NCBI GenBank assembly: GCA_046292385.1 | Contig: JBKBRF010000017.1 | Location: 37,727 to 101,726 of the forward strand | Origin: Armatimonadota bacterium | Lineage (GTDB): Bacteria > Armatimonadota > SYMT01 | Length of the DNA: 64,000 nucleotides | Direction of reading: 5' to 3' | In this document: piece after piece, positions 1 through 64,000 of the stretch | Position numbering within the stretch: the stretch's first letter is position 1 | How the letters are laid out: each line of letters begins with the position of its first letter | Notes under the pieces: generated by a model | The model's input: the letters and a program-made list of their open reading frames with translations, nothing else | The model's database searches: none | Told to the model about the DNA's origin: nothing | Program-made: the position numbers and the translations under genes

Positions 1-2
1 CC

Positions 3-281
3 ATACAGCGCGACCTCGCCGGCGAGGCTTCCCCGGACCAGGCGGTGCTCGCCTATCAGGAGGACGTGCCGGTGTTCCAGTCGCTGCCGGTGCGAGTGAT
101 CGAGCTGCCGTCCCGCACAGAGCCGGAGCGGGTGGCACAGCGCCTCTACGCCGCCCTCCGCGAGGCGGACGAAGCCGGCGCCCGGCTCCTCTACGCGCGC
201 CTGCTGCCCCCCGGCGGCCTCGCCGAAGCGGTGAACGACCGGCTCCTCCGCGCCGCCTCCGGCGTCCTTCGAACGGTCTGA
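3..281 (+). CDS. sua5: 3' end of Sua5/TsaC2 L-threonylcarbamoyladenylate synthase (SUA5 C-terminal domain), truncated by window edge
   Basis: VAQRLYAALREAD...GLAEAVNDRLLRAAS resembles the SUA5 domain C-terminal pattern (A.NLF.ALR.LD...GLG.AI.DRL.RAA); the frame is open to the window start. Confidence 0.75.
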   Translation: MQRDLAGEASPDQAVLAYQEDVPVFQSLPVRVIELPSRTEPERVAQRLYAALREADEAGARLLYARLLPPGGLAEAVNDRLLRAASGVLRTV

Positions 282-391
282 GACGGGCCGTCGACCGCTC
301 TGCCACCCGTTCGCCGCACGGGCGGGCAGGGGAGCGTGGTCCTGCCGGTTAACGTTAGGAAGTCCTCTCTTTGCTCCAGTGGAGGCTTCCG

Positions 392-1180
392 ATGCGATTT
401 CGCCTGCCGCTTCCGGCGACTCTCCTGGTCGCCCTCGCCTGCGCCGCGGTTCCCGCGCTCTCCGCCGCGCGGCCCGCGCCGATCCGCGCCGCCGCCACTC
501 CGCAGATCTTTGGGATCTCCCCGGCGCGGGGAGAGCAGGGCGCCTCGCTGACGCTCGTCCTCCAGGGGACCCGCTTCGAGCACGGCGCGACCGTTAGCCT
601 GGGAGAGGGGATCAGCGTGACGGAAGCGGTGGTGAGCGGGCGGGGAGTCCGGGCGCTGCTCGACCATATCCTGACCCTGCGGATCGAGATCGCCGCGGAC
701 GCGGAGCCCGGCCCGCGGGATGTGACGGTCACCAACCCCGGCGGCGAGACCGCCGTCGCTCCCGCGGCCTTCGAGGTGGTCGCTCCACCCCCGGTGCCGC
801 GGCCGGACCTGGCGGGCACCTGGAAGAAGGTGAAGGTCCGGAGCATCCCGGGCCGGCGGGGCGCGGAGGGCAGCACCCTCTTCACCGGTACGCTGCAGGT
901 CGCCAACTCCGGTGCCGCGGCGGCGCGCTCGTTCGTGGTGCGGTTCGTCGCGGCGGAGACCGCCGACGGTGAGGGCGCCCTCCCGCTCGGCAAGCCGAAG
1001 AAGGTGGCGCACCGCCTGAAGCCCGGCGCCCGCCACACCGTGAAGCTGAAGGCCCGGCTGCCGCGGAGCGCGCTCGATCCTACCGGGAAATACCTGCTGG
1101 CGCTCCTCGATTCCACCGATCGGGTGGAAGAGGGCGACGAGCAGAACAACGCCGTCGCCTTCGCCCTGCCGGTGCCGTAG
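392..1180 (+). CDS. Secreted protein with IPT/TIG-like Ig domain and C-terminal CARDB-like domain
   Basis: GGAGG RBS at 381; signal peptide MRFRLPLPATLLVALACAA; PQIFGISPARG...GPRDVTVTNPGG (IPT-like); PDL...V.N.G...D.TDRVEEGDEQNN (CARDB-like). Confidence 0.7.
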   Translation: MRFRLPLPATLLVALACAAVPALSAARPAPIRAAATPQIFGISPARGEQGASLTLVLQGTRFEHGATVSLGEGISVTEAVVSGRGVRALLDHILTLRIEIAADAEPGPRDVTVTNPGGETAVAPAAFEVVAPPPVPRPDLAGTWKKVKVRSIPGRRGAEGSTLFTGTLQVANSGAAAARSFVVRFVAAETADGEGALPLGKPKKVAHRLKPGARHTVKLKARLPRSALDPTGKYLLALLDSTDRVEEGDEQNNAVAFALPVP

Positions 1181-1239
1181 CAGGTCTCCGAAGGCTCGCG
1201 CTCCTCTCGCGCCGGTGCTGAGACCCGGAAAAAAGCCTC

Positions 1240-1309
1240 TTGCGCCTCTGATATCGTGATGATATCATTCTGTCGTCGTGGTGACATCAGGGGCGAGGGC
1301 GGCCATACT
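1240..1309 (+). promoter_or_regulatory. Tandem sigma-70-type promoters with overlapping TGATATC operator repeats
   Basis: TTGCGC(1240-45)-17 nt-TATCAT(1263-68) with extended -10 TG; GTGACA(1281-86)-17 nt-CATACT(1304-09), 6 nt before ATG 1316 (leaderless start); inverted repeat TGATATC-GTGAT-GATATCA at 1249-1267 and a third half-site TGACATC at 1282-1288. Confidence 0.6.
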
Positions 1310-1315
1310 GAGCGT

Positions 1316-1516
1316 ATGAGTGACTCGGCACCCCCCAAGAAACGGACGATGACGGCGGTCACCTATCCGAACCGCCTGCTGCACTACGACGACGACGAGG
1401 GAATGGCGCTGCTGCGCGAGATCGCGCGCCGGCACGGGCTCTCCCTCGCGGCGGCGCTGCGGATGCTCGTGAGAGAGGCCGCGGAGCGCCGCGGGATACG
1501 GAAGAAAACGGAATAG
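1316..1516 (+). CDS. Small ribbon-helix-helix (CopG-like) DNA-binding protein
   Basis: 66 aa; short strand then DDEGMALLREIARRHGLSLAAALRMLVREA, an RHH-like helix-G-S-helix pattern; start chosen from promoter spacing (1349 is the alternative). Confidence 0.65.
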   Translation: MSDSAPPKKRTMTAVTYPNRLLHYDDDEGMALLREIARRHGLSLAAALRMLVREAAERRGIRKKTE

Positions 1517-1552
1517 GAGCCTATCCCTAGCGAGATCGGCTCTAGACTTTCG

Positions 1553-1622
1553 GCGCGGGCCGAAGTGCCTGGGTTCTCGTCTGCTAAACGAACCACCCCC
1601 AGGCGCACGTGCTTGCCCGCGC
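1553..1622 (+). ncRNA. Y RNA-like unit A1 (short stem-loop, Ro60-binding helix)
   Basis: GCGCGGG-C-CGAAGUGCCUGGG...CCCAGGCGCAC-GUG-CUUG-CCCGCGC: the ends pair with a bulged C, as in the Ro60-binding helix; lies upstream of rsr. Confidence 0.8.
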
Positions 1623-1629
1623 ATCCTTT

Positions 1630-1751
1630 CCAGACGTAGCTCAACGGCAGAGCATCAGGTAAACCCTTCGGCGGTGACTTGCCCGGAGACGGGCCGGATG
1701 TTGAAGGTTAACGGCCCTTGAGGGGTGCAGGTTCGAATCCTGCCGTCTGGT
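1630..1751 (+). ncRNA. tRNA-shaped, circularly permuted Y RNA unit B1
   Basis: Acceptor CCAGACG/CGTCTGG; D arm GCTC-AACGGCA-GAGC; stem TCAGG/CTTGA; T arm GCAGG-TTCGAAT-CCTGC; the anticodon loop is replaced by 57 nt containing CUUG-CCCG-GAGA-CGGG-C-CGGA; no encoded CCA. Confidence 0.8.
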
Positions 1752-1753
1752 GT

Positions 1754-1856
1754 GAGATGGGCCGCTGCGAATCGGTTATCGGAGTTCAAGCCTTCCCGTC
1801 CCGACCTGTCGGGACGAGCCCACCGGGGGCACCCGATCGCGCTGCTTGCCTGTCTC
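1754..1856 (+). ncRNA. YrlA-topology Y RNA unit C1
   Basis: GAGAUGGG-C-CG...CUUG-CCUGUCUC terminal helix enclosing a T-arm-like GGAG-UUCAAGC-CUUC, a closed acceptor-like stem CGUCCCGA/UCGGGACG and a D-arm-like GCCC-ACCGG-GGGC. Confidence 0.72.
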
Positions 1857-1862
1857 GCTTTG

Positions 1863-1930
1863 GAAGCGGGCCGGAGTGCCTGGGTTATCCTGTCACGATG
1901 AACCCCAGGCGCATGCAGCTTGCCTGCTTC
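1863..1930 (+). ncRNA. Y RNA-like unit A2
   Basis: GAAGCGGG-C-CGGAGUGCCUGGGUUAUC...CCCAGGCGC-AUGCAG-CUUG-CCUGCUUC; paralog of A1 and A3. Confidence 0.8.
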
Positions 1931-1963
1931 ACTCCTGGGGCTCTCCACGGAGCGGCCCCGGTT

Positions 1964-2086
1964 TCGGACGTAGCTCAGAGGTAGAGCACCAGGAAACCCC
2001 TTCGCTGCTCACTTGCCCGGAGACGGGCCGAAAGCTGAAGGTTACCTATACCCTGGCGGCCGCGGGTTCGAGTCCCGCCGTCCGGA
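1964..2086 (+). ncRNA. tRNA-shaped, circularly permuted Y RNA unit B2
   Basis: Acceptor TCGGACG/CGTCCGG; D arm GCTC-AGAGGTA-GAGC; stem CCAGG/CCTGG; T arm GCGGG-TTCGAGT-CCCGC; same CUUG-CCCG-GAGA-CGGG-C-CGA insert as B1, with compensatory changes relative to B1. Confidence 0.8.
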
Positions 2087-2114
2087 GTGTTCGCTCTCCT
2101 GGGAGCGGACTTTA

Positions 2115-2207
2115 GAGATGGGCCGCTGCGGCTCGCTTATCGGCACACAGGTGGGCTCGAGACCCACCACCCTTCGGGGTTGGCGAGCCGCGTCACTTGT
2201 CCATCTC
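2115..2207 (+). ncRNA. Y RNA unit C2 (reduced tRNA-like domain)
   Basis: GAGAUGGG-C-CGCUGCGGCUCGC-UUAUC...GCGAGCCGCG-UCA-CUUG-UCCAUCUC; internal T-arm-like GGUGGG-CUCGAGA-CCCACC and ACCC-UUCG-GGGU hairpin. Confidence 0.72.
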
Positions 2208-2376
2208 AGGTTAGAACCGACCCCGTGGGCAAAACGGGCTGCGCCTGGCTGTGAGGTGCGGATTTGTCGTCGCGGCGGAACGTCCGATATTCGTCCATAT
2301 CGACCGTCCCGCCGCTCCTAATCTCCGCCCCTCTCGCTCAGGCTCGCCGTACCTTTGCCTACGCGGACCGGTTCCT
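2208..2376 (+). other. About 170-nt imperfect rod-like hairpin inside the Y RNA array
   Basis: Nested pairings GAACCG/CGGTTC, CGTGGGCAAA/TTTGCCTACG, GCCTG/CAGGC, GAGG/CCTC, GCGGA/TCCGC, GCGGCGG/CCGCCGC, CGATAT/ATATCG around loop TCGTCC. Confidence 0.65.
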
Positions 2377-2377
2377 G

Positions 2378-2445
2378 GAAGCGGGCCGGAGTGCCTGGGT
2401 TATCTTAGGGAGATAACACCCAGGCGCGCGGAGCTTGCCCGCTTC
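2378..2445 (+). ncRNA. Y RNA-like unit A3
   Basis: GAAGCGGG-C-CGGAGUGCCUGGGUUAUC...CCCAGGCGC-GCGGAG-CUUG-CCCGCUUC; first 27 nt identical to A2. Confidence 0.8.
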
Positions 2446-2507
2446 ACCTGTCGGGGTGCGGGGGACAACGGGGTCTCCCGCACCCTCCGGCCGAGGAGGG
2501 CCGTGCC

Positions 2508-4142
2508 ATGACCCAGTACCTGAAGAACGTTTTTTCCGCGCGTCAGACGCCGCAGTCGGAGCCGATCCCCGGCTCCGGGCAGGTGCCGAACAGCGCGGGC
2601 GGGTTCGCCTGGCAGGTCGACGATTGGGCCCGCCTCGATCGCTTCCTGATCCTCGGCAGCGAGGGTGGGTCGTACTACGCCTCCGAGCGGAAGCTGACGC
2701 TGGAGAACGCGGACGCCGTGGTCCGCTGCCTGGAGGCGGACGGCGAGCGGCTGGTCCGCCGGGTGGTCGAGATCAGCGAGTCCGGCCGGGCGCCGAAGAA
2801 CGACCCGGCGATCTTCGCCCTGGCGCTGGCGTGCTCCTTCGGCGACGAGCGGGCGCGCGCGGCGGCGTTCGCGGCGGTGCCGCGGGTCTGCCGGATCGGG
2901 ACGCACCTGTTCCACTTCGCGGAGTTCGTAAACGGGATGCGCGGCTGGGGACGCGGGCTGCGGCGCGCCGTGGCGGCCTGGTACCAGGAGAAGCCGGTGG
3001 GGGCGCTTGCGCTGCAGGCGGTGAAGTACCAGCAGCGGGACCGGTGGAGCCACCGGGACCTGCTCCGGCTGGCGCACCCGGTGCCGGCGGACGAGGACCG
3101 CACCGCCCTCTACCGCTGGGTGACCCGCGGGTGGGAGCCGGAGCGGGCGGACCGGTTCGGCCGCGAGGGCGAGCTGGCGCTGGTCGGCGGCTTCGAGGCG
3201 GTGAAGGCGGCCGCCACGGCGGCGGAAGTGGCGGAGTGCATCCGCACCTACCGGCTGCCGCGGGAGGCGGTCCCGACGCAGTGGCTGACCGACCGCGAGG
3301 TGTGGCGGGCGCTGCTGGAGGAGATGCCGATGACCGCGCTGATCCGGAACCTGGCGACGCTGACCCGCGTGGGGCTGGTGACGCCCGGCTCCGTGGGGAC
3401 CCGGAAGGTGGTGGAGCAGCTCGGCGACCGGGAGCGGCTCCGGAAGGCGCGCGTGCACCCGATCCAGGTGCTCTCCGCGCTGAAGACCTACGCCTCCGGC
3501 AAGGGCGTGCGCTCCGACCAGAGCTGGGCGCCGGTGCCGCAGGTGGTCGACGCGCTCGACGCGGCGTTCTACGCGGCGTTCCGGAACGTGGAGCCGACCG
3601 GCAAGCGGTGGCTGCTGGCGCTCGACGTCTCCGGCTCGATGGAGTGCGGAGTGATCGCCGGGTGCCCGGGGCTGACGCCGCGGGTCGCATCCGCCGCCAT
3701 GGCGCTGGTCACGGCGGCGGTGGAGAAGCAGTACACGGCGGTAGCGTTCGCCTCCGAGGGGACCTTCGGGTGCCGGAGCGGGAGCGGGCTGCGGCCCCTG
3801 GCGCTCTCCTCGCGACAGCGCCTGGACGACGTGGTGAAGCTGACGCAGGCGCTGCCGTTCGGCGGCACCGACTGCGCGCTGCCGATGCTCTACGCGCTGG
3901 AGCGGAGGCTCGAGGTCGACTGCTTCGTGGTCTACACCGACTCGGAGACGTGGGCCGGAAGCGTCCACCCGGCGCAGGCGCTGCGGCAGTACCGGGAGTG
4001 GATGGGGATCCCGGCCCGGCTGATCGTGGTCGGCATGGTCTCCAACGGGTTTAGCATCGCGGACCCGAACGACCCCGGCATGCTTGACGTGGTCGGCTTC
4101 GACACCGCCACGCCGCAGCTGATGACGGACTTCGCCCGCTGA
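2508..4142 (+). CDS. rsr: Ro60 ribonucleoprotein (TROVE + vWA domains), Ro sixty-related protein
   Basis: QVPNSAGGF, RLDRFLILGSEGGSYYA, KYQQRDRWSHRDLLRLAHP, MPMTALIRNL, MIDAS motif DVSGSM, GGTDC, YTDSET, DVVGFD; GAGGAGG RBS. Confidence 0.97.
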   Translation: MTQYLKNVFSARQTPQSEPIPGSGQVPNSAGGFAWQVDDWARLDRFLILGSEGGSYYASERKLTLENADAVVRCLEADGERLVRRVVEISESGRAPKNDPAIFALALACSFGDERARAAAFAAVPRVCRIGTHLFHFAEFVNGMRGWGRGLRRAVAAWYQEKPVGALALQAVKYQQRDRWSHRDLLRLAHPVPADEDRTALYRWVTRGWEPERADRFGREGELALVGGFEAVKAAATAAEVAECIRTYRLPREAVPTQWLTDREVWRALLEEMPMTALIRNLATLTRVGLVTPGSVGTRKVVEQLGDRERLRKARVHPIQVLSALKTYASGKGVRSDQSWAPVPQVVDALDAAFYAAFRNVEPTGKRWLLALDVSGSMECGVIAGCPGLTPRVASAAMALVTAAVEKQYTAVAFASEGTFGCRSGSGLRPLALSSRQRLDDVVKLTQALPFGGTDCALPMLYALERRLEVDCFVVYTDSETWAGSVHPAQALRQYREWMGIPARLIVVGMVSNGFSIADPNDPGMLDVVGFDTATPQLMTDFAR

Positions 4143-4232
4143 GGGATGAAGGATGAGGGATGAAGGATGAGCTCGAGCCGGTGCTCAGCGGGCTCATCCT
4201 CTTCCTTTAGCCTTTTGACTTTAGCCTTCTGC
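4143..4232. repeat. Short tandem heptamer repeats and hairpin between convergent genes
   Basis: (GGATGAR)x4 pairing with GCTCATCCTCTTCC, followed by TTTAGCC/TTTTGAC/TTTAGCC/TTCTGCC heptamers. Confidence 0.6.
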
Positions 4233-4234
4233 CT

Positions 4235-5047
4235 TCACATCCCCACTCCCGTGTAGTGCTTCAGGCCCCAGCGCCAGGCGAGGCGGGAGAGGAGGTAGAC
4301 GGTGACTAGCCAGAAGGCGAGCATTCCGAGGCCGAAGCCGACCTCGTCCGGCGGTACCCGGCCGAGGAAGAGATCGGCGGCGAAGGAGAGGGTGTAGCGG
4401 AACGGCAGGTAGCGCGCCGCCTCTTCCACGGCGCCGGGGAGCAGGGCGAGCGGCACCACCTCGCCCGAGAGAAAGCTCGCCGGCATGTAGTAGAAGAGGA
4501 AGAGGCTCCGCACCTCGGTGAACCGCAGCGCCAGCAGGCCGAGCGTGTAGACCAGGCAGAACGAGAGCAGGTGTCCCCCCGCCACCGCCAGCCAGAACGC
4601 CCACCCGAGGTGGTAGCCCTCCCAGCGCACGTACTGGTGGAAGACGAGCAGCCACACCCCGAAGACCGGGATGAACAGCACCGCTCGCAGCAGCCGCCAG
4701 GAGATGCTCCCCGCGAAGTGATACGCCATGTAGCTGAACGGCCGCGTCAGCATGGCGGAGAAGCGCCCCTCCCGGATCTCGAACTCGATGTCCCACTGCG
4801 CGTGGCTGATCATCAGGTTCTTCAGGCAGAGGATCACCAGGTAGTAGGTGACCATCTGGCCGGGCGAGAGGCCCTGGATGGTGGCCCGCCCGCCGTAGCT
4901 CGCCAGCCAGACCAGCGGCAGCAGGATCGCGGGGACCGCGTCGGTCAGCATCCAGATCACCGCCTGCCCGCGGTAGGTCAGGCTATCCGCCATGTAGACG
5001 GAGAAGACGGTGAGGAACTTCCGCAGGCCGCGGGCGGGGGAGGTCAT
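4235..5047 (-). CDS. ABC-2 family (DUF990-type) transporter permease
   Basis: Six TM segments; YR..., IREGRFSAMLTRPF, LSGEVVPLALLP, LPFRY motifs; paralog of 53658-54512. Confidence 0.85.
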   Translation of the reverse strand: MTSPARGLRKFLTVFSVYMADSLTYRGQAVIWMLTDAVPAILLPLVWLASYGGRATIQGLSPGQMVTYYLVILCLKNLMISHAQWDIEFEIREGRFSAMLTRPFSYMAYHFAGSISWRLLRAVLFIPVFGVWLLVFHQYVRWEGYHLGWAFWLAVAGGHLLSFCLVYTLGLLALRFTEVRSLFLFYYMPASFLSGEVVPLALLPGAVEEAARYLPFRYTLSFAADLFLGRVPPDEVGFGLGMLAFWLVTVYLLSRLAWRWGLKHYTGVGM

Positions 5048-5154
5048 GCGCACGATTCCGGAGCGTCTGCGGGCGGGCAGCGCACCTCGATTCTATCCCT
5101 CGGGTCCGGCCCGTTAGCGGTGCCCGTCTGAAAGGCGAGCGAGGAGAGAGCGGG

Positions 5155-5763
5155 ATGGGGTCGTGGTCGGACGAAGAGATCCTGGCGGGGATGCGCGACC
5201 CGGCCCGGCGGGAGCGCGCCTTTCGCGAGCTGCAGGGCCGCTACGTGCCGTGTCTGCTGGGGCTGCTGGCGCGGATGTGCCATGGCGACCGCGAGACCGC
5301 GGAAGACGTGCTGGTCCGCGCGCTCTACAAGGCCTACCGCGCGCTGGCGGAAGAGGGGACTCGCTGCCGCGCCCTCTCGAGCTGGCTTTACACCGTCGCC
5401 TCCCGCACCGCGCTGGACGAGCTCGCCCGGATCCGGTCTGCGGAGCCGCCGGGAGGGACGCTCCCCCTGGCGGAAGAGCTGACGCGCCAGCCCGCGCCGG
5501 AGGCGGAGGGCCGCCTCCCTCCGGAGATCGGCCCGGCGCTGGATGCGGTGCTGGAGCGGCTCGACCGGGAGGACGCGCGCTACCGCGTGCTGCTGGAGAT
5601 GGAGCACGTGGGCGCGTGCGACCGGGGCGAGATGGCGGAGGCGACCGGTATTCCGCGCAAGCAACTCGCGCAGTATCTGAAGCGAGCCCGGGAGCGGTTC
5701 GCGCGGCTGGCCCGGGAGTATCCGGCGCTCGCCTCGCTGGCCGCGGAAGAGGAGGGGGAGTGA
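5155..5763 (+). CDS. ECF-type RNA polymerase sigma factor
   Basis: SDEEIL, AFREL..RY, DRETAEDVL, SWLYTVASRTALDELAR (region 2); EMAEATGIP...YLKRARERF (region 4 HTH). Confidence 0.75.
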   Translation: MGSWSDEEILAGMRDPARRERAFRELQGRYVPCLLGLLARMCHGDRETAEDVLVRALYKAYRALAEEGTRCRALSSWLYTVASRTALDELARIRSAEPPGGTLPLAEELTRQPAPEAEGRLPPEIGPALDAVLERLDREDARYRVLLEMEHVGACDRGEMAEATGIPRKQLAQYLKRARERFARLAREYPALASLAAEEEGE

Positions 5764-6419
5764 TGGCAGAGCGACCCGAGAGCGACGAGCGCCCGACCCC
5801 GGTGGGTGAGGAGGCCGTCGGGGCCCGGCTGGCGGGGCTGCTGCTCGTCCGCCGCGCGGAGCTTTCGCCGGAGACGGTCGCCGCGCTGGACCGCCTCGCT
5901 CCCCCGGCAGAGCCCGGCCCGGCGCTCCGCCGCCGCCTGCGGGAGCTCTCCGCGCGAGCGGAGCTCGACCTCCGCTTCGAGCAGGAGCACGCCTCCGGGA
6001 GAAGGTCGCCCTCCCTCGGCGCCTACCTGGTCTTCCTTCGCACGCAGGCGGGGCTTACCGCGGGGGAGGCGGCGCGGAAGCTCCGGATCGACCTCCAGCT
6101 CCTCGGCGACCTGGAGCGCGACACCCTCCGGCCCGCCCAGGTCCCCGCGCGGAAGCTGGCTGCCCTGGTGCGGCGGCTGCAGGGCACGCTGGAGATGACG
6201 GAGCGCCTGCTGCAGGGCCTGGTCCGCGCCCCGCGCCAGCTCGCCCGCCCCGCGCCCGGGCGCCTCTACCGCACCCGCCCCGGCGCCACCCCGTCTGAAG
6301 CGGCAGCCGCCTCCCGAGAGGCGCGCGGCGAGCCGGTGGAGTGGATCGACAACCCGGAGTATGCGGAAGAACTGGAAGTCGTGGAAGAGCTCGCGCGAAA
6401 GCTTCGGGAAGCGTGGTGA
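5763..6419 (+). CDS. XRE-type helix-turn-helix protein, translationally coupled to the sigma factor
   Basis: TGATG overlap; SLGAYLVFLRTQAGLTAGEAARKLRIDLQLLGDLERD is an XRE/Cro-CI HTH. Confidence 0.7.
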   Translation: MAERPESDERPTPVGEEAVGARLAGLLLVRRAELSPETVAALDRLAPPAEPGPALRRRLRELSARAELDLRFEQEHASGRRSPSLGAYLVFLRTQAGLTAGEAARKLRIDLQLLGDLERDTLRPAQVPARKLAALVRRLQGTLEMTERLLQGLVRAPRQLARPAPGRLYRTRPGATPSEAAAASREARGEPVEWIDNPEYAEELEVVEELARKLREAW

Positions 6420-6506
6420 GGGCAAGTTTGAGAGCTGAAAGAAGAGAGATGAAAGAACGGTCGGCGACGCACGATGCCGCGACCTACTCCCCGGAGACAG
6501 ACTCTT

Positions 6507-7031
6507 TCATCTCCCTTCTCTCATCTTCAAGGCTTGCACCCGCCAGTAGACGGCGGCTACGCTGACCTCGTACTTGCGGGCGAGGCGGTGCGGCTGCGGG
6601 TGCCGCTCCCAGTCCGGCGCGAAGAGGGCGCGCGGGAGCAGCAGCTCTCCCGCGAAGGCGTTCGCCTCCGCTTCGAGCAGGTCGGTCCGCTCCCACGGGT
6701 CGCCGGGCGGCTCCGGGAGCCGGTCCGCAGCTCCGCGCAGGAAGGAGAGGTCGCGCACCGGGTGCTGGTGATGGCGCAGCGCCAGGTGGCCGAGCTCGTG
6801 CGCCAGCGTGAAGCGGAGCCGCTCCCGCGGGAGCGACCGGTTCACCGCCAGGTGCGGCACCTCGCCCTCCCACCACGATTCCCCCTCCACCTCCGGCGGG
6901 AAGTCGAGCAGCTCCACCTGCACCCCCTCCAGCACGAGCAGGTACTCCACCTCCACCGGCGCCGCGGTCACGCGGTGCCGGCGCAGGTACTTCCCGGCCA
7001 TCTTCCGGGCGAAGTCGAGACGAGGACGCAT
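6507..7031 (-). CDS. ImmA/IrrE-family Zn metallopeptidase
   Basis: RLRFTLAHELGH (HExxH), EAEANAFAGELLLP, LARKYEVS..AV..R. Confidence 0.9.
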   Translation of the reverse strand: MRPRLDFARKMAGKYLRRHRVTAAPVEVEYLLVLEGVQVELLDFPPEVEGESWWEGEVPHLAVNRSLPRERLRFTLAHELGHLALRHHQHPVRDLSFLRGAADRLPEPPGDPWERTDLLEAEANAFAGELLLPRALFAPDWERHPQPHRLARKYEVSVAAVYWRVQALKMREGR

Positions 7032-7033
7032 GG

Positions 7034-7213
7034 AAAGGCTAAAGGCAAAAGGCTAGAGTTCCGAACCCCCGCATCCGGAGAGCCGGGTTTCTTGGTTCTA
7101 CCTTTGGATGGGAAGGCGAAAGGTAGAAAGTCAAAACTCTAGAGTTCCGAACCCCCGCATCCGGAGAGCCGGGTTCCCACTTTAGCCTTTAGCCTTTTGA
7201 CTTTTGCCTTTAG
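7034..7213. repeat. Two 37-bp direct repeats flanked by inverted heptamer arrays
   Basis: CTAGAGTTCCGAACCCCCGCATCCGGAGAGCCGGGTT at 7053-7089 and 7139-7175; AAAGGCT/AAAGGCA heptamers on the left and TTTAGCC/TTTTGCC on the right. Confidence 0.8.
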
Positions 7214-7285
7214 GGATGCCTCTGCACTCCGTCCTTCAACGAGCGTTAGCGTTCTCCGTCCTCTTCTCGCAGGGAGGCGGTGGCG

Positions 7286-8266
7286 ATGGCGCAGATTGTG
7301 GCGGAGGGGCTGGCGAAGACGTTCTACGTCTCGGAGCGGGAGCCGGGCTTCTGGGGGGCGGCGCGGGGGTTGGTGCGGCGGCGGCAGCGGAAGGTCTGCG
7401 CGCTGGACGGCATCTCGTTCCGGATCGAGCCGGGCGAGCTGGTGGGGTACATCGGGCCGAACGGCGCGGGGAAGTCGACCACCATCAAGGTGCTCGCCGG
7501 GATCCTGGTGCCCGACTCCGGCCGGTGCGAGGTGATGGGCCGGGTGCCCTGGCGCCAGCGGATCGAGCACGTCTCCCGGATCGGCGTCGTGTTCGGGCAG
7601 CGGACGCAGCTCTGGTGGGACCTGCCGGTGGTTGAGTCGCTCGAGCTGCTCCGGGACATCTACCGGGTGCCGCCCGCGCTCTACCGCCGCACGCTGAACG
7701 AGCTGGTGGAGCTGCTCGACCTCGCGCCGCTCCTCGATACGCCGGTGCGCCAGCTCAGCCTGGGCCAGCGGATGCGGTGCGACCTCGCCGCGGCGCTGGT
7801 CCACGCGCCCGAGCTTCTTTTCCTGGACGAGCCGACGATCGGCCTCGACGCCGTCTCCAAGCTGGCGGTGCGTGACTTCGTCCGGCGCCTCAACCGGGAG
7901 CGGGGCGTCACGGTGCTGCTCACCACGCACGACATGGACGATATCGAGGCGCTCTGCACCCGCGTGATGGTGATCGGGGGCGGCGCGCTGCTGACCGACG
8001 GCACGCTGGAAGAGCTCCGCGCGCGGGTGACCCGGGAGCGGTGGTTGATCGTCGACCTGGAAGATGGCTCCGGGGAGCTGCACGACCCCGCGGCGCAGGA
8101 GATGCGGCGGGAGGGCCAGCGGGTGAGCCTGCGCTTCGACCCTTCGGAGGTCGCTCCCGCCGAGCTGATCTGCCGCATCGCGGCCCGGTACCGGGTGCGG
8201 GACCTCTTCGTCCAGAACCCGCCGATCGAAGAGATCATCGCACGGCTCTACGGAGCGCCGGCGTGA
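7286..8266 (+). CDS. ABC-2 type transporter ATP-binding protein
   Basis: Walker A GPNGAGKST, signature LSLGQRMR, Walker B LFLDEPT; GGGAGG RBS. Confidence 0.93.
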   Translation: MAQIVAEGLAKTFYVSEREPGFWGAARGLVRRRQRKVCALDGISFRIEPGELVGYIGPNGAGKSTTIKVLAGILVPDSGRCEVMGRVPWRQRIEHVSRIGVVFGQRTQLWWDLPVVESLELLRDIYRVPPALYRRTLNELVELLDLAPLLDTPVRQLSLGQRMRCDLAAALVHAPELLFLDEPTIGLDAVSKLAVRDFVRRLNRERGVTVLLTTHDMDDIEALCTRVMVIGGGALLTDGTLEELRARVTRERWLIVDLEDGSGELHDPAAQEMRREGQRVSLRFDPSEVAPAELICRIAARYRVRDLFVQNPPIEEIIARLYGAPA

Positions 8267-9054
8267 AGGGGTACGGGTCGGTCTTTCAGGCGCGCTTCCG
8301 CCTCCTGCTCCAGTACCGCGCCGCCGCCACGGCCGGCTTCGCCACCCAGCTCTTCTGGGGGCTGATCCGCGTCATGATCTTCGACGCCTTCTACCGCCAG
8401 GGCGGGGGCGAGCAGCCGCTCAGCTTCCCGGAGGTGGTGACCTACGTCTGGCTGGGCCAGGCGACTCTGGCGCTGACGCTGGGCGGGGCGGAGGCGGAGA
8501 TCCGGGCGATGGTCCGCTGCGGGACGGTCGCCTACGAGCTGGTGCGCCCACTCGATCTCTACGGGTTCTGGTACTGCCGCACGTTGGCCGGGCGCGTGGC
8601 GCCGATGCTGCTGCGCGGCGTGCCGCTCTACCTGGCGGCACTGCTGTTCTTCGGGCTCGGCCCGCCTGCCGGTCCGGAGGCGGCGCTCGGGTTCGCCGCC
8701 TCTCTCGCCGCCGCGGTGCTGCTGGCCGGGGCGGTCTTCATGCTGATGAACGTCTCGCTCTTCTGGACCGTCTCCGGCGAGGGGGTGGCCCGCTTCGGCC
8801 CGGCGCTCATCTACGTCTGCTCCGGGCTGCTGGTGCCGCTGCCGCTCTTCCCGGAGTGGGCGCGCGCCGCGCTCGGCTTCCTGCCGTTCCGCGGCCTGGC
8901 GGACGTGCCGTACCGGATCTACCTGGGTCACCTGCCGGCGGAGGCGGTTCCCGGCCTGCTGCTGCACCAGCTCGCCTGGACGGCGGCCCTGGTACTCTTC
9001 GGACGGTATCTACTCGCCCGCGCGGCCCGGCGCCTGGTGGTGCAGGGAGGCTGA
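8263..9054 (+). CDS. ABC-2 family (DUF990-type) permease
   Basis: GTGA overlap with the ATPase; LQYRAA, GTVAYELVRPLD, SGLLVPLPLFP motifs. Confidence 0.87.
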   Translation: MKGYGSVFQARFRLLLQYRAAATAGFATQLFWGLIRVMIFDAFYRQGGGEQPLSFPEVVTYVWLGQATLALTLGGAEAEIRAMVRCGTVAYELVRPLDLYGFWYCRTLAGRVAPMLLRGVPLYLAALLFFGLGPPAGPEAALGFAASLAAAVLLAGAVFMLMNVSLFWTVSGEGVARFGPALIYVCSGLLVPLPLFPEWARAALGFLPFRGLADVPYRIYLGHLPAEAVPGLLLHQLAWTAALVLFGRYLLARAARRLVVQGG

Positions 9055-9156
9055 GCGGTGCTGAAGCTCGGCATCCGTGGGGCCGCGAGGCATTGAGATA
9101 CCTCGCTGGACGGCCTGCGGCCACGCGTCCTCCGGACGCCCGAATCGAGCCCTCTC

Positions 9157-9207
9157 AGTCCGCGAAGGCGGACTTCGCGCCGTCGTTGCCGCGGTTTCAA
9201 CCGCCCG
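9157..9207 (+). repeat. REP-like double-hairpin element (copy 1 of 3)
   Basis: AGTCCGC-GAAG-GCGGACTTCG...GTTGCCGCGGTTTCAACCGCCCG; related copies at 52505-52555 and 62815-62864 on the minus strand. Confidence 0.65.
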
Positions 9208-9228
9208 GTCTTCCATCAAACAACCGTC

Positions 9229-10032
9229 ATGCTCAACTCCCTTCACCTCTACCTCCGCTACCTCGCTCTCTCCGTCCGGGGGCAGATGCAGTACCGCGCC
9301 TCCTTCCTGATGTTGACGGCGGGACACTTCCTGCTCACCGGAACGGAGTTCCTGGGCGTCTGGGCGTTGATGGAGCGCTTCGGCGGGCTCCGGGGCTGGC
9401 GGCTGCCGGAGGTGGCGGTGCTGTACGGCGCGATCAACGTCTCGTTCGCGCTGGCGGAGGGGGTGGGGCGGGGATTCGACATCTTTTCTCAGCAGGTAAA
9501 GTCGGGCGACTTCGACCGGCTCCTGCTGCGGCCGCGGAGCACCGCGTTCCAGGTGGCGGCTTCGGAGGCGCAGCTCTTCCGGGTGGGGCGGCTGGCACAG
9601 GGGGCGCTGATCCTGGCGTGGGGGCTCGCGTCGGCGCCGATCGACTGGAGCCCCGCCGCGGCGCTGCTGGTGCCGGCGATGGTCCTCGGCGGCGCCTGCC
9701 TCTTCTACGGGCTCTTCGTGCTCCAGGCGACGCTGGCGTTCTGGACCGTCGATTCGCTGGAGGTCTTCAACACGGTCACCTATGGCGGCATCGAGACGGC
9801 GCAGTACCCGCTGGAGATCTACCGGCCCTGGTTCCGCCGCTTCTTCACCGTGGTGGTGCCGCTCGCCTGTGCCAACTACCTGCCGGTCCACGCGCTGCTC
9901 GGCCGCCCGGATCCGTTCGGAGCTCCGCCGCTCCTCCAGTGGGCCGCGCCCGCGGGCGGGCTCCTGTTCCTGCTCGTATGCCTCCGGGTCTGGAAAACCG
10001 GAGAGCGCCGCTATTGCTCCACCGGAAGCTGA
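9229..10032 (+). CDS. ABC-2 family (DUF990-type) permease
   Basis: MQYRASF, GDFDRLLLRP, YPLEIY, ends RRYCSTGS. Confidence 0.88.
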   Translation: MLNSLHLYLRYLALSVRGQMQYRASFLMLTAGHFLLTGTEFLGVWALMERFGGLRGWRLPEVAVLYGAINVSFALAEGVGRGFDIFSQQVKSGDFDRLLLRPRSTAFQVAASEAQLFRVGRLAQGALILAWGLASAPIDWSPAAALLVPAMVLGGACLFYGLFVLQATLAFWTVDSLEVFNTVTYGGIETAQYPLEIYRPWFRRFFTVVVPLACANYLPVHALLGRPDPFGAPPLLQWAAPAGGLLFLLVCLRVWKTGERRYCSTGS

Positions 10033-10209
10033 CCCGGCGCGCCGCGTGTGATTAAGATTCGTGCGTTGAATGTTTGCTGCACCAAGGGAACGCGGTGGGG
10101 GGGAGGCGAACGTGGGAAGGGCGGGGCACGCCGAGGCGAAGAGCTCCCCGCCCGCGCACGATCCGGAGCCGGCGACCCGCGGGAGCCGCAGCAGAGCCCG
10201 AATTGACGA

Positions 10210-12327
10210 ATGGTTGAGACGAACCCGCAAACGCTGGCGCTGGTAAGAATGGCCGTGGCCCGTGTCGCCTCCGATCCGGAGGACGAGCAGCGCTATCTGG
10301 AGCTGAACTGGGCGCTGGACCGGGCGGTGGAGCGCGATTTCCGCTACCGGGAGCTGCTGGCGATCTTCGAGGAAGGCGCCGCCACCGCCGCGGAGGATGT
10401 CTCCTGGGCCTGGTGGCTCGCCGCCGGCCTGGGGGGGAACCTGACCGGGGACTCGGAGCGGGCCACCCACCTGCTGGAGCAGGCGCGGCGGGAGCTGGAG
10501 GCGCAGGGCCGCGACCACACCGCCATCGGCTCCTTCACCTGCGGAGAGCTGGCCCGGGCCTACTACCACTGCGGCGGCGCCCCGGCGGAGGAGGCGGCCA
10601 CCCGCGGCCTGCAGCTCGCCCGCTCCGCCAACTCGCCCCTGGCGGAGGGCTACGCCCATCACTACCTGGGGCTAATCCTGGTCCGGCGGCGGGAGTACGA
10701 CTACGCCCGGCGCCACATCCTGGCCGCGCGCGAGCTGTTCGAGCGGATGAAGCAGCGCCACGGCCGCGCGCGCGTGCTCGATTCTCTGGCCAGCCTGGAG
10801 ATGGACCTGGGGCACTACGAAGTCGCCCGCCAGCTCCTGGAGGAGAGCCTGGGGGTGAAGAGCGAGTTCCGCGACCTCCGCGGCCAGGCGCTCACCTGCT
10901 CCAACCTGGGGCGGCTCTACACCGGCCTGGCGGACTACTCCCAGGCGCTCCACTACCTGGACCGCGCCCGGGAGCTGAGCACCCGCGTGGGAGACGAGCG
11001 GACCGCCACTCTGCTGCGGATCCGCCTGGGCGAGCTGCACCTGCGGCACAACCACGCGGAGCTGGCGCGAGTGGAGCTGGAAGCCGCCTTCCGCATGGCG
11101 CGAGACCGCCACGACGAGATGCTGGTGGCGACCGCCTGCTTCGCCCTGGCGGAGGCGGAGCGCCGCCTGGGGCACTATCCCGACGCGCTGCACTCGATCC
11201 GGCTGGCGGAGCGGTTCTTCGGGAAGAGCGACGACGTGGTGATGCGGGACCGCGTGGCGCTGCGCCGCGCCCTGCTGGAGGGGGTCGACTTCGAATCGTC
11301 ACGGGTCGAGGGTCCGCTCAACCGGCTGCGGGCCTGCGACGCCTCCGGCGCGCTGGCCGACGCGCTCTTCGAAGCGGCCAGCTTCTTTCACGAGCGAGGG
11401 CGCGTGCAGCAGGTGGCGGCGCTCTACGCCGAAGCGCTCGACGCCGCCGAGCCGGCGCAGGCGATCCAGCTTGCGGAGCAGATGCGCAGCCGGGCCGAAA
11501 GCGTGGAGGGGCGCGCGTGGGTCGACGCGATGCTGAACGTCAAGCACCACAAAGACGAGCTGGAGCAGGCGTACGGGGAGCTGCGCCGCGCCGAATCGCT
11601 GCGGGACGCGCTGACGCAGATGATCGTTCACGACCTCAAGAATCCGCTCACCGCGATCACTCCCTGGCTCCAGACGATCCAGATGGGCGGTCTCTCGGAA
11701 GACGAGACCGAGTCGGTGCTGCAGACGGTGATCGATGAGTGCGACTACCTGCTCCGCACCATCGAGGACCTGAACGACGTCGGGAAGATGCAGCACGAGC
11801 GCACGCTCGACCTCTCCCTGGAGCGGCTCGACCTGACCGAGCTGATGAACGAAGTGGCCCGCCGGCTGCAGACCCGCGCCCGCGATGCCGGCATGACGAT
11901 CCGGTGCGACTGCCCCCGGGCCTCGCTGCTGCCGGTCCGAGGGGATCGCTCCAAGCTCCGCCGCGTGCTGGAGAATCTGGTCGCCAACGCGATCAAGTAC
12001 GGCCGGCCCGCCGAGGGCTCCGGCCTGCCGGCGGAGGTGGAGATCCGGGCGCGCGTGGAGCCGCCGCCGCCGGACGGGGGCTCTCCCTCCGTACGGGTCG
12101 AGGTGTGCGACTTCGGTCCCGGGATCCCGCTGGCGGAGGCGGAGCGAGTCTTCGAGCCGTACTACCAGGCCGAAGCCGGCCGCAAGCGCAAGGCCGGGGT
12201 CGGCCTGGGCCTCGCCTTCTCCCGCATGGTGGTCCAGGCGCACGGCGGCGCCCTCTGGACCGAGCCGAATCCTCACGGCGGCAGCGTCTTCGCCTTCCGC
12301 CTCCCCGCCGAGGACCTCTCGAGCTGA
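10210..12327 (+). CDS. Soluble TPR-repeat sensor histidine kinase
   Basis: Multiple TPR-like repeats; H box IVHDLKNPLT; N box LENLVANAIKY; DFGPGI, FEPY, GVGLGLAFS; no TM segment seen. Confidence 0.9.
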   Translation: MVETNPQTLALVRMAVARVASDPEDEQRYLELNWALDRAVERDFRYRELLAIFEEGAATAAEDVSWAWWLAAGLGGNLTGDSERATHLLEQARRELEAQGRDHTAIGSFTCGELARAYYHCGGAPAEEAATRGLQLARSANSPLAEGYAHHYLGLILVRRREYDYARRHILAARELFERMKQRHGRARVLDSLASLEMDLGHYEVARQLLEESLGVKSEFRDLRGQALTCSNLGRLYTGLADYSQALHYLDRARELSTRVGDERTATLLRIRLGELHLRHNHAELARVELEAAFRMARDRHDEMLVATACFALAEAERRLGHYPDALHSIRLAERFFGKSDDVVMRDRVALRRALLEGVDFESSRVEGPLNRLRACDASGALADALFEAASFFHERGRVQQVAALYAEALDAAEPAQAIQLAEQMRSRAESVEGRAWVDAMLNVKHHKDELEQAYGELRRAESLRDALTQMIVHDLKNPLTAITPWLQTIQMGGLSEDETESVLQTVIDECDYLLRTIEDLNDVGKMQHERTLDLSLERLDLTELMNEVARRLQTRARDAGMTIRCDCPRASLLPVRGDRSKLRRVLENLVANAIKYGRPAEGSGLPAEVEIRARVEPPPPDGGSPSVRVEVCDFGPGIPLAEAERVFEPYYQAEAGRKRKAGVGLGLAFSRMVVQAHGGALWTEPNPHGGSVFAFRLPAEDLSS

Positions 12328-12447
12328 TTCGCGCCCCGCTGCGCGCCTCGCGAGCTCCGCACCCGTCCGCCGCCCCGGCCCGGCTTCCCCGGCCCGGACC
12401 GCCAACCGAGCAGCCGCCTGTAAAAAAAGCGCTCCTCATTCAATCGA

Positions 12448-12464
12448 TTGGCACGGCTCTTGCT
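12448..12464 (+). promoter_or_regulatory. Sigma-54 (-24/-12) promoter
   Basis: TTGGCACGGCTCTTGCT matches the TGGCACG-N4-TTGC(W) consensus exactly and faces the S8 gene. Confidence 0.8.
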
Positions 12465-12788
12465 TACTCATTCATCCGGTTGACAGAATGGCCCATTCGG
12501 TGGACGAGCAGGCAGGCCTGCGGATCGCGCCGAAAACGCCAGAATGAAGTAGGAGCGCACGATTGGCCGGTCGGACAGCGAGAACTGTCCGGTTGACCAA
12601 ACGGCCGGCCCCACGCAGAGGGTAACCTGAACGGGTAGCCCACCCTCCGTGAGCTGCGAAGCTTGAAGCGATTTGGGAGCCCCGATTCCGGAGCTCCCGG
12701 CGAGCGAGTGCCCGTAGTACGGCGCGCGCCCCGCACTCTGTGAACGAGCCGCCGGCGGAGACCCTGCCGGCCAAGAAATGGTGAGAAG

Positions 12789-14807
12789 ATGCATCGATCC
12801 CTGAGCATCCTGGGGGTTGGGCTGGGGCTGACGGCACTGGCGGCGGGAACCTCCGGTGTCCGAGCGGGAGCTTCCGCTTCGGTCACTCTCCCGCCGGCGC
12901 TGAAGGCGAAGCTGGCGTCCAACCTTTACCGCGCCGAGGCGCGGGCGGGACGGCGAACCTACATTGTTCAGTTCCGCGACGCGAAGCGCGGCCTGGAGCT
13001 GGTACGACGGAGCGGGGCTACCGTGGAGCACGCGTTCAGCGTGCTGCCGATGGCGAGCGTGACCGCGGCTCCCGACGAGCTGAACCGGCTCCTGGCTTCC
13101 TCCGAGGTGACGAACGTCAGCTCGGACGCCACCGTGAAGAAGTCGATGGAGTTCGCGATCCCCGCCGTGCGGGCCGACATGCCGCACAAGGTCGGCTTGA
13201 AGGGCAGCGGCGTCACGGTGGCAGTGATCGATAGCGGCATCGCCAATCACTGGGACATCCGCGAGGATCGCTCCGGGCAGCGCCAGAGCCGGGTGCTCGC
13301 CGGAGTGGACTTTGTCAAAGGTGGGTCCAGCACGGCGATGGGCAACGACGAGTGCGGTCACGGCACGATGGTTGCCGGGATCGCGTGCGGCGACGCCACC
13401 TCCAGCACCATGAACACCGATCGTGCCTGGAACACCCGGCACTTCTTCGGCGTGGCGCCGGCTACCAGCATCCTCAACCTGCGCGTGCTGGACAAGCACG
13501 GGCAGGGCACGGTGACCAACGCCATCAAGGCGCTGGAGTGGTGTATCCAGAACAAGACGAAGTACAACATCCGCGTCGTCAACATGTCGCTCGGCCATCC
13601 GCCGTTCCAGAGCTATCTGGAAGACCCGCTCTGCCAGATGACGGAGCAGGCGTGGAAGGCGGGCCTGGTGGTGGTGTGCGCGGCGGGGAACCGCGGCCGG
13701 GCGGTGGCGAACGACCAGAACGGCGGTGCCCGGTACGGCACGATCAACAGCCCCGGCAATAGCCCGTACGTGATCACGGTGGGCGCCACGCGGGACAGCG
13801 GGACGGTCACCACGGATGACGACTGGGTCGCATCCTACAGCAGCCGCGGGCCGACGCGCATCGACCACATCGTGAAGCCGGACCTGGTGGCGCCCGGCAA
13901 CCGGATCATCAGCCTGCGGCACCCCGGCAGCGAGTTGGAGCGCGTGGCAGGCGGCACCAACCTGATCGAGAACTGGTACTACTGGCAGCGGAAGAACGAC
14001 AAGGACGTGAACGGCACGTCCAAGGACTACTTCCACCTGTCCGGGTCCAGCATGGCGGCGGCGGTGGTTTCCGGCGCGGCCGCGCTGATGGTCGGCCTCG
14101 ATCCGTCGCTGACGCCGGACACGGTGAAGGCGCGCCTGATGCTTACGGCCCGCAGCGAGTGGCGCGCGGACGGCCAGTCGCCGGACATCTTCAGCCGCGG
14201 CGCGGGGCTGCTCGACGTAGACCGTGCCCTCCGCTGCCGGGTGGTGGCGACGCGGCCGGCCCTCTCTCCTTACGTCTCGCGGCACGAGAGCACGCTGACG
14301 TTCTACTACGGGCGAGGCCTGGGTGGAGAGGAGACGTTCTGGAGCGGCCTGGGTGTCCAGGCGCACCAGGCGCTCTGGAGCGACGACACGCCGAAGTCGT
14401 CCACCGGCACCTACCCCGGCTCGGGCGGGACCAGCACCTATCCGGATATGTCGTACTACGATCCCAAGAAGTACACGTACAATCCGGACGACTACAAGTC
14501 GCAGGCGCTCTGGAGCGATCAGGCGCTCTGGAGCGACGACGCCCCGCGTGCCCAGGCGGACACGGCGCAGGCGCTCTGGAGTGACCAGGCGCTCTGGTCC
14601 GACGGTCCTGCCGCGCAGGCGGAAGCGCAGGCGTTGTGGAGTGATCAGGCGCTCTGGTCGGACAGCCCGGCCGACGCCATGCAAGAGCTCCAGAACTGGG
14701 CGCAGCAGGCGCTCTGGTCGGACGATAAACCTCGCAGCGATAGCGGGGAGCTCACCCAAGCACTCTGGTCGGACGTGTTCCGAGTGTCCGTTCTGGGGGA
14801 CGAATGA
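12789..14807 (+). CDS. Secreted subtilisin-family (S8) serine protease with C-terminal QALWSD repeats
   Basis: Signal peptide, propeptide, triad VAVIDSG / GHGTMVAG / SGSSMA, oxyanion AAGN, KPDLVAPG; nine QALWSD motifs at 14367-14774. Confidence 0.93.
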   Translation: MHRSLSILGVGLGLTALAAGTSGVRAGASASVTLPPALKAKLASNLYRAEARAGRRTYIVQFRDAKRGLELVRRSGATVEHAFSVLPMASVTAAPDELNRLLASSEVTNVSSDATVKKSMEFAIPAVRADMPHKVGLKGSGVTVAVIDSGIANHWDIREDRSGQRQSRVLAGVDFVKGGSSTAMGNDECGHGTMVAGIACGDATSSTMNTDRAWNTRHFFGVAPATSILNLRVLDKHGQGTVTNAIKALEWCIQNKTKYNIRVVNMSLGHPPFQSYLEDPLCQMTEQAWKAGLVVVCAAGNRGRAVANDQNGGARYGTINSPGNSPYVITVGATRDSGTVTTDDDWVASYSSRGPTRIDHIVKPDLVAPGNRIISLRHPGSELERVAGGTNLIENWYYWQRKNDKDVNGTSKDYFHLSGSSMAAAVVSGAAALMVGLDPSLTPDTVKARLMLTARSEWRADGQSPDIFSRGAGLLDVDRALRCRVVATRPALSPYVSRHESTLTFYYGRGLGGEETFWSGLGVQAHQALWSDDTPKSSTGTYPGSGGTSTYPDMSYYDPKKYTYNPDDYKSQALWSDQALWSDDAPRAQADTAQALWSDQALWSDGPAAQAEAQALWSDQALWSDSPADAMQELQNWAQQALWSDDKPRSDSGELTQALWSDVFRVSVLGDE

Positions 14808-14989
14808 AAATGCGAAAACGAGTTGCATCCCATCGTGGCGTCCGCTCGACACTACTTCCGATGCTGAAGTATCTGGTCGTAGGACTCCTCCTCGCCGGCG
14901 TGGCCCTCGCTCCGGTCACGGCCCACGCGGCTGGCTGCGCCGGGGACTCGCCGAAGCCTCAAAAAACACAGGTTCTCTGGAGCGACTAA
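14804..14989 (+). CDS. Small secreted peptide ending in QVLWSD
   Basis: ATGA overlap with the protease stop (alternative starts 14810, 14861); hydrophobic core and A-H-A cleavage site; C-terminus matches the protease repeat. Confidence 0.7.
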   Translation: MKMRKRVASHRGVRSTLLPMLKYLVVGLLLAGVALAPVTAHAAGCAGDSPKPQKTQVLWSD

Positions 14990-15017
14990 CCGCTTTCAGG
15001 GTTCCGGAACGCGCACC

Positions 15018-15053
15018 GGACAGCCCGGCCTCCACCTGGAGGCCGGGCTGTCC
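15018..15053. terminator. Strong GC hairpin, probable bidirectional terminator
   Basis: GGACAGCCCGGCCTCCA-CC-TGGAGGCCGGGCTGTCC between convergent genes. Confidence 0.65.
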
Positions 15054-15145
15054 TGCGTACGGCTGCGGAGCTCAGTGGGAGAGTGAGAGAGTGGGATCCG
15101 GGGCCGGCCGTGTGGCGCCGGTCTCCCGGATCCCCGGCGCACCGT

Positions 15146-15829
15146 TTAGAGCTGTTTGAGGTGGAAGTCTTTGAACTGCACCTTCATCGGCGGGCCCTGG
15201 TGGAGCTGCAGCGCGAGGATGCCCTCCGCCGCGCGGCCGTCGGTATCCTCGTCCGTCGTCTCGGCCGTCACCACGCCGTTGATCTCGTGGCGGAGCTGGT
15301 TGCCGCGAGCGACGAGGTGGTACTCGTTCCACTCCCCTTTCCGCACCGCCGCCTTGATCTTCTCCGGGTCTCCCACGGTGCCCACCACCTTCGGCTTGCC
15401 GTCTTCTCCGATGACGGTCCGCTGTCCCGGCTCGGCCAGGACGCCGCGTCCGCGCTCCTCGTAGATCAGGCCGTTCCAGCGGTCGCCGGCTTCGAAGTCG
15501 GCCTGGTAGCCTGCCACCACCCAGTTGCCCAGGTGCTTGCTGCGGTACTGGATGCCGGAGTTGCCGCCTTCGATGCGGAACTTCACCCGGAGGTCGAAGT
15601 CCTTCAGCGTGCCGCCCTTCCAGATCAGGAAGGTGTTCTGCGGCGTGGGGCGGTCCGGCGTGGTGGTGCCGGTCAGGGCGCCGTCCTGCACGGACCAGAA
15701 CTTCGGATCACCGTCCCAGCCGGTCAGGTCCTTCCCGTTGAAGAGGCTGCGGGAATCGGGCTGGGCGGCAGCCACGGTCGCGGCCGCGAGGGCGACCAGC
15801 GCGGTAAGGGAAATCAGGCGATGAGCCAT
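15146..15829 (-). CDS. DUF1080 / 3-keto-disaccharide hydrolase family secreted protein
   Basis: SLFNGKDLTGW, GNSGIQYRS, GYQAD, GEWNEY, GILALQLH. Confidence 0.9.
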   Translation of the reverse strand: MAHRLISLTALVALAAATVAAAQPDSRSLFNGKDLTGWDGDPKFWSVQDGALTGTTTPDRPTPQNTFLIWKGGTLKDFDLRVKFRIEGGNSGIQYRSKHLGNWVVAGYQADFEAGDRWNGLIYEERGRGVLAEPGQRTVIGEDGKPKVVGTVGDPEKIKAAVRKGEWNEYHLVARGNQLRHEINGVVTAETTDEDTDGRAAEGILALQLHQGPPMKVQFKDFHLKQL

Positions 15830-15905
15830 CCGGACGTCTCCTGCGGAAGCCGCGAGCGCCGACGGTCCGGCGCCGCACTACCGAATTTCCGCCGCCGTGC
15901 CCCGC

Positions 15906-17090
15906 TCACCTGCCCGCAGTGGCCTCGGCCAGCTCCGCGGCGGCGAGCGCGCGCTCGTCCGGGCCGCGCCTCGCGCTCGCCGGCGCGCCGCTGCCGCGCT
16001 CGCGCACCACTCGGATGAAGTGATCCGTGAAGATCGCGTTCCGCATCACGATCTCGCGCGGCATGTGGCAGCTTACGCAGTTCCCCCGCGGCTGCTCCGG
16101 GCAGACCGCCAGGTGCGGCTGGCCGCCGTGGCAGCCGGAGCAGACTTTCTTGTAGTGCTCCGGGTCCTTGCTGCTGTTTCCGTGCGGCTGGTGGCAGGAG
16201 ACACAGGAGAGGCCGCCCGGGGTCTCCGTGTAGCACTCGCTGCGCACCAGGCGCGCCGGGGCAAAGCGGATCATCACCGGCGCGTCCGGGTCGGTTCCCG
16301 GCGGCGGCTCCAGGCGATGACAGGTGGCGCAGAACCGCACGTTCTCTGCGCCGGAGCCGGAGCCGGGATTGGGAATGCTCCCCTTCGCCTGTCCGAGACG
16401 AGCCAGGCGGATGTGCTCGGCGCCGCCGCCGTGGCAGCGCTCGCACTGCACCCCTGCTTCGATGCGCGAGAGGTCCGGCCCATCCTTCTGCTGCAGCACG
16501 CCGGTGGCATGGCAGTCGAAGCAGGCATTGATCTCGTCCGGCGGCAGCGGGCGGCCGGCGGCGCTGCGGGAGCGGAGTGAGGGGTCATTCAGGAGGAAGC
16601 CGACAGTAAAGTCCCAGCCGGCGTTCCGATAGTAGGTGACGGGTGCCTCGACCCACTCACCGTTGGGGGTCTGCCCCACCGGGGTCATTGCCAGGGTTCC
16701 CGACCCGAACGCCCACTGCGTCGGGTTCCAGAGCGGGTTCCCGTTTAGCTGTCCTTCCACGCCGAAGACGCCGTCCTTCTGCGCTGCTCGCGTGAGCATC
16801 GGCAGCTCCGGATCGGAAAGCCACTTCGGCTCCGGGAGCGGAGAAGTGGCGGCGAACTGCTCCATCGTCGCCAGGGTGTGGGCGTGGTGACTCTCCGCGT
16901 GCTCGTCCACCAGGGCCGCGTGGCACTCCGCGCAGGCCTGGGAGCCGGCGAATCCTGGAACGAAGGCGCGCGGCGGCTGCGGCTCCGGACGCAGCGCCAG
17001 CGCAGCGACCCACGCCCCATACCCCGCGAGGGCCAGGGGAAGCAGCGCCAGCAGCCATCGCAGAGAACGGCCGCGAAGGAAGACGGGCAT
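15906..17090 (-). CDS. Multiheme c-type cytochrome (7 CxxCH)
   Basis: CAECH, CFDCH, CERCH, CATCH, CVSCH, CSGCH, CVSCH; N-terminal membrane anchor; FTDHFI C-terminal motif. Confidence 0.88.
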   Translation of the reverse strand: MPVFLRGRSLRWLLALLPLALAGYGAWVAALALRPEPQPPRAFVPGFAGSQACAECHAALVDEHAESHHAHTLATMEQFAATSPLPEPKWLSDPELPMLTRAAQKDGVFGVEGQLNGNPLWNPTQWAFGSGTLAMTPVGQTPNGEWVEAPVTYYRNAGWDFTVGFLLNDPSLRSRSAAGRPLPPDEINACFDCHATGVLQQKDGPDLSRIEAGVQCERCHGGGAEHIRLARLGQAKGSIPNPGSGSGAENVRFCATCHRLEPPPGTDPDAPVMIRFAPARLVRSECYTETPGGLSCVSCHQPHGNSSKDPEHYKKVCSGCHGGQPHLAVCPEQPRGNCVSCHMPREIVMRNAIFTDHFIRVVRERGSGAPASARRGPDERALAAAELAEATAGR

Positions 17091-17217
17091 TACAGTCGAA
17101 AAGGCTAAGCAGACCGAGGAAGCCGGGGGAATGTTCCCTGCCGGACACCGGCAGTCGGTCCGCACGATTGGCAGCAGTAGCTTCGCCGCCGGCGAGCTCG
17201 ATTCCTGAATGAGGACG

Positions 17218-18435
17218 ATGTCGAGAAACGGACAGCAGTCTCGCCGCCGCAGCGCCCGGAAGCTCGCGTTCGGGGTGCTCCTGCTCCTCGCCCTGGCCAT
17301 TCCCCTCGATCTGTTCGTGACCGGGCGGGACGCAAGGGCGCGCTGGATCAGCGCGCTGCCGCCTGGCGCGGTGCGTCAGCTCGGTCGCAGCTTCCCGCAG
17401 GATCCACCGGTCCTTTTCGCTCTGGCGCGCTCCCAGCGGAACCAGGGCGACAGCGCCGCTGCCGTGGAGACCCTCCGCCGCGCGACGGAGCTCGATCCCA
17501 CCTTCCAGCTGGGCCGGGGCGAGTATGCCGACACGTTGATCGACGTCGGACGCACGGCGGAGGCGCGATCGATCTCCCGCGAGTGCCTGATGAACCATCC
17601 CGAGGTGCTTCCCGCGCTGGTGGCGGAAGGGAGACTCTACGCGTCCCGAAACGAATGGCGTGAGGCCGCCCGCTCCGCGGCGGAGGCGCTCCAGGTGGCG
17701 CCCACCTCTCCGGATGCGTGGCTGCTTCAAGCCCGCGTCGACGCGGGGCAGAACCGGTGGCAGGAGGCCGCGGCCGCCGCGTCCCGCGTGTCGGGTATCG
17801 GCAGCCGGCAGTGGGAGGCGCGAGTGATCCGGGCGGAGGCGGCGATGGAGCTCGGGGACTTCACGCAAGCCGTGGAGCACGCCGAAGCGGCAGTAGCGCT
17901 CCGGCCGGTCGAGCACCGGGCCCAGACTTGCCTGGCGCGGGCGCTGCTGCAGGTGGGGGAGCCGGGCGCGCTGGAGCGTGCGAGGGGGGTCGCGGCGGAG
18001 GCGGTTCGGCTGGCCCCGCTGGACCGGCAGGCGCTCCTCGCCGCCGCGAGTGTGGAAGTGGCGCAATCTCGCTGGGATACCGCGCGAGAGCAGCTCGAGA
18101 CGATCCTGCAGGGCTGGCCGGACGCGAACGACGCTCGCCTGCTGCTCTCGCGAGTGGCGAAGGCCAGCGGAGATCTCGCCGCCGCCCGCCGCTGGACCAC
18201 GGAGCACCTGCGCTGGGAAAAGTTCCTGGGTGAGCGGGACATGCTGCTCGAGCGGGTGCGCGCGGTTCCCTACGACCCGCAGCCGTGGGTCGATCTCGCC
18301 GTGAGATACCAGGAATTCGGGATGTGGACGGAGGCCCGCCGCGCGGCGGGCGAAGCGCTCAAGAAGACGCGGGATCCGGGCGCGCTTGCATTGATGCATT
18401 CTTTACTGGGGGGGAAGGAGAAACCATCCCCCTGA
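17218..18435 (+). CDS. Membrane-anchored TPR protein
   Basis: N-terminal TM helix and repeated A..L.P TPR pattern; start may be 17209. Confidence 0.75.
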   Translation: MSRNGQQSRRRSARKLAFGVLLLLALAIPLDLFVTGRDARARWISALPPGAVRQLGRSFPQDPPVLFALARSQRNQGDSAAAVETLRRATELDPTFQLGRGEYADTLIDVGRTAEARSISRECLMNHPEVLPALVAEGRLYASRNEWREAARSAAEALQVAPTSPDAWLLQARVDAGQNRWQEAAAAASRVSGIGSRQWEARVIRAEAAMELGDFTQAVEHAEAAVALRPVEHRAQTCLARALLQVGEPGALERARGVAAEAVRLAPLDRQALLAAASVEVAQSRWDTAREQLETILQGWPDANDARLLLSRVAKASGDLAAARRWTTEHLRWEKFLGERDMLLERVRAVPYDPQPWVDLAVRYQEFGMWTEARRAAGEALKKTRDPGALALMHSLLGGKEKPSP

Positions 18436-18488
18436 TCGAACCCTCTTTTTAAGTACCGTTTAAGAAGACGGGAAGGAGGTGAGCAGGC

Positions 18489-18743
18489 GTGCAGCAAGAG
18501 GTCAGCAAGACGACCATGATCGCGGCAGTCGTTGTCGCGGTCCTGGTGCTGGGTGGTCTGGGTTGGTGGATCACGTTTGGGTCGAGCATGGCAACACCCC
18601 CGCCCCCGCGTACAAACCAGCCTCCGGGTGGGTACGAGGCTACCGCGAGTGGTCCGGCCGCCAAGATGCGAGGGATGAGCCCGGGCGTCACCCCAGGCGC
18701 CAACGGAGCGGCCGGCGGCTACAACGGCGTGCCGGGCCAGTGA
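18489..18743 (+). CDS. Small single-pass membrane protein
   Basis: GGAGGT RBS, GTG start, TM helix IAAVVVAVLVLGGLGWW, Pro/Gly-rich tail; directly upstream of the prepilin gene. Confidence 0.65.
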   Translation: MQQEVSKTTMIAAVVVAVLVLGGLGWWITFGSSMATPPPPRTNQPPGGYEATASGPAAKMRGMSPGVTPGANGAAGGYNGVPGQ

Positions 18744-18766
18744 CGGCCTTCGGAAGGAGATGAAGA

Positions 18767-19675
18767 ATGGAACGGGTTAAGAAACCGTTTAAGAAACGGG
18801 TCTCGGGCCCTTCGGGCTTTACCCTGATCGAGCTTCTCGTGGTCATCGCGATTATAGCCATCCTTGCGGCGATTCTCTTCCCCGTCTTCGCCCAGGCCCG
18901 AGAAGCCGCGCGGAAGGCGAGCTGTCAGAGCAACCTGAAGCAGCTCGGTGCCGCGATGCTGATGTACAGCTCCGACTACGACGAGAAGCTGCCTCACGCG
19001 GGCTGGAACAGCGGCGGCGACGTGGGTGGTCTCCTGATCCCGACTACAGCAAGCTGTATGGCAACCGGGGCCACGGTGGTTTGGAACGGGCAGATCGTGC
19101 CGTACGTCAAGAACCACGGCGTTTACAAGTGCCCCAGCGATCCGATCAACCGGGCGGTGAGCTACCTGTACAATCAAGAGCTCTCCTGGCGGGCGGGCGG
19201 TGGCGATCCGCGCGCCAATCCCACGAAGGTTCCGGCGATCCCCTCGCCGGCAGAGGCGTTCCTCCTGGTTGACGGGGGGATCCAGCCCACGGGACCCGGG
19301 ATGTACGGACTGGCCGCCAACACCCCGCGAGACCAGTGGGTACGGATCGACATCCAGTGCGGCGACTACACCGAGCCGCGCTCCTGGGACCGCCTGGTCG
19401 ATCGCCATCGCGCGGGCCGCACCCACGGCGGGGGCGCCAACTGGCTCTTCGCGGACGGCCACGTGAAGTGGGCCAAGCTGCAAACGCACCAGCTCGGGAC
19501 GGGGGCCGGCGACTGTCGCACCGGCTTCAGCCAGCCGAACGGTCATCGGACCAGCAGCGTGCCGATCTACTGGGCCAGCAACGTCGATAAGCCGTGCGGC
19601 CCGGACAACGGCGTAACCGATCCGTGGCAGCTCTGGGAGGACTGGGAGGAGCCGTCGCCGAACCCGGCGCAGTAA
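18767..19675 (+). CDS. DUF1559-type prepilin N-terminal cleavage/methylation protein with H-X9-DG motif
   Basis: [43 protein letters not shown]; [16 protein letters not shown]. Confidence 0.93.
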
Positions 19676-19704
19676 GTCCCGGTCCAGGCCTCGAGCCTGA
19701 GCCA

Positions 19705-19746
19705 GAGAACGGCCGCGGGGAAGCAGCACTCCCCGCGGCCGTTCTC
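19705..19746. terminator. Hairpin between convergent genes
   Basis: GAGAACGGCCGCGGGGA...TCCCCGCGGCCGTTCTC. Confidence 0.65.
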
Positions 19747-19773
19747 GTTCTCGGAGGTGGAGCCGCTCCGCCG

Positions 19774-21456
19774 CTATTCCGGCTCCTGAATAGTGAGGTA
19801 CTGGTCCCCGGCTACGTTTCGCAGCCGGGTCCGCTTGCCGGAAGGCCAGTCGATCTCGACGCGGTCCGCTGCCGGGGCGCCTCCGAGCCCGACGAGGACG
19901 CGCGGATCGTTAGAGGAAAGCAGGCTCCCGGACGGCTGCGCTTCCAGGCGCTGCGTTCGACCGCCCGTCGTAACCCGAATGCGTGCGCCGATGCCGTCCC
20001 GGTTGCTCCGTGTCCCGCGCAGCCGGATCCCCAGCCAGTGGCCGGTCGACTCCAGGCAGTTCCGGAGCAGCAGCGGCTGTCCTTCCAGATCGATGACCAG
20101 CGCGTCCACGCGGCCATCGTCGTCGAAGTCGCCGAACGCCGCTCCGCGCCCCACGATCTCGCGGAGGCCCGGCAGAGCGGCAGCCGAGACATCGTGGAAC
20201 TTACCCTGCTGGTTGCGCAGCAGCAGCAGCGGCTGACGATACCGCTCGACCGAGCGGAGCTGCTCGACGTTGTCCTCTACGTGTCCGTTCACCACCAGGA
20301 GGTCTCTCCAACCATCATGGTCGAAGTCGAGGAACCTCGCTCCGAAGCCGACCAGCGGGTGGGTGGGACCGCCTACTCCGGCGGAGTAGCTTTCTTCGCT
20401 AAAGACGCTGCCGTCGCTGCGGTAGAGGGCCGTCGCCTGGGCGCTGAAGGTGGTGACCAGCAGGTCGCTCCGGCCGTCGTTGTCGTAGTCGCCCCAATCG
20501 ACTCCCATCCCCCCCTGGCGCCGGCCGTTCGCATCGTAGGCGGTGCCACTCTCGATGCCGATGTTCTTGAAACCGACGGCACCCCCGGCCGCGCCCTGAT
20601 TGAGGAAGAGGTCCCCGGCAATCATGTCGTTCGCCAGGTACAGGTCGGGCCAGCCGTCGTCGTTGAAGTCCTGGAACATCGCGCCCCAGGTCCGGCCGTG
20701 GGCGGTGTGCAGTCCCGAGGCGCGAGTCGCCTCCCGGAAACGACCCCCGCCCAGGCCCCGGTAGAAGCGGCCGATCTCCGGCTGATACAACTCCGGCCCG
20801 CAGACGGCCGATACGTCGCCATGGCGGCAGTACCGCTGGTCACGCGCCGGATCGAAGCGGGCGAACGCGCCGATGTACAGGTCGAGCAGTCCGTCCCGAT
20901 CGACGTCTCCGAACGCGATGCTCTGGCCCCAGGTGGGGAAAGTGACTCCGGAGGAGCGCGTGACGTTGACGAACCGCCCCTCCCGATTCTCGAGCATCGC
21001 CCCGCAGCGGTATCCGGAGAGGCAGAGATCCGGGTCTCCGTCGTTATCCCAGTCCGCCGCGCCCACGCCGATCCAGAACCCGGGGAGCGACAGCCCTGTC
21101 TCCGCGGTCACGTCGGTGAACCGGCCCCGGTCGTTTCGGAACAGCGCGGGGAGGCCCCGTCCGACCAGGAGTGCGTCGAGGTCGCCGTCGCTATCGTAGT
21201 CGAGCCAGGCGCAGCCGGAGCCGTTCGTCTCCAGAATGTCGCGCGGGCGCTCGGTCGGCTCGTTGGCGGAATACCGGATGCCGCGCTCCGCCGCCTCGTC
21301 CACGAAGACCCGCTCGCCGCCTTCCACTGCGCGCGCGGGGGTGGGCGCGGGCGCGGCGGTGCCGTGGGTGCGGCAGCCCCCGCCCCACAGCAGGGCTGCG
21401 GGGACGGAGAGCGCCGCCAGGACCCGGCCTTTAGTGGAAGTGAGACTCGATTTCAC
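19774..21456 (-). CDS. CRTAC1-like FG-GAP/VCBS repeat protein with ASPIC/UnbV domain
   Basis: Repeated DYD.DG..DL motifs, GRGAAFGDFDDDG, SNRDGIGARI, EIDWPSG. Confidence 0.9.
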   Translation of the reverse strand: MKSSLTSTKGRVLAALSVPAALLWGGGCRTHGTAAPAPTPARAVEGGERVFVDEAAERGIRYSANEPTERPRDILETNGSGCAWLDYDSDGDLDALLVGRGLPALFRNDRGRFTDVTAETGLSLPGFWIGVGAADWDNDGDPDLCLSGYRCGAMLENREGRFVNVTRSSGVTFPTWGQSIAFGDVDRDGLLDLYIGAFARFDPARDQRYCRHGDVSAVCGPELYQPEIGRFYRGLGGGRFREATRASGLHTAHGRTWGAMFQDFNDDGWPDLYLANDMIAGDLFLNQGAAGGAVGFKNIGIESGTAYDANGRRQGGMGVDWGDYDNDGRSDLLVTTFSAQATALYRSDGSVFSEESYSAGVGGPTHPLVGFGARFLDFDHDGWRDLLVVNGHVEDNVEQLRSVERYRQPLLLLRNQQGKFHDVSAAALPGLREIVGRGAAFGDFDDDGRVDALVIDLEGQPLLLRNCLESTGHWLGIRLRGTRSNRDGIGARIRVTTGGRTQRLEAQPSGSLLSSNDPRVLVGLGGAPAADRVEIDWPSGKRTRLRNVAGDQYLTIQEPE

Positions 21457-22684
21457 TGAGCAGCCTGGAGGCGTCGGTATCGGCAGGATTACGGCGGATC
21501 GCGGAGAGCACGGCCTTGTGCGCCGGCTCCCAGAGCTCCATGTCGCGGTAGAGGCGGGCGAGGGCGACCCAATGCTTCGCCTCGTCCGGTTGAAGCGCCA
21601 CGCGGTCGTGCAGCTTGACGCGCTGCTGCTCGAAGCGGTCCCATTTCTGGAACTCGGCGTCCACCTGCTTCGCCTCCGCGCTGCGTCCGAGCGCGCGCAG
21701 GGAGCGGGCGAGCGCGTAGCGGGCGGAGTTCAAAGACGGGTCGGCGCGCAAGGCGAACCGGAATTGCTGCTCCGCTTCCAGGTGCTTTCCCTCGGACTGG
21801 AGCACGGTGCCGAGGCCGGTATAGGCGCGCCCGGAGGTTTCACCCAGGGAGGTGGCGCGCTCGAATGCCGCCCGCGCGCGCTCCCGTTGGGCCGCGCCCC
21901 CCAGGAGGAGCGCCTGCCCGAGCTGGGTGTGGGTGTTGGGGTCCTTCGGCGCGGCGGCGACCGCCGCTTCGGCGTGCCGCTCCGCCTCGGCGAGCTTGCC
22001 GAGCTGCATTGCGGCTTCCGAAGCGAGCACCAGCGCCGCCGCGCTCCCCGGGTCGAGCGCCGCGGCGTGCTCGAAGTCGGCCAGCGCCTTTCCGTAGTCT
22101 CGCTGCCGCAGGACGGCGTCTCCGCGCAGGAGCCAGGCCTGCACGTTCTTCGGGTCCGACTGGATCGCGGCGTCGGCCGCCTGGAACTGCCGGCGCCACG
22201 CCTCCTGACCCTGGTAGAGCATGGCGAGGCCGAGGTAGGCGTCGGTGCTGGCGGGATCGTCCTGGATCGCCTGCCGCAGGTGCAGCAGCGCCTCCTGGTC
22301 CCGCCCGATCGAGACGAGGAGCGATCCCAGCGTGGCGCGCGCGCGGCTGAACTTGGGATCGATCTTGAGCGCCTCTTCCAGGGCGGCGAAGCCCTGGTCC
22401 GCCTGTCCCAGCTCCAGCTTCTTTCGCGCCAGGTAGTACTGCACCAGCGGATCGTCTTTCCGCGCGGCTTCCTTCTCAAGCTGCTGCACCGACATCCGCG
22501 CGAGCTGCGGCTCCCGCGGCGTGGGGTTGAACCAGATGCGCTGGATGCCCAGGGCGACGAGGCACAGCGCCAGGCCGCCGGTCAGCAGCGACAGGCGTTT
22601 GCGTTGGGACGGGTTCAGTGCAGCAGGTCGCATAGACTTCAGCGAGACGGGGGCAGAGCGATGCAGTGAGGTTAACTTGGACAC
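21431..22684 (-). CDS. Membrane-anchored TPR protein
   Basis: TM helix followed by numerous TPR repeats; overlaps the downstream CRTAC1 gene. Confidence 0.8.
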   Translation of the reverse strand: MSKLTSLHRSAPVSLKSMRPAALNPSQRKRLSLLTGGLALCLVALGIQRIWFNPTPREPQLARMSVQQLEKEAARKDDPLVQYYLARKKLELGQADQGFAALEEALKIDPKFSRARATLGSLLVSIGRDQEALLHLRQAIQDDPASTDAYLGLAMLYQGQEAWRRQFQAADAAIQSDPKNVQAWLLRGDAVLRQRDYGKALADFEHAAALDPGSAAALVLASEAAMQLGKLAEAERHAEAAVAAAPKDPNTHTQLGQALLLGGAAQRERARAAFERATSLGETSGRAYTGLGTVLQSEGKHLEAEQQFRFALRADPSLNSARYALARSLRALGRSAEAKQVDAEFQKWDRFEQQRVKLHDRVALQPDEAKHWVALARLYRDMELWEPAHKAVLSAIRRNPADTDASRLLSEIESHFH

Positions 22685-23040
22685 GCTGGCAGACAGTTCC
22701 CTCCGCCCCGCACTTCCACCGCAGGACGAAGCTCGGGTGCTACCGAACCTAGCTATTCAAAGGCGGAGGGATCGGCGAACCGGCCGATCCGGAGTCGTTC
22801 GCCGGAACCGCGATCGGAAATGAAGCTGCCAGTCGTTCTCCTCACTGCGGGAGCGCCGGTGTTGTCCGTCCTCCCCGACCGGCCGCCGGCGCGGCCCCTC
22901 CGCCGGACGGATCGACGCTTTGCCCACGCGTCACGACCACCGCGGTGGGCTGCCACCCCCGGCCCCGGCCCCGGCCCCGCGCGACCGCGGCTTGCCGCCG
23001 CGCGGACGGCGGCGGGAGGTCGGAGGAAGAGGGAACTGCT

Positions 23041-24066
23041 ATGAGCGGGACAGTGCTGTCCGAATCGGAGCACCGCAGCGCGCCTCGGCGCGGCGGCCGG
23101 AAGCTGAAGCTGCTGTTGGCGGCGCTGGCGGTCCTCGCGGCGGCCGGGACCGGGACCTGGTACGTAGCGTTCCGGCTGCCGGCGGAGCGTGCCCGGGCGG
23201 CGTTCGAGACGGCGGCGCGCGGAGTGGAGCAGCAGCAGTCCGGCGACCTGGAGGCGGCCATCCGCTCGTTTCAAGCGGCCACCCGGCTCGATGCGGACAA
23301 CTCACGCGCGTGGCTGCTGCTGGGCCAGGCGCATCGTGAGCGGGCGTCCGACTCCGCCGAGGGTCTGAAGGCGCTGGAGAGGGCGAGCGCGCTCGCCCCC
23401 ACGGAGGCGCCGGTGGTCCGGGAATACGGCTTTGCGCTGCGGCAGACGGGCCGTTTCGAGAAAGCCCGGGACGTGCTGCGCCGCGTGGTGGCGCTCGATC
23501 CGACCGACGCCGCCGCCCGGGTGGAGCTCGCCCAGGCTCATCTGGGTCTCGACGGCTCACCGGAGAACCTGGAGGCGGCGATCAGCGAATTGAGAACGGG
23601 CCTGGACCTGGAGCCCGGCAACGCGCGAGCCCGCTACTTCCTGGCGCGGACTCTGTTCCAGCGCGAGCAGCTGCCGGAGGCGGAGCGAGAGTTCAAGCTC
23701 ACGCTTTCGCTGCTTGCCGCCGGAGCCCGGCAGAGTCCCGGAATCATGGATGGCTTTCTGAACAACTCGGCGCGCTGGCTGAGCTTCGTCAAGAGCGCCC
23801 ACCACTACCTGGGGCAGATCGCCTACCGCAGCCGGCGGGACGCCGAGGCGGCACGCTACCGCGCAGTGCACGAAGACATCAAGCGGTACCTCGAAGTGAC
23901 GAGGGAGCCGTTTCGCATGCTGACGGTGGACGCGAACGATCCGGCCGCCAGGGCGGCGCTGAGTAAGATCTACGTGCGCTTTGGCTTCCCCAGGAGCGGT
24001 CCGGACGGCGCCGCCGCGGCCCGCCGGTGGATTCCCTCGGTGGCGGAGCCGAAGGGCGATGAGTAG
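23041..24066 (+). CDS. Membrane-anchored TPR protein
   Basis: GAGGG RBS; TM helix LLLAALAVLAAAG; TPR repeats. Confidence 0.78.
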   Translation: MSGTVLSESEHRSAPRRGGRKLKLLLAALAVLAAAGTGTWYVAFRLPAERARAAFETAARGVEQQQSGDLEAAIRSFQAATRLDADNSRAWLLLGQAHRERASDSAEGLKALERASALAPTEAPVVREYGFALRQTGRFEKARDVLRRVVALDPTDAAARVELAQAHLGLDGSPENLEAAISELRTGLDLEPGNARARYFLARTLFQREQLPEAEREFKLTLSLLAAGARQSPGIMDGFLNNSARWLSFVKSAHHYLGQIAYRSRRDAEAARYRAVHEDIKRYLEVTREPFRMLTVDANDPAARAALSKIYVRFGFPRSGPDGAAAARRWIPSVAEPKGDE

Positions 24067-25750
24067 GCTCCGCACCGGCTGGCTGCTGGCGTGGGCTCTG
24101 GCCGCCCTGGCGCTGGCGGGCTGCGAGTGGACGCGCGCCGCCGCCCCGAGCGCGGATCCGGGGTCCGCCCCGGAGCTCTCCGTGCCCTTTGAAGAGGTCT
24201 CGGCGGCGGCGGGAGTGGAGCTCGTGCAGGGCCATCCGGACCGCCTGCTCGACATCCGGGAGGTGACGGGCAGCGGCGCCGGCTTCCTCGACTTCGATGC
24301 GGACGGAGACCTCGACCTGGTCCTGCTGGCAACGGATCGCTGCGCGCTCTACCGGAACGAGGGGAGCGGTCGCTTTCAGGACGTTAGCGCGACCGCGGGA
24401 CTCCCGCAGAAGGGGCAGTGGACCGCCTGCGCTGCCGGGGACTACGACGCCGACGGGTTTCCGGACCTGTTCCTGAACGGCTTCGATTGCGTGGCGCTTC
24501 TGCACAATGAAGGGGGGAAGCGGTTCCGAGACGTCACCGCCGCGGCCGGGTTGACGATCCCCAGCCTTCCGGAGCCCCACTTCGGCGTTAGCGCCGGCTG
24601 GGCCGATTACGATCGTGACGGGCAGCTGGACCTGTACGTGGGACGTTACGTCCGCTTCGGACCCAAGTCGCCGCGGTTCTGCCCCTCGCGGACGGGGGGG
24701 CTCGTAACCTGTGGCCCCGCGTACTACCAGCCGCAAATCGGCGCGCTCTACCGCAACGTGGGGGGCGGCCGGTTCGAGGAAGTCACCGAGTCCACCGGAG
24801 CGCATCGCGTAGACGGAAAGACGTGGGGCGTGCGGTGGCTCGACTTCGACGACGACGGGTGGGACGATCTGTACCTGGCGAACGACGAAGTGGCGGGCAA
24901 CCTGCTCCGGAACGTGGCTGGCAAGCGCTTCGAGGACGTGGCGGTTGCAGCCGGGGCCGCTTACGATCGGGACGGCCGCGTACATGGTGGGATGGGGGTC
25001 GACTCCGGCGACTTCGACGGGGACGGACGGCTCGACCTGATCGTCACCACGTTCGTGCGGGAGTCGTATAGCCTCTATCGCAACCTGGACGGGCGTACTT
25101 TCACCGACGTTGCCCCCGTTACCGACCTCGCCCAGCCGACGCATGCGCCGTCGGGCTGGGGGACCAAGCTGTTCGACTACGACAACGACGGTCGGCTCGA
25201 CGTGATGTTCGTCAACGGCCACGCCACCGATACCGACACCAATCCGCAGGTCCGCGCCGACCTCGAGCAGTCGATGCAGCTCTTCCGCAACGAAGGGAAG
25301 CGGTTCCAGAGTGTTCCCCTGGGAGCCCTGGCGAAGCCGATCGTGGGGCGCGGCGCGGCATTCGGGGACTACGATAACGACGGCTTCTGCGACGTGGCCG
25401 TCATCGACATGGAAGGCCGCGCGCTCCTCCTCCGGAACCGCGGCGCCTCCGCCCCGGGCGGGGCCCACTGGATCGGCTTCCGGCTGGAGGGCGGAAACGG
25501 GAACCGGGACGCCCTGGGCGCGCGGGTCACGCTGCAGGCGGGCGGACGGAGCCAGGTGGCGGAGGTCCGCACCTGCGGGAGCGTCTTCTCCACGCACGAC
25601 CCGCGGGTCCGGTTCGGCCTCGGCCCCTCCGCGGAGGTGCAGGAAGTGTCGGTGCGGTGGCCGGACGGAAAGCTGGAGCGCTTCACCGGGCTCGCGGCGG
25701 ATCGGTATCACACGCTGACGCAGGGAAGGGGCGCGGCGGCGAAGCCGTGA
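24059..25750 (+). CDS. CRTAC1-like FG-GAP repeat lipoprotein with ASPIC/UnbV domain
   Basis: Lipobox LAGC; DFD.DG..DL repeats; NRDALGARV, VRWPDG; paralog of 19774-21456. Confidence 0.9.
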   Translation: MSRLRTGWLLAWALAALALAGCEWTRAAAPSADPGSAPELSVPFEEVSAAAGVELVQGHPDRLLDIREVTGSGAGFLDFDADGDLDLVLLATDRCALYRNEGSGRFQDVSATAGLPQKGQWTACAAGDYDADGFPDLFLNGFDCVALLHNEGGKRFRDVTAAAGLTIPSLPEPHFGVSAGWADYDRDGQLDLYVGRYVRFGPKSPRFCPSRTGGLVTCGPAYYQPQIGALYRNVGGGRFEEVTESTGAHRVDGKTWGVRWLDFDDDGWDDLYLANDEVAGNLLRNVAGKRFEDVAVAAGAAYDRDGRVHGGMGVDSGDFDGDGRLDLIVTTFVRESYSLYRNLDGRTFTDVAPVTDLAQPTHAPSGWGTKLFDYDNDGRLDVMFVNGHATDTDTNPQVRADLEQSMQLFRNEGKRFQSVPLGALAKPIVGRGAAFGDYDNDGFCDVAVIDMEGRALLLRNRGASAPGGAHWIGFRLEGGNGNRDALGARVTLQAGGRSQVAEVRTCGSVFSTHDPRVRFGLGPSAEVQEVSVRWPDGKLERFTGLAADRYHTLTQGRGAAAKP

Positions 25751-25838
25751 ACTTGCTCTGCGGAGCGGTGCGTGAAGCCGGACCGCTCCGCGGCCCGCGC
25801 GACCGGCGCGGCCGCGGCCCCGGAAGCGGTCGCCCCTG

Positions 25839-28646
25839 ATGAACCTCTGGACCCTCGTCCTGCTCTGCTGCGTCCTTCTCTCGGCTGCCGGCGTCGCCGG
25901 CCCGGCCGACGCGCGCGACGGCGACGGTGCGATCCGCCCCGTCGCGCTGACCTGCGAGTACGCGGTGAACCCGCTCGGAGTCGACTCTCCCGCGCCCGCG
26001 CTCGGCTGGCAGCTCCGCGCGGCCGACCCGAAGGCGCGCGGCCTGTCGCAGTCCGCCTACCAGGTCCAGGTCGCCACCTCCCCCGCGCAGCTCCGCGCCG
26101 GCAAAGCCGACGTGTGGGACAGCGGCCGGGTGGAGTCCGCGGAGAGCGTGCAGGTGCCGTACGGCGGCCGGCCGCTCCGCTCCGGCGAGCGGGTCTACTG
26201 GCGGGTGCGGGCCTGGGACACGGCGGGAGCGCCTTCGCCCTGGAGCGAAGCGGCCTGGTGGGAGATGGGGCTGCTGCGGCCGGAAGACTGGTCCGCCCGC
26301 TGGATCGTCCGCGCGAACGACACCCCGCCGGCCGATCCGTATGGTGACGATCCGGCGCCGCTGCTGCGGCGGGAGTTTACGCTCAAGGCGAAACCGGCCC
26401 GCGCCCGCGTCTACGTGAGCGGCCTCGGCTACTATGAGCTGCGGCTGAACGGGGAGCGGGTGGGCGACCGCGTCCTCGACCCGGCGTGGACCACCTACTC
26501 GGAGCGGGTCTTCTACTCCGTCTACGACGTGACCGACCGGCTGCAGCGCGGCCGGAACGCGCTGGGCGCCATGCTCGGGGGCGGCTGGTACGACCCGCTC
26601 CCGCTGCCGCTCTTCAACCGCTTCAACCCGCGCGACGTGCTGCCGGTCGGCCCCATGCGCCTGGTCCTGCAGCTCGAGGTGGAGTACCCGGACGGCAGCC
26701 GCGAGCGGGTGGTGACCGACGACTCCTGGAAGGCGGCGGAAGGCCCCGTGGTCCGGAACAGCGTCTACCTGGGCGAGCACTACGACGCCCGCCGGGAGCA
26801 GCGGGGCTGGGACCGTCCCGGCTTCGACGACTCGGCGTGGGGCCCGGTCGCCCTCGCTTCCGGAGAGCTCGGCCCGCTGCAGGCGCAGCCTCTCGAGCCA
26901 ATCCGGTTGGCGCGGACGGTCGAGACCGTCGCCCTCTCCGAGCCGCAGCCGGGCGTCTACATCTTCGACCTGGGCCAGAACCTGGCGGGCTGGGCGACCC
27001 TGCGCGTGAAGGGCCCCGCCGGGACGCAGGTGCGGATGCGCTACGGGGAGCTGCTGCATAAGGACGGCACGCTGAACCCGATGACCTCCGTCACCGGCCA
27101 GCTCAAGCAGGGCCGCCCCTTCCCCAACTCGGAGCGCCCGCCGATCGCCTGGCAGGAAGACCGCTACGTGCTGCGGGGCGGCGGGATGGAGGAGTACACG
27201 CCGCGCTTCACCTTCCACGGCTTCCGCTACGTGGAGGTGACCGGCTATCCCGGCAAGCCGGAGCGGAGCGCCGTGCGCGGCCACCTGCTCCACTCCGCCG
27301 TGGCGAGCGCCGGCGACTTCTCCTGCTCCAGCGAGCTGTTCAACCGGATCCAGGAGATGGTCCGCTGGACGCAGCTCAGCAACATGTTCAGCGTCCAGTC
27401 CGACTGCCCCCACCGGGAGAAGCTCGGCTACGGCGGGGATATCGTCGCCGCCAGCGAGATGGGGATGCTGAACTTCGACATGGCGCGCTTCTACGCCAAG
27501 ACGGTGCTCGACTTCGCCGACGCACAGCGCCCGAACGGCGGCTTTACGGAGACGGCGCCCTACCTCGGCATCGCGGACGAGGGGCTCGGCGGCGGCGCGG
27601 GACCGGTCGGCTGGGGCACGGCGCACCCGCTGCTCCTGGCGCAGCTTCACCAGTACTACGGTAACCGCCGCCTGCTGGCGGAGCAGTACGACCGGGCCGC
27701 GGCCTGGATGAAGCTGCTCCAGGAGCGGGCGGTCAACGGCATTCTGGACAACGGCATCAGCGACCACGAGAGCCTGGTCCCCAAGCCGCGCGCCCTCACC
27801 GGCACCGCCTTCTACTACTACAACGCGCGGCTGCTGGAGCGGATGGCGCGCGTGCTGGGCAAAGAGGCGGACGCGCAGCGCTACGCCTCCCTGGCGGGGG
27901 AGATCGCGGAGGCGTTCAACCGGCGCTTCCGCCGCCCGGTGCGCGGCCTTTACGACTCCGGCACCCAGGCGTGCCAGGCCTTCGCCCTCTACATGGACCT
28001 GGTCCCGCCGGAAGACCGGGAGCTGGCACTTCAGCACCTGGTGAGCGACGTGATGACGGTGCGGGGCGGGCACCTCTCCACCGGGATCTTCGGGACGAAA
28101 TACCTGCTCCTCTCCCTGAGCGACCTGGGCCGCGCGGACGTGGCCTACACGATCGCCGGGCAGCGGACCTTCCCCGGCTGGGGCCACATGCTGGAGAACG
28201 GCGCCACCACGCTCTGGGAGCACTGGGAGCTCAGCGACAACACCTTCTCCCACAACCACCCGATGTTCGGAACGGTGAGCGAGTGGTTCTTCAAAGCGGT
28301 CGCCGGCATCCAGCCGCATCCGGACGCCGTCGGCTTCGACCGCGTGGTGATCCGGCCTCAGCCGGGCGGCGGCCTCACCTGGGCGAGGGGAGAGTACCGG
28401 TCGGTCCGCGGCCTCGTCTCCTCGCGTTGGAAACGGGAGGGGGACCGCGTGAGCCTGGAGGTGGAGGTGCCGGTCAACGCCTCGGCCCTGGTCTACGTGC
28501 CGGCCCGCCGCGGGGAAGAAGTGCTGGAGGGCGGCCGCCCCGCGGCGGAGGCGCCCGGCGTGCGGCTCCTCCGGTGGGAGGGGAGCGCGGCGGTGTACGA
28601 AGTCGGCTCCGGGCGCTACCGGTTCTCCTCGCGTGGTATTCTTTAA
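25839..28646 (+). CDS. Alpha-L-rhamnosidase (GH78)
   Basis: CEYAVNPLGVD, SGLGYYE, DLGQNLAG, FTFHGFRYVE, DCPHREKLGYGGD, GATTLWEHW, SHNHPMFG. Confidence 0.93.
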   Translation: MNLWTLVLLCCVLLSAAGVAGPADARDGDGAIRPVALTCEYAVNPLGVDSPAPALGWQLRAADPKARGLSQSAYQVQVATSPAQLRAGKADVWDSGRVESAESVQVPYGGRPLRSGERVYWRVRAWDTAGAPSPWSEAAWWEMGLLRPEDWSARWIVRANDTPPADPYGDDPAPLLRREFTLKAKPARARVYVSGLGYYELRLNGERVGDRVLDPAWTTYSERVFYSVYDVTDRLQRGRNALGAMLGGGWYDPLPLPLFNRFNPRDVLPVGPMRLVLQLEVEYPDGSRERVVTDDSWKAAEGPVVRNSVYLGEHYDARREQRGWDRPGFDDSAWGPVALASGELGPLQAQPLEPIRLARTVETVALSEPQPGVYIFDLGQNLAGWATLRVKGPAGTQVRMRYGELLHKDGTLNPMTSVTGQLKQGRPFPNSERPPIAWQEDRYVLRGGGMEEYTPRFTFHGFRYVEVTGYPGKPERSAVRGHLLHSAVASAGDFSCSSELFNRIQEMVRWTQLSNMFSVQSDCPHREKLGYGGDIVAASEMGMLNFDMARFYAKTVLDFADAQRPNGGFTETAPYLGIADEGLGGGAGPVGWGTAHPLLLAQLHQYYGNRRLLAEQYDRAAAWMKLLQERAVNGILDNGISDHESLVPKPRALTGTAFYYYNARLLERMARVLGKEADAQRYASLAGEIAEAFNRRFRRPVRGLYDSGTQACQAFALYMDLVPPEDRELALQHLVSDVMTVRGGHLSTGIFGTKYLLLSLSDLGRADVAYTIAGQRTFPGWGHMLENGATTLWEHWELSDNTFSHNHPMFGTVSEWFFKAVAGIQPHPDAVGFDRVVIRPQPGGGLTWARGEYRSVRGLVSSRWKREGDRVSLEVEVPVNASALVYVPARRGEEVLEGGRPAAEAPGVRLLRWEGSAAVYEVGSGRYRFSSRGIL

Positions 28647-28705
28647 GAGCCTCTCAGAGGCGCGCTCGCCGCGCCCGCAGCCGAATACGCAACCGAGTAG
28701 TGACG

Positions 28706-29869
28706 ATGTCAGAAGAAAACGAGAACCCAGCCGAACAGCCGGGGCAGGAGCTCCGCGAGCATCTCTTCGAGGCGGACCTGGTCCAGCTTCCGCCGCCGGA
28801 CAGCGACCTGGATGGGTTCCTGCCGAACTGGTTCGAGGGGAGTCTCCCCGCCCTGGTCTATCCCCCGCTCGCCGAGCGGAACCTGGCGGACGGGGACACG
28901 GTGGACCTGCAGATCACGCCGTACCACCTCTACTACGGGGCGCTGCGAGAGCTGGCGGAGACCGCGGAGGCGGAGCGCGGCGACACGCTGCGCCGCCTGA
29001 TCGGCGAGTGGAACCCGCAGGCCGCCTACGAGGTGTGCGAGATCGCGCGGCTCTACGTAGAGCACGATCCGGAGACCGCGCTGCTCCACTACGAGCTGGC
29101 GCTGGAGCTGGAGCCGGAGCTGTACGAGGCGACGCAGGACGCCGGCATGTGCCAGTACGCGCTCTCGACGGTCGAAGAAGAGGACCCGGAAGAGCGGCGG
29201 GACGCCGCGGAAGAGCTGTTCCGGCGGGCGATCGAGCTGCGGCCGCAGTCCGGCCTCTCCTGGTGGAGCCTGGCCCGGCTGCTGAACGACCGGGGCGATG
29301 CTGCCGGCGCCCGGGGCGTGCTGGAGCAGTTCCTGCGGGAGCAGCCGGAGGGCGAGCACCGGGAAATGATCGAGCAGGCGCTGGGGGCCGGCTTCGAAGG
29401 GGAGCAGCCTTCCGACGAGCAACTGCTCTTCCAGCAGGCGCAGGCGCTGGCGTTCGGAGAGAACCCCGCGGAGGCGGTGGAGATGCTCACCCCGCTGGCG
29501 GAAGCCTATCCGGACAGCCCGCAAATCTGGTTCGTGCTGGGCGGCGCGCACCGCCGCGCGGGCGACTACGCGGAGGCGGAGCGCTGCCTGCGCCGCGCCT
29601 CCCGCCTGGCGCCGGCGGAGCCGTTCATCTGGTGGGAGCTGGCCAGCGCCTACGCGGAGACGGAGCAGTGGCGCGCGGCGGAAGACGCCAGCCGCCGGGG
29701 CCTGGAGTTCGACCCGGAAAACCCCGGCTTCCTGGTGGTGCTGGGCCGGGCGCTCCTGGGCCAGGGCGACCGCGAGGCAGCGGAGGACGCCATCTACCGC
29801 GCGCAGGAGCTGATCCCGGACGATCCGGAGGTCCAGGCCGCCGTCCAGGCCCTGGAGAGCTCCCGGTAG
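28706..29869 (+). CDS. Cytoplasmic TPR protein
   Basis: Acidic protein with TPR repeats (A...P...WF.LG pattern). Confidence 0.75.
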   Translation: MSEENENPAEQPGQELREHLFEADLVQLPPPDSDLDGFLPNWFEGSLPALVYPPLAERNLADGDTVDLQITPYHLYYGALRELAETAEAERGDTLRRLIGEWNPQAAYEVCEIARLYVEHDPETALLHYELALELEPELYEATQDAGMCQYALSTVEEEDPEERRDAAEELFRRAIELRPQSGLSWWSLARLLNDRGDAAGARGVLEQFLREQPEGEHREMIEQALGAGFEGEQPSDEQLLFQQAQALAFGENPAEAVEMLTPLAEAYPDSPQIWFVLGGAHRRAGDYAEAERCLRRASRLAPAEPFIWWELASAYAETEQWRAAEDASRRGLEFDPENPGFLVVLGRALLGQGDREAAEDAIYRAQELIPDDPEVQAAVQALESSR

Positions 29870-29898
29870 GGGTCGGCCCCCCGGCCAAGCGACTCTTG

Positions 29899-29944
29899 CG
29901 AACAGGCCCTCGACCCCGCCCCTCGGAGGTCGAGGGCCTGTTCG
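29899..29944 (+). terminator. Hairpin downstream of the TPR gene
   Basis: CGAACAGGCCCTCGACC...GGTCGAGGGCCTGTTCG. Confidence 0.5.
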
Positions 29945-30012
29945 GCTAAGGTTTGGCCTCCCGGCCCCGCCCGGTACGTCAGACCAGGACCTGGGCGGGA
30001 TCCGGGCCGCCG

Positions 30013-30579
30013 ATGATGTCGCAACTCCCTCTCTTCAGCACGGAGCCGGCGCTGCCGGACGGCTTCCGATACCGGCCCGACCTTGTCTCCGCCGAGGAGG
30101 AGCGGCTGCTGGTAGAGCACCTGCGGGAGCTCCCGTTCCAGGAGTTCCAGTTCCAGGGCTACGTGGGGAAGCGGCGGGTGGTCTCCTACGGCTGGCGCTA
30201 CGACTTCAACCAGCGGGAGCTGCAGCCGGCGGAGCCGCTGCCGCCGTTCCTGCTTTCGGTGCGCGCTGCCGCCGCGGGCTGGGCGGAGATCGACCCTGCC
30301 CGGCTGGAGCACGTGCTGATCACGGAGTACGCGCCCGGAGCCGGCATCGGCTGGCACCGGGACAAGCGGGAATTCGGAGAGGTGATCGGCGTCTTGCTCC
30401 TCTCCCCCGCCCTCTTCCGCCTGCGGCGCCAGACCGGCCACACCTGGGAGCGCGCTTCGCTCCGGCTGGAGCCCCGCTCCGCCTACCTGCTGCGCGGGCC
30501 GGCGCGCACCGAGTGGGAGCACAGCATCCCCGAAGCGGAGACGCTGCGATACTCGCTCACGTTCCGCACACTGCGGTAA
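30013..30579 (+). CDS. AlkB-like 2OG-Fe(II) dioxygenase
   Basis: EYAPGAGIGWHRD (HxD), WEHSIP, RYSLTFR. Confidence 0.88.
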   Translation: MMSQLPLFSTEPALPDGFRYRPDLVSAEEERLLVEHLRELPFQEFQFQGYVGKRRVVSYGWRYDFNQRELQPAEPLPPFLLSVRAAAAGWAEIDPARLEHVLITEYAPGAGIGWHRDKREFGEVIGVLLLSPALFRLRRQTGHTWERASLRLEPRSAYLLRGPARTEWEHSIPEAETLRYSLTFRTLR

Positions 30580-30671
30580 CGATCGCGGGAGTCTCGCCAC
30601 TCGCTGAATCCCGAGGGTGCGGTTATCATGGGGTGGATCGATCTCGCTGCTCCTGTTTCGCTCGCGACCCT

Positions 30672-32309
30672 ATGACAGAGCTCCTCGCCACCACCCATTC
30701 TCACCCGATCCTCGACGCGCTGCTCCTCGCGCAGGGGGAGGCGCTCGACCGCGCGCTGGAGGCCGCGTCGCCGGCGGTGGCGGCCCAGGCGGTCCGGGCC
30801 GCGCCGTCGCTGGAGCGCAAGACGCAGTTGCTCTGGGCGATGGATGACCGCCAGCGGCGCGAGGTGCTGGAGCTGGTGCCGGCGGCGCTGGTGGGGGCGC
30901 TCGTTCAGAACCTGGAGGAGGACAACCGGTACCTGCTGGGCGACCTCTCCCGGGAGCAGTTTCAGGCCCTCCTCTCGCTCTGCAGTCCGGAGCGGCAGTA
31001 CTACTGGCTCGTCACCGCGCTCTCCTTCACGGACGCCCGCGCCAACGCGCTGCCGCTGCTGCTGCCGTCCCGGCTGGTGGCGGAGATCCTGCTCACGCGT
31101 CCGGAGTTCGAAGACCACGTCCGCGCGCTGGGCGACTACCCGCTCGAAGAGCAGCGGATCCCCCCGGAGATGCTGACCGACCCGGCGCAGGCGCTGGTCG
31201 ACTTCTTCGGGGCGGACAACCTGCTGCGCCAGTTCCCGATCCGCGACGAGCGGCTGGCAGGGGTGATCGGCAACATCCTCCACTGGGACGCCGACCGGTA
31301 CGTTGACATCCTCCGCGAGGCGCTGCGGCAGAGCGACTACGCGGAGAACCACCCCCTGGAGTGGGAGACGCTGACCGAGGCCCCGGTGCTGCTGGATCGG
31401 ATCGAGCCGGTCGGCCCCGAAGCGGAGGGGGAGACGGCGTTCTCCGCCCTGGAGGAGATTCCGCTGGAGGACAGCGCCGTCGCCGTGGAAGGCCCGGCGC
31501 TCGATCTGGTGCCGATCGCCGCCGCCCCGCTCGCCCGGCTCACCGGGTCGCTCCCCGCGGTGCAGCAGCGGCGCGTGCGGGACGAGCTGCAGTACCTCTA
31601 TATCCGGCAGGCCGTGGCGGAGGGCGGCTCGTTCTTGCGGGAGGACTTGCAGCGGGTCGCGCGGAGTGTGGAGGCGTACCTGCTGCTGGGACTCGAGGGA
31701 GAATCCGGCGGGGAAGAGGCGCGGCAGCCGGAGCTTTTGGCGAAGCGCCCGCTCCACAAGCTGGCAATGAGCGGCGCGCGGCTGGTGGAGCGCCTGCGGC
31801 AGGTGGCGCTGCGCGTGGCGCCGCTGGAGCGGGTGCTCGACGCGGAGCAGCGCGCGGTGATCCGCAGCCTCTCGCACCCGCGACTGACGGTCGACTCGAC
31901 CGGCGAGCCCCGCCTGCAGCTGCTGCCGGTCGGGAGCCTGCCGGAGCTGGCCGACCTGGAGACCGCGACGCGACTGCTGCACGAGGTCGGCGCCTGGACC
32001 GCTTTCGCGCGGGGGCTGGGACTCGACGCCACCGAGCGGGCGCTGAAAGAAGCGGGGTCGCTGACGCGTCTACTGGAGCAGGTCGCGCTGGCGGGGGTGC
32101 TCTACTCCCGGCTGGAGGCGGGGCTGCCGGAGCCGGAGGACCGCGCCCGCTTCGAGCGGACCTACGTGGCCGGCGGGGGCCGCCGCCTCCCCGCGGCGCG
32201 GCTGGGCCTGCGGCGGACCGCCACCGCCTGGGCGCGGAACCGCGGCATCGATCCGGAGCTGGTGACGCCGCTCCTCGACGCCGCGCTCGACCGCCTCTCG
32301 GAATCGTAG
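30672..32309 (+). CDS. Hypothetical all-helical protein
   Basis: Long ORF with genome-typical codon usage; family not recognised with confidence. Confidence 0.6.
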   Translation: MTELLATTHSHPILDALLLAQGEALDRALEAASPAVAAQAVRAAPSLERKTQLLWAMDDRQRREVLELVPAALVGALVQNLEEDNRYLLGDLSREQFQALLSLCSPERQYYWLVTALSFTDARANALPLLLPSRLVAEILLTRPEFEDHVRALGDYPLEEQRIPPEMLTDPAQALVDFFGADNLLRQFPIRDERLAGVIGNILHWDADRYVDILREALRQSDYAENHPLEWETLTEAPVLLDRIEPVGPEAEGETAFSALEEIPLEDSAVAVEGPALDLVPIAAAPLARLTGSLPAVQQRRVRDELQYLYIRQAVAEGGSFLREDLQRVARSVEAYLLLGLEGESGGEEARQPELLAKRPLHKLAMSGARLVERLRQVALRVAPLERVLDAEQRAVIRSLSHPRLTVDSTGEPRLQLLPVGSLPELADLETATRLLHEVGAWTAFARGLGLDATERALKEAGSLTRLLEQVALAGVLYSRLEAGLPEPEDRARFERTYVAGGGRRLPAARLGLRRTATAWARNRGIDPELVTPLLDAALDRLSES

Positions 32310-32326
32310 CCTCGGGGAAAACCAGC

Positions 32327-33370
32327 GTGTCTCGCCCCACCACCACGTCTCGACTGCTCTCCCGGCGACAGCTCGGCGCCGCCGCGCTGGCGGCGGCCGG
32401 CCTGGCGGGCTGCAGACCCCGCGGAGGTGGGGCGGAGGTGGTGGTCTACACGTCGCTCGACGAGCCGTACGCCCGTCCGGTGCTGGAGGCGTTCACCCGC
32501 GAGACCGGGGTCCGCGCGGTGCCGGTGTTCGACACCGAGGCGACGAAGTCGCGCGGGCTGGCGCAGAAGCTGCTGGAGGAGCGGGACAACCCGCGCGGGG
32601 ACGTCTTCTGGAGCTCCGAAGTGCTGCAGATGCTCCGGCTGAAGGAAGCGGGCGTGCTTGCGCCGTACCGCTCCCCCTCGGCGGAAGAGATTCCGGAGCA
32701 GTTCCGGGATCCGGACGGGCACTGGACCGGCTTCGCGGGCCGGTTCCGGGTGCTGGTCTACTACCGGCCGCGCGTCTCCGAGCCGCCGCAGTCGCTGCTC
32801 GACCTGACCGACCCCCGCTGGCGCGGCGAGGTGGCGATGGCGAATCCGGCCTTCGGCACCACCACCACGGAAGCGGTGGCGCTCTTTCAGATACTGGGCC
32901 CGGAGCGTGCGAAGGACTACTTCCGCGCCCGCGCCGCGAACGAGACGCGGATCGTGGACGGCAACAGCGTGGCGGCGGAGCGCACGGCCCGCGGCGACGT
33001 GCTGATCGGCCAGACCGATACGGATGACGCCTACATCCGCATGGACGAGAGTGAGACGCTGGGGCTCGTCTTCCCGGACCAGAACGGCTTCGGGGCACTG
33101 ATGATCCCGAACACCGCCGGTCTCATCGCGGGTGCGCCGCACGCGGAGCAGGGGCGGGCGTTCCTCGACTACCTGCTGCGGCCGGAGACCGAGCTGCTGC
33201 TGGCGGGGCTCCCCTCCAGGCAGCTTCCGCTGCACCCGGGCCTGGAGGCGCGCCTTCCCGAGGCGGTGCGCCCGCTGGCCGACGTGAAGACGATGGACCT
33301 GAGCTATCCCCGGCTGCTGGAAGACTTCCAGGCGGCCGACCGGTTCCTCCGCGAGACGTTCGGATCGTGA
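32327..33370 (+). CDS. Fe3+ ABC transporter substrate-binding lipoprotein (Tat-type signal)
   Basis: SRRQLG...LAGC; VVVYTS, ERDNPRGDVFWS, DLTDPRWRGEVAMANP. Confidence 0.85.
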   Translation: MSRPTTTSRLLSRRQLGAAALAAAGLAGCRPRGGGAEVVVYTSLDEPYARPVLEAFTRETGVRAVPVFDTEATKSRGLAQKLLEERDNPRGDVFWSSEVLQMLRLKEAGVLAPYRSPSAEEIPEQFRDPDGHWTGFAGRFRVLVYYRPRVSEPPQSLLDLTDPRWRGEVAMANPAFGTTTTEAVALFQILGPERAKDYFRARAANETRIVDGNSVAAERTARGDVLIGQTDTDDAYIRMDESETLGLVFPDQNGFGALMIPNTAGLIAGAPHAEQGRAFLDYLLRPETELLLAGLPSRQLPLHPGLEARLPEAVRPLADVKTMDLSYPRLLEDFQAADRFLRETFGS

Positions 33371-34959
33371 AACAGTCCGCCCGGTCGCGCCTGCGCCGCG
33401 CGCCGCGGCGGAGCTCCCCCCTCGCGCTGCTGGCGGTGGCTGCCGCCCTGGTGGTGGTCGGTCCGCCGCTGCTCTGGCTCGCGGCGGCCGCGCTGCGCGC
33501 TCCCGCGGAGGCGGGGCCTCCGCTGCTCGACCCGCTGGCGCGCGGACTCCTCACCCGCAGTCTTACCGTGGCGGGGCTCGCCGCCCTGCTCGCGCTGCTC
33601 CTGGGCGCCCCGCTCGGCTGGGCGCTGGCTCGCCTGCGCCTGCCGGGGCGGCGCCTGCTGACCGTCGGGTGCCTGGCGCCGCTGCTCCTGCCGCCCTACG
33701 CCGCCGCGCACGCCTGGAGCCAGCTCCTGGCGCGGGAGGGGCCGGTGAACCGGGCGCTGCTGGGCGGGGGCTGGATCGAGACGCCGATCGCGCCCGACCG
33801 GCACGCGTGGGTCGCCGCCGCCGTCCTCGCCTTCACGTACTGGCCGATCGCGGCGTGGCTGGTGCGGTTCGCCGCCCGCGCCGTGCCGCGGAACCTGGAG
33901 GATGCCGCCCGCATGGAGCTGCCGACGGAGCGGGCGCTCCTCCTCGCGGGGTGGCCCGCCGTGAGCCGCGCCGTCGGCACCGCCGCGCTGCTGCTCTTCC
34001 TGCTCTCCCTGGCCGACTTCGGCGTCACCAACTCCCTGGGACTGCCGACCTACCCCGTGGAGATCGTCCGCACGTTCCAGTCCCAGCCGGTCGGGGTGGT
34101 GATGCGCCTGGCCCTCCCGCTGCTCGTCCTGGTCGTCCCGCTCGTGGCGCTGCAGAGCCGCCTGCTCGAGGGAACGCCGCTGGCACCCGCGGGCGAATCC
34201 GGAGAGCCGCTGCGGGCGAGCCTCCTCGTGCGCGCAGGGCTGGCTGGCTGGGGGGCGGCGGCGATCGGGCTCTCCGTGCTGGTGCCGCTGGGGGTGCTGG
34301 CGGCCGAGTCGCTGCCGCTTCACACCTACGTCGAAGTGTGGGGCGAGAGCGCGGACCACTTCGTCAACACGCTCCTCTCCGCCGGAGGCGGGGCGCTGCT
34401 GGCCGGAGCCCTGGCCGTCGGCTACGTCTGGGCGGTGCGCGGCCGGCGGGTGCGGGGGCTCGATCTGCTCCTGACGCTGCCCTACGCGCTGCCCGGATCG
34501 CTGGTCGGCATCGCGCTGATCCAGCTCCTCAACCGCCCCGGCCCGGCCGAGCTGCTCTATTCCTCCCTCGGCGGCCTGGTGTGGCTCTACGCCATCCTCT
34601 TCCTGCCGTTCCCGTACAAGACGGTTCAGCTCGCCTGGGGGCACGTGGACCGGGAGCTGCTGGAGGACGCTCTTCTCCAGGGGGCGAGCCCGTGGCAGCA
34701 GTTCCGGGCCGCGGCTTGGCCGGCGCTGCGCCCGTTCGCGACCGCGGGCGGGGTGATCGCCGCCCTGCTCTCCGCCCGCGAGATCGACGGCACGGCGCTC
34801 CTGCGGATCCCCGGCGGCGACACCATCGCCTTCCGGATCTACGACTACCTCCACTTCGCACCCGGTCCTAAGCTCGGGGCGCTCTGCGTGCTCCTGGTGC
34901 TCCTGAGCGGCGCGGTAGCCGGCCTGGCGCTGCGCTGGGGTGGCCGCGCGAGCGAGTAG
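33367..34959 (+). CDS. Fe3+ ABC transporter permease (two-domain FbpB type)
   Basis: Duplicated permease with LEDAAR and LLEDALLQGAS EAA-like loops; GTGA overlap. Confidence 0.85.
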   Translation: MKQSARSRLRRAPRRSSPLALLAVAAALVVVGPPLLWLAAAALRAPAEAGPPLLDPLARGLLTRSLTVAGLAALLALLLGAPLGWALARLRLPGRRLLTVGCLAPLLLPPYAAAHAWSQLLAREGPVNRALLGGGWIETPIAPDRHAWVAAAVLAFTYWPIAAWLVRFAARAVPRNLEDAARMELPTERALLLAGWPAVSRAVGTAALLLFLLSLADFGVTNSLGLPTYPVEIVRTFQSQPVGVVMRLALPLLVLVVPLVALQSRLLEGTPLAPAGESGEPLRASLLVRAGLAGWGAAAIGLSVLVPLGVLAAESLPLHTYVEVWGESADHFVNTLLSAGGGALLAGALAVGYVWAVRGRRVRGLDLLLTLPYALPGSLVGIALIQLLNRPGPAELLYSSLGGLVWLYAILFLPFPYKTVQLAWGHVDRELLEDALLQGASPWQQFRAAAWPALRPFATAGGVIAALLSAREIDGTALLRIPGGDTIAFRIYDYLHFAPGPKLGALCVLLVLLSGAVAGLALRWGGRASE

Positions 34960-35049
34960 CCGCTGCGGGGACGACCCCTGGACTGCGCGACGTACCGCGA
35001 AAAAGAAGTGACCAAACCCGCTGGTTTCTGCGTCTACCTGGTTAAGGGG

Positions 35050-35078
35050 TTGTGAAAACGTTGCGCGTCGTCTATACT
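35050..35078 (+). promoter_or_regulatory. Sigma-70-type promoter
   Basis: TTGTGA-17 nt-TATACT. Confidence 0.6.
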
Positions 35079-35096
35079 CTGGTAGGAGTTGATGAC

Positions 35097-35180
35097 ATGG
35101 AAGCCGGCTCGATGCTAATTGCCCTCGTGGGGGCAGGGTTCATGACCTTCGTGGGGTATTACATCGCCCGCGGCGATTAA
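35097..35180 (+). CDS. 27-aa single-TM small protein (not in the ORF track)
   Basis: AGGAG RBS at 35084-88; MEAGSMLIALVGAGFMTFVGYYIARGD*; own promoter immediately upstream. Confidence 0.6.
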   Translation: MEAGSMLIALVGAGFMTFVGYYIARGD

Positions 35181-35270
35181 GGCGCCGGCTGCCCTGGCGG
35201 CCTGCCGATAGATTTTGCGCGCCACGCCCTTTGGGGTGTGGCGTTGCTGCGTACCGGCCCCCTTTCCCGC

Positions 35271-35774
35271 TCACCGGCCGCGGCTGGGCCACGGGAGCGG
35301 ACCTCCGGTTTCCACCCAGGTCTTCAGCGACGACAGGATCACGTCCCACGAGGCTTCCAGGGCGTTGTAGGCGCTGCTGGCCGGGTGGAAGCGGGAGTGG
35401 GTCAGCTCCAGGCAGCACATCCGGTCGCCGCAGCGGACCAGCTCCAGCTCCACCCGGCTGGGCGGGTCCGGCTCCAGGAGCGCGTTCTCCGCCGCGGCGT
35501 ACGCGAAGCTGTGCACCAGCCGCCGCCCCGGCACCAGCTCCTGAACCGTCCCCTCGACGACCGGCGTACCGCCCAGCTTGCTGACGTACTGCACCGGGTC
35601 TCCTACCGCCTGGAGCGGCAGGAGCAGCGGCGCCAGATGATAGCGCTCCGTCAACTCCGGCTCCACCAGCCAGGGCCAGAGCTCCTCCGCCGGCACCCCC
35701 ACGTAGAGCCGGCGGCGAACCGATCCGGTGAGGGTGACCGACTGGGGCTTCTGCTGCTCGTCGTGCTGCGTCAT
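35271..35774 (-). CDS. SRPBCC/AHSA1-like domain protein
   Basis: PAEELW..LVEPELT.RY, G.VQELVPGRRLVHSF, WDVILSSLKTWVETG. Confidence 0.82.
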   Translation of the reverse strand: MTQHDEQQKPQSVTLTGSVRRRLYVGVPAEELWPWLVEPELTERYHLAPLLLPLQAVGDPVQYVSKLGGTPVVEGTVQELVPGRRLVHSFAYAAAENALLEPDPPSRVELELVRCGDRMCCLELTHSRFHPASSAYNALEASWDVILSSLKTWVETGGPLPWPSRGR

Positions 35775-36103
35775 GCTTCTGGCTCCCATTCTCCCGCGGG
35801 AGAGGCGAATTCGGTATTCCGTATCGCGCAGCGGAGCGCCTCCCCGCCCGGCACGACGTGACGAAAGCCGGCAGCCGCACTGCGCTACGCAATACGAGAT
35901 ACTCGCTGCGTCGATCTCCTCAAACAATCCGTCACATGCCGTTTAGAGTTTGCCCTCCCGCGGTAAATCGGCGGCGGAGTAAGCCGCAAGATCGTCGCAG
36001 ACGGTTGTTCTCCACGGCTCGAGCTGAGAGGGGCTCCTCCCTGGAGCAGCGAGCCGGCGGACGGCGCTCCCCCAACCGTGTGATCCATCCGGAGGTAGAT
36101 CAG

Positions 36104-37072
36104 ATGAAGTTCCACGCTTTCACGCTGGCATTCGCCGGCGTTCTGGTGGCCGGCGCCGCGTCTGCGGGCGAGCGGGTCCAGTCCGAAGTCCAGGCCGATC
36201 GCGTGACGGTCGAGCGCAGCATGGACCGGGACGGCACCAGCCGGTACAGCTACTACGAGCGGACCTTCTTCGTCGAGCCGCTCTACACCGATCTCCCCAG
36301 CGTTGAGGAAGTGGCGCGCAAGGTCTCGGACATCGTGGCGAAGCAGCGCACCGAGATCGCGATGCTGAGCTCCGTGCAGCCCGCCGCGCGCACCGCCGGC
36401 TTCAATAACGTGGCGACGGTCTACGACTACATGATCCAGGACCACGACCGCCTGGCCGACTTCGGCAGCGAGTGGCTCAGCGAGCGCGGCTTCTCCGTGC
36501 CGGCGACCACCGCAGAGCCGGCCGCGTTCGAAGGCTCGCCGGAGGCGAGCGTGGAGGAGCAGATCCAGATGCACCAGCGCGCCTTTAACGAGGCGCTGGA
36601 GATGCGCCGCAACGAGCGGAGCTCCACCGTGCGCGGCATGCTCCTCTGGGCGGCGGCGGGCGCGATGCAGCACATCAGCCTGCTGCAGACGCTGGACCGT
36701 GACATCGAGATGGGCCGCCGGTCGATCTCGGCTCGCCTGAACTCGATGATGGACGGCAACTTCGTGGCGAGCAACACCAACTGGCTCGACCAGATCATCG
36801 CCGAGGACCGCGCCTACTTCGAATCGATCCAGCGGACCACGGTCACCACGACGACCACCCCGCCGACCACGGCTGCCGAAACCACGGTGCCGCAGATCGT
36901 GCAGGTGATCGAGGTGGAGCGGCCGGTGGAGCGGATCGTAGAGAAGCCGGTCATCGTAGAGCGCGTCGTGGAGCGCGTCGTGGAGCGTCCGGTCTACGTG
37001 GAGCGGCCGGTCGTCCGCAGCCGCGTGGCCGGCCAGCGCCAGACCACCCCGCGCCGCCGCCCCGCCAAGTAA
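36104..37072 (+). CDS. Secreted hypothetical protein with Thr-rich linker and V/E/R/P-repeat tail
   Basis: GGAGGT RBS, signal peptide, helical core, tail VERPVERIVEKPVIVERVVERVVERPVYVERP. Confidence 0.72.
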   Translation: MKFHAFTLAFAGVLVAGAASAGERVQSEVQADRVTVERSMDRDGTSRYSYYERTFFVEPLYTDLPSVEEVARKVSDIVAKQRTEIAMLSSVQPAARTAGFNNVATVYDYMIQDHDRLADFGSEWLSERGFSVPATTAEPAAFEGSPEASVEEQIQMHQRAFNEALEMRRNERSSTVRGMLLWAAAGAMQHISLLQTLDRDIEMGRRSISARLNSMMDGNFVASNTNWLDQIIAEDRAYFESIQRTTVTTTTTPPTTAAETTVPQIVQVIEVERPVERIVEKPVIVERVVERVVERPVYVERPVVRSRVAGQRQTTPRRRPAK

Positions 37073-37110
37073 GCGAGTCGGGCGGTACCCGCACGGGGAT
37101 CCGTGCCGCG

Positions 37111-37141
37111 ACGGGGAGTGGAGCAGCCCTCCACTCCCCGT
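37111..37141. terminator. Hairpin between convergent genes
   Basis: ACGGGGAGTGGAG-CAGCC-CTCCACTCCCCGT. Confidence 0.6.
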
Positions 37142-37173
37142 TCGCGCGTCTATACCGGGCAGGTGCGAGCGCC

Positions 37174-38031
37174 CTACGCGCGGCCGCCGGGGCGGCCCGG
37201 ACCACCGCCGGGGCGACCACCGGGGCGATTACCGGGACCCCCGAAGCCGCCGAAGCTCGGCTGCGGCAGGGTGATCTTCTTGCCCTGCATCTGCTGGAAC
37301 TGCTTCTTCTGCGCCGCGGTGAGCACGCCGTTCAGCTTGGCGTCGGTGCTCTGGCGAAGCTGCTGCATCTTCTGGAACGCCTGCGGGTTGGGGCCGCCGC
37401 CCGGGCCGCCGGGACCGCCGCCGCTGCCGCCGCTGAACGCCGCGCGCATCCCGTCGCGCTCCGCCTGCAGCGCCGCGTCGACCTGCTTCTTCTGGGCCGC
37501 GGTCAGCTTCAGCGCGCTCGCCACCTCGGCGCGGTTGAGGGCGCGCGCGCCGGCCTGCTGCAGCTCGATCTGCTTCAGGCGCTTCATCTGCTGCGCGTTG
37601 AGGATGGCGGAGAGCTCCTTCTCCTGCTCCTTGCGCATCTGCGCCATCCGCTGCTCCCGCTGGGCCGGCGTCATGTTGCGGAAGCCGCCACCCCCGCCGG
37701 GACCGCCTCCCGGGCCACCCGGGCGCCCACCGCCGGGACCGCCGGGACCACCGGGTCCACCGGGCCGGCCGCCGGGGCCGCGCAGCGCCTGGATCTTGGA
37801 GATCTGCGCCTGGCTGAGCTTCAGCTCTTTCTGCACCTCCGGGGTCTGGGCCAGCTGGCGCAGCCCGCCGAAGCCGAAGCCCCGGAAGCCCCCTCCGCCT
37901 GGACGTCCGCCGGGACCGCCGGGACCGCCGGGACCGCGGCCGGGGCCGCCGGGACGCTGCGCGAGCGCAGCGGTAGAAGTAGTGGCCAGCAGCGCGGCCA
38001 CACTAACGACGAGCAGCTTTCGACACTTCAT
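37174..38031 (-). CDS. Secreted Gly/Pro-rich protein with Spy/CpxP-like LTxxQ motifs
   Basis: Signal peptide; LKLSQAQ, ILNAQQ, LKLTAAQ, VLTAAQ motifs separated by GGPG repeats. Confidence 0.75.
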   Translation of the reverse strand: MKCRKLLVVSVAALLATTSTAALAQRPGGPGRGPGGPGGPGGRPGGGGFRGFGFGGLRQLAQTPEVQKELKLSQAQISKIQALRGPGGRPGGPGGPGGPGGGRPGGPGGGPGGGGGFRNMTPAQREQRMAQMRKEQEKELSAILNAQQMKRLKQIELQQAGARALNRAEVASALKLTAAQKKQVDAALQAERDGMRAAFSGGSGGGPGGPGGGPNPQAFQKMQQLRQSTDAKLNGVLTAAQKKQFQQMQGKKITLPQPSFGGFGGPGNRPGGRPGGGPGRPGGRA

Positions 38032-38251
38032 GGGATCTCTCCGGAACGGTCGCGTTCGACCGGGCACCATTGCCCGGTCCTGGAACGAGGACGATGGCTC
38101 CGCTGGCGGGGTGCCTGCGGAGCGTGGAGCCGGGCCAGCGAAAGAAAAGCGCTGCGTGCCGGCACGTGCTCGTGGAGCAGGCCGGCACTAGTTAGAACGG
38201 TCTCTCCCCAGACAGAGTTCGGAAGTCGGGGGGCGCAACACCTCCGCAGTA

Positions 38252-39583
38252 TTACCGTCCGCGGCCGGCGCCTGTGCCGCCGGCTCCGGTGCGGCCGGTG
38301 CCGATGCGCGCAGCGTTCCCGCCGGACCTGCCGGTGTTCCCCTGCGCTTCGCCGAAGGCCGGCGCGCCGGAGTTGCCCGAGTTACCCGTCCGCCGCATCG
38401 TCTGCGGGTTGCTGATCGGCTGCGGTGCGGTGCTCGCGTCGGAGGCGCCGGGGGCCCGGGCGCCGGTGCGCCGCGCCGTCTGCGGGTTGGAGCTGGCCAC
38501 GGGCGAGCCGCTGGACGAGAAGGCGCTGGTGCTGCCGCCGGAGCTCGCGCTGCGGCCGCCGCCGAATCCTCCGCCGCCCTGGCTGCGCCCGCCCATCGCG
38601 GCGCCGCCCCGGTTGGCCGAGGCCGCGAAGCCGCCGCCCCCGTTTCCGAACGCTCCGCCTCCGCCCGCGCTGCCGGCGGAGCTGCGGTTCCGGCCACCGC
38701 TGCTGCGAGAGGCGCGGTTCCCCGCGCTACTGCGGGGGGTGCTTGCCGAGCGCCGCGAGGCGCCGCCGTTTCCACCGGAGCCCGAGAAGCCGGCGCGACC
38801 CCCGAAGCCGCCCGCGCCGCCGCGCGTGCCGCGGCCGCCGAAGCCGCCGCCGGGCCGCTGCGCCATCCGTGCATCGTCCGCTCCGCCCGGGCCGCCGAAT
38901 GGCGCGAAGGCTCCGGCGCCATCCCCCGAGCCGCCGCTTGCCGAGACCCCGCCGCCTGCACCCCCCGCGCTGGCCGAAGCGAGGAGGAGCGGCTGTTCGC
39001 CGACGCGCAGCACGAACTCCTCGCCGCCGCGGGAGAGGGTCGCCGTCTCGTCATCTACCTCGACCAGCGTCACCCCGAAGGCGCGCTCGCCCACGTGGAT
39101 CGATTCCCGCCGCCGGCTGGGAACGTCCACCAGCATCACCTGGTCGCCGCTGTTGGAGCGCATCACGCCGGCCAGCGCGACGTTCTGGCGGGTATCCGGC
39201 GGGGTCGGGGCAGGCCGGGAGGCGGGCGAGGGCAGTGCCGGGACCGCGGCGAGCGCCGGTCTCTCCGCCTGCGCCGGAGCTGCGGGCCGGGGAGCCGCCG
39301 GCTGCGCCGGAGGCGGCGCGGGCGCGGCCGGGCGCGTTTTTGCCGGGACCGGCGGCGCGGCATCGAACGGCACGTAGCCGCTCGCCCTCGGCGTCTCCCA
39401 CGAGAAGGCGTCGCCGGACGGGGCGGGCCGGCTCTGCAGCCGCTCTGCGAGCGCTCGCAGCGACTGGACGTCGCCGCCCGCCGTCTCCGGGGCCGAGCCG
39501 GCAATCATCATGGCCCAGCCGCCTCCGGCGACCAGAACCACCGCGGCGGCGGCCAGAACCAGCGTGGACGAGCGGTGCCGCAT
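38252..39583 (-). CDS. Membrane-anchored protein with GspC/PilP-like domain and Gly-rich disordered tail
   Basis: TM helix; VALAGVM...VMLVD...IHVGERAFGVTLVEVDDETATL resembles the GspC-HR/PilP pattern. Confidence 0.55.
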   Translation of the reverse strand: MRHRSSTLVLAAAAVVLVAGGGWAMMIAGSAPETAGGDVQSLRALAERLQSRPAPSGDAFSWETPRASGYVPFDAAPPVPAKTRPAAPAPPPAQPAAPRPAAPAQAERPALAAVPALPSPASRPAPTPPDTRQNVALAGVMRSNSGDQVMLVDVPSRRRESIHVGERAFGVTLVEVDDETATLSRGGEEFVLRVGEQPLLLASASAGGAGGGVSASGGSGDGAGAFAPFGGPGGADDARMAQRPGGGFGGRGTRGGAGGFGGRAGFSGSGGNGGASRRSASTPRSSAGNRASRSSGGRNRSSAGSAGGGGAFGNGGGGFAASANRGGAAMGGRSQGGGGFGGGRSASSGGSTSAFSSSGSPVASSNPQTARRTGARAPGASDASTAPQPISNPQTMRRTGNSGNSGAPAFGEAQGNTGRSGGNAARIGTGRTGAGGTGAGRGR

Positions 39584-39709
39584 CTCTACCTCCGTACTTC
39601 AGAACTGCGATACAGCCCCTCAGACGAGCAGGAGGTGAAGATTTTGTAAACGTTCCAACCGGGATTGCGGCGAGATTGTTGACCCGCTCGGATCCCTTCT
39701 GCCTGGAGC

Positions 39710-41122
39710 TCAGCGTCCGCGGCGGCTGCCGGGGGCGGGGTAGCGCTTCGACGCATCGTCCAGCACCAGGACCCAGTCGATCTGCTCCCCCGCGTCCGGC
39801 GGGGTGAACCGGTGGGTGCCGGTGTTGGGGAGCTCGCCGATCGCGGTGGCGCGGCCGGTGCGGGGATTGAACCACCACGCCTTGACCTTGTTGCCGTGGA
39901 TCTTGTCCATCTGCACGGAGAACGGCCGCCCGATCGGCGCATAGACCATCGCGTAGGTGCCCGCCTCGTCCCGCGTGGCGACATACCGCCGCGTGCCCGC
40001 GCCGGGGACGGAGGTCGGGACGGCGTCGGTCACGACGATCGAGTCGTCTGGCACGCGCGTCAGGAACGGCCGGCTCTCGATCAGCCAGCGCCCGTACTGC
40101 ATCTGCGCGGCGCCGGGCTGGTCGATCGCCTCGTGCCACGGCAGCAGCGGATTGTTGATCGGGGCGCGGCCGGGCTGCCACATCTGCCACACCGAGTGGT
40201 GCCCGTAGGTATGCCCGAACGCGCCCGTGAAGAGGTCCCAGTAGAGCGGCCGGCGCACGTCGGCGGAGATCGAGTGGCCCAGGATCTTCGCATTGAAGGA
40301 GACCGGGTGGTCCTCGTAGACCGGCTCGCCATCCAGCACCGGCTTTACCGGGGTGCGGTCGTAGTCGGCCTTCGTGGCGTCGTAGCGGCCGGTGAACTCC
40401 ACCGCGTGCCCGTTCTGGCGCATGTTGAAGTCGAGCCACTCCTCCCCGTGAAACCACTGGGCGGAGCCGGCGCCGCCGGGCGGGTGGAACGTGATCAGGT
40501 GGCGACCGCCGTCTCCCCGGCGGATCCCGCGGGCCATCGCGCGGATGATCTCCCGGTGGCCGTCACTCTCGATCGGCCGGTCGCCGCCCACGATCCAGAT
40601 CACGCTCCGGTCGCGGTACCGCCGCGCCAGCCACTCGCCGTAGGCTTCCGCGTTCGACGGTGTAAAGATCTCCGGCCCCACGCCCCACTTCTTGTTCCAC
40701 TTGTCGCCCCAGGTCGGGAGCATGCCGATGGTGAGCCCCAGCTCGTTGGCGCGCTCGACGATCCAGTCGACGTGCTTCCAGTACTCCTCGTTCGGCTGGG
40801 TGGGGTCGTTGTTCTTCAGCGGCCGATGTCCGTATGGGTTGGGGTCGTTCAGGCCGTCCAACTCCGCCAGCGCCACCGCCTGGATGACGGTGAAGCCGTT
40901 CTTCGCGCGGTTCCGCAGGTAGCGGTCCGCCTCTTCCCGGTTCAGCCGGTGGAACAGCTCCCACGCCGTGTCGCCCAGGTAAAAGAACGGCTGCCCGTTC
41001 TCCTGCACCAGAAACCGCCGGTTTTCGCTTACCCGCAGCCGAGCGGGAGCCGGGGCGGCACTGCCCGCCGTCACCGCCAGCACGGAGACCAGCAGCAGCG
41101 CGGTCATCACGAATCGCTCCAT
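39710..41122 (-). CDS. DUF4038 / GH140 apiosidase-like glycoside hydrolase with C-terminal collagen-binding-like domain
   Basis: [58 protein letters not shown]. Confidence 0.88.
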
Positions 41123-41282
41123 GGGGTTTTCTCCGTCTCGAGCCCTCCGTACCCAGGCACTCCTACTCCTGCTCGTACTCGTTCTCCTTCTCGAAGGCAT
41201 TCCGGTCTCTCCGCACACCCGAAAGATACGCAGGAGGATCTTACTACACGTAAAATGTACCTGCATCGGGAGGGAGGCGGCG

Positions 41283-42413
41283 GTGAAGAGTGAAGGCGAG
41301 CTGCGGAACCAGCTCCGCGCCGTGCGGACCCGCCTGGGCCTGAGTCAGCAGGAGCTGGCGGCGGCGGCGGGCATTACGCGGCAGACGGTCGGCGGCATCG
41401 AGGGGGAGCTCTACGCTCCTTCCGCCAGTGTGGCACTCAAGCTCGCGCGCGCGCTCGGCTGCCGGGTGGAGGAGCTGTTCTGGCTGGACGGCGACCCCGC
41501 CTCGGTCCCTGCGGTGCCCGCGGAGGGGCTGCCGGAGGGGGACGGCCTCCGCATAGCGCTGGCGCGGGTCGGCGCGCGCTGGGTCGCCCATCCGCTGCTC
41601 GGGGACGATGCCGTGCGGGAGGAAATGGTCCCCTGCGACGGCCTGGCCGCGCATTCCGGCGGCGGCGCGGTGGTGCGGCTGCTGGATGACGCCGGCGCGC
41701 TGGAGCGGACAGTCGCCCTCGCCGGCTGCACCCCCGCCCTCTCGCTCTGGGCACGCGCCGCGGAGCGGTGGCACCCGGGGCTGCGGGTCCACTGGAGCTT
41801 CGCCAACAGCAGCCGGGCGCTGGCGAGCCTGGCGCGGGGGGAGGTCCACCTGGCGGGGCTGCACCTCTGCGATCCCCGCACCGGAGAGTTCAACACGCCG
41901 TTCGTGCGGGCGGCGCTCCGCGGCCGGGCGGTGACGCTGGTGAACCTGGGGACCTGGGAAGAGGGCTTCCTGGTGCGCGCAAGCAACCCGCTCGGCCTCC
42001 GCGGCGGCGCCGACCTGGCCCGGCCGGACGTGCGCCTCGTCAACCGGGAGGCGGGTGCCGGCTCGCGCCTGCTGCTCGACGAGACCCTCGCCGCCGCCGG
42101 GGTCTCGCCGGACGGGGTGCGCGGCTACACGGAGACGGTGCGGGGACATTGGGAGGTCGCGCGGGCGGTCGCCTCGGGCGCCGCCGACGTGGGCGTGAGC
42201 ACCGCCACCGTCGCGCTCGCCTACGGGCTCGGCTTCCTCCCGCTGCGCGAGGTCCGGTACGACCTGGCCGTGCTGAACGAGTACCGGGAGCACGAGCCGG
42301 TGCGGCAGCTCCTCGCCACGCTGGGGCACCGCTGGATCCGCTCGCAGCTCGGGGTGCTGGGAGGCTACGACACCACGCGGACCGGCGAGGTGGTGGCGGA
42401 GGTCGCGGCGTGA
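41283..42413 (+). CDS. XRE-HTH + periplasmic-binding-fold (molybdate-sensing) regulator
   Basis: [24 protein letters not shown]; [33 protein letters not shown] (PBP domain); first gene of the mod operon. Confidence 0.85.
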
Positions 42414-43192
42414 ATCGTCCTCTCCTCTGGCTCGCCCTTGCCGTGCTGTCCGCGACCGCACTCTCGTGTGCGCCAGGGGGTAAGTCGGAAGGGGACCGCA
42501 CGCTCACGGTCTACGCGGCGGCGTCACTCACCGACGCCTTCAACGAGCTGGGACCGGCGTTCGAGCGCGCCCATCCCGGCTGGCGCGTGCGCGTCAGCTA
42601 CGGCGCCTCCTCCACGCTGCGGACGCAGATCGAGCAGGGCGCACCCGCGGACCTCTTCGCCTCCGCCGACTGGCAGCAGATGGAGCCACTGGCCGGCGCG
42701 AGCCGCGTGGAGACGCCGGTGGCGTTCGCGCGCAACCGGCTGGCAATCGCCGTGCCGGAGGGGAACCCCGGCGGCATCCGCTCCCCTCGCGATCTCGCCC
42801 GTCCGGGCCTCCGCCTCGTGACCGCCGCCGGCACGGTGCCGGTCGGCCGCTACACGCAGGAGGCGCTGGAAAAGCTCGGCCGCATGGAGGGTTATCCGAA
42901 CGACTTCGCGGGCGCGGTGAACCGGAGCGTCGTCTCCCAGGAGAGCAACGTGCGCGCCGTGCTGGCCAAAGTGGAGCTGGGAGAGGCGGACGCGGGCATC
43001 GTCTACGAGACCGACTTCCGCAGCTCCGCGCACGTGAAGGCGGTGGAGATTCCCGCCGGCGCAAACGTGGAGGCGTCGTACCCGATCGCCGTGGTCGCCG
43101 GAACCCGGAACGCGGAGGGCGCTCGGGAGCTCGCGCGGTTCGTCACCGGGGAAGCGGGGCAGGCGATCCTGCGCCGTCACGGGTTCCGGTAG
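42410..43192 (+). CDS. modA: Molybdate ABC transporter substrate-binding lipoprotein
   Basis: VYAAASLTDAF, GASSTL..QIEQGAPADLFASA, VPVGRY, GEADAGIVYETD. Confidence 0.93.
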   Translation: MNRPLLWLALAVLSATALSCAPGGKSEGDRTLTVYAAASLTDAFNELGPAFERAHPGWRVRVSYGASSTLRTQIEQGAPADLFASADWQQMEPLAGASRVETPVAFARNRLAIAVPEGNPGGIRSPRDLARPGLRLVTAAGTVPVGRYTQEALEKLGRMEGYPNDFAGAVNRSVVSQESNVRAVLAKVELGEADAGIVYETDFRSSAHVKAVEIPAGANVEASYPIAVVAGTRNAEGARELARFVTGEAGQAILRRHGFR

Positions 43193-43202
43193 CGGAGACG
43201 AG

Positions 43203-44036
43203 ATGACGGAACGGGCACAGCCGGGGCAGCGAAGCACGACGGGGGCGGTGGCCGAGCGCCGGGAGGGGAGGGCTCTCCTCGCCGTGGCGTCGCTGCTGCT
43301 GCTCCTGCTGCTCGGGATACCGCTTTTCGCGCTGGTGCGGGCGGCGGCGCCTGCGGAGGTGGCGGCGCGCCTGGGCGATCCGCTGGTGCTCTCCGCGCTC
43401 CGGCTGAGCCTGGTCACCAGCGGGATCGCGACCCTGGTCTGCGTGCTGCTCGGCCTGCCGCTCGCCTACCTGCTGGCGCGGCACCGATTCCCCGGGGCGG
43501 CGGCGGTCGACACGCTGATCGACCTCCCGATGACGATGCCGCCGGTGGTCGCCGGCGTGGCGCTCCTGCTCACCTTTGGCCGCGTCGGGCTCCTCGGCCG
43601 CCACCTGGAAGCGGCGGGGGTGCAGGTGGCGTTCTCCACCCTGGCGGTGGTGCTGGCGCAGACCTTCATGGCCGCGCCGTTCTTCGTCCGCGCCGCCCGC
43701 GCCGGCTTCGAAGCGGTGCCACTCTCGCTGGAGCAGGCGGCGATGACCCTGGGGCGCAACCGGTGGGGCGTCTTCTGGACCATCTCCGTCCCGCTCGCCG
43801 CACCGGCGCTCGGCGCCGGGGCGGTGCTCTGCTGGGCGCGCGCTCTGAGCGAGTTCGGCGCGACGATGATGTTCGCCGGCAACCGCCCCGAGGTCACCCA
43901 GACGCTGCCGCTCGCGGTGATGAGCGCCATGGAGACCAATCTGCAGCTCGCCATCACGATCTCGCTGCTCTCCCTGCTGCTGGCGTTCGGAGCGCTGGCG
44001 GGCGTGCGGCTGCTGGTGCGGCGGTGGGGCCGATGA
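43203..44036 (+). CDS. modB: Molybdate ABC transporter permease
   Basis: DLPMTMPPVVAGVALL, WARALSEFGATMMFAGN, TQTLPLA. Confidence 0.92.
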   Translation: MTERAQPGQRSTTGAVAERREGRALLAVASLLLLLLLGIPLFALVRAAAPAEVAARLGDPLVLSALRLSLVTSGIATLVCVLLGLPLAYLLARHRFPGAAAVDTLIDLPMTMPPVVAGVALLLTFGRVGLLGRHLEAAGVQVAFSTLAVVLAQTFMAAPFFVRAARAGFEAVPLSLEQAAMTLGRNRWGVFWTISVPLAAPALGAGAVLCWARALSEFGATMMFAGNRPEVTQTLPLAVMSAMETNLQLAITISLLSLLLAFGALAGVRLLVRRWGR

Positions 44037-45115
44037 ACGGGGGACTGGCGCTGGAGATCGGGCTCGCGCGTCCCGGCTTCGAGCTGGAGGTGGAGCTCAC
44101 CGTCGAGCCGGGGGAGACGGTGGTGCTGGTCGGCCCCAGCGGCAGCGGCAAGACGACCACCCTCCGCGCCATCGCCGGGCTGGTGCGTCCGGACCGCGGC
44201 CGGATCACGATTGCGGGGCGGGCGGTGCTCGACACGGAGCGGCGGATCGACCTGCCCCCGTGGGAGCGGCGGGTCGGCTACGTCTTCCAGGACTACGCGC
44301 TCTTTCCGCACCTGACGGTGGAGCAGAACCTCCGGTACGGCCTCCGCTCCCGGGACGCGAATTCGGGCGACCGCGTCCGGGAGTGGCTGCAGGCCCTCGG
44401 GATCGCGGAGCTGGCGCACCGACGGCCGGACCGGCTTTCCGGCGGGCAGCAGCAGCGGGTCGCGCTCGCCCGCGCCGCCGTGAGCGACTCCGACCTGCTC
44501 CTCCTGGACGAGCCATTCGGCTCCCTCGACGCCGCCACCCGGCGCAGCGTGCGGAACGAGCTGCGGGACTACCTGCGCCGCGCCGCGCGGACCGCGCTGC
44601 TGGTGAGCCACGACTACCTCGACGCGCTCACGCTGGGCGACCGCATCGCGGTGCTGGAGGAGGGGCGGCTGGTGCAGGTCGGCTCCCGCGAGGAAGTGCT
44701 GCGCCGTCCCCGCACCCCGTTCCTGGCGGCGCTCACCGGGCACAACGTGCTGGAGGGCACCCTGCAGCCGCCGGCGCCCGGCGCCGAAGAGCGGGAGGCC
44801 GCCGCCGGGCCGCTCCGCTTCCACGTCGCTGGCGGCACCGAGCTGCCGGCGGGCCCCGTCTTCCTCGCCTTCGGGCCGCAGGAGGTCACCCTGCTGCGGG
44901 AGGCCCCCGGCGCCGCCTCGCTCTCCGCCCGCAACCGCTTCCCCGCGACGGTGCGGGAGATCGTTCCGCTGCCGGACCGCCTGCGCGTCTACCTCGACGC
45001 CGGCCTGCCGCTCATGGCCGACGTGGTCCCCTCCGCCGCCGCGGAGCTCGGACTCCGCGAGGGCGCTCCGGTAACCGCCGCGATCAAGTCGACCGCCATC
45101 GAGGTCTACCGGTAA
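44033..45115 (+). CDS. modC: Molybdate ABC transporter ATPase with TOBE domain
   Basis: GPSGSGKTT, LSGGQQQRVALARA, LLLDEP, SLSARN TOBE motif. Confidence 0.92.
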   Translation: MNGGLALEIGLARPGFELEVELTVEPGETVVLVGPSGSGKTTTLRAIAGLVRPDRGRITIAGRAVLDTERRIDLPPWERRVGYVFQDYALFPHLTVEQNLRYGLRSRDANSGDRVREWLQALGIAELAHRRPDRLSGGQQQRVALARAAVSDSDLLLLDEPFGSLDAATRRSVRNELRDYLRRAARTALLVSHDYLDALTLGDRIAVLEEGRLVQVGSREEVLRRPRTPFLAALTGHNVLEGTLQPPAPGAEEREAAAGPLRFHVAGGTELPAGPVFLAFGPQEVTLLREAPGAASLSARNRFPATVREIVPLPDRLRVYLDAGLPLMADVVPSAAAELGLREGAPVTAAIKSTAIEVYR

Positions 45116-45258
45116 CGATAAGCTCGACCCGTGGCGTTCGGAGGCGGAGCCGGAGAACGCCCCTTGTGACCGCCCCTGGGCGCAGGGACGGTAGCTCGAC
45201 CGACCAGGGCTCGGGGTCGGGCCCACGGAGCCAACGCTGCCGGGCGGACTGAAAACGC

Positions 45259-45294
45259 GAAGGGGGAGCGGCCTCGAAAGACCGCTCCCCCTTC
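45259..45294. terminator. Hairpin between convergent genes
   Basis: GAAGGGGGAGCGG-CCTCGAAAGA-CCGCTCCCCCTTC. Confidence 0.6.
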
Positions 45295-45319
45295 CGATCC
45301 AACCTCACTCAACGGCCGA

Positions 45320-46831
45320 TTACTTGAATCCGATCAGCACCGGAAGCTGGTTGGAGACGAGGGTGTTGTTGTGCTCCTCGCTCTCCGCGATCTGGTTGCT
45401 GTGGTCCACAATCGCAAAGACGTACTTGCCCTGCACCACCTGGTAGAGCTCCGCCGAGAGCTTCCCGATCTTCAGCTTCACGGTGTCCGACTTCTTCCCG
45501 TTTAGCGCCGGAACGGTCGCCTGCACCACCCGCTTGCCGATCGCGAGCGGCAGGTCGTCTTCGCTCAGGGTGGCGTCGCTGGAGAGCACGAAGGCCACCT
45601 TCGCCGCCTTGGTCTTGCCCTTGCCGAGGTTGCTCACCTTCAGCACGCCGCTCAGAGCGTACTTCGTCCTGCGCGCCTTGCCCTCTTTCTTCACCTTCAG
45701 CTTGAACTGCGTGGGGTGCAGGTCCGCCAGGCTGCCGCCGCCGTCCCCGCCGCCGGGAGTGAGAATGTAGGAGCTGTAGTCGATTCCGTCCCACGCCTGC
45801 GTCGCGATCTGGCCTGCGTTGTTGATGTCGGTGGCGGAGATGATGAAGTCGTGGCCGCGGCGGCCCAGCACGTTCTTCAGGGAGACCATCTGCCCGTTCT
45901 CCCAGAGGAACGGTACATAGTTGGAGTTCCCGACTACCTGTCCGCGGTTATTGATCGCGAACGCGGCCGTGCCGCGAAGATACTGGTTCTCCGCCGGCAG
46001 GTTGCCGAGGTCCGTGATCGTGCCGTTCCGGTAGAGGAACGCGCGGTTCTCCCCGTGCGCCGTGCCCACGTCCGGGAGGGACGCCATGCCGACCACGTCG
46101 CCGGAGTCGTTGATGTCCGTCGCGTAGTGGCCGTTCGTACCGCCGAAGCCCGGCAGGGCGATCGGCACGCTGCTTCCTGCCTCCCAGAGCGCCGCGAATT
46201 CGTTGTACTCCTCGCCGTAGGTGGTGCCGACGATCTGTCCGTGGCTGTTGATGGCTCGCGCGATGCCCGGGCCGAGGTCGCGCAGGCCGGTCGCCTCATT
46301 CCAGGCGACGGCGTGCGAATCGGACTGGCCCACCACGGTCCGGTCGTCCGAGATGCCGAAGGCCGCACTGAAGTACTCGGAGCTGAAGCTCTCCCCCAGG
46401 TCGACGAGCTGCTGCTCCGCAGCCTTCCAGAGGAACGCGTGGTAGGTCTCGTCCTCGCCGACCGCGCGCTGGGCCTCGCCCACCACGTCGCCCTGGCTGT
46501 TGATCCCGTAAGCCCGACCGTGGGTGCCTTCCGGGCCGAGGGTCGGCAGGATCGTCATCTTGATCTCGGCGCGGGGATCGTAGACGAACGGCCGGGTCAC
46601 GCCCTCGTCCTGCAGCTCTCCGACGGCGACGCCGTTCTCGTTGATCGCGCTGACGAAGAGATATCCCGGCCAGGCGATCTTCTCGCCGGTAAAACTGAGC
46701 GCCGCCGCCTGAACGGAGGCGGAGGCGGAGCGGACCGCCAGCAGGCCGGCGGAGCCGGTGCAGAGGAGCGCGAGGGAAGCGGAAAGCACGCCCGCAAACC
46801 GGCGCGAGCGGAGACCAATCAGAGGGCTCAA
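45320..46831 (-). CDS. Secreted HAF-repeat protein with C-terminal CARDB-like domain
   Basis: Repeats A.GIN..G.VVG...HAFLW...DLG; C-terminal DHSNQIAESEEHNN; TTG start after AGGAG. Confidence 0.85.
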   Translation of the reverse strand: MSPLIGLRSRRFAGVLSASLALLCTGSAGLLAVRSASASVQAAALSFTGEKIAWPGYLFVSAINENGVAVGELQDEGVTRPFVYDPRAEIKMTILPTLGPEGTHGRAYGINSQGDVVGEAQRAVGEDETYHAFLWKAAEQQLVDLGESFSSEYFSAAFGISDDRTVVGQSDSHAVAWNEATGLRDLGPGIARAINSHGQIVGTTYGEEYNEFAALWEAGSSVPIALPGFGGTNGHYATDINDSGDVVGMASLPDVGTAHGENRAFLYRNGTITDLGNLPAENQYLRGTAAFAINNRGQVVGNSNYVPFLWENGQMVSLKNVLGRRGHDFIISATDINNAGQIATQAWDGIDYSSYILTPGGGDGGGSLADLHPTQFKLKVKKEGKARRTKYALSGVLKVSNLGKGKTKAAKVAFVLSSDATLSEDDLPLAIGKRVVQATVPALNGKKSDTVKLKIGKLSAELYQVVQGKYVFAIVDHSNQIAESEEHNNTLVSNQLPVLIGFK

Positions 46832-47191
46832 GGGGAACTCCTGGTGAAAGAGCGCCTCCGTGGGGCTGCGGAGAAGAGGCGCTTGCGGGGGGAACTGGCT
46901 GTCGCCAGCATGATAGCTCTCAGAGCCACCCTATAGGATATTGGCTTCTATCCGCACTCAATGCAGCAATTCCAGCGGAGTTCTTTCGCTCGGCGGACGA
47001 GCTGGCGCCGCTGCGGAATGACGCGTAGACACCAGCGCGAAGTTCGGTATCCTTCCCAAAAGGCGCGGCCGCCGGCACCTGTCTCCGCGGCCGGGCCCGC
47101 CCCGCGAAGAGAACCGAGCGCAGGAGACTGGCTGAGCGGAAGCGGCAGCGCGCTGAGATCCGGTGGGACCGCGATGCGAAGGGAGGTTCCC

Positions 47192-47878
47192 ATGGAGACC
47201 ACGCGGCGGCAGGTGTTGACGGCGGCAGCCGGACTGGGGCTGGCGCTCTCCGGGATGAGCGGAGCAGCGGAGGAGAAGGGGATGGAGGAAATCCCGGCCA
47301 CCGAGGACCTGATGCGGGAGCACGGGGTCCTGGACCGGGTGCTCCTGATCTACGAGGAGGGAATCCGGCGCATCCGGAGCCGGGAGGAAGTGGCGCCGGA
47401 ACTGTTCACGCACACGGCGCAGCTCGTGCGGAAGTTCGTCGAGGATTACCACGAGAAGCTGGAAGAGCAGTTCATCTTCCCGGCCTTCCGGAACGCGAAC
47501 CGGCACACGGACCTCGTGACCACCCTCAAACGGCAGCACGAGGCGGGGCGGGCGGTCACCGACGCGATACTGCGGCTGGCAGCCCCCGACCGGTTCCGCA
47601 GCCGGGAGGAGCGCGGCAGGCTCGCGGACGCGGCGGCGTCGTTCATCCGGATGTACCGTCCCCACTCCGCACGGGAGGACACAGTGCTCTTTCCGGCTCT
47701 GCGGGAGATCCTCACCGCGAAGCAGATCGACGAGCTGGGCGAGCAGTTCGAAGAGCAGGAGCACAAGCTTTTCGGCGAGGAGGGCTTCGAGAAGACCGTG
47801 TCGGCGGTGGCCGGGATCGAGCGGCAGCTCGGCATCTACGATCTCGACCAGTTCACGCCGCGTCCACCGTGCTCCTGA
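47192..47878 (+). CDS. Hemerythrin/HHE domain protein with Tat signal
   Basis: TRRQVL signal; EDLMREH, YHEKLEEQFIFP, QHEAGR, HSAREDTVLFP. Confidence 0.85.
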   Translation: METTRRQVLTAAAGLGLALSGMSGAAEEKGMEEIPATEDLMREHGVLDRVLLIYEEGIRRIRSREEVAPELFTHTAQLVRKFVEDYHEKLEEQFIFPAFRNANRHTDLVTTLKRQHEAGRAVTDAILRLAAPDRFRSREERGRLADAAASFIRMYRPHSAREDTVLFPALREILTAKQIDELGEQFEEQEHKLFGEEGFEKTVSAVAGIERQLGIYDLDQFTPRPPCS

Positions 47879-48045
47879 GCTCGCTGCACGGGCGAGAGCC
47901 GGTCGGTCCCGACCAGACCGGAGGCCGCCGCCGCGGGATGCGGCCTCCGGTCTTACTCTTCCTCTTCCACCACTACAGGAGGATTCCGCCGGGCGGCGAA
48001 CCGGGGCATGGTAGTGCCGGTATCCGCGCGCAGAAGGAGGAGGCC

Positions 48046-48912
48046 ATGGACCAGCGAATCATCGATCTCTACGACGAGTACACCCACGTGCCTCTCGACC
48101 GGAGGGTGTTCCTGGAGCGGCTGACCCGGCTCACCGGCAGCGCGGCCGCGGCGCTGGCCCTGGTGCCGCTCCTGGAGGCGAGACAGGCGAGCGCCGCGAT
48201 CGTTCCGGCGGATGACGCGAGGTTGGAGACGTCGCGGATCACCTACCCGGGAGAGACGGGCGAGATCAAGGGCTACCTGGCGCGGCCGAAGGGCGCGGGG
48301 AAGCTGCCGGCGGTAATCGTAATCCACGAAAACCGGGGGCTGAACGCGCACATCGAGGACGTGGCCCGGCGCATGGCCCTGGAGGGCTTCCTGGCGCTGG
48401 CGCCCGACATGCTCTCCCCGCTCGGCGGCACGCCCGCGGACGAGGATGCGGCCCGCCAGATGTTCGGAAGGCTGGACGCGGGACAGACGGTGCAGAACCT
48501 GATCCGGGCCGTCGCGTTCCTGGAGAAGCACCCGCAGGCTAACGGCAGGGTGGGCGCCGTCGGGTTCTGCTGGGGCGGCGGGATGGTCGGCGAGCTGGCA
48601 GTCGCCTCACCCGCTCTCGACGCCGGCGTGGTCTACTACGGACGGCAGCCGCGCGCCGAGGACGTGCCGAAGATCCAGGCGCCGCTGCTGCTCCACTACG
48701 CAGGGCTGGACACCCGGATCAACGCCGGCATCCCCGCCTTCGAAGAGGCGCTGAAGGCCGCGAATAAGAAGTACACGCTCCACGTCTACGAAGGCGCGAA
48801 CCACGCGTTCAACAACGATACCTCGGAGGCCCGCTACAACAAGCAGGTCGCGGACCAGGCGTGGGCGCGGACGGTCGCCTTCTTCAAGGAGCACCTGAAG
48901 GCCGCGGACTGA
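48046..48912 (+). CDS. Dienelactone hydrolase family protein (YghX-like)
   Basis: LYDEYTH...DRRVFL, IHENRGLN, GFCWGG nucleophile, HAFNND. Confidence 0.92.
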   Translation: MDQRIIDLYDEYTHVPLDRRVFLERLTRLTGSAAAALALVPLLEARQASAAIVPADDARLETSRITYPGETGEIKGYLARPKGAGKLPAVIVIHENRGLNAHIEDVARRMALEGFLALAPDMLSPLGGTPADEDAARQMFGRLDAGQTVQNLIRAVAFLEKHPQANGRVGAVGFCWGGGMVGELAVASPALDAGVVYYGRQPRAEDVPKIQAPLLLHYAGLDTRINAGIPAFEEALKAANKKYTLHVYEGANHAFNNDTSEARYNKQVADQAWARTVAFFKEHLKAAD

Positions 48913-48973
48913 GTGGGTGAGTGGGGGAATGGGAGAGTGGGGGAAAGCGCTCTCTCACTCCTCCTCTCTCACC

Positions 48974-50878
48974 TCAGCGTGGCTTCCTGGGTGGGAGCGC
49001 GAACGCGACGTAAGCGTCTCCCGAGGGGGTCTGCAGCTTGCCGCCGCCGCCCGCGGCTATAACGACGTACTGCCGGTCGTCCACCTCGTAAGTGCACGGC
49101 GTGGCGTACCCGGCGAACGGCAGCGGGTGCTCCCAGAGCAGCTCGCCGCTCTCCTTGTCGAACGCGCGGATCTTCTCGTCCCGCGTACCGGCCACGAAGA
49201 CGAGCCCGCCTGCCGTTACGATGCTGCCCCCGAGGTTTTCGGTCCCGGTGGGCGGCAGGCCCCGCGCGCGCAGCTCCGGGTACTCTCCCAGCGCCTGCTG
49301 CCAGGCGTGCTCGCCGCGTCCGAGGTCGATCGCGGTGAGCCGGCCCCACGGCGGCTTCACGGCGGGGTAGCCCTCGTGATCGACGAAGCGGGCGTAGCCG
49401 GTGTTCCGGTAGGGGTCCTTAGAACCGGGCGCCGACGCCTCCAGCGCGTGCTCCCGAGGGATGTCGTTGGAATTTACGTAGAGCCGGCCGGAGGTCGGAT
49501 CGAATGAGGCCCCCGCCCAGCTCGCGCCGCCGTGGAAGCCAGGCATGCGGACCGTCGGCATGGTGCCGGTCGGCGTGAAGATTGGGCCGAAGCGCATCTC
49601 CTTCAGCCGCTCCAGCACGCGGCGCCGCGCTTCCGGGGTGCGGTCGGTCACGTCCGCCTCCGTAAACCCCTGGCGGGCGAACGGCGGAGGCTTGAGCGGG
49701 AACGGCTGCGCCGGCGCGGAGTGCTCGCCCGGAAGATCGGACTTCGGCACCGCGCGCTCCTCCATGCCGAAGAGCGGCTTGCCGGTGCGGCGGTCCAGCA
49801 CCCAGCAGTGGCCGGTCTTCGTCACCTGTGCCACCGCCTCCACGTCGCGGCCGTTGATCCGGACGGTGCAGACGACCGGCGGGCACGGGTTGTCGTAGTC
49901 CCACAGGTCGTGCCGCACCACCTGGAAGTGCCAGACCCGCTTTCCGGTCTCCCCGTCCAGCGCGAGGACGCAGTTCCCGAAGAGGTTGTCGCCCTTGCGG
50001 TCTCCGCCGTAGAAGTCGAACGCGGGGGAGCCGGTGGCGACAAAGACGAGTCCGTTCTTCGTGTCGACGCTCGCCCCGCTCCAGGCGTTGCAGCCGCCGC
50101 GCTCCTTCCAGTCGTCCCCCTGCCACGTCTCGTGACCCGGCTCCCCCGGCCGGGGAACGGTGTGGAACCGCCACCGCTCCCGGCCGGTGCGGACATCGAA
50201 TGCCCGCACGTCGCCCGGGGCGCCCGGCCGCGGCCCCTCGCCGTTGCTGAAGCCGAGGATCGCGAGATCGCCGTAGATCGCCGGAGCGGAGGTGCAGCCG
50301 TACGGCAGCTTGCTGATGTCTCGCTCCAGCCCGTCGCGGAGATCGACCACGCCCCCGCGGCCGAAGCGCGGATCGAGCCGGCCGGTGCGGGCGTCGACCG
50401 AGAGCAGGCGTCCGTCCGCCGTGGCGTAGAGCACGCGGCGGCTCCGGCCGTCGGTCCAGTACGCCACGCCCCGGTTCACCCCTCCGGAGGCGAGGAGCGG
50501 GCTGCGGGGCTCGAGCTGGAACGGATCGAGCTTCCACCGCTCCTCGCCGGTCGCCGCGTCGAGCGCCACCAGCTTCGGCTTCGGGCTGCAGGTGGTGGCG
50601 TAGAGCGTGCCGTCGACCACCACCGGAGTGCACTCGATGTTGGTCCACTTCGGCGGATCGGCGTCCCCCGTGCGGTAGACCCACGCCACCTGGAGACGGT
50701 CGACGCTGCGGCGGTCGATCTGGTCGAGACGGGAGTAGCGCGTCCCCTCCTGGTCGCCGTTCACCGCGAGCCAGTCCGCCCGCGTCCCCACGTGGGACGG
50801 CAGCCGCGCCGAGGCGGTGGAGAGCAGCCCGGCAGAGAGCGTCAGCAGCGGAAGCGAGAGCAGGAGACGGCGGCGCAT
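48974..50878 (-). CDS. PQQ-dependent (glucose/quinate-type) dehydrogenase
   Basis: RYSRLDQI, NRGVAYW, RHDLWDYD, KPPWG.L.AIDL, TENLGGSIVTAGGLVF, ATPCTY. Confidence 0.92.
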   Translation of the reverse strand: MRRRLLLSLPLLTLSAGLLSTASARLPSHVGTRADWLAVNGDQEGTRYSRLDQIDRRSVDRLQVAWVYRTGDADPPKWTNIECTPVVVDGTLYATTCSPKPKLVALDAATGEERWKLDPFQLEPRSPLLASGGVNRGVAYWTDGRSRRVLYATADGRLLSVDARTGRLDPRFGRGGVVDLRDGLERDISKLPYGCTSAPAIYGDLAILGFSNGEGPRPGAPGDVRAFDVRTGRERWRFHTVPRPGEPGHETWQGDDWKERGGCNAWSGASVDTKNGLVFVATGSPAFDFYGGDRKGDNLFGNCVLALDGETGKRVWHFQVVRHDLWDYDNPCPPVVCTVRINGRDVEAVAQVTKTGHCWVLDRRTGKPLFGMEERAVPKSDLPGEHSAPAQPFPLKPPPFARQGFTEADVTDRTPEARRRVLERLKEMRFGPIFTPTGTMPTVRMPGFHGGASWAGASFDPTSGRLYVNSNDIPREHALEASAPGSKDPYRNTGYARFVDHEGYPAVKPPWGRLTAIDLGRGEHAWQQALGEYPELRARGLPPTGTENLGGSIVTAGGLVFVAGTRDEKIRAFDKESGELLWEHPLPFAGYATPCTYEVDDRQYVVIAAGGGGKLQTPSGDAYVAFALPPRKPR

Positions 50879-51327
50879 GGCTGGGCTCCCTGAAGGCAAG
50901 AGCGGCGGAGAGGGGGCACCGGGATGCGGGGCACGGACCCTCCGCCGCCAGGCCTGCTTCCGGAAACGCACGGACCGCGGCGGTAGGGGAGAGCCAGGAG
51001 TTGCTTCGACGGGATGCGGACCGGCTCCTCGTGCGCTTCCCCGCTTGGATCGGCGGAGCTGGGAAGCGCCGGATGAGCGGGTCACAGGACGCTGCGCCGC
51101 GCCACCGCTTGAGGAGCGCCGCTCCCGGGAACAACCTCGCAGCAGAGATCGGGGCTAAATCTCCGTCAGACCGGGATCGACGGGTGGAGATGGCAAGGGA
51201 GAGTGGGCGAGAGGGCGAGCTTGAGAAGCTGCTCCCGGGAGCGAGTCTCCCACTCTCCCGCTCTCCCTTGCTCCCACTCAATCCCGAAAGAAGTAGCCGG
51301 ACACACCAGTAGGAATGAGGAGCAGAG

Positions 51328-52200
51328 ATGAACCTGGGGAGCGCGCGATCGTCGGGTGGACAGTGGCCGGGAGGCCGGATGGGGGAGGCCGCGGCGGAGG
51401 CGGCGCCGTGGGTCGAGACGCTTGCGCGGGCCGGCTTCGCGGCGAAGGGCCTGGTCTACGCGCTGGTCGGCTATCTCGCGCTGCAGGCGGCGATCGGCAG
51501 CGGCGGGAAGACCACCGACTCCTCCGGCGCGCTCCGAACGCTCCTGACGCAGCCGTTCGGGCAGATCTTGCTCGGCGTGGTGGCGGTGGGACTCTTCGGC
51601 TACGCGCTCTGGCGCCTGGTGCAGGCGTTCTGCGACCCATCCGGCAAAGAGGCGGACGCCAAGCGGATCGCCAAGCGGATCGGCTACGCCGCCAGCGGCA
51701 TCGCCTACGGCGCGCTGGGAGTGGCCGCGGTGCAGATGGCGGTCGGGCTCGGCGGCGGCAGCTCCCGCGGCGGGGGCGACGGCGCCGCGCAGGACTGGAC
51801 CGCCCGCTTCCTGGCGCAGCCGTTCGGACCGTGGCTGGTGGGGCTGGCGGGCCTCTTCATCATCGGGCTCGGAATCAACTTCCTCTACATCGCCTGGAGC
51901 TGCGCGTTCGAGAAGAAGCTGGCGCTGGGAGAGATGAGCGACAGCGCGCGGAAGTGGACCCTGCTGGCCGGGCGCGCCGGGCACGCCGCCCGGGGAGTGG
52001 TCTTCCTGCTGATCGGCGCGTTCCTGATCCAGGCGGCGCGGCAGTCCGACCCGAAAGAGGCGCACGGCCTCTCCGGCGCGCTCCACACGCTGGGGCAGCA
52101 GAGCTACGGGCCGTGGCTGCTCGGGATCGTCGCCGCGGGGCTGATCGGCTACGGGCTCTTCATGCTCTTCTCCGCCCGCTACCGCAAAGTCTGGGCGTAG
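51328..52200 (+). CDS. DUF1206 membrane protein
   Basis: LARAGFAAKGLVY, QPFG repeated three-unit architecture, GLSGAL.TL...YGPWLL. Confidence 0.88.
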   Translation: MNLGSARSSGGQWPGGRMGEAAAEAAPWVETLARAGFAAKGLVYALVGYLALQAAIGSGGKTTDSSGALRTLLTQPFGQILLGVVAVGLFGYALWRLVQAFCDPSGKEADAKRIAKRIGYAASGIAYGALGVAAVQMAVGLGGGSSRGGGDGAAQDWTARFLAQPFGPWLVGLAGLFIIGLGINFLYIAWSCAFEKKLALGEMSDSARKWTLLAGRAGHAARGVVFLLIGAFLIQAARQSDPKEAHGLSGALHTLGQQSYGPWLLGIVAAGLIGYGLFMLFSARYRKVWA

Positions 52201-52504
52201 CCGGAAGCTGCCTGGGCGCCGGGGCCATGCTCAGCGGCACCGGCGCCTAACGACGTCCAGGATGCCGCTGGAGACGCAGTAGAGAAGGAACCACCACAGG
52301 CGCTCCTCGGGTGGCCGGAAGAACACCATCGCGAGCATGCCCCATGCTGCTGCGATGCCCGCGGCCAGAATCAGAACGCACTGAAGCCACGAGCAGAGCT
52401 TGAAGAACCGCATCGACCGATTCACGGGTCCACCCCCGGCGTGCGCGCGGTGCAACTCTGACCTGCGAGGCGGTTCGCCGGGTTGGGCGGCGAATCCTCG
52501 GAGG

Positions 52505-52555
52505 CGGGCGACTGAAGTCGCGGCAACAAAGGCACGAAGTCCCCCTCCGGGGACT
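52505..52555 (-). repeat. REP-like double-hairpin element (copy 2)
   Basis: Reverse complement AGTCCCC-GGAG-GGGGACTTCG...GTTGCCGCGACTTCAGTCGCCCG aligns with 9157-9207. Confidence 0.65.
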
Positions 52556-52749
52556 CACTCGGTCTCTTCTGCCCTCGCCTCCAATTCCCGGTGCAGCTCC
52601 TGGAGCATCTGGTTCAGGTATTCTTCGCCATCGCAGAGCTCTCCGCGATTGGCGCAATCTATTCCCACCTGGATCTCGCGGCGCAGGGCCTCAAGCGTAG
52701 ACTCATCGGCGTGGTTCTGCTGCATCAGCGGTTCCTCTCGCGCACTCAT
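52555..52749 (-). CDS. Small acidic protein resembling the C-terminal half of a ParD-type antitoxin
   Basis: LEALRREIQVGID.A.RGE..DGEE resembles ParD toxin-binding segments; no RHH N-terminus and no toxin gene seen. Confidence 0.5.
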   Translation of the reverse strand: MSAREEPLMQQNHADESTLEALRREIQVGIDCANRGELCDGEEYLNQMLQELHRELEARAEETE

Positions 52750-52753
52750 TGCT

Positions 52754-53539
52754 TCACGCGGATGCGCCGGTGTAGTAGCGCAGGCCGAAGCGCCAGAACG
52801 CGGAGGAGGCGAGCAGCGCGGCGGCGGCGGCCCCGAGGGCGACCGGCACGAAGTCGGGAGCGAGGCGGCCGGTGAGAGCCTCGGCGGGGACGGTGATGAT
52901 GAAGACGACCGGCACCACGTAGGTGAGCGCCATCCGCAGCCAGTGGGGGTAGATCTCCACCGGGTACCGGCCGGTCTCGAACGCCTGCCAGATGATCTGC
53001 TCGATGTTCTCCAGCCGCACCACCCAGAAGGTGAGGGTCACCAGCACCAGCCAGAAGCTGTAGATCACCGCCAGGCCGGCGGCGAGGGTGACGGCGAAGG
53101 TCCCGGCCTGCGCCCAGCCGACGGAGAGCGCCAGCCGCTGCACGCAGTAGACCGCCAGCGCGCCGCCGATGAGCAGGTTGGAGGCGCGCCAGATGTTGAG
53201 CGTGCGGAACGTCGCCATGAACTGGGAGCTGACCGGCTTCATCAGGACGAAGTCGAGCGTTCCCTCCCGCACCTGGTTCATGATCTCGCGCATGTTCGGC
53301 GCGATGAACGTCTCGATCAGCCCGTCCATCAGGTAGTAGATGGAGAGGAGTACCAGCGCCTCCGCGAAGCTCCAGCCCTTGATCTCCGGCGCGTACTGGT
53401 ACGCCACCCAGAGGCTGCCCGCCGTGGTGAGCAGCCCCAGGAGACTCGCGAAGATCCGGGTGAAGAAGTCCGCCCGGTACTCCATATCGGTCTGGATACT
53501 GGTGCGGTAGAAGACCCGCAGGAGCTTCAGGAAAAACAT
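52754..53539 (-). CDS. ABC-2 family (DUF990-type) permease
   Basis: MEYRADF, VREGTLDFVLMKP, GRYPVEIYP, GLRYYTGAS. Confidence 0.88.
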   Translation of the reverse strand: MFFLKLLRVFYRTSIQTDMEYRADFFTRIFASLLGLLTTAGSLWVAYQYAPEIKGWSFAEALVLLSIYYLMDGLIETFIAPNMREIMNQVREGTLDFVLMKPVSSQFMATFRTLNIWRASNLLIGGALAVYCVQRLALSVGWAQAGTFAVTLAAGLAVIYSFWLVLVTLTFWVVRLENIEQIIWQAFETGRYPVEIYPHWLRMALTYVVPVVFIITVPAEALTGRLAPDFVPVALGAAAAALLASSAFWRFGLRYYTGASA

Positions 53540-53657
53540 CGTGGGCTAGAAGAAAGAAGAGAGAAGAAAGAAGAAGGATGCTCTCCGGGGACCTTCACTC
53601 TCGCGTCGCAGCGGTTCCGAATTCATCCCTCATCGTTCATCCCTCATCCCTCCGAGG

Positions 53658-54512
53658 TTATGCGCCGACCGCCGAGTACTGCCGGACCCCCGCGCTCCAG
53701 ACCACCTTCAGCAGCAGGAGGGAGACGCCGAGCCAGGCGAGCTGGAGCAGGAAGCCGGGCAGGATCTCCGCGGCGGGGACGCGGCCCAGCGCCAGCTCGA
53801 CCGGAAACGCCCCCATCGCGCGGAACGGCGAGTAGTAGGCGAACGCCGCCAGGGCTCCCGGCAGCAGCGAGAGCGGCGCCACGCGGCCGGAGAGGAAGGC
53901 GTCGAGCGTGAAGTAGAGCTGGTTGATTGCCTCCACGCGAGTGGTCCAGAATGCCAGCGCGGCGAGGGCGTACTGCAGCACGTAGCGCATCACCCCCGCC
54001 AGCAGGAGCGCGGGGACGGCGAGGACGAGGCCGGTCCACCCCTCCGGCGCCGCGGGGCGCAGCAGCACGATCAGCAGCAGCCAGATCGGCAGCAGCATGG
54101 AGCTGGTCACCACCTTGAAGCTGAGGTTGTGGGCGGCGTCGCGGTGGATCGGGTGGATCGGCTTCAGGAGCTGCGCGGAGAGCTGGCCGGAGCGCACGCG
54201 GAAGGCGAACTCGAACGCATCCCACGACATCGTGAGATGACTGAAGATCATAAAGGTGAGGAAGTAGGCGGCGAAGTCGGCCCGCGCGAACTCCTCCGCG
54301 GAGCCGGGCGCGCTCACCGGCCCTCCCCGCGCCGCCGCGGCCGCCGTCCAGACAGCCAGGGAGACGAGCGGCCCCACGAAGCCCCACACGCCCCAGATCA
54401 GCACCGCGAACCGGTACTGCAGCATCAGCGCCATTCCGACCTTGAGCTGTGCCCGGTAGGTGTCGAAGTAGTAGCGGAGGTCCCAGCTCCCCGCGGCGAA
54501 GCGCCGGCTCAC
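53658..54512 (-). CDS. ABC-2 family (DUF990-type) permease
   Basis: LQYRF, VRSGQLSAQLLKP, LSGRVAPLSLLP, GVRQYSAVG. Confidence 0.88.
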   Translation of the reverse strand: MSRRFAAGSWDLRYYFDTYRAQLKVGMALMLQYRFAVLIWGVWGFVGPLVSLAVWTAAAAARGGPVSAPGSAEEFARADFAAYFLTFMIFSHLTMSWDAFEFAFRVRSGQLSAQLLKPIHPIHRDAAHNLSFKVVTSSMLLPIWLLLIVLLRPAAPEGWTGLVLAVPALLLAGVMRYVLQYALAALAFWTTRVEAINQLYFTLDAFLSGRVAPLSLLPGALAAFAYYSPFRAMGAFPVELALGRVPAAEILPGFLLQLAWLGVSLLLLKVVWSAGVRQYSAVGA

Positions 54513-55540
54513 GGCGCTACCTCCGCCGGCTGCCGCGCGGCCTCGGAGTCGGCGGGAGGCTCCTCTCCGGTGCTCTTGAAGATCTGCTCGATCACCTCTT
54601 CCACCGGCGGGTCCTCCACCGTCAGGTCGATCACCGGGATCTCGGAGAGGAGCCGCGCCACGGTGGCGGAGGTCTCCGCCTTCGGGACGCGGAGCTTCAC
54701 CTTCAGCTCCTCGCGCTCCACCACTTCGCCCAGCTCCTCCGCGCGTTTTGCGGCTTCCGGCGTCTCCACGTCGAGCCGGACCAGCTTGAACGGCGCGATC
54801 CGCTCTCCCAGGCCGGAGAGGGAGCCGTCGTAGACCAGCCGCCCGTGGTGGATCACGATCACCCGCTTACAGAGCGCCGTCACGTCCGCCATGTAGTGGC
54901 TGGTCAGCAGCACGGTCGCCCCGTGGGCGCGGTTGTACTCCGCGATGAACTGGCGGATCCGCCCCTGCATGGTGACGTCGACGCCGAGGGTCGGCTCGTC
55001 GAGGAACAGGATCTCCGGCCGGTGCAGCAGCGCCGCGGCGAGCTCGCACTTCATCCGCTCGCCGAGTGAGAGGCTGCGGACCTGCTTCTTCAGCAGCGCT
55101 CCCAGGTCGAGCAGCTCTACCAGCTCGTTCAGGGTCGCCTTGAACTCCGGCTCCGGGATCTGGTAGACCGCCTGGTTCACCAGGAACGAGTCGAGCGCGG
55201 GGATGTCCCAGGCCAGCTGGTTCCGGTTCCCCATCACCAGGCTGATCCGGCGCAGGTAGTCCCGCTCCCGCTGCCACGGCACGTAGCCCATCACCCGCGC
55301 CTCTCCGGCGGTCGGGTGGAGCAGGCCGGAGAGCATCTTCAGGGTGGTCGTCTTCCCCGCGCCGTTGGGGCCCAGGAATCCCACCACTTCCCCCGGCTGC
55401 AGCGAGAAGGTGACGCCCTTGACCGCCTCGACGCTCTTGTAGGTGCGCCGGAACAGGCTGCGAATGGAGGCCTTCACGCCCGCCTCCCGCTCGTGGACGC
55501 GGTAGGTCTTGGTGAGTTGGGTCAGCTCGATCTGCGGCAT
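54509..55540 (-). CDS. ABC-2 type transporter ATP-binding protein
   Basis: GPNGAGKTT, LSLGERMK, LFLDEPT; paralog of 7286-8266. Confidence 0.93.
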   Translation of the reverse strand: MPQIELTQLTKTYRVHEREAGVKASIRSLFRRTYKSVEAVKGVTFSLQPGEVVGFLGPNGAGKTTTLKMLSGLLHPTAGEARVMGYVPWQRERDYLRRISLVMGNRNQLAWDIPALDSFLVNQAVYQIPEPEFKATLNELVELLDLGALLKKQVRSLSLGERMKCELAAALLHRPEILFLDEPTLGVDVTMQGRIRQFIAEYNRAHGATVLLTSHYMADVTALCKRVIVIHHGRLVYDGSLSGLGERIAPFKLVRLDVETPEAAKRAEELGEVVEREELKVKLRVPKAETSATVARLLSEIPVIDLTVEDPPVEEVIEQIFKSTGEEPPADSEAARQPAEVAP

Positions 55541-55568
55541 GGCGGCCTTGCTTCCGGGAAGGAGAGAA

Positions 55569-55603
55569 GGAGAGACGGAGAGACGGAGAGACGGAGAGAC
55601 GGA
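55569..55603. repeat. Tandem octamer (GGAGAGAC)x4
   Basis: GGAGAGACGGAGAGACGGAGAGACGGAGAGACGGA, upstream of the ABC ATPase. Confidence 0.8.
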
Positions 55604-55801
55604 CCGCGTCTCGAAAGGTGGAACTAAAGTTACCAGATGGGGTTCATCACCCGGGTGCTTGCCCCCTCCTCGCCGTGCGATCGATCTCAGCCGCGGAGGC
55701 GTACGGGACTTCGCTCCCGGCCGCGCCGGGCTCCTCGCGCGTCGAGGTCCGCACTGGCGTGCCGGACCCCTCTATCTTTGCACCGGCGAGATGAAGCGGA
55801 A

Positions 55802-55830
55802 AGGGCCGCACCCGGCTGGGGTGCGGCCCT
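55802..55830 (-). terminator. Intrinsic terminator after the ferritin-like gene
   Basis: AGGGCCGCACCC-GGCTG-GGGTGCGGCCCT with a short T run on the minus strand. Confidence 0.6.
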
Positions 55831-55857
55831 GACTGACTCTACGGATGCCGGCGCGCG

Positions 55858-56361
55858 CTACGCGGCCTTCTGCATCTGGGCGTCCTTGTTGATGTGCTTC
55901 TCGGCGAGCATCGTCAGCTTCTTGTCGGTCTCGCCCTCTTCATCGAGAGTCTGCTGCAGAAGCCGGGCGGCCTGCTTCTCGCCCAGCAGGTTGGCCCAGG
56001 TGCGGCAGGTGCCGTAGCCGGCCATTTCGTAGTGCTCCACGCGCTGGGCGGCGGAGATGAGCGCGGCGTCCAGGACCTCCGGATCGCTGATCTCCTTCAT
56101 CATCTCCTCGCCCTCGCTCAGGAGCCCCTTCAGACCCTTGCAGGTCTTGCGAGTCGCCTTCTCGTCCATCTGCTCGAAGACCTGCTCCAGCCGCTTGATC
56201 TGTCCTTCGGTCTGGGTCCGGTGCTGGTCGAACGCCATCTTCAGGTCGTTGGACGAGGCCTTCTTGGACATCTTCTCCAGCGCCTGGACGATCTGGTGCT
56301 CGGCGTCGTAGAGGTCCTTCATCTCGTCAATCAGAAGCTCGCGCAGATTGGTCGGTTCCAT
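55858..56361 (-). CDS. yciF: YciE/YciF (DUF892) ferritin-like protein
   Basis: KDLYDAEHQ, H..QT..QI.RLEQVF, DAALISAAQRVEHYEMAGYGT, TLDEE..TDKKLT. Confidence 0.92.
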   Translation of the reverse strand: MEPTNLRELLIDEMKDLYDAEHQIVQALEKMSKKASSNDLKMAFDQHRTQTEGQIKRLEQVFEQMDEKATRKTCKGLKGLLSEGEEMMKEISDPEVLDAALISAAQRVEHYEMAGYGTCRTWANLLGEKQAARLLQQTLDEEGETDKKLTMLAEKHINKDAQMQKAA

Positions 56362-56485
56362 GGTGCTCTCCTTTCGCGAGCCGGGCAGTCACCCGGCCAA
56401 AAGGTGGTACCCGCCGCCTTCGGCATGGAAACGATCCGAGGGGCCAATCTGGACCGGTCTCCGGGCGGACCGGCGTCGCGCGGCT

Positions 56486-57646
56486 TTAGCCCTCCTCCGC
56501 CGCGCGCGGCGCCAGCTCGTGACGGTCGAACTCACGGCCCCGATCGTCCAGGTGCCGCAGGACTGCGTGGTCCCCTTCGATTCGAAGGAAGGTGATCCCG
56601 TACCTGCCGTCCTGCCGGGCGGCGGTCCGGGCGTCCGACGGGCCCTCGAACGGATAGAGGCGGGCGCCGCCGTTTCCGGAGACGACGTAGGTAACGCCGT
56701 TGATCGGGTGGAGCCGCTGGTAGTTGTGGTCGTGACCGGCGAAGACCAGGTCGACCCCCTGGCGCTCGAAGACGGGAGCAAGCCCGCTCCGCAGCTTCTC
56801 ACTGTCGCCGTGGTCGCCGCCGCTGTAGATCGGGTTGTGCATGAAGACCAGCTTCCAGCGGGCGGCGGTCGCCTGCAGGTCGTCCCGCAGCCAGGGGCGG
56901 ACCACGTTCCGCAGCGTCGGCAGGTCGAGGCTGGCATCTAGCACCACGCAGTGGGCGGAGCCGTAATCGAACGAATAGTTGCGGTGCGGCGGCAGCCCGG
57001 GAGGGCCGTTTTCCGGCGTGGCGGAGGCGCGCTGGAGCGGCAGCCCGTCGTCCGCGGCGAGGTCGTGGTTGCCGAAGACGTGCCACACCACGTGCGAATC
57101 GGCGTAGCGGGCCAGCGGCCGGAAGAAGCAGGAAGTCAGCGTTCTCTCGCTGGCGGTGGGGTACCCGAGGTCGCCGAGAGCGACCGCAAAGTCCGGGTTC
57201 TCCTTCTGCAGCACGCGGATCACCGCTTCCTGGGGAGGGCCGCACTGTCCCACGTCGCCCCACGCCGCCAGGGTAAACGGCGAGCCGTCCGCGGGGCGGG
57301 TGCGGAAGCGCGTCCACCTGGAGCGGCCGCGGTCCGTACGGACCCGGTACTCGTAGCGGCGGCCCGGCTCCAGGCCGGGCAGGGTCACCTGGTGGCGGAG
57401 CCGGCGGCCGGGGAGCCGCACCGTCCGCGCGCCTCCCTCACCCACCGGCCGCACCCACGCCTGGGTTTGCTGCCGCCGCTGGGTGGTCCAGCAGACGGTC
57501 ATGGAGGTGCCGCGGTCGTCCTGCAGATAGGGCGCGCGGGGGCCCGGCGGAGCGGTGTCCGCCGGGGGCGGCACCAGGCTGAATGAGGCGGCCAGGGCCG
57601 CGCCTGCCGCGAGCGCGGTGATACGAAGAGAGGTGCGGAGCTTCAT
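56486..57646 (-). CDS. Purple-acid-phosphatase-like metallophosphoesterase with N-terminal Fn3-like domain
   Basis: WGDVG, GDLGY, GNHD, FMHNP, AGHDHNY; signal peptide. Confidence 0.9.
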   Translation of the reverse strand: MKLRTSLRITALAAGAALAASFSLVPPPADTAPPGPRAPYLQDDRGTSMTVCWTTQRRQQTQAWVRPVGEGGARTVRLPGRRLRHQVTLPGLEPGRRYEYRVRTDRGRSRWTRFRTRPADGSPFTLAAWGDVGQCGPPQEAVIRVLQKENPDFAVALGDLGYPTASERTLTSCFFRPLARYADSHVVWHVFGNHDLAADDGLPLQRASATPENGPPGLPPHRNYSFDYGSAHCVVLDASLDLPTLRNVVRPWLRDDLQATAARWKLVFMHNPIYSGGDHGDSEKLRSGLAPVFERQGVDLVFAGHDHNYQRLHPINGVTYVVSGNGGARLYPFEGPSDARTAARQDGRYGITFLRIEGDHAVLRHLDDRGREFDRHELAPRAAEEG

Positions 57647-57685
57647 CGGGAGTGGGATGGGGCGGGGGCGATCCCCCGCCCGTTA

Positions 57686-57849
57686 GAGCCTATCCGAACC
57701 GGCCTGCCTGGCTGCAGCCGGCTGTGAGCCGACCATGCGTCGTCCGGAGCGGGGGTCCGGCCATGCTTCGAGGCCGCATCCCCGCTCCCTCCTAGCCTGC
57801 TCGCCTCTCGCTCGGCTTCGCTAGCAACCGAGTCTGTTCGGATAGGCTC
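57686..57849. mobile_element. MITE (164 bp) with IS5-family-like ends
   Basis: Perfect 14-bp TIRs GAGCCTATCCGAAC / GTTCGGATAGGCTC, flanked by TTA direct repeats (57683-85, 57850-52); no transposase inside. Confidence 0.75.
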
Positions 57850-57910
57850 TTAACTTGCCCCTCGCTCCTCTCGGCGCCTCCCTGCCGAGGCCAATCGCTG
57901 CCGGGGCCGG

Positions 57911-58978
57911 TTAGAGCACCCGGGTCGGTACCGGAGGACGCATCGGCGCCGCGGCCGGCGGCTCGCCTCCCGGCACGCCCTGCCGGAGCATGCGGATCGC
58001 GCCGACGAACTGGCGTTTCCCCATGTTGTCCTGGTGCTCTAGCTCCACGAACGCGTAGATCTCCAGCCCGCTCCGCATCACGCGCGCATTGCCGATGACC
58101 GCATTCTCCTCCGGATGCTCATCCTCCGGATCCTCTTCCCGGTCCGGCTGCGGCTTCGCGTTGGGCGCGGGCTTCGGTGAGGGCTTCGGCGCCGGCTTCT
58201 GGCCCGGCTGCTTCCCGGGCTTCCCCGCTCCGGGCTGACCCGCCTCCGGCTTCTCCGGGGTGATCGGGTAGGCCACCAGGTCCGCGTAGTCGAGCGTCGC
58301 CGCGCCCCAGGTGCGCTCCTGGTACTGGCGGGTCTGGAACACGCCGGACGGGGAGGGGTTGGAGTGACTCTGGTGGTCCAGCACGAACTGGGCCGGACCC
58401 GAGTAGACGCCGTCGTCGCCCCACTGGGCCCCGATTCCGGGCAGGTTCTTCAACTGCAGGGTGCCGCGGGCCGTCTCCGTGTAGTACCGGAGCAGGCCTC
58501 GCTTCGACGGGCTCTCCCGCTCGAACGCTTCGATCCGGGACGGCTCGAGGTCCTTGATCACGATCTCCGCCTGCTCCAGCTTCCGCCGGAGCTGCGGGGG
58601 CAGGTTCGTGATGGCAATCTGCGAGCGGACAGACCGGCCTTCGCGATCTTCCCGCGTCTCCCAGAACCCGCCCGGGCTCGCCACCTGGTCGAAGCGATAG
58701 GTCCCGGCGAGGCGCTTGAGGCTGACGGGCCAGACCGTGCTCGGGTCCATCGGTCGCTTGTCGCCCGGCTGCCCTTCCTCCGGGACGGGCGGCTGCTCCT
58801 GCGCCTGGTCGAGCCCGCCCGCGGGCGCTTCCGGCGTCGAGTCGGCCTGCGCGCGGACCGAATAGAGGCCGGCGCCGGAGGTCAGAAGGATCGCCAGGGC
58901 GATCAGCGTCAGATGCCAGATTCTCACCGCAACTCTCCGAGCGGGCCGAGTGCCACGCGTGGCGCCAACCGGTTTCAT
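57911..58978 (-). CDS. Secreted hypothetical protein
   Basis: GGAGG RBS; hydrophobic N-terminal segment; Pro/Lys-rich insertion; family not recognised; true start may lie downstream. Confidence 0.6.
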   Translation of the reverse strand: MKPVGATRGTRPARRVAVRIWHLTLIALAILLTSGAGLYSVRAQADSTPEAPAGGLDQAQEQPPVPEEGQPGDKRPMDPSTVWPVSLKRLAGTYRFDQVASPGGFWETREDREGRSVRSQIAITNLPPQLRRKLEQAEIVIKDLEPSRIEAFERESPSKRGLLRYYTETARGTLQLKNLPGIGAQWGDDGVYSGPAQFVLDHQSHSNPSPSGVFQTRQYQERTWGAATLDYADLVAYPITPEKPEAGQPGAGKPGKQPGQKPAPKPSPKPAPNAKPQPDREEDPEDEHPEENAVIGNARVMRSGLEIYAFVELEHQDNMGKRQFVGAIRMLRQGVPGGEPPAAAPMRPPVPTRVL

Positions 58979-59142
58979 AGCAACCCTCCCCCAGGAAGTA
59001 CCCCGTTAAACAAATGCAGCCGCTCGGTGCGGTGGCGGTCCCGGATGCAAAGCAGTTCACCGCGATAGCGCCGCTCCCTGCCCCGCGGGAGGAAGCTCCT
59101 TCCGCCACAACGTATAGCTCGTGGGAGTAAACTGAGCCAGCC

Positions 59143-59769
59143 ATGTCCCTCCGGATCAAGATCTGCGGCATCACGAACCTGGCCGATGCGCTGGCGGCGG
59201 TCGACGCCGGGGCGGATGCCCTCGGCTTCGTCTTCGCTCCCAGCCCCCGACACATCACTCCCGCGCAGGCCGCCGAGGTGGTGCGGGAGCTGCCGCCGTT
59301 CGTCACCACGGTGGGACTGGTGGTCGATCAGGACCCGCGGCCGATCCTGGCGGAGTGCCCGCTCGACGTAATCCAGTACCACGGCACCGAGCTCCCGGGA
59401 TTGATTCGGATGGTCGGCCACCGCGCGGTCAAGGCGTTCCGCGTGCGGGACGAGGCCGACCTGGCCCAGCTCGACGGCTACGGAAGCGCAGCGGCGTTCC
59501 TGCTCGACGCCTACGTCCCCGGCATCCCGGGCGGCACCGGCCAGCGTTTTCCGTGGGAGCTCGCCGCTCGCGCGCGGCGGTTCGGCAAGCCGGTGATCGT
59601 GGCCGGCGGGCTCACGCCGGAGAACGTGGCGCTCTGCGTGGAGACCACGCGCCCGTACGGGGTCGACGTCTCCAGCGGCGTCGAGGCGGCACCCGGCCGT
59701 AAAGACGCCGCGAAGGTCCGCGCCTTCATCGCCGCCGCCCGCCGCGCCGCCTCCGCGCTCGATTCCTGA
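59143..59769 (+). CDS. trpF: Phosphoribosylanthranilate isomerase
   Basis: IKICGIT, GADALGFVF..SPR, QYHGTE, GGTG..FPW, AGGLTPENV, GVDVSSGVE. Confidence 0.96.
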   Translation: MSLRIKICGITNLADALAAVDAGADALGFVFAPSPRHITPAQAAEVVRELPPFVTTVGLVVDQDPRPILAECPLDVIQYHGTELPGLIRMVGHRAVKAFRVRDEADLAQLDGYGSAAAFLLDAYVPGIPGGTGQRFPWELAARARRFGKPVIVAGGLTPENVALCVETTRPYGVDVSSGVEAAPGRKDAAKVRAFIAAARRAASALDS

Positions 59770-59845
59770 GCGTCACCCCGCCCCAGCCCGGGTAGACCTC
59801 CTCGGGTGGGCCCACTCCCGACCGCCCGCCCGGAGGAGTAGTAGG

Positions 59846-60412
59846 ATGTCGATTCCCTCGAACGGACTGCGCGTGGCCGCGCTGGTGGCGGACGGCTTCG
59901 AGCAGGTGGAGCTGACAGAGCCGATGCAGGCGCTGGAGCGTGCCGGCGCCCAGGTGGAGATCGTCTCGCTCAAGCCCGGTGAGGTGCAGGGCTTCAACCA
60001 CTTCGATCGGGCCGACCGCTTCCCCGTAGACGAAACGGTCGACCGTGCCGACCCCGCCAGCTACGACGCATTACTGGTTCCCGGCGGCGCGCACAGCCCG
60101 GACCAGCTTCGCGCCAGCGAGGAAGCGCTGGAGTTCGTACGCCACTTCGACCGCGAGCAGAAGCCGATCGCGGTGATCTGCCACGGCCCCTGGGTGCTCG
60201 TCTCCGCCGGCGTGGCGCGCGGCCGGAACCTGACGAGCTACCACACGATCAAGGACGACCTGGTGAACGCCGGCGCCAACTGGGAAGACCGCGCGCCGAT
60301 CTGCGACGACAACCTGGTGACCGCCCGCAGCCCGGACGACATTCCCGCCTTCAACGACGCGATGCTGAGCCTCTTCGGCCTCGCCCAATCCGCGGGGAGG
60401 CGAGCCGCCTGA
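59846..60412 (+). CDS. pfpI: PfpI/DJ-1 family protein (type 1 glutamine amidotransferase-like)
   Basis: DGFEQVEL..P, YDALLVPGG, ICHGPW, DLVNAGA.WED, R.PDDIPAF. Confidence 0.92.
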   Translation: MSIPSNGLRVAALVADGFEQVELTEPMQALERAGAQVEIVSLKPGEVQGFNHFDRADRFPVDETVDRADPASYDALLVPGGAHSPDQLRASEEALEFVRHFDREQKPIAVICHGPWVLVSAGVARGRNLTSYHTIKDDLVNAGANWEDRAPICDDNLVTARSPDDIPAFNDAMLSLFGLAQSAGRRAA

Positions 60413-60853
60413 GGAGACTGAGAGGGGGAGTGGGAGCAAGGGGGAGTGGGAGACTCGTCCGAACGGAGAGTCGGACCCACCTCCCCCTCTGCTGCCAAAC
60501 GTCTGGACCAGGCGGGCGCGAAGATTCCGACAGTGGTCGTGTGCATGCTCCAACCCGCGGAGCCCGGAGGCGGAGCCGGAGGGATCCACTTGTGAGGCCC
60601 CCAGGCGCGGGGGCCTCGCTTGAGCCGGACGGAGCGGCCCGTGAACCGCCGCTATGATCAAGCCGAAGCACTCGGACGCGGAGCAAAGGCTGCCGGGGAG
60701 TACGCCCGAGCAGTCCGCTAGCGCAGCCCGAAGGGCGGAGCGTGAAAGGACTGGCGGAGGGCCAAGCTCGCGGGAGGGCCGTTCCGTCCGGGGAGGGCGG
60801 GGGGTGGACTTCCGGAGAGATGCTGATTTGGGCGAGAGAAACCTACCCTGCCG

Positions 60854-61054
60854 CTAACGGGGTCGTTCCCCCACAGGAACCTCCTCCCCATCCTCCTTGA
60901 TCGCCTCGTCCAGGAGCAGGATCGGGATATCGTCCCGCACGGGGTAGCTGCGGCGGCAGGCCGCGCAGTAAAGGCGGTCGTCGCCGCGGAGCACCAGCTC
61001 TCCCTTACAGGCAGGGCAGGCAAGAATCCGCAAGAAGTCGGCATCTATCGGCAT
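60854..61054 (-). CDS. Trm112-like / YcaR zinc-ribbon protein
   Basis: LRILACPACKGEL...C...YPVRDDIPILLLDEA. Confidence 0.88.
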   Translation of the reverse strand: MPIDADFLRILACPACKGELVLRGDDRLYCAACRRSYPVRDDIPILLLDEAIKEDGEEVPVGERPR

Positions 61055-61177
61055 AGCAGAAACCGGGATGGGAGAACGGGTGGGTGAGCGTTCAACGGGA
61101 CTGGCCTCGGGCGTGGGTCTCCCACTCGCCCACTCCCCCTTGCGCCCACTCCAACCCGAAAGAAGTAGTCGCCCTCG

Positions 61178-61924
61178 TCAAGGCACAGGATGGTGCAGCT
61201 CCACCGGCTTGCCTTTGCGGAGCTTCAGGTTCAGCATCTCCACGATGGTGGAGAACGCCATCGCGAAGTAGGTGTATCCCTTCGGGATGTGCTGGTGCAG
61301 TCCTTCCGCTACCAGGTTCGCGCCGATCAGGATCAGGAACGCCAGCGCCAGCATCTTCACCGTCGGGTGCCGCTCCACGAAGTTGCCGACCGGCTCCGCG
61401 AAGAGGAGCATGAAGCCGACGGAGAGGAGCACTGCCGCGATCATCACCGCCACCTGGCTCACCATCCCGATGGCGGTGATCACCGAGTCGATCGAGAAGA
61501 CAACGTTGATCAGCAGCATCTGGGACATCACGCCGGCAAAGGTGACGGCGGCGCCGGTCATCTGCCCCACGTGCTCGTTGTGGCCCTCCAGTTTATGGTG
61601 GATCTCCTTGGTCGCCTTCGCCAGCAGGAAGAGGCCGCCGAGCAGCAGCACCAGGTCCTTCGCCGAGATGCCCTTCTCCATGAACGGAATATGGAAGAGC
61701 TCCGTCTTCTCCAACCCGATGATGATCCCGATGCCGAGGAGCATCACGACGCGCGGGATCAGCGAGAGCACGAGCCCCATCTGGCGGCCCCGCCGCTGCT
61801 CTCCCGGCGGGAGCTTGCCGGCGATGATGGCGATGAAGATGACGTTATCGACGCCGAGCACGATCTCCAGCAGGGTCAGCGAGAGGAGACCGATCCAGGC
61901 TTGCGGGTCCGAGAGCCACTCCAT
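61178..61924 (-). CDS. TerC family membrane protein
   Basis: LEIVLGVDN, FSIDSVITAIGM, HPTVKMLALAFL, IPKGYTYFAM. Confidence 0.92.
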   Translation of the reverse strand: MEWLSDPQAWIGLLSLTLLEIVLGVDNVIFIAIIAGKLPPGEQRRGRQMGLVLSLIPRVVMLLGIGIIIGLEKTELFHIPFMEKGISAKDLVLLLGGLFLLAKATKEIHHKLEGHNEHVGQMTGAAVTFAGVMSQMLLINVVFSIDSVITAIGMVSQVAVMIAAVLLSVGFMLLFAEPVGNFVERHPTVKMLALAFLILIGANLVAEGLHQHIPKGYTYFAMAFSTIVEMLNLKLRKGKPVELHHPVP

Positions 61925-61963
61925 AGTCGTTGATGGTCCTCCAGGGGAGAGAGCGGGTCGGGG

Positions 61964-62635
61964 TCAGGACTGGTGGCGCAGCGCGAGCTCGTGGGTCACG
62001 GAGACGATTTCTTCGACCTCTGCGAGGCCGCCCATCCCCTCATCGCCGCAGGCGAGCCGCTTGCTCTGCGGCGGTACCACGCGCAGGCGGGCGCAGAGGT
62101 GGTTGATGGCGTCGCAGAACGCCTCCGCTCCGGCGCCCAGCACCGGTGGGGTGCCGCCGTGGTGGTCGACCATAAGCTGGCTCAGGTGCCGCTGCGTGGC
62201 GGGATGCTCCCACATCAGCGTGTTCATCGCGGGGGCCAGCACCACCGGCTGGTCGAAGTCCCACGCACGGTAGACGCAGGTGAGCAGGTTGTCGCTGAGC
62301 CCCAGCGCCAGCTTCGCCAGAGTCTGGGCATCGAGCGGCGCAATCAGCAGCAGGTCGGCCCATTTGCGCAGCTCGATGTGGAGCACCGGCTCGCCGACCT
62401 CGAACAACCGCCCCTGCGGCCACTCGTCCTCGTCCAGGTAGACGGTGTGCTGGTCCCGCACCGGCAGCGCAGCCGAACCACCGGTCGCCGGCAGCGCCGC
62501 GGGGTCGAAGAAGCTGAGCGCGGCCCGCGTGGGGGCGACCTTCACCTCATGTCCGCCCGCGGCCAGCGCTTCGCAGAGCGCCGGCGTCTTCACGGCCGCC
62601 ACCGAGCCGGTTACACCAAGCAGAATTCGAGCCAA
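61964..62635 (-). CDS. coaC: Stand-alone phosphopantothenoylcysteine decarboxylase (HFCD flavoprotein)
   Basis: ILLGVTGSVAA, LHIELRKWAD, PAMNTLMWEHP, LACGDEGMG; no fused CoaB domain. Confidence 0.85.
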   Translation of the reverse strand: MARILLGVTGSVAAVKTPALCEALAAGGHEVKVAPTRAALSFFDPAALPATGGSAALPVRDQHTVYLDEDEWPQGRLFEVGEPVLHIELRKWADLLLIAPLDAQTLAKLALGLSDNLLTCVYRAWDFDQPVVLAPAMNTLMWEHPATQRHLSQLMVDHHGGTPPVLGAGAEAFCDAINHLCARLRVVPPQSKRLACGDEGMGGLAEVEEIVSVTHELALRHQS

Positions 62636-62727
62636 CGCGCCTGTTCCCCCACCGCTGCCGCCGAGTTCGTGACGTTCTTCTAACGTTTCATTCTGGCACA
62701 GGATGCGCCAACGCCGCTAACTCGTCT

Positions 62728-62954
62728 CGAACGAACGCGAAGGCGCGAAGCGGCGGAAGGACGCGAAGGAGGGAAAACAGGGCTGCCAGGTGATACTCGC
62801 CCTCCGCGGGCCCGCGCGCGAGTAAACTCGGCGCTACACAGAGCGAAGCCCGCCTGCGCGGGCTCCGAATGCGGTGACACAGTGTAGCCAGCCTGTCCCC
62901 TTCAGGTTCCTCTTCGCGTCCCTCGCGTAAACTTCGCGCCTTCGCGTTCGTTCG
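62728..62954. repeat. 23-bp inverted repeats enclosing a REP-like element (copy 3, 62815-62864)
   Basis: CGAACGAACGCGAAGGCGCGAAG (62728-50) and its exact reverse complement (62932-54). Confidence 0.75.
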
Positions 62955-62968
62955 GAGTCCGGCGGAGG

Positions 62969-63808
62969 CTATGCGTTGCCCCAGTGCTCGGCGATCTTGC
63001 GGCGGATGAAGGCGACCGCCCGCACGGTGCCGGAGTGGCCTTCCGGGTTGTTGTCTTCCAGGCTGATGTAGCCGTCGTACCCGATGGAGGCGAGGCAGGC
63101 GAAGATCGGGTCGAAGTCGACGCTACCCTCTCCGATCACGCTGTGGTCGTACTTGCCGGGGAAGCGATCGCTGGCGTGGCTGTGCCAGACCTTGTGCTTG
63201 ACCCGCTCCAGCACCACCATCGGGTCGTTGTGGGTCATGAGCTGGTTGGAGCAGTCGAAGTTGATCCCGACGTAGCTCGACTCGATCCGCTCGAAGATCG
63301 CCAGGAACGTCTCCTGCCGGAACGAGAAGTCTTCCTCGGTCCAGCGACGGTCGCGGTAGTGGTTTTCGTAGCCGAGCTTCACCCCGCGCGGCTCGGCGTA
63401 GTCGGCCAGCGCGAGCAGGCCCTCGACCGCCCACTCGATCCCCTGCTCCTCGCTCACGCCGGGGTGGCGGCAGCCGGCGGTCACCCGCACGCCCGCGGCG
63501 CCGATCTCCCGCGCGACGTCGACCTCGTGCTTCATCTCCTCCAGCACGCGGGCTCGCTCCGCCGCGTCCGGATGGGTGAAGTCGGGTGCGCAGGTCCATT
63601 GAGAGACCGAGAGGCCGTACCGCTCCTGCAGCCGCCGTACCTCCCGGATATGCTCCAGCGAGTGCGGCTGGATCACGCCGTAATGCCACTCCACGTGCGT
63701 GATGCCGAGATCCCGCGCCTCCGCGCAGACCTCTTCGAGGGTGGGGCGGCCCTCATCGATCATCGAGTTGACGTAGCGCAGGGGGTTCCAGGAAACGGTA
63801 GGCGGCAC
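62969..63808 (-). CDS. Sugar phosphate isomerase/epimerase (xylose-isomerase-like TIM barrel)
   Basis: GVKLGYENH, INFDCSN, HSHASD, IGEGSVDF, GYDGYISLE. Confidence 0.88.
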   Translation of the reverse strand: MPPTVSWNPLRYVNSMIDEGRPTLEEVCAEARDLGITHVEWHYGVIQPHSLEHIREVRRLQERYGLSVSQWTCAPDFTHPDAAERARVLEEMKHEVDVAREIGAAGVRVTAGCRHPGVSEEQGIEWAVEGLLALADYAEPRGVKLGYENHYRDRRWTEEDFSFRQETFLAIFERIESSYVGINFDCSNQLMTHNDPMVVLERVKHKVWHSHASDRFPGKYDHSVIGEGSVDFDPIFACLASIGYDGYISLEDNNPEGHSGTVRAVAFIRRKIAEHWGNA

Positions 63809-64000
63809 GGAGATCTCTCCCGAGAGGCGGAAAGCTGGACGTAGGACGTCTCGCGTAGTGCTGAGTATTGCGTATCGCGTATTCCGTAGCGGGCGGCGTA
63901 CTCCGCGCCACCATTACGTCGTGCCGGGCGGAGCGCTGAAGAAGCGTCTCGCCCGGCACGACGCTGCGGTGCAGCGGTCGAAGCACCACGCTACGCAATA

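Follow-up and report, generated by a model that had tools for sequence, protein, structure and literature searches.

The 64,000-nt stretch of DNA analyzed here (the window) carries an rsr gene on the + strand (2508..4142) preceded by an array of small structured units. The 544-aa product is a Ro60 orthologue that combines a TROVE domain with a vWA domain of the Ro60 type (vWA_Ro60), matching PF05731 at E 5.4e-47 and PF25045 at E 1.3e-63. Against PDB structures, Rsr scored 460.7 bits with RO60 (9nen), 454.1 bits with Xenopus laevis Ro60 (1yvp), and 451.4 bits with Deinococcus radiodurans Rsr (2nvo), so that its likeness to vertebrate Ro60 (454–461 bits) equals that to Deinococcus Rsr (451 bits). 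The array comprises seven units in the order A-B-C-A-B-C-A, on the rsr strand (+) and all within 960 nt upstream of the gene. Its end (A3) lies 62 nt from the rsr start codon, and the interval holds one more hairpin and a GAGGAG Shine–Dalgarno sequence. A scan for sigma-70-like promoters placed sites only at 1259–1309, with none before A3 or rsr. The small ORF at 1316–1516 was rejected as part of the system; it has no Pfam family and no tblastn match in related loci.

Three of the seven units are of the hairpin type: A1 (1551..1624, +), A2 (1862..1931, +), and A3 (2377..2446, +). All three share one plan. The terminal stem holds the helix on which Ro60 docks, whose 5′ strand is GGGCCG with a bulged C and whose 3′ strand is CUUGCC; above it lie an internal loop that is asymmetric, an upper stem of 9 bp that ends in GGG/CCC, a GUUAUC junction, and a small apical hairpin with a 7-nt loop. 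In A2, GGGCCG occupies 1868–1873 and GUUAUC 1884–1889, the upper stem pairs 1876–1884 with 1904–1912, and the 3′ strand reads CUUGCC; in A3 the two elements fall at 2383–2388 and 2399–2404. A1 carries GGGCCG at 1557–1562, the variant GUUCUC at 1573–1578, and the apical loop CUGCUAA. The sequences of A2 and A3 read as first described: GGGCCGGAGUGCCUGGGUUAUC is present in both, as is an identical 22-mer, GGGCCGGAGTGCCTGGGTTATC (1868–1889 and 2383–2404), and their 5′ halves are near-identical, which suggests recent duplication. A1, A2, and A3 all fold better than shuffled sequence (z = −3.1, −3.4, and −5.0, respectively; MFE −36.6 for A1 and −40.8 for A3).

The remaining four units are larger and of two builds. 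C1 (1753..1857, +; z −3.1) has a multi-hairpin apical domain, with GGGCCG at 1759–1764 and GUUAUC at 1775–1780; C2 (2114..2208, +; z −3.0), the second larger unit, has GGGCCG at 2120–2125 and CUUAUC at 2136–2141. B1 (1630..1751, +) and B2 (1964..2086, +) are tRNA-like, scoring 49.6 bits (56-nt insert) and 50.2 bits (58-nt insert) with the Rfam tRNA model; ARAGORN called no tRNA on either. B1 follows the tRNA order and has an open acceptor stem, a Ro60-type stem (CUUGCCCG-GAGA-CGGGCCG) takes the place of the anticodon loop, and GUUAAC follows at 1707–1712. B2 has the same build, with GGGCCG at 2025–2030 and GUUACC at 2041–2046. The C and B units read as in the preliminary description, which had placed UUAUC in both C units and GGUUA in both B units at the same point past the upper stem. 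In 7/7 units the motif starts exactly 10 nt past GGGCCG, as UUAUC or as a variant with one or two base differences.

Transcript evidence came from a single source: Among 22 sequencing runs listed, one was an RNA library, with 5% of sampled words. This rhizosphere library yielded a 268-nt contig over 2119–2385 (C2 plus spacer) with eight differing letters, and two further short tRNA-like pieces; the contig is weak evidence because DNA carry-over is possible. A1–A3 were uncovered, which indicates neither expression nor silence.

The placement of the motif in the array exceeds chance. GGGCCG-N10-GTTAYC has six matches in the whole 7.04 Mb genome, four of them in the 900-nt array, and the reversed-pattern control has none. 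The two outside matches (on contigs C59:7039–7060 and C2:117087–117108) lie inside open reading frames and were taken as chance. One of these two falls in a Tat-type signal peptide.

The animal likeness first proposed for the A units presupposes that UUAUC is kept in homologous bacterial units, and it is. In 63,135 nt of rsr-upstream sequence, GGGCCG-N7-14-GTTAYC has 70 copies on the strand of the gene, spread over 23 of the 27 rsr loci, vs. 0 copies in 266,505 nt of control sequence (other strand or flank); this sample is defined by Rsr proteins 51–70% identical to the window’s Rsr and includes several close kin, so that the loci are not independent. Of these matches, 59 of 70 have the motif at a spacing of 10 nt from GGGCCG, and TTATC lies within 24 nt of GGGCCG at 64/127 upstream sites vs. 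1/238 control sites. The motif-bearing loci come from Armatimonadota, Actinomycetes/Solirubrobacterales/Gaiellaceae, Caldilineaceae, Entotheonella, and a Pseudomonadota MAG. When 251 Actinomycetota genomes were searched for TROVE (PF05731), only five had a match at E ≤ 1e-15; two additional Actinomycetota loci (L032 and L033) carry the motif, and the upstream sequences of L035 and L036 were too short to judge, L036 being used for no conclusion. The exact signature is absent from four of the 27 loci (L007, L025, L027, and L028): L025 has the variant GGUCCG-N9-GUUAUC and L027 the variant GUUCUC, and L028 was judged on 298 nt of upstream sequence only.

Variation within the motif is patterned. 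When GUU is kept constant and the final three bases may vary, 83 sites divide into UUAUC (56), UUACC (14), UUCUC (4), UUAAC (3), UUAUU (2), and others (4). The A of UUAUC is not obligatory: UUCUC occurs in A1 and three other units, the A1 variant recurring in L022, L026, and L011. The A2 copy of a soil-metagenome relative has an A>T change at 1887 (single contig, depth 5). UUACC clusters by locus (4/4 in L011 and 3/4 in L021), and 370 of 20,000 shuffles in a permutation test were as clustered or more; such clustering is consistent with a partner that the same genome encodes, and within-locus duplication can also produce it.

The A-type fold is conserved together with its docking bases. An alignment of 18 A-type units (15 loci) shows no change in GGGCCG, in the motif’s GUU, or in the 3′ UUG-C, and the docking strand reads GGGCCG(A/G)AG. 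Compensatory changes occur in 13 of the 18 stem pairs, and 91.7% of cells are paired vs. 31–44% when partners are slid by one to three columns; none of 500 shuffles reached the observed value. The lower helix alone has compensatory changes in five of nine pairs, with 93% of cells paired. The A units therefore have the hallmark expected of a bacterial Y RNA, an end-pairing stem with a Ro60-binding sequence and bulged C, and at 62–960 nt upstream they lie well inside the distance given for this class (up to ~4 kb from rsr, same strand; PMC4201824). Predicted pairing of the motif itself is variable: Mean pairing probability over the 18 units is 0.92 for the G, 0.40–0.47 for UUA, and 0.62–0.65 for UC, and individual units span from fully paired (A2 and A3) to fully open. 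The motif sequence is thus conserved and its predicted pairing is not, which fits recognition of the bases themselves.

Covariance-model searches linked these units to nematode stem-bulge RNA (sbRNA) rather than to the vertebrate Y RNA model. RF01656 (nematode sbRNA) matched A2 at 32.5 bits (E 1.6e-4 within 1.1 kb) and A3 at 32.1 bits, both below its cut-off of 38; on the whole 7 Mb genome they were its only matches (E 2.4e-4 and 3.1e-4), and A1 gave no match at E ≤ 10. In the alignment, UGGG-UUAUC of A2 and A3 falls on the RF01656 consensus UGGGUUAUC, with UUAUC directly after the G-C-clamped upper stem; the available portion of PMC4450293 describes UUAUC at the 5′ end of the loop after such a stem as an sbRNA feature. 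Sixteen additional matches fell in 12 related loci, each of them upstream of rsr and in its orientation, and 41 related whole genomes gave six matches in five genomes, all directly upstream of rsr. Two relatives’ units exceed the cut-off of 38, at 39.4 and 38.2 bits. RF01656 had no match in 29 genomes without an rsr match and none in 14 control genomes. RF00019 (vertebrate Y_RNA) had no match at E ≤ 10, either at 1450–2550 of the window or in the whole genome; similarity above background is thus present for the sbRNA model. Among bacterial models, RF01053 (Deinococcus Y RNA, cut-off 80 bits) had no match at E ≤ 10 at 1450–2550, RF02553 (YrlA) matched none of the array units, and neither RF02553 nor the Rfam tRNA model had a match at that threshold on A1–A3.

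What the analysis shows is the sequence, its conservation and covariation, its linkage to rsr, and, for A2 and A3, similarity to the sbRNA model; the hairpin units A1–A3 in front of rsr are very probably genuine Y RNAs. We are confident, if short of certain, that they belong to the hairpin-type class, the simplest among bacterial Y RNAs, within a seven-unit array. To this extent the preliminary description of the A units as minimal bacterial Y RNAs with an animal motif is supported; their RNA ends, and hence the 68–70 nt size it gave, are predicted from the fold alone. As we envisage it, the A units would be processed from a polycistronic precursor, and Rsr would bind their lower stem, by analogy with Xenopus Ro60 and Deinococcus Rsr. 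GUUAUC would be a second, sequence-specific element lying about a helical turn further up from the docking site. It may contact the Ro60 particle or act as a kink or hinge aiming the variable apical module, as in the case of UA in the YrlA crystal structure.

The same element occurs in animals. The 31-nt 5′ fragment of human Y4 given in the Methods of PMC7012775, with which the start of this RNA given in the preliminary description agrees, has GGUCCG-N10-GUUAUC, the layout of the array units with GGGCCG in their case; the nematode sbRNA consensus (RF01656) likewise has GGUCCG-N10-GUUAUC, spaced as in the A units. Since GGNCCG-N10-GUUAUC is also present in human Y4 and the sbRNA consensus, the element appears to belong to the Ro60/Y RNA partnership and not to be an animal-specific DNA-replication signal. 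Conservation of UUAUC in both sbRNAs and vertebrate Y RNAs, stated in the preliminary description, agrees with the available portions of PMC4450293 and PMC4726728. We raise, tentatively, the possibility that bacteria, nematodes, and vertebrates share GGNCCG-N10-GUUAUC as an ancient signature of the Ro60 particle in two parts, with UUAUC as the second determinant of the complex, either through direct contact or through a kink that sets the place of the variable module over the ring. If so, Ro60 and its Y RNA have moved as a pair, either inherited from a common ancestor or transferred jointly between bacteria and animals; the need for UUAUC in animal replication assays would be a later re-use of a Ro60-linked element, and the A units, at 69 nt, would offer the smallest natural scaffold for testing it. 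The shared motif and spacing fit common descent, co-transfer, or convergence on Ro60, and cannot by themselves decide among them.

A different origin for the motif deserves most consideration among the alternatives, unlikely as we judge it: that animal likeness beyond the docking helix is convergent or incidental, and that GUUAYC is a relic or working part of a tRNA-like domain (the start of the YrlA “V” arm), serving the tRNA-like fold or tRNA-processing or -modifying enzymes and merely inherited by the A units. In YrlA, a conserved YUAY does sit at the V-loop start of the tRNA-like domain (Chen et al. 2014, PMC4201824), and 39 of the 89 motif-bearing units are tRNA-like. A small hairpin directly at the motif, with an anticodon-loop-like 7-nt loop (YU-NNN-R-N), is present in 32/89 units vs. 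284/5400 random positions. The lack of RF00019 matches points the same way, and Kowalski and Krude, in the available portion of PMC4726728, state that no homology exists between bacterial Y RNAs and the vertebrate clades. However, the motif is found alike in tRNA-like, hairpin, and other unit types and is not special to type A: It is kept in 36 hairpin-type units, all without a D or T arm, 24 of which have UUAUC. Its distance is constant from the docking site of Ro60 (10 nt in 59 of 70 matches) and not from the T arm. Human Y4 and the sbRNA consensus have the same sequence and spacing without any tRNA-like domain, and a model trained on nematode sequences only finds nothing but rsr-adjoining sites in 41 genomes.

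Position suggests another role for A3, and perhaps for other units. Ending 62 nt before the rsr ATG, with a hairpin and the Shine–Dalgarno sequence between and no sigma-70-like promoter in the interval, A3 could be mainly a cis-acting docking site in the rsr 5′ leader, through which Rsr would feed back on the translation or stability of its own mRNA, and no free trans-acting Y RNA. At least 10 related loci have a hairpin-type unit starting 91–150 nt before rsr. Against this, A1 and A2 have the same build and lie 580–960 nt upstream with other units between them and rsr; moreover, the rsr-upstream Y RNAs of Mycobacterium smegmatis and D. radiodurans are cut from a common precursor and accumulate as free RNAs bound by Rsr (Chen et al. 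2014, PMC4201824). We regard a mainly cis-acting role as improbable, somewhat more so than a tRNA-derived motif, although cis and trans roles are not mutually exclusive. That the A units are functionless, either decaying duplicates or structural spacers such as processing hairpins between tRNA-like units, is suggested by the seemingly recent duplication of A2 and A3 and by the RNA-library contig that leaves the A units uncovered, but is very hard to credit when A-type units persist in 15 loci of different phyla with 13 of 18 pairs compensatory and docking bases invariant, features that decaying copies would lose.

Among bacterial Y RNAs, the UUAUC element, placed 10 nt from the docking site as in the animal RNAs, emerges as a hallmark that recurs across several phyla and all unit architectures. 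This distribution ties the motif to the component common to all these systems, Ro60. The YUAY already published for YrlA contains the motif implicitly, and we found no paper in the searchable literature linking the bacterial motif to animal UUAUC. In the available portions of PMC4726728 and PMC4450293, the function of UUAUC in animal Y RNAs and sbRNAs is known only as a requirement in cell-free DNA replication, and the former links vertebrate UUAUC to DNA replication in vitro and not to Ro60. What the motif does can now be tested with an RNA of only 69 nt and a bacterial protein that is soluble, and GGGCCG-N10-GUUAYC could annotate Y RNA arrays missed by RF02553 and RF01053.

The closest bacterial counterparts by description are D. 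radiodurans Yrn2 and the YrlB RNAs of Salmonella Typhimurium and M. smegmatis, which are hairpin-type, lie upstream of rsr on the same strand, and, like the A units, adjoin a tRNA-like Y RNA (Chen et al. 2014, PMC4201824). That class is probably cut from a polycistronic precursor and, in the authors’ words, “eluded bioinformatic discovery”; no sequence model for it exists. Differences are that PMC4201824 describes neither a UUAUC element nor a fixed spacing and that the hairpin-type unit here is present in three copies within a seven-unit array. With YrlA (RF02553) and Yrn1 (RF01053), the A units share the Rsr docking motif (GNCGAA-type 5′ strand) but lack D and T arms and have an apical part of only ~20 nt. 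Relative to Salmonella YrlA, B1 and B2, with their tRNA order and open acceptor stem, are permuted. The motif itself can be followed into both families: In the YrlA seed alignment (Chen et al. 2014, supplementary text 2), GGTTATC stands in 4/10 and GGTTACC in 3/10 of the rows aligned there, the Rsr-bound M. smegmatis YrlA being among the latter. Three proteobacterial seed rows have CTAC, so that proteobacterial YrlA keeps only CUAC. The Rfam Deinococcus consensus (RF01053), GGgCCgaAGuGGuCaCGGUUaC, carries GGUUaC at the motif place. According to the available portion of Wang et al. (bioRxiv 10.1101/312249), the conserved UA of YrlA makes a kink of ~30 degrees.

Vertebrate Y RNAs are Pol III transcripts ending in an oligo-U tail that binds La. 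The A units resemble them in the Ro60 docking helix, with a bulged C on both strands, and in the G-C-closed upper stem, and differ in a much smaller loop. The sequences that follow A2 (ACUCCUGG) and A3 (ACCUGUCGG) contain no U-run and hence provide no La-type tail. Compared with nematode sbRNAs, the A units are bacterial genes in an operon-like array without Pol III signals, and their apical domain measures ~20 nt vs. ~70 nt in the RF01656 model; sbRNAs are tied to DNA replication (PMC4450293, available portion), a role with no known counterpart for the array units. The two nevertheless share the order of their parts and a near-identical 5′ half, with GGNCCGGAG common to both, followed by a 9-bp upper stem ending in UGGG, UUAUC directly after it, and a 3′ strand of CUUG-CC.

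Seven structured units occupy the 960 nt before rsr, the gene for the bacterial Ro60 protein Rsr, all on the rsr (+) strand and separated by gaps of 1–5 nt or short hairpins. In all seven, a UUAUC-type hexamer begins exactly 10 nt past GGGCCG, the 5′ strand of the Ro60 docking helix. Hairpin-type units A1 (1551–1624), A2 (1862–1931) and A3 (2377–2446) alternate with tRNA-like units B1 (1630–1751) and B2 (1964–2086) and structured units C1 (1753–1857) and C2 (2114–2208). The hexamer is GUUAUC in A2, A3, and C1, CUUAUC in C2, GUUACC in B2, GUUAAC in B1, and GUUCUC in A1. A2 (1868–1889) and A3 (2383–2404) share GGGCCGGAGUGCCUGGGUUAUC; for these two sequences and for the placement of the motif, the preliminary description was exact. 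Across the 7.04-Mb genome, GGGCCG-N10-GTTAYC has six matches, four in the array and two inside open reading frames, and a reversed-pattern control has none.

The downstream gene (2508–4142, + strand) encodes a 544-aa Ro60 orthologue (TROVE domain, E 5.4e-47; Ro60-type vWA domain, E 1.3e-63). Its bit scores against solved structures are nearly equal—460.7 for RO60 (9nen), 454.1 for Xenopus Ro60 (1yvp), and 451.4 for Deinococcus Rsr (2nvo)—so this Rsr resembles vertebrate Ro60 just as closely as it does the classic bacterial protein. Upstream of the array lie a secreted CARDB-domain protein (371–1180) and the C-terminal end of a Sua5/TsaC-type gene (3–281); an ABC-2 transporter follows rsr on the opposite strand, and no RtcB, RtcA, or RtcR gene adjoins the locus. 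A 66-aa ORF (1316–1516) stands behind a promoter-like site (1281–1309) and the imperfect palindrome TGATATCGTGATGATATCA (1250–1268); its product belongs to no Pfam family, and tblastn finds no counterpart in the related loci.

With the Rfam tRNA model, B1 and B2 score 49.6 and 50.2 bits; an insert of 56–58 nt takes the place of the anticodon loop, where each carries a Ro60-type stem with a GAGA tetraloop; ARAGORN calls neither as a tRNA. Both keep normal tRNA order, with an open acceptor stem, D and T arms, and no encoded CCA, and are a circular permutation of Salmonella YrlA. The Chondromyces row of a published seed alignment (Chen et al. 2014, PMC4201824) looks similar, and tRNA-model matches with 30–75-nt inserts also occur upstream of rsr in related loci L002–L004, L006, L012, L014, L021, L023–L025, and L027. 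A1, B1, C1, and A2 are packed 1–5 nt apart, and short G+C-rich hairpins follow A2 (1935–1960) and B2 (2090–2110). By analogy, tight packing around the tRNA-like members suggests a single precursor that would be cut there by tRNA-processing enzymes; Chen et al. 2014 (PMC4201824) report such release of Y RNAs from a common precursor in Deinococcus and M. smegmatis. The spacer between C2 and A3 contains a terminator-like hairpin whose T tail is weak (2239–2270), and a G+C-rich hairpin (2451–2490) separates A3 from the rsr Shine-Dalgarno sequence, GAGGAG. Either of these hairpins could set A3–rsr apart as a separate or regulated unit, and A3 may have an additional role in the rsr leader. One contig from a rhizosphere RNA library, in which DNA carry-over is possible, covers C2 and spacer (2119–2385) at 97% identity and leaves the A units uncovered.

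Related rsr loci were gathered by protein similarity alone, 16 from genome records and 10 full-length from 41 relatives of this genome (rsr being present in 12 of the 41, this genome counted). Over the resulting 27 loci, the window included, the rsr strand upstream of rsr (63,135 nt) contains 70 copies of GGGCCG-N7–14-GTTAYC, spread over 23 loci, and the opposite strand plus the rest of the sequence (266,505 nt) contains none. Of these copies, 59 have a 10-nt spacer, six have 11 nt, three 12 nt, and two 9 nt. When only GUU is held constant and the three bases after it may vary, 83 sites read UUAUC (56), UUACC (14), UUCUC (4), UUAAC (3), UUAUU (2), or others (4), and a looser census places TTATC within 24 nt of GGGCCG at 64/127 upstream sites vs. 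1/238 control sites. UUAUC is strikingly conserved in bacteria, in line with the conserved loop motif inferred in the preliminary description. Counts over loci are not independent events, because the loci were reached through Rsr proteins 51–70% identical to that of the window and several of them are closely related. Lineages named in the record titles are Armatimonadota, several within Actinomycetes, Caldilineaceae, Candidatus Entotheonella, and a Pseudomonadota MAG; two further Actinomycetota loci, reached via the TROVE profile, also carry the motif. Four loci lack the exact signature: L007 (Pirellulales); L025, whose reverse strand has the animal-type GGUCCG-N9-GUUAUC rather than GGGCCG (position 1375 of the reverse complement); L027, with a GUUCUC variant within a tRNA-like unit; and L028, with only 298 nt of upstream sequence.

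Arrays in these loci hold one to eight units. Among 89 units found with a relaxed pattern (39 tRNA-like, 36 hairpin-type, 14 other), UUAUC prevails in each class, so the motif is not peculiar to type A. The UUCUC sub-type recurs in A1 (1573–1600), L022 (1267–1300), a reverse-strand unit of L026 (3820–3891), and L011 (2384–2410); it occurs in the window's family and phylum, with the same UUCUC in L011, and in A1, L022, and L026 a small hairpin comes next, its 7-nt loop being of the CUGYUAA type. The A2 copy of a soil-metagenome relative has A>T at 1887, giving UUUUC (one contig, depth 5), so the A of UUAUC is not obligatory.

For alignment, 18 short hairpin units belonging to 15 loci were picked from the results of a structure-based screen for GGGCCG followed by a 3′ YUUGNCY, with the two ends paired in the MFE fold. 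All 18 share GGGCCG, the motif's GUU, and the 3′ UUG-C without exception. Over two helices that we specified, 13 of 18 stem pairs show two-sided changes; 91.7% of cells are paired, vs. 31–44% with partners slid by 1–3 columns, and none of 500 shuffles reached the observed pairing. Folds of the A units are more stable than shuffles (z = −3.1, −3.4, and −5.0 for A1, A2, and A3). The lower helix has the metazoan-type build, with GGGC/GCCC paired, the next C bulged, and UUG on the 3′ strand. Taken together, the link to rsr, the conserved docking site, and the covariation give a firm assignment, short of biochemistry, of the A units as bacterial Y RNAs, as already advanced in the preliminary description. 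They are of the hairpin type, a new member of a kind already known.

By analogy with Xenopus Ro60, for which docking is solved, and Deinococcus Rsr, for which it is mapped (cited in PMC4201824 and bioRxiv 10.1101/312249), Rsr would grip the lower helix via the GGGCCG strand, and GUUAUC would then stand about one helical turn above the docking site. Mean predicted pairing probability across the 18 units is 0.92 for the G, 0.40–0.47 for U-U-A, and 0.62–0.65 for U-C, ranging from a motif fully paired in A2 and A3 to one fully open in other units. The motif is thus conserved in sequence and not in predicted pairing, which fits recognition of its bases, or a defined non-helical geometry like the YrlA kink, better than a plain helix. 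A small hairpin begins at its last bases, with a 7-nt loop of the form YU-NNN-R-N, in 32/89 units vs. 284/5400 random positions (5.3%); the loop resembles an anticodon loop, and its NNN triplet varies between units. UUACC clusters by locus (4/4 units in L011, 3/4 in L021, of differing architectures; 370/20,000 permutations equally or more clustered), a pattern that fits a partner encoded by that genome and local duplication alike. From the varying pairing of a conserved sequence, the loop hairpin, and this clustering, we tentatively propose that GUUAUC is a second determinant of the Ro60 particle, serving either as a contact or as a hinge to aim the variable module, and regard this specific mechanism as somewhat short of probable.

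The bacterial motif is already implicit in print. Chen et al. 2014 (PMC4201824) described YrlA RNAs as tRNA mimics in which a conserved “YUAY” opens the V loop; they also described a single long-hairpin Y RNA in each species (Yrn2, YrlB) and precursors that are polycistronic. Of the 11 rows in their supplementary seed alignment, 10 are aligned at the motif position: four read GGTTATC (three cyanobacteria and Streptosporangium), three GGTTACC (M. smegmatis, Gordonia, phage ET08), and three, all proteobacterial, only CTAC. GGUUaC stands at this position in the Rfam consensus of the Deinococcus Y RNA, and Wang et al. (bioRxiv 10.1101/312249) attribute a ~30-degree kink in the YrlA crystal structure to the conserved UA. 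In the searchable full-text literature pairing UUAUC with Y RNA or Ro60, no match concerned bacteria, and we found no statement equating the bacterial motif with animal UUAUC.

Among models of animal RNAs, that of the nematode sbRNAs (RF01656) aligns with A2 and A3 over their full length, scoring 32.5 and 32.1 bits, under its cut-off of 38 (E 1.6e-4 and 2.1e-4 in a 1.1-kb search). Genome-wide at E ≤ 10, it finds A2 and A3 only (E 2.4e-4 and 3.1e-4 per genome), A1 having no match. At E ≤ 1, ~101 kb of related loci give 16 further matches, all of them on the rsr strand and no more than 800 nt before the gene. At E ≤ 0.01, the whole genomes of the 41 relatives give six matches in five genomes, each directly upstream of rsr and two over the cut-off (39.4 and 38.2 bits), with none in the 29 relatives without an rsr match or in 14 control genomes. 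Best whole-genome matches in two other phyla again fall in the rsr array, with one weak match elsewhere (18.6 bits). The motif is not the sole source of the score, because one of the two units above the cut-off, that of L022, has UUCUC. The vertebrate Y_RNA model (RF00019) has no match at E ≤ 10 in the array region or the whole genome. The animal likeness proposed in the preliminary description therefore stands above background for the sbRNA model, and fails for the vertebrate one.

According to PMC4450293 and PMC4726728, sbRNAs and vertebrate Y RNAs conserve UUAUC where the loop begins on its 5′ side, in agreement with the preliminary description, and sbRNA activity in cell-free DNA replication requires it; the latter paper, a review, regards bacterial Y RNAs as not homologous with the vertebrate clades. 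The sbRNA consensus reads GGUCCG, 10 nt ending in UGG, then GUUAUC, the layout of the bacterial units, and a 31-nt 5′ fragment of human Y4 (PMC7012775), whose opening letters are those given in the preliminary description, likewise reads GGUCCG-N10-GUUAUC. The shared layout may reflect common descent, joint transfer, or convergence. Bacterial Y RNAs from several phyla, the nematode sbRNA consensus, and human Y4 all have GGNCCG-N10-GUUAUC, a generality beyond this locus that ties the enigmatic animal UUAUC motif to Ro60 and makes its function testable on a 69-nt RNA.

Follow-up and report, generated by a model that had tools for sequence, protein, structure and literature searches.

The subtilase gene and the mini-gene that adjoins it

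We analyzed a window of 64,000 nucleotides from an uncultured soil bacterium of the Armatimonadota, located on the contig referred to here as C17. Within it lies a gene encoding a subtilase of the S8 family with a long repeat-bearing tail, and the stop codon of this gene overlaps the start of a very small gene, here termed the mini-gene, which ends in a variant of the same repeat. The features of the locus, by position in the window, are as follows.

10210..12327, + strand: histidine kinase, soluble, with a TPR region at its N-terminus, a candidate sensor (Pfam TPR_12/TPR_2, HisKA, HATPase_c)
12789..14807, + strand: S8 subtilase gene, 672 aa, comprising signal peptide, propeptide-like region, catalytic domain, and repeat tail
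13203..14159, + strand: catalytic domain, aa 139-457 (Pfam envelope)
14367..14774, + strand: tail region carrying QALWSD nine times, as three pairs and three singles, on linkers rich in Ala, Ser, Asp, Gln, Pro, and Tyr (from the sequence)
14775..14804, + strand: non-repeat terminal segment VFRVSVLGDE (from alignments A1 and A2 and the sequence)
14804..14989, + strand: unannotated mini-gene of 61 codons, with an ATGA overlap with the S8 stop codon and alternative starts at 14810 and 14861
14804..14929, + strand: predicted Sec signal peptide, aa 1-42, with a basic start, hydrophobic core YLVVGLLLAGVALAPV, and A-H-A site (from sequence and hydropathy)
14930..14986, + strand: predicted exported peptide of 19 residues, AGCAGDSPKPQKTQVLWSD (from the sequence)
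14969..14986, + strand: single C-terminal unit QVLWSD, followed by TAA (from the sequence)
15018..15053, no strand assigned: perfect 16-bp hairpin between the mini-gene and a convergent 3-keto-disaccharide hydrolase gene

The S8 protein matched Pfam PF00082 over residues 139-457 with an E value of 5.8e-48 and 164.1 bits (cut-off 21.8), and the Asp-His-Ser triad and the oxyanion Asn (D148, H191, S421, and N301) were invariant in an alignment of 52 relatives (A2). With the triad read from this alignment, the enzyme is by sequence a secreted and catalytically intact subtilase. The nearest solved chain in a search of the PDB was 3afg_A (E 1.9e-36 over residues 123-383), from Tk-SP of Thermococcus kodakarensis (PDB 3afg, 9ues). 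This closest solved subtilase shares the catalytic domain, within which the match stops, and nothing in the PDB search aligned with the tail.

The nine QALWSD units of the tail begin at residues 527, 572, 578, 594, 600, 614, 620, 640, and 657 (nucleotides 14367, 14502, 14520, 14568, 14586, 14628, 14646, 14706, and 14757), are accompanied by two looser Trp-containing units, and are separated by low-complexity linkers of 8-39 residues; the protein ends in VLGDE. An earlier sequence-only reading had described nine exact hexapeptides in three tandem pairs and three singles, with varied synonymous codons that pointed to selection on the protein, and both observations held. Seven different DNA versions occur among the nine units, and since their Ser codons (AGC, AGT, TCC, and TCG) belong to both codon families, it is at the protein level that the units are kept identical. 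The tail matched no Pfam or NCBIfam model. The left-handed beta-helix of PF00132 (Hexapep) has the same six-residue period, but in the tail Trp is the invariant residue and linkers interrupt the units, and PF00132 gave no match on the repeat region at E <= 0.1. The Atlas model of the whole S8 protein had a mean pLDDT of 0.67, and its tail portion matched no fold, the hits being uninformative, to unrelated helical proteins with TM by query <= 0.35.

The mini-gene begins at the ATGA overlap, preceded by a Shine-Dalgarno-like GGGGGA that is formed by the codons of the terminal Gly-Asp of the subtilase. As the sequence-only reading had stated, this coupled frame has a signal-peptide-like start with A-H-A and stops directly after QVLWSD. 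The predicted exported peptide AGCAGDSPKPQKTQVLWSD opens with a variable linker, and its final ten residues are the same in a diverged strain. Translated in six frames, the 7.04-Mb genome contains LWSD 30 times: nine in the tail, one in the mini-gene, and 20 elsewhere. We screened all stop-to-stop ORFs of 15-130 aa in the genome (n = 124,314) for a hydrophobic 12-mer (KD >= 2.5) and for the ending [LIVMAF]W[GSATDN][DENSTGQKA]. The former was found in 436 and the latter in 113; the only ORF having both, where about 0.4 would be expected, was the one abutting the tail.

A contig from a metatranscriptome library, representing a strain about 4% diverged, covers the end of the tail and the entire mini-gene; such a contig may derive from DNA, and its extension across two genes does not show a single transcript. 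Between the strains, the mini-gene differs at 12 nucleotides (5 synonymous, 7 non-synonymous) with no indel and no stop, and its last ten codons carry one change, which is synonymous. It changes faster than the tail, for which the same comparison gave one non-synonymous and six synonymous differences. The unit of the mini-gene differs from the last unit of the tail at most synonymous positions.

The sequence-only reading had also expected standard annotation to overlook the small gene. In agreement, the mini-protein was absent from two protein collections, which implies that gene callers missed it. A word-based search returned no matches. With phmmer, three matches were obtained among 1.84 billion representatives, all of them long, low-complexity, and non-homologous. 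Among 41 related genomes, the mini-protein found itself alone, the next best match having an E value of 0.002, and no Pfam or NCBIfam family matched the mini-proteins. The mini-protein was rejected as a lipoprotein, since the diverged strain has Ser in place of Cys45 and the residue at -3 is Ala rather than Leu, Val, or Ile. Taken together, the mini-gene appears to be real, conserved, and missed by annotation.

The hairpin beyond the mini-gene is the probable terminator of the subtilase and mini-gene unit. A 91-nt segment containing it folded at -58.2 kcal/mol (z -6.8), with none of 200 shuffled sequences as stable. No hairpin lies at the junction of the two genes; the terminator scan missed the 3' hairpin, which has no T-run. 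A promoter scan of 12200-15300 gave no sites, and Rfam had no match in the region.

A family of tailed subtilases and their small companion genes

We took two features as defining a tail family: at least four x-x-[LIVM]-W-[GSA]-x units located after the S8 domain and, beyond them, a terminal segment with G-[DE] as its end. The protein studied here has both, and by this pattern its tail is a member of a large unnamed family of Trp-hexapeptide tails on subtilases of Armatimonadota and Acidobacteriota. Genomes with the family have many tail-bearing S8 paralogs, frequently with a sensor gene adjacent. The copy number of the units varies among relatives. Many of these have a single uninterrupted array, of up to about 33 units, whereas the units studied here, and even more those of the ortholog in genome G005, are spaced by linkers. 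All family tails end in a conserved non-repeat segment, whose Gly-Asp is conserved across the family (G670 and D671 being invariant in alignment A1). Scanning of genome contigs succeeded with an alignment-based query, a single-protein query having found nothing, and the metagenome scan contained no S8 ortholog above 50% identity. In searches of the literature, we found no relevant description of the tail or of the mini-genes.

The sequence-only reading had suggested looking downstream of homologous S8 genes for small ORFs with a cognate ending, and such ORFs were found. The two closest S8 loci (56-57% identity) each have a tightly linked downstream ORF with Q-I/M-L-W-S/G-D. The counterpart in G005 lacks the hydrophobic start, and that in G004 runs on for at least 12 residues beyond the unit, at which point the contig breaks off. 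At 15 further loci, a tail-bearing subtilase gene has beside it an analogous mini-gene whose final residues are the locally cognate unit. These came from a survey of 80 loci from genomes and another 80, independent of the former, from metagenomes. In the genome set, nine short ORFs that combine a hydrophobic start with a Trp-unit ending lie on the S8 strand (eight are convincing), and the opposite strand has none; the corresponding counts for the metagenome set were seven and none. All in the 160 loci directly adjoin the S8 gene except L114, which was discounted as it overlaps a MASE9 gene in another frame. When short ORFs with Trp at -3 were asked for an ending identical to the cognate tail consensus at three or more of six positions, 22 of 82 adjacent ORFs on the S8 strand qualified; the non-adjacent ORFs of that strand gave 5 of 328, and the opposite strand gave 9 of 410. 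At L011, 33 in-frame codons continue past the S8 stop and end in SVLWND, with no obvious start codon.

The motifs are matched by lineage: minis with Q-x-L-W-S/G-D accompany QALWSD tails, those with S-A-V-W-G-S accompany S-V/I-V/I-W-G-x tails, and those with N-A-V-W-G-D accompany SVVWGD tails. In all seven acidobacterial minis that lie downstream of or between S8 genes, x-x-Ala stands immediately before the unit, a few residues past the hydrophobic core, so that signal peptidase I is predicted to free exactly the hexapeptide. Eight called proteins were found for one acidobacterial mini, L081, all unnamed or "hypothetical". Some acidobacterial mini-genes have an SBP_bac_5 gene and a gene for an ABC ATPase upstream of them. 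In all, mini-genes are adjacent exclusively to tail-bearing subtilase genes and occur in about five protease clades and two phyla. Under the criteria used, they were present at about 18 loci, among loci holding 173 tail-bearing S8 genes; with so few, the tail would work without a mini-gene in most lineages.

These results bear on whether the small ORF is a non-functional by-product, be it an ORF that arose by chance, a leftover from duplication of the tail, or a leader peptide that senses Trp. Such an origin could explain its 7:5 ratio of non-synonymous to synonymous changes, the lack of a called homolog, and the copy in G005 without an export signal. We nonetheless consider it very improbable. 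With only a fraction of one such ORF expected by chance genome-wide, the one present abuts the tail; its frame and last ten residues are kept in the diverged strain; and the type recurs across clades and phyla. A frameshifted remnant of the tail, the case that the sequence-only reading had named as refuting, does not fit with the synonymous divergence from the last unit, with the retention of frame and motif, or with recurrence in two phyla, and a remnant would end in the conserved terminal segment instead of at a unit. A leader peptide would sit upstream of the protease gene and need no export signal; we rejected it since the mini-gene is downstream and has one.

Sensor genes beside the tailed subtilases and comparison with known systems

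The S8 gene has a MASE9-like ORF beside it at 44 of the 80 genome loci and at 44 of the 80 metagenome loci (88/160). The locus studied here differs from these relatives in having no MASE9-like ORF next to its S8 copy: the mini-gene takes the partner position, and the neighboring sensor is the soluble TPR kinase. After each of the other three tail-bearing S8 paralogs of this genome comes a sensor with a membrane domain that fits the MASE9-like profile; two of these sensors are fused to HisKA/HATPase/REC and one to HD-GYP/GAF.

The TPR kinase has no transmembrane segment (maximum 19-residue hydropathy 1.08), and its gene is separated from the S8 gene by 460 bp. It is single-copy in all seven family genomes and is followed by the S8 gene and mini-gene in three of them. 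G005 and G004 share the kinase-S8-mini order, and the remaining four have other genes after the kinase ortholog. On this gene order, the linkage may be inherited synteny, and with an association in 3/7 genomes only, we did not adopt the kinase as the receptor.

Two known types of peptide signaling resemble the arrangement in part. In PMC11343458, RRNPPA propeptides are described as exported by Sec and matured by signal peptidase and extracellular proteases into pheromones of 5-10 aa, which are usually C-terminal, the propeptides sometimes having 1-4 copies. As with Phr/RRNPPA of Bacillota, the small precursor here is clustered with a TPR-type protein and is predicted to be exported by Sec, and its unit is C-terminal in a precursor of 61 aa; maturation here would likewise involve signal peptidase and extracellular proteases. 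The receptors differ, being of Rap/Rgg/PlcR type in RRNPPA systems and a TPR-HisKA-HATPase kinase here, and the S8 gene stands between kinase and mini-gene. Nor is an RRNPPA-type receptor gene next to the propeptide gene, the synteny being limited to the three genomes above. Further differences are that the hosts are diderm Armatimonadota and Acidobacteriota instead of Bacillota, that the module includes the gene of the protease, which bears nine copies of its own, and that no Opp genes are adjacent, none having been found in the window's annotated flanks.

According to PMC5331326, ComX is made as a precursor of 53-58 aa and yields pheromones of 6-10 aa with Trp third or fourth from the C-terminus. 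The 61-aa mini-protein, ending L-W-S-D-stop, likewise has Trp third from the C-terminus. The receptor of ComX is a polytopic membrane histidine kinase, to which the MASE9-kinase fusions next to the paralogs here can be compared (PMC5331326, PMC13731918). ComX needs the adjacent prenyltransferase ComQ and has no Sec signal peptide, and ComQXPA includes no repeat-bearing subtilase, whereas here the subtilase is present and the signal peptide predicted. Matches to the polyprenyl synthase model PF00348 occurred on contigs C1, C5, and C13 only, with none on C17, and ComQ-type prenylation of the mini-peptide was discarded on that ground.

The gene neighborhood also bears on a RiPP-like multi-core precursor, the main inference of the sequence-only reading, in which the tail would be cut into identical hexapeptide end products, antimicrobial or metal-binding for example, and the mini-gene would supply a variant core. 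Identical units under selection at the protein level, in copy numbers that vary among relatives, would suit such a precursor, and there is precedent for enzyme-fused and multi-copy precursors in borosins and Kex2-processed fungal repeats. The Pfam-annotated flanks, between 2.5 and 21.5 kb, encode an ABC-2 transporter, a kinase, the 3-keto-disaccharide hydrolase, and cytochromes, but no modifying enzyme. Without such genes nearby, a RiPP in the strict sense was not supported. The absence of a polyprenyl synthase from the contig and the recurrence of sensors as neighbors, rather than exporters or immunity genes, also count against it, as does the want of any support for its cut after Gln, and we regard this origin as quite improbable.

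Possible roles of the hexapeptide

The pairing of tail and mini-gene looks like an undescribed device for peptide signaling or docking. We considered whether the unit could be directed at the active site of the protease, as a substrate- or product-like sequence for the subtilase's own cleft. The tail would then be a tethered pseudo-substrate, acting in auto-inhibition or as a sacrificial timer, and the exported mini-peptide would be a competitor or inhibitor in trans, protecting the periplasm or tuning activity. The C-terminus of the subtilisin propeptide stays bound in the cleft, and the subsites of subtilases reach about six residues, which the conserved six-residue span fits. The propeptide junction of this subtilase, placed by homology, has Leu/Met at P1, which, should the units be cleaved in any way, would favor a cut after Trp. 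Given this junction, the core [LIV]-W-[GS] is a sensible P2-P1-P1', and all minis but one stop exactly two residues after Trp. Nothing supported the cleavage after Gln proposed in the sequence-only reading.

A second hint concerned the residue after the oxyanion Asn, R302 here, which we take to correspond to Glu156 of subtilisin BPN'. Of 52 proteases with an Asp/Glu-ending unit, 16 have Arg or Lys at this position, against 4 of 120 others (Fisher 1.4e-6), as if cleavage followed Asp. However, the association was lost with control for relatedness: among 13 independent pairs, four went in the same direction, one in the opposite, and eight showed no difference (sign test p ~0.4). Moreover, 36 of the 52 Asp/Glu-ending tails have no Arg/Lys there, the two hints imply different scissile bonds, and the strong pairing with sensor genes is left unexplained. 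We consider an active-site role unlikely.

We also doubt a role in docking, in which the units would self-associate as beta-strand or Trp-zipper stacks and the mini-protein would add one unit. Whether its signal-anchor stays uncleaved and keeps it in the inner membrane, or it is released as a free peptide, the mini-protein would tether the protease to the cell or cap the assembly. The long uninterrupted arrays of many relatives favor such stacking, and they give some standing to the beta-strand unit with a cap that the sequence-only reading had offered as its alternative; the fit is poor at this locus, with units 8-39 residues apart. The conserved terminal segment on all tails could be a cap, and in the shortest minis, where 2-3 residues separate the hydrophobic helix from the unit, the latter would sit at the membrane surface. 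Against this, the low-complexity linkers here, and more so in G005, suit a linear motif better than one solenoid. The Atlas model of the whole protein, with its mean pLDDT of 0.67 and a tail part that matches no fold, also counts against docking. Cleavage sites of A-x-A type precede the unit or pro-region, and some minis, such as the acidobacterial L101 and L138, are without any hydrophobic segment at the start.

We tentatively favor the reading that the hexapeptide acts as a ligand unit, of which the mini-gene provides one free copy for export. The two parts would make one device. On the protease, the tail would display nine copies of QALWSD like beads on flexible linkers, offering the unit in tethered form, or released if the protease cuts the tail. 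The mini-gene, presumably co-transcribed and translationally coupled, would provide a pro-peptide exported by Sec whose last six residues are the variant copy QVLWSD. Removal of the signal peptide, possibly with trimming by the subtilase, would leave a small peptide, periplasmic or diffusible, whose free C-terminus is the unit; in the shortest precursors, signal peptidase alone is predicted to free the hexapeptide. The reader would most likely be a sensor protein, which elsewhere could be the MASE9 membrane sensor found beside most tail-bearing subtilases, and here either the adjacent soluble TPR kinase or a MASE9 sensor from among the three that accompany the paralogous subtilases.

A wider extrapolation, improbable as a whole in our judgment, would make this a hitherto unknown peptide-signaling system of diderm soil bacteria. 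The protease would carry and release many Trp-hexapeptides, so that the output reports active extracellular proteolysis, and the mini-genes would add a protease-independent copy freed by signal peptidase. MASE9 sensors, or here the TPR kinase, would read the peptide and control c-di-GMP turnover or phosphorelays.

Acidobacteriota and Armatimonadota are abundant and poorly understood soil phyla, and to our knowledge almost no ribosomal peptide signals are known in them, though such signals are well known in Bacillota. We likewise know of no ligand for the MASE9 sensor domain; it would gain one if the ligand reading were true, which would also explain a protease tail found on hundreds of proteins and named by no database. 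The locus offers a six-residue candidate ligand that can be synthesized, together with the protease and defined candidate receptors. What appears to be new here, judged from sequence comparison, is the mini-gene and its pairing with a tail-bearing subtilase in two phyla, a conserved class of genes of 29-61 codons that escapes annotation.

The S8 subtilase tail and its relatives

The S8 gene of the window encodes a subtilase of 672 residues (Pfam PF00082, E 5.8e-48, residues 139-457), in which D148, H191, N301, and S421 showed no variation in an alignment of 52 relatives. Nine exact copies of the hexapeptide QALWSD lie within its last 146 residues, and an unannotated ORF ending in a variant of this unit, the mini-ORF, overlaps its stop codon.

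Features of the S8 locus in the window
12789..14807, + strand, S8 subtilase gene
14367, 14502, 14520, 14568, 14586, 14628, 14646, 14706, and 14757, + strand, first nucleotides of the QALWSD units
14804..14989, + strand, mini-ORF of 61 codons, with an ATGA overlap with the S8 stop, GGGGGA ahead, and the ending QVLWSD then TAA
15018..15053, 3' of the mini-ORF, perfect 16-bp hairpin (91-nt fold -58.2 kcal/mol, z -6.8)

The units form three tandem pairs and three singles, separated by linkers of 8-39 residues rich in Ala, Ser, Asp, Gln, Pro, and Tyr, and the protein ends in the non-repeat VFRVSVLGDE. They are encoded by seven DNA versions whose Ser codons (AGC, AGT, TCC, and TCG) represent both codon families, and the identity of the unit is therefore kept at the protein level. 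The sequence-only reading's description of the tail and mini-ORF proved right in all particulars. Six-frame translation of the 7.04-Mb genome revealed LWSD 30 times: nine in the tail, one in the mini-ORF, and 20 elsewhere. The terminal Gly-Asp/Glu codons of the protease (GGGGAC, GGAGAC) serve also as a Shine-Dalgarno-like sequence for the next gene (window 14795-14803; at the S8 stop in the related loci L002 and L003), which may be one reason for the conserved protease end.

Units of the form x-x-[LIVM]-W-[GSA]-x followed the catalytic domain in each of the 13 strong S8 matches that were inspected from related genomes. When one genome per species was scanned with an alignment, 80 loci were identified, mostly from Acidobacteriota (Bryobacteraceae, Terriglobia) and Armatimonadota, and a scan of metagenome contigs added 80 more; in total, 173 S8 genes had four or more such Trp units. 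Judged by these sequences, the window's tail belongs to a large unnamed family of subtilase tails. In the ortholog from the related genome G005 (L002/L046, contig G005:C4), the units are degenerate, and a Pro/Tyr/Asp-rich linker of >100 residues separates the first from the later ones. At another locus (L011, G013:C67), an S8 protein with about 33 SALWGD units stops right after a unit, lacking the usual terminal segment, and is followed by 33 in-frame codons that end in ..SVLWND-stop and have no obvious start codon. Readthrough or a sequencing error could explain this, as could a mini-gene whose start is unusual.

Short genes ending in the same unit

As read from the sequence, the mini-ORF product starts with basic residues, followed by a hydrophobic core and an A-H-A site. 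No gap or hairpin separates the mini-ORF from the S8 gene. Counted from stop to stop, the genome has 124,314 ORFs of 15-130 aa. A hydrophobic 12-mer is present in 436 of them and a Trp-unit-type ending in 113; about 0.4 would be expected to have both, and the one observed is the mini-ORF abutting the tail.

In a metatranscriptome library, a 481-nt assembled contig from a related strain spans 14534-15014 with 19 differences and no indel. The tail part has six synonymous changes and one non-synonymous change, and the mini-ORF five synonymous and seven non-synonymous nucleotide changes (R14H, A34V, C45S, A46H, D48E, K51N). The sequence-only reading had allowed that the small ORF might be unconserved, but in the related strain the reading frame is unbroken and the ten C-terminal residues are kept, their codons containing a single, synonymous change. 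Because the contig may derive from DNA and is no proof of a single transcript, we counted it as evidence of conservation and as just a weak hint of mini-ORF expression. A lipoprotein reading of the mini-protein falls, since Cys45 is Ser in the related strain.

At the two closest S8 loci (genomes G005 and G004, 56-57% identity), an ORF preceded by a Shine-Dalgarno sequence begins 5-17 nt past the S8 stop. The G004 ORF has a hydrophobic start and reaches ..SQMLWGD before leaving the contig 12 residues on. The G005 ORF ends in ..PRPSQILWSD-stop without a hydrophobic start, its export signal having been lost or never present.

We then considered recurrence, scanning all fetched loci for short ORFs with a Trp-unit ending. 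The first set, which includes the 80 genome loci, comprised 17,225 short ORFs, of which 31 had the ending and nine of these a hydrophobic 12-mer too; all nine lay on the S8 strand, with none on the opposite strand, and eight directly adjoin the S8 gene. The ninth, at L114, overlaps a gene for the membrane sensor domain MASE9 in another frame and was discounted. On the S8 strand of the independent metagenome set (5,210 short ORFs), 27 were hydrophobic, 15 had the ending, and seven had both, these seven falling in six loci and all adjoining the S8 gene; on the opposite strand (5,979 short ORFs), the respective numbers were 52, four, and zero. Including L109, found by eye, where the unit is followed by one terminal Cys, mini-genes were present in approximately 18 loci. 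The final hexapeptide of every short ORF having Trp at position -3 was also compared with the local tail consensus: identity was 3/6 or higher in 22/82 adjacent same-strand ORFs versus 5/328 non-adjacent same-strand and 9/410 opposite-strand ORFs; the distance rule mis-scored L071, which actually abuts its S8 gene. On a FastTree phylogeny of 172 catalytic domains, mini-gene loci fell into approximately five clades, with eight changes.

Clades with mini-genes
Armatimonadota clade of the window, mini-gene downstream
Two acidobacterial groups, mini-gene downstream
Clade of nine members, mini-gene upstream
A pair, mini-gene without export signal

The endings track lineage. Where tails have QALWSD, the minis end in Q-x-L-W-S/G-D; S-V/I-V/I-W-G-x tails are paired with S-A-V/I/M-W-G-S/A endings, and SVVWGD tails with N-A-V-W-G-D. 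From such comparisons, we regard the mini-gene as real, and that the window's copy is non-functional as very improbable.

In all seven acidobacterial minis downstream of or between S8 genes, x-x-Ala directly precedes the unit, two to three residues past the hydrophobic core, and signal peptidase I alone would thus be predicted to free the exact hexapeptide. At L067 (4268-4521) and L142 (4080-4429), the S8 gene is followed by a tandem pair of distinct mini-genes, one encoding a Cys two residues ahead of the unit; the pair is kept between these two unrelated contigs.

The expectation that annotation overlooks the small gene held. The mini-ORF is absent from a 5.8-billion-cluster protein collection, and a search of 1.84 billion representatives returned no homolog, the three matches all being long low-complexity proteins. 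Gene callers had picked up just eight relatives of one mini-protein, each either unnamed or labeled "hypothetical". Neither Pfam nor NCBIfam has a model that covers the tail or matches the mini-proteins, and we found no description of either in the searchable literature.

Cleavage hints and alternative roles of the unit

Residue R302 of the protease follows the oxyanion Asn and presumably corresponds to Glu156 of subtilisin BPN', on the rim of the S1 pocket. Arg or Lys occupies this position in 16 of the 52 proteases with a unit terminating in Asp or Glu versus 4 of 120 others, a hint that would put the last residue of the unit at P1. These counts would suit a unit acting as an active-site-directed pseudo-substrate or inhibitor, but among 13 phylogenetically independent pairs the trend is just 4 to 1 (p about 0.4), and we consider such a role unlikely. 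A conflicting hint comes from the propeptide junction, where P1, inferred by homology, is Leu or Met; this would favor a cut after Trp, in which case the minis would resemble minimal substrates ending at P2'. A multi-core natural product is less probable still. Homotypic docking, or an anchor or cap role, has about the same low likelihood as the pseudo-substrate or inhibitor role: the linker-spaced units of the window's S8 and its G005 ortholog favor a linear motif over one solenoid, and an Atlas model of the tail had no recognizable fold.

Sensor neighbors and the unit as a putative ligand

A profile built from five membrane proteins of ~240 aa encoded after S8 genes detected relatives at 44 loci in each of the two sets of 80 (genome and metagenome). 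Some of these relatives stand alone and others form part of longer proteins; they are encoded downstream of the S8 gene on its strand or upstream in divergent orientation. Two of the four seed proteins scanned passed the Pfam MASE9 cut-off (the fifth, L096, was outside the scan), and the longer forms scanned included an HD-GYP/GAF protein (L067). The describers of MASE9 suggest ligand binding within the membrane (bioRxiv 10.1101/2021.11.05.467447).

The window's genome has four tail-bearing S8 genes, three of them (L208-L210) outside the window, each with a MASE9-type sensor next on the same strand.

Tail-bearing S8 paralogs in the window's genome
C30:56250-58172, - strand; sensor membrane domain called by the custom profile only
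C38:33138-34823, - strand; sensor membrane domain called by the custom profile only
C44:27281-29203, + strand; sensor membrane domain at 23.0 bits in Pfam, slightly below cut-off

Two of these sensors are hybrid histidine kinases (fusions to HisKA/HATPase/REC), and the third is an HD-GYP/GAF fusion. No mini-gene was found beside the three paralogs (genome-wide ORF scan; C38 by eye), and the window's S8 has no MASE9 neighbor. Located 460 bp upstream of the latter is a gene (10210..12327, + strand) for a soluble TPR-HisKA-HATPase kinase without a transmembrane segment. G005, whose kinase is 64% identical, and G004 share the kinase-S8-mini arrangement. The kinase is single-copy in all seven family genomes, and because unrelated genes follow it in the other four, we treat it as a candidate receptor only.

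The data reveal a six-residue unit under strong selection, carried in many copies by a secreted protease and as a single copy at the very C-terminus of a neighboring mini-protein with predicted export; its tail and mini versions match by lineage, and the ensemble has a genetic tie to sensor proteins. The most economical reading, which we hold tentatively and at somewhat less than even confidence, is that the unit is a ligand recognized by one shared partner and that the mini-gene would be the source of a free copy. By analogy, the finding may belong with ribosomal peptide-signal precursors matured by proteases, as a new variant. RRNPPA propeptides are Sec-exported, undergo maturation by signal peptidase and extracellular proteases, and carry a pheromone of 5-10 residues, usually C-terminal and possibly in 1-4 copies (PMC11343458). 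ComX precursors of 53-58 aa yield pheromones of 6-10 residues in which Trp is the third or fourth residue counted from the C-terminus (PMC5331326), sensed by a membrane kinase (PMC5331326, PMC13731918). However, the window's locus has no RRNPPA-type receptor and its contig no ComQ gene; the device would at most work like these systems and is a member of neither. That it is a new kind of protease-borne signaling system is unlikely, though the chance is a real one.

Other neighboring genes were also recorded. Genes for an SBP_bac_5 protein (peptide-binding type) and an ABC ATPase precede the mini-gene at L070, L071, and L081, and at L081 a peptidase M50 gene (site-2 protease family, 5197-6219) follows the MASE9 gene; these are possible partners in peptide import or processing. 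Just upstream of the window's kinase gene, 7280-10029 (+ strand) encodes an ABC-2-type transporter (an ATPase and two ABC2_membrane_6 permeases) that has no synteny in G005. Two 122-nt stretches (1630-1751 and 1964-2086, + strand) match the tRNA model at 50.2 and 49.6 bits but far exceed the length of a tRNA. A Ro60/TROVE + vWA gene (2508..4139) lies shortly downstream, and the two are therefore probably tRNA-like Y RNAs of the YrlA kind.
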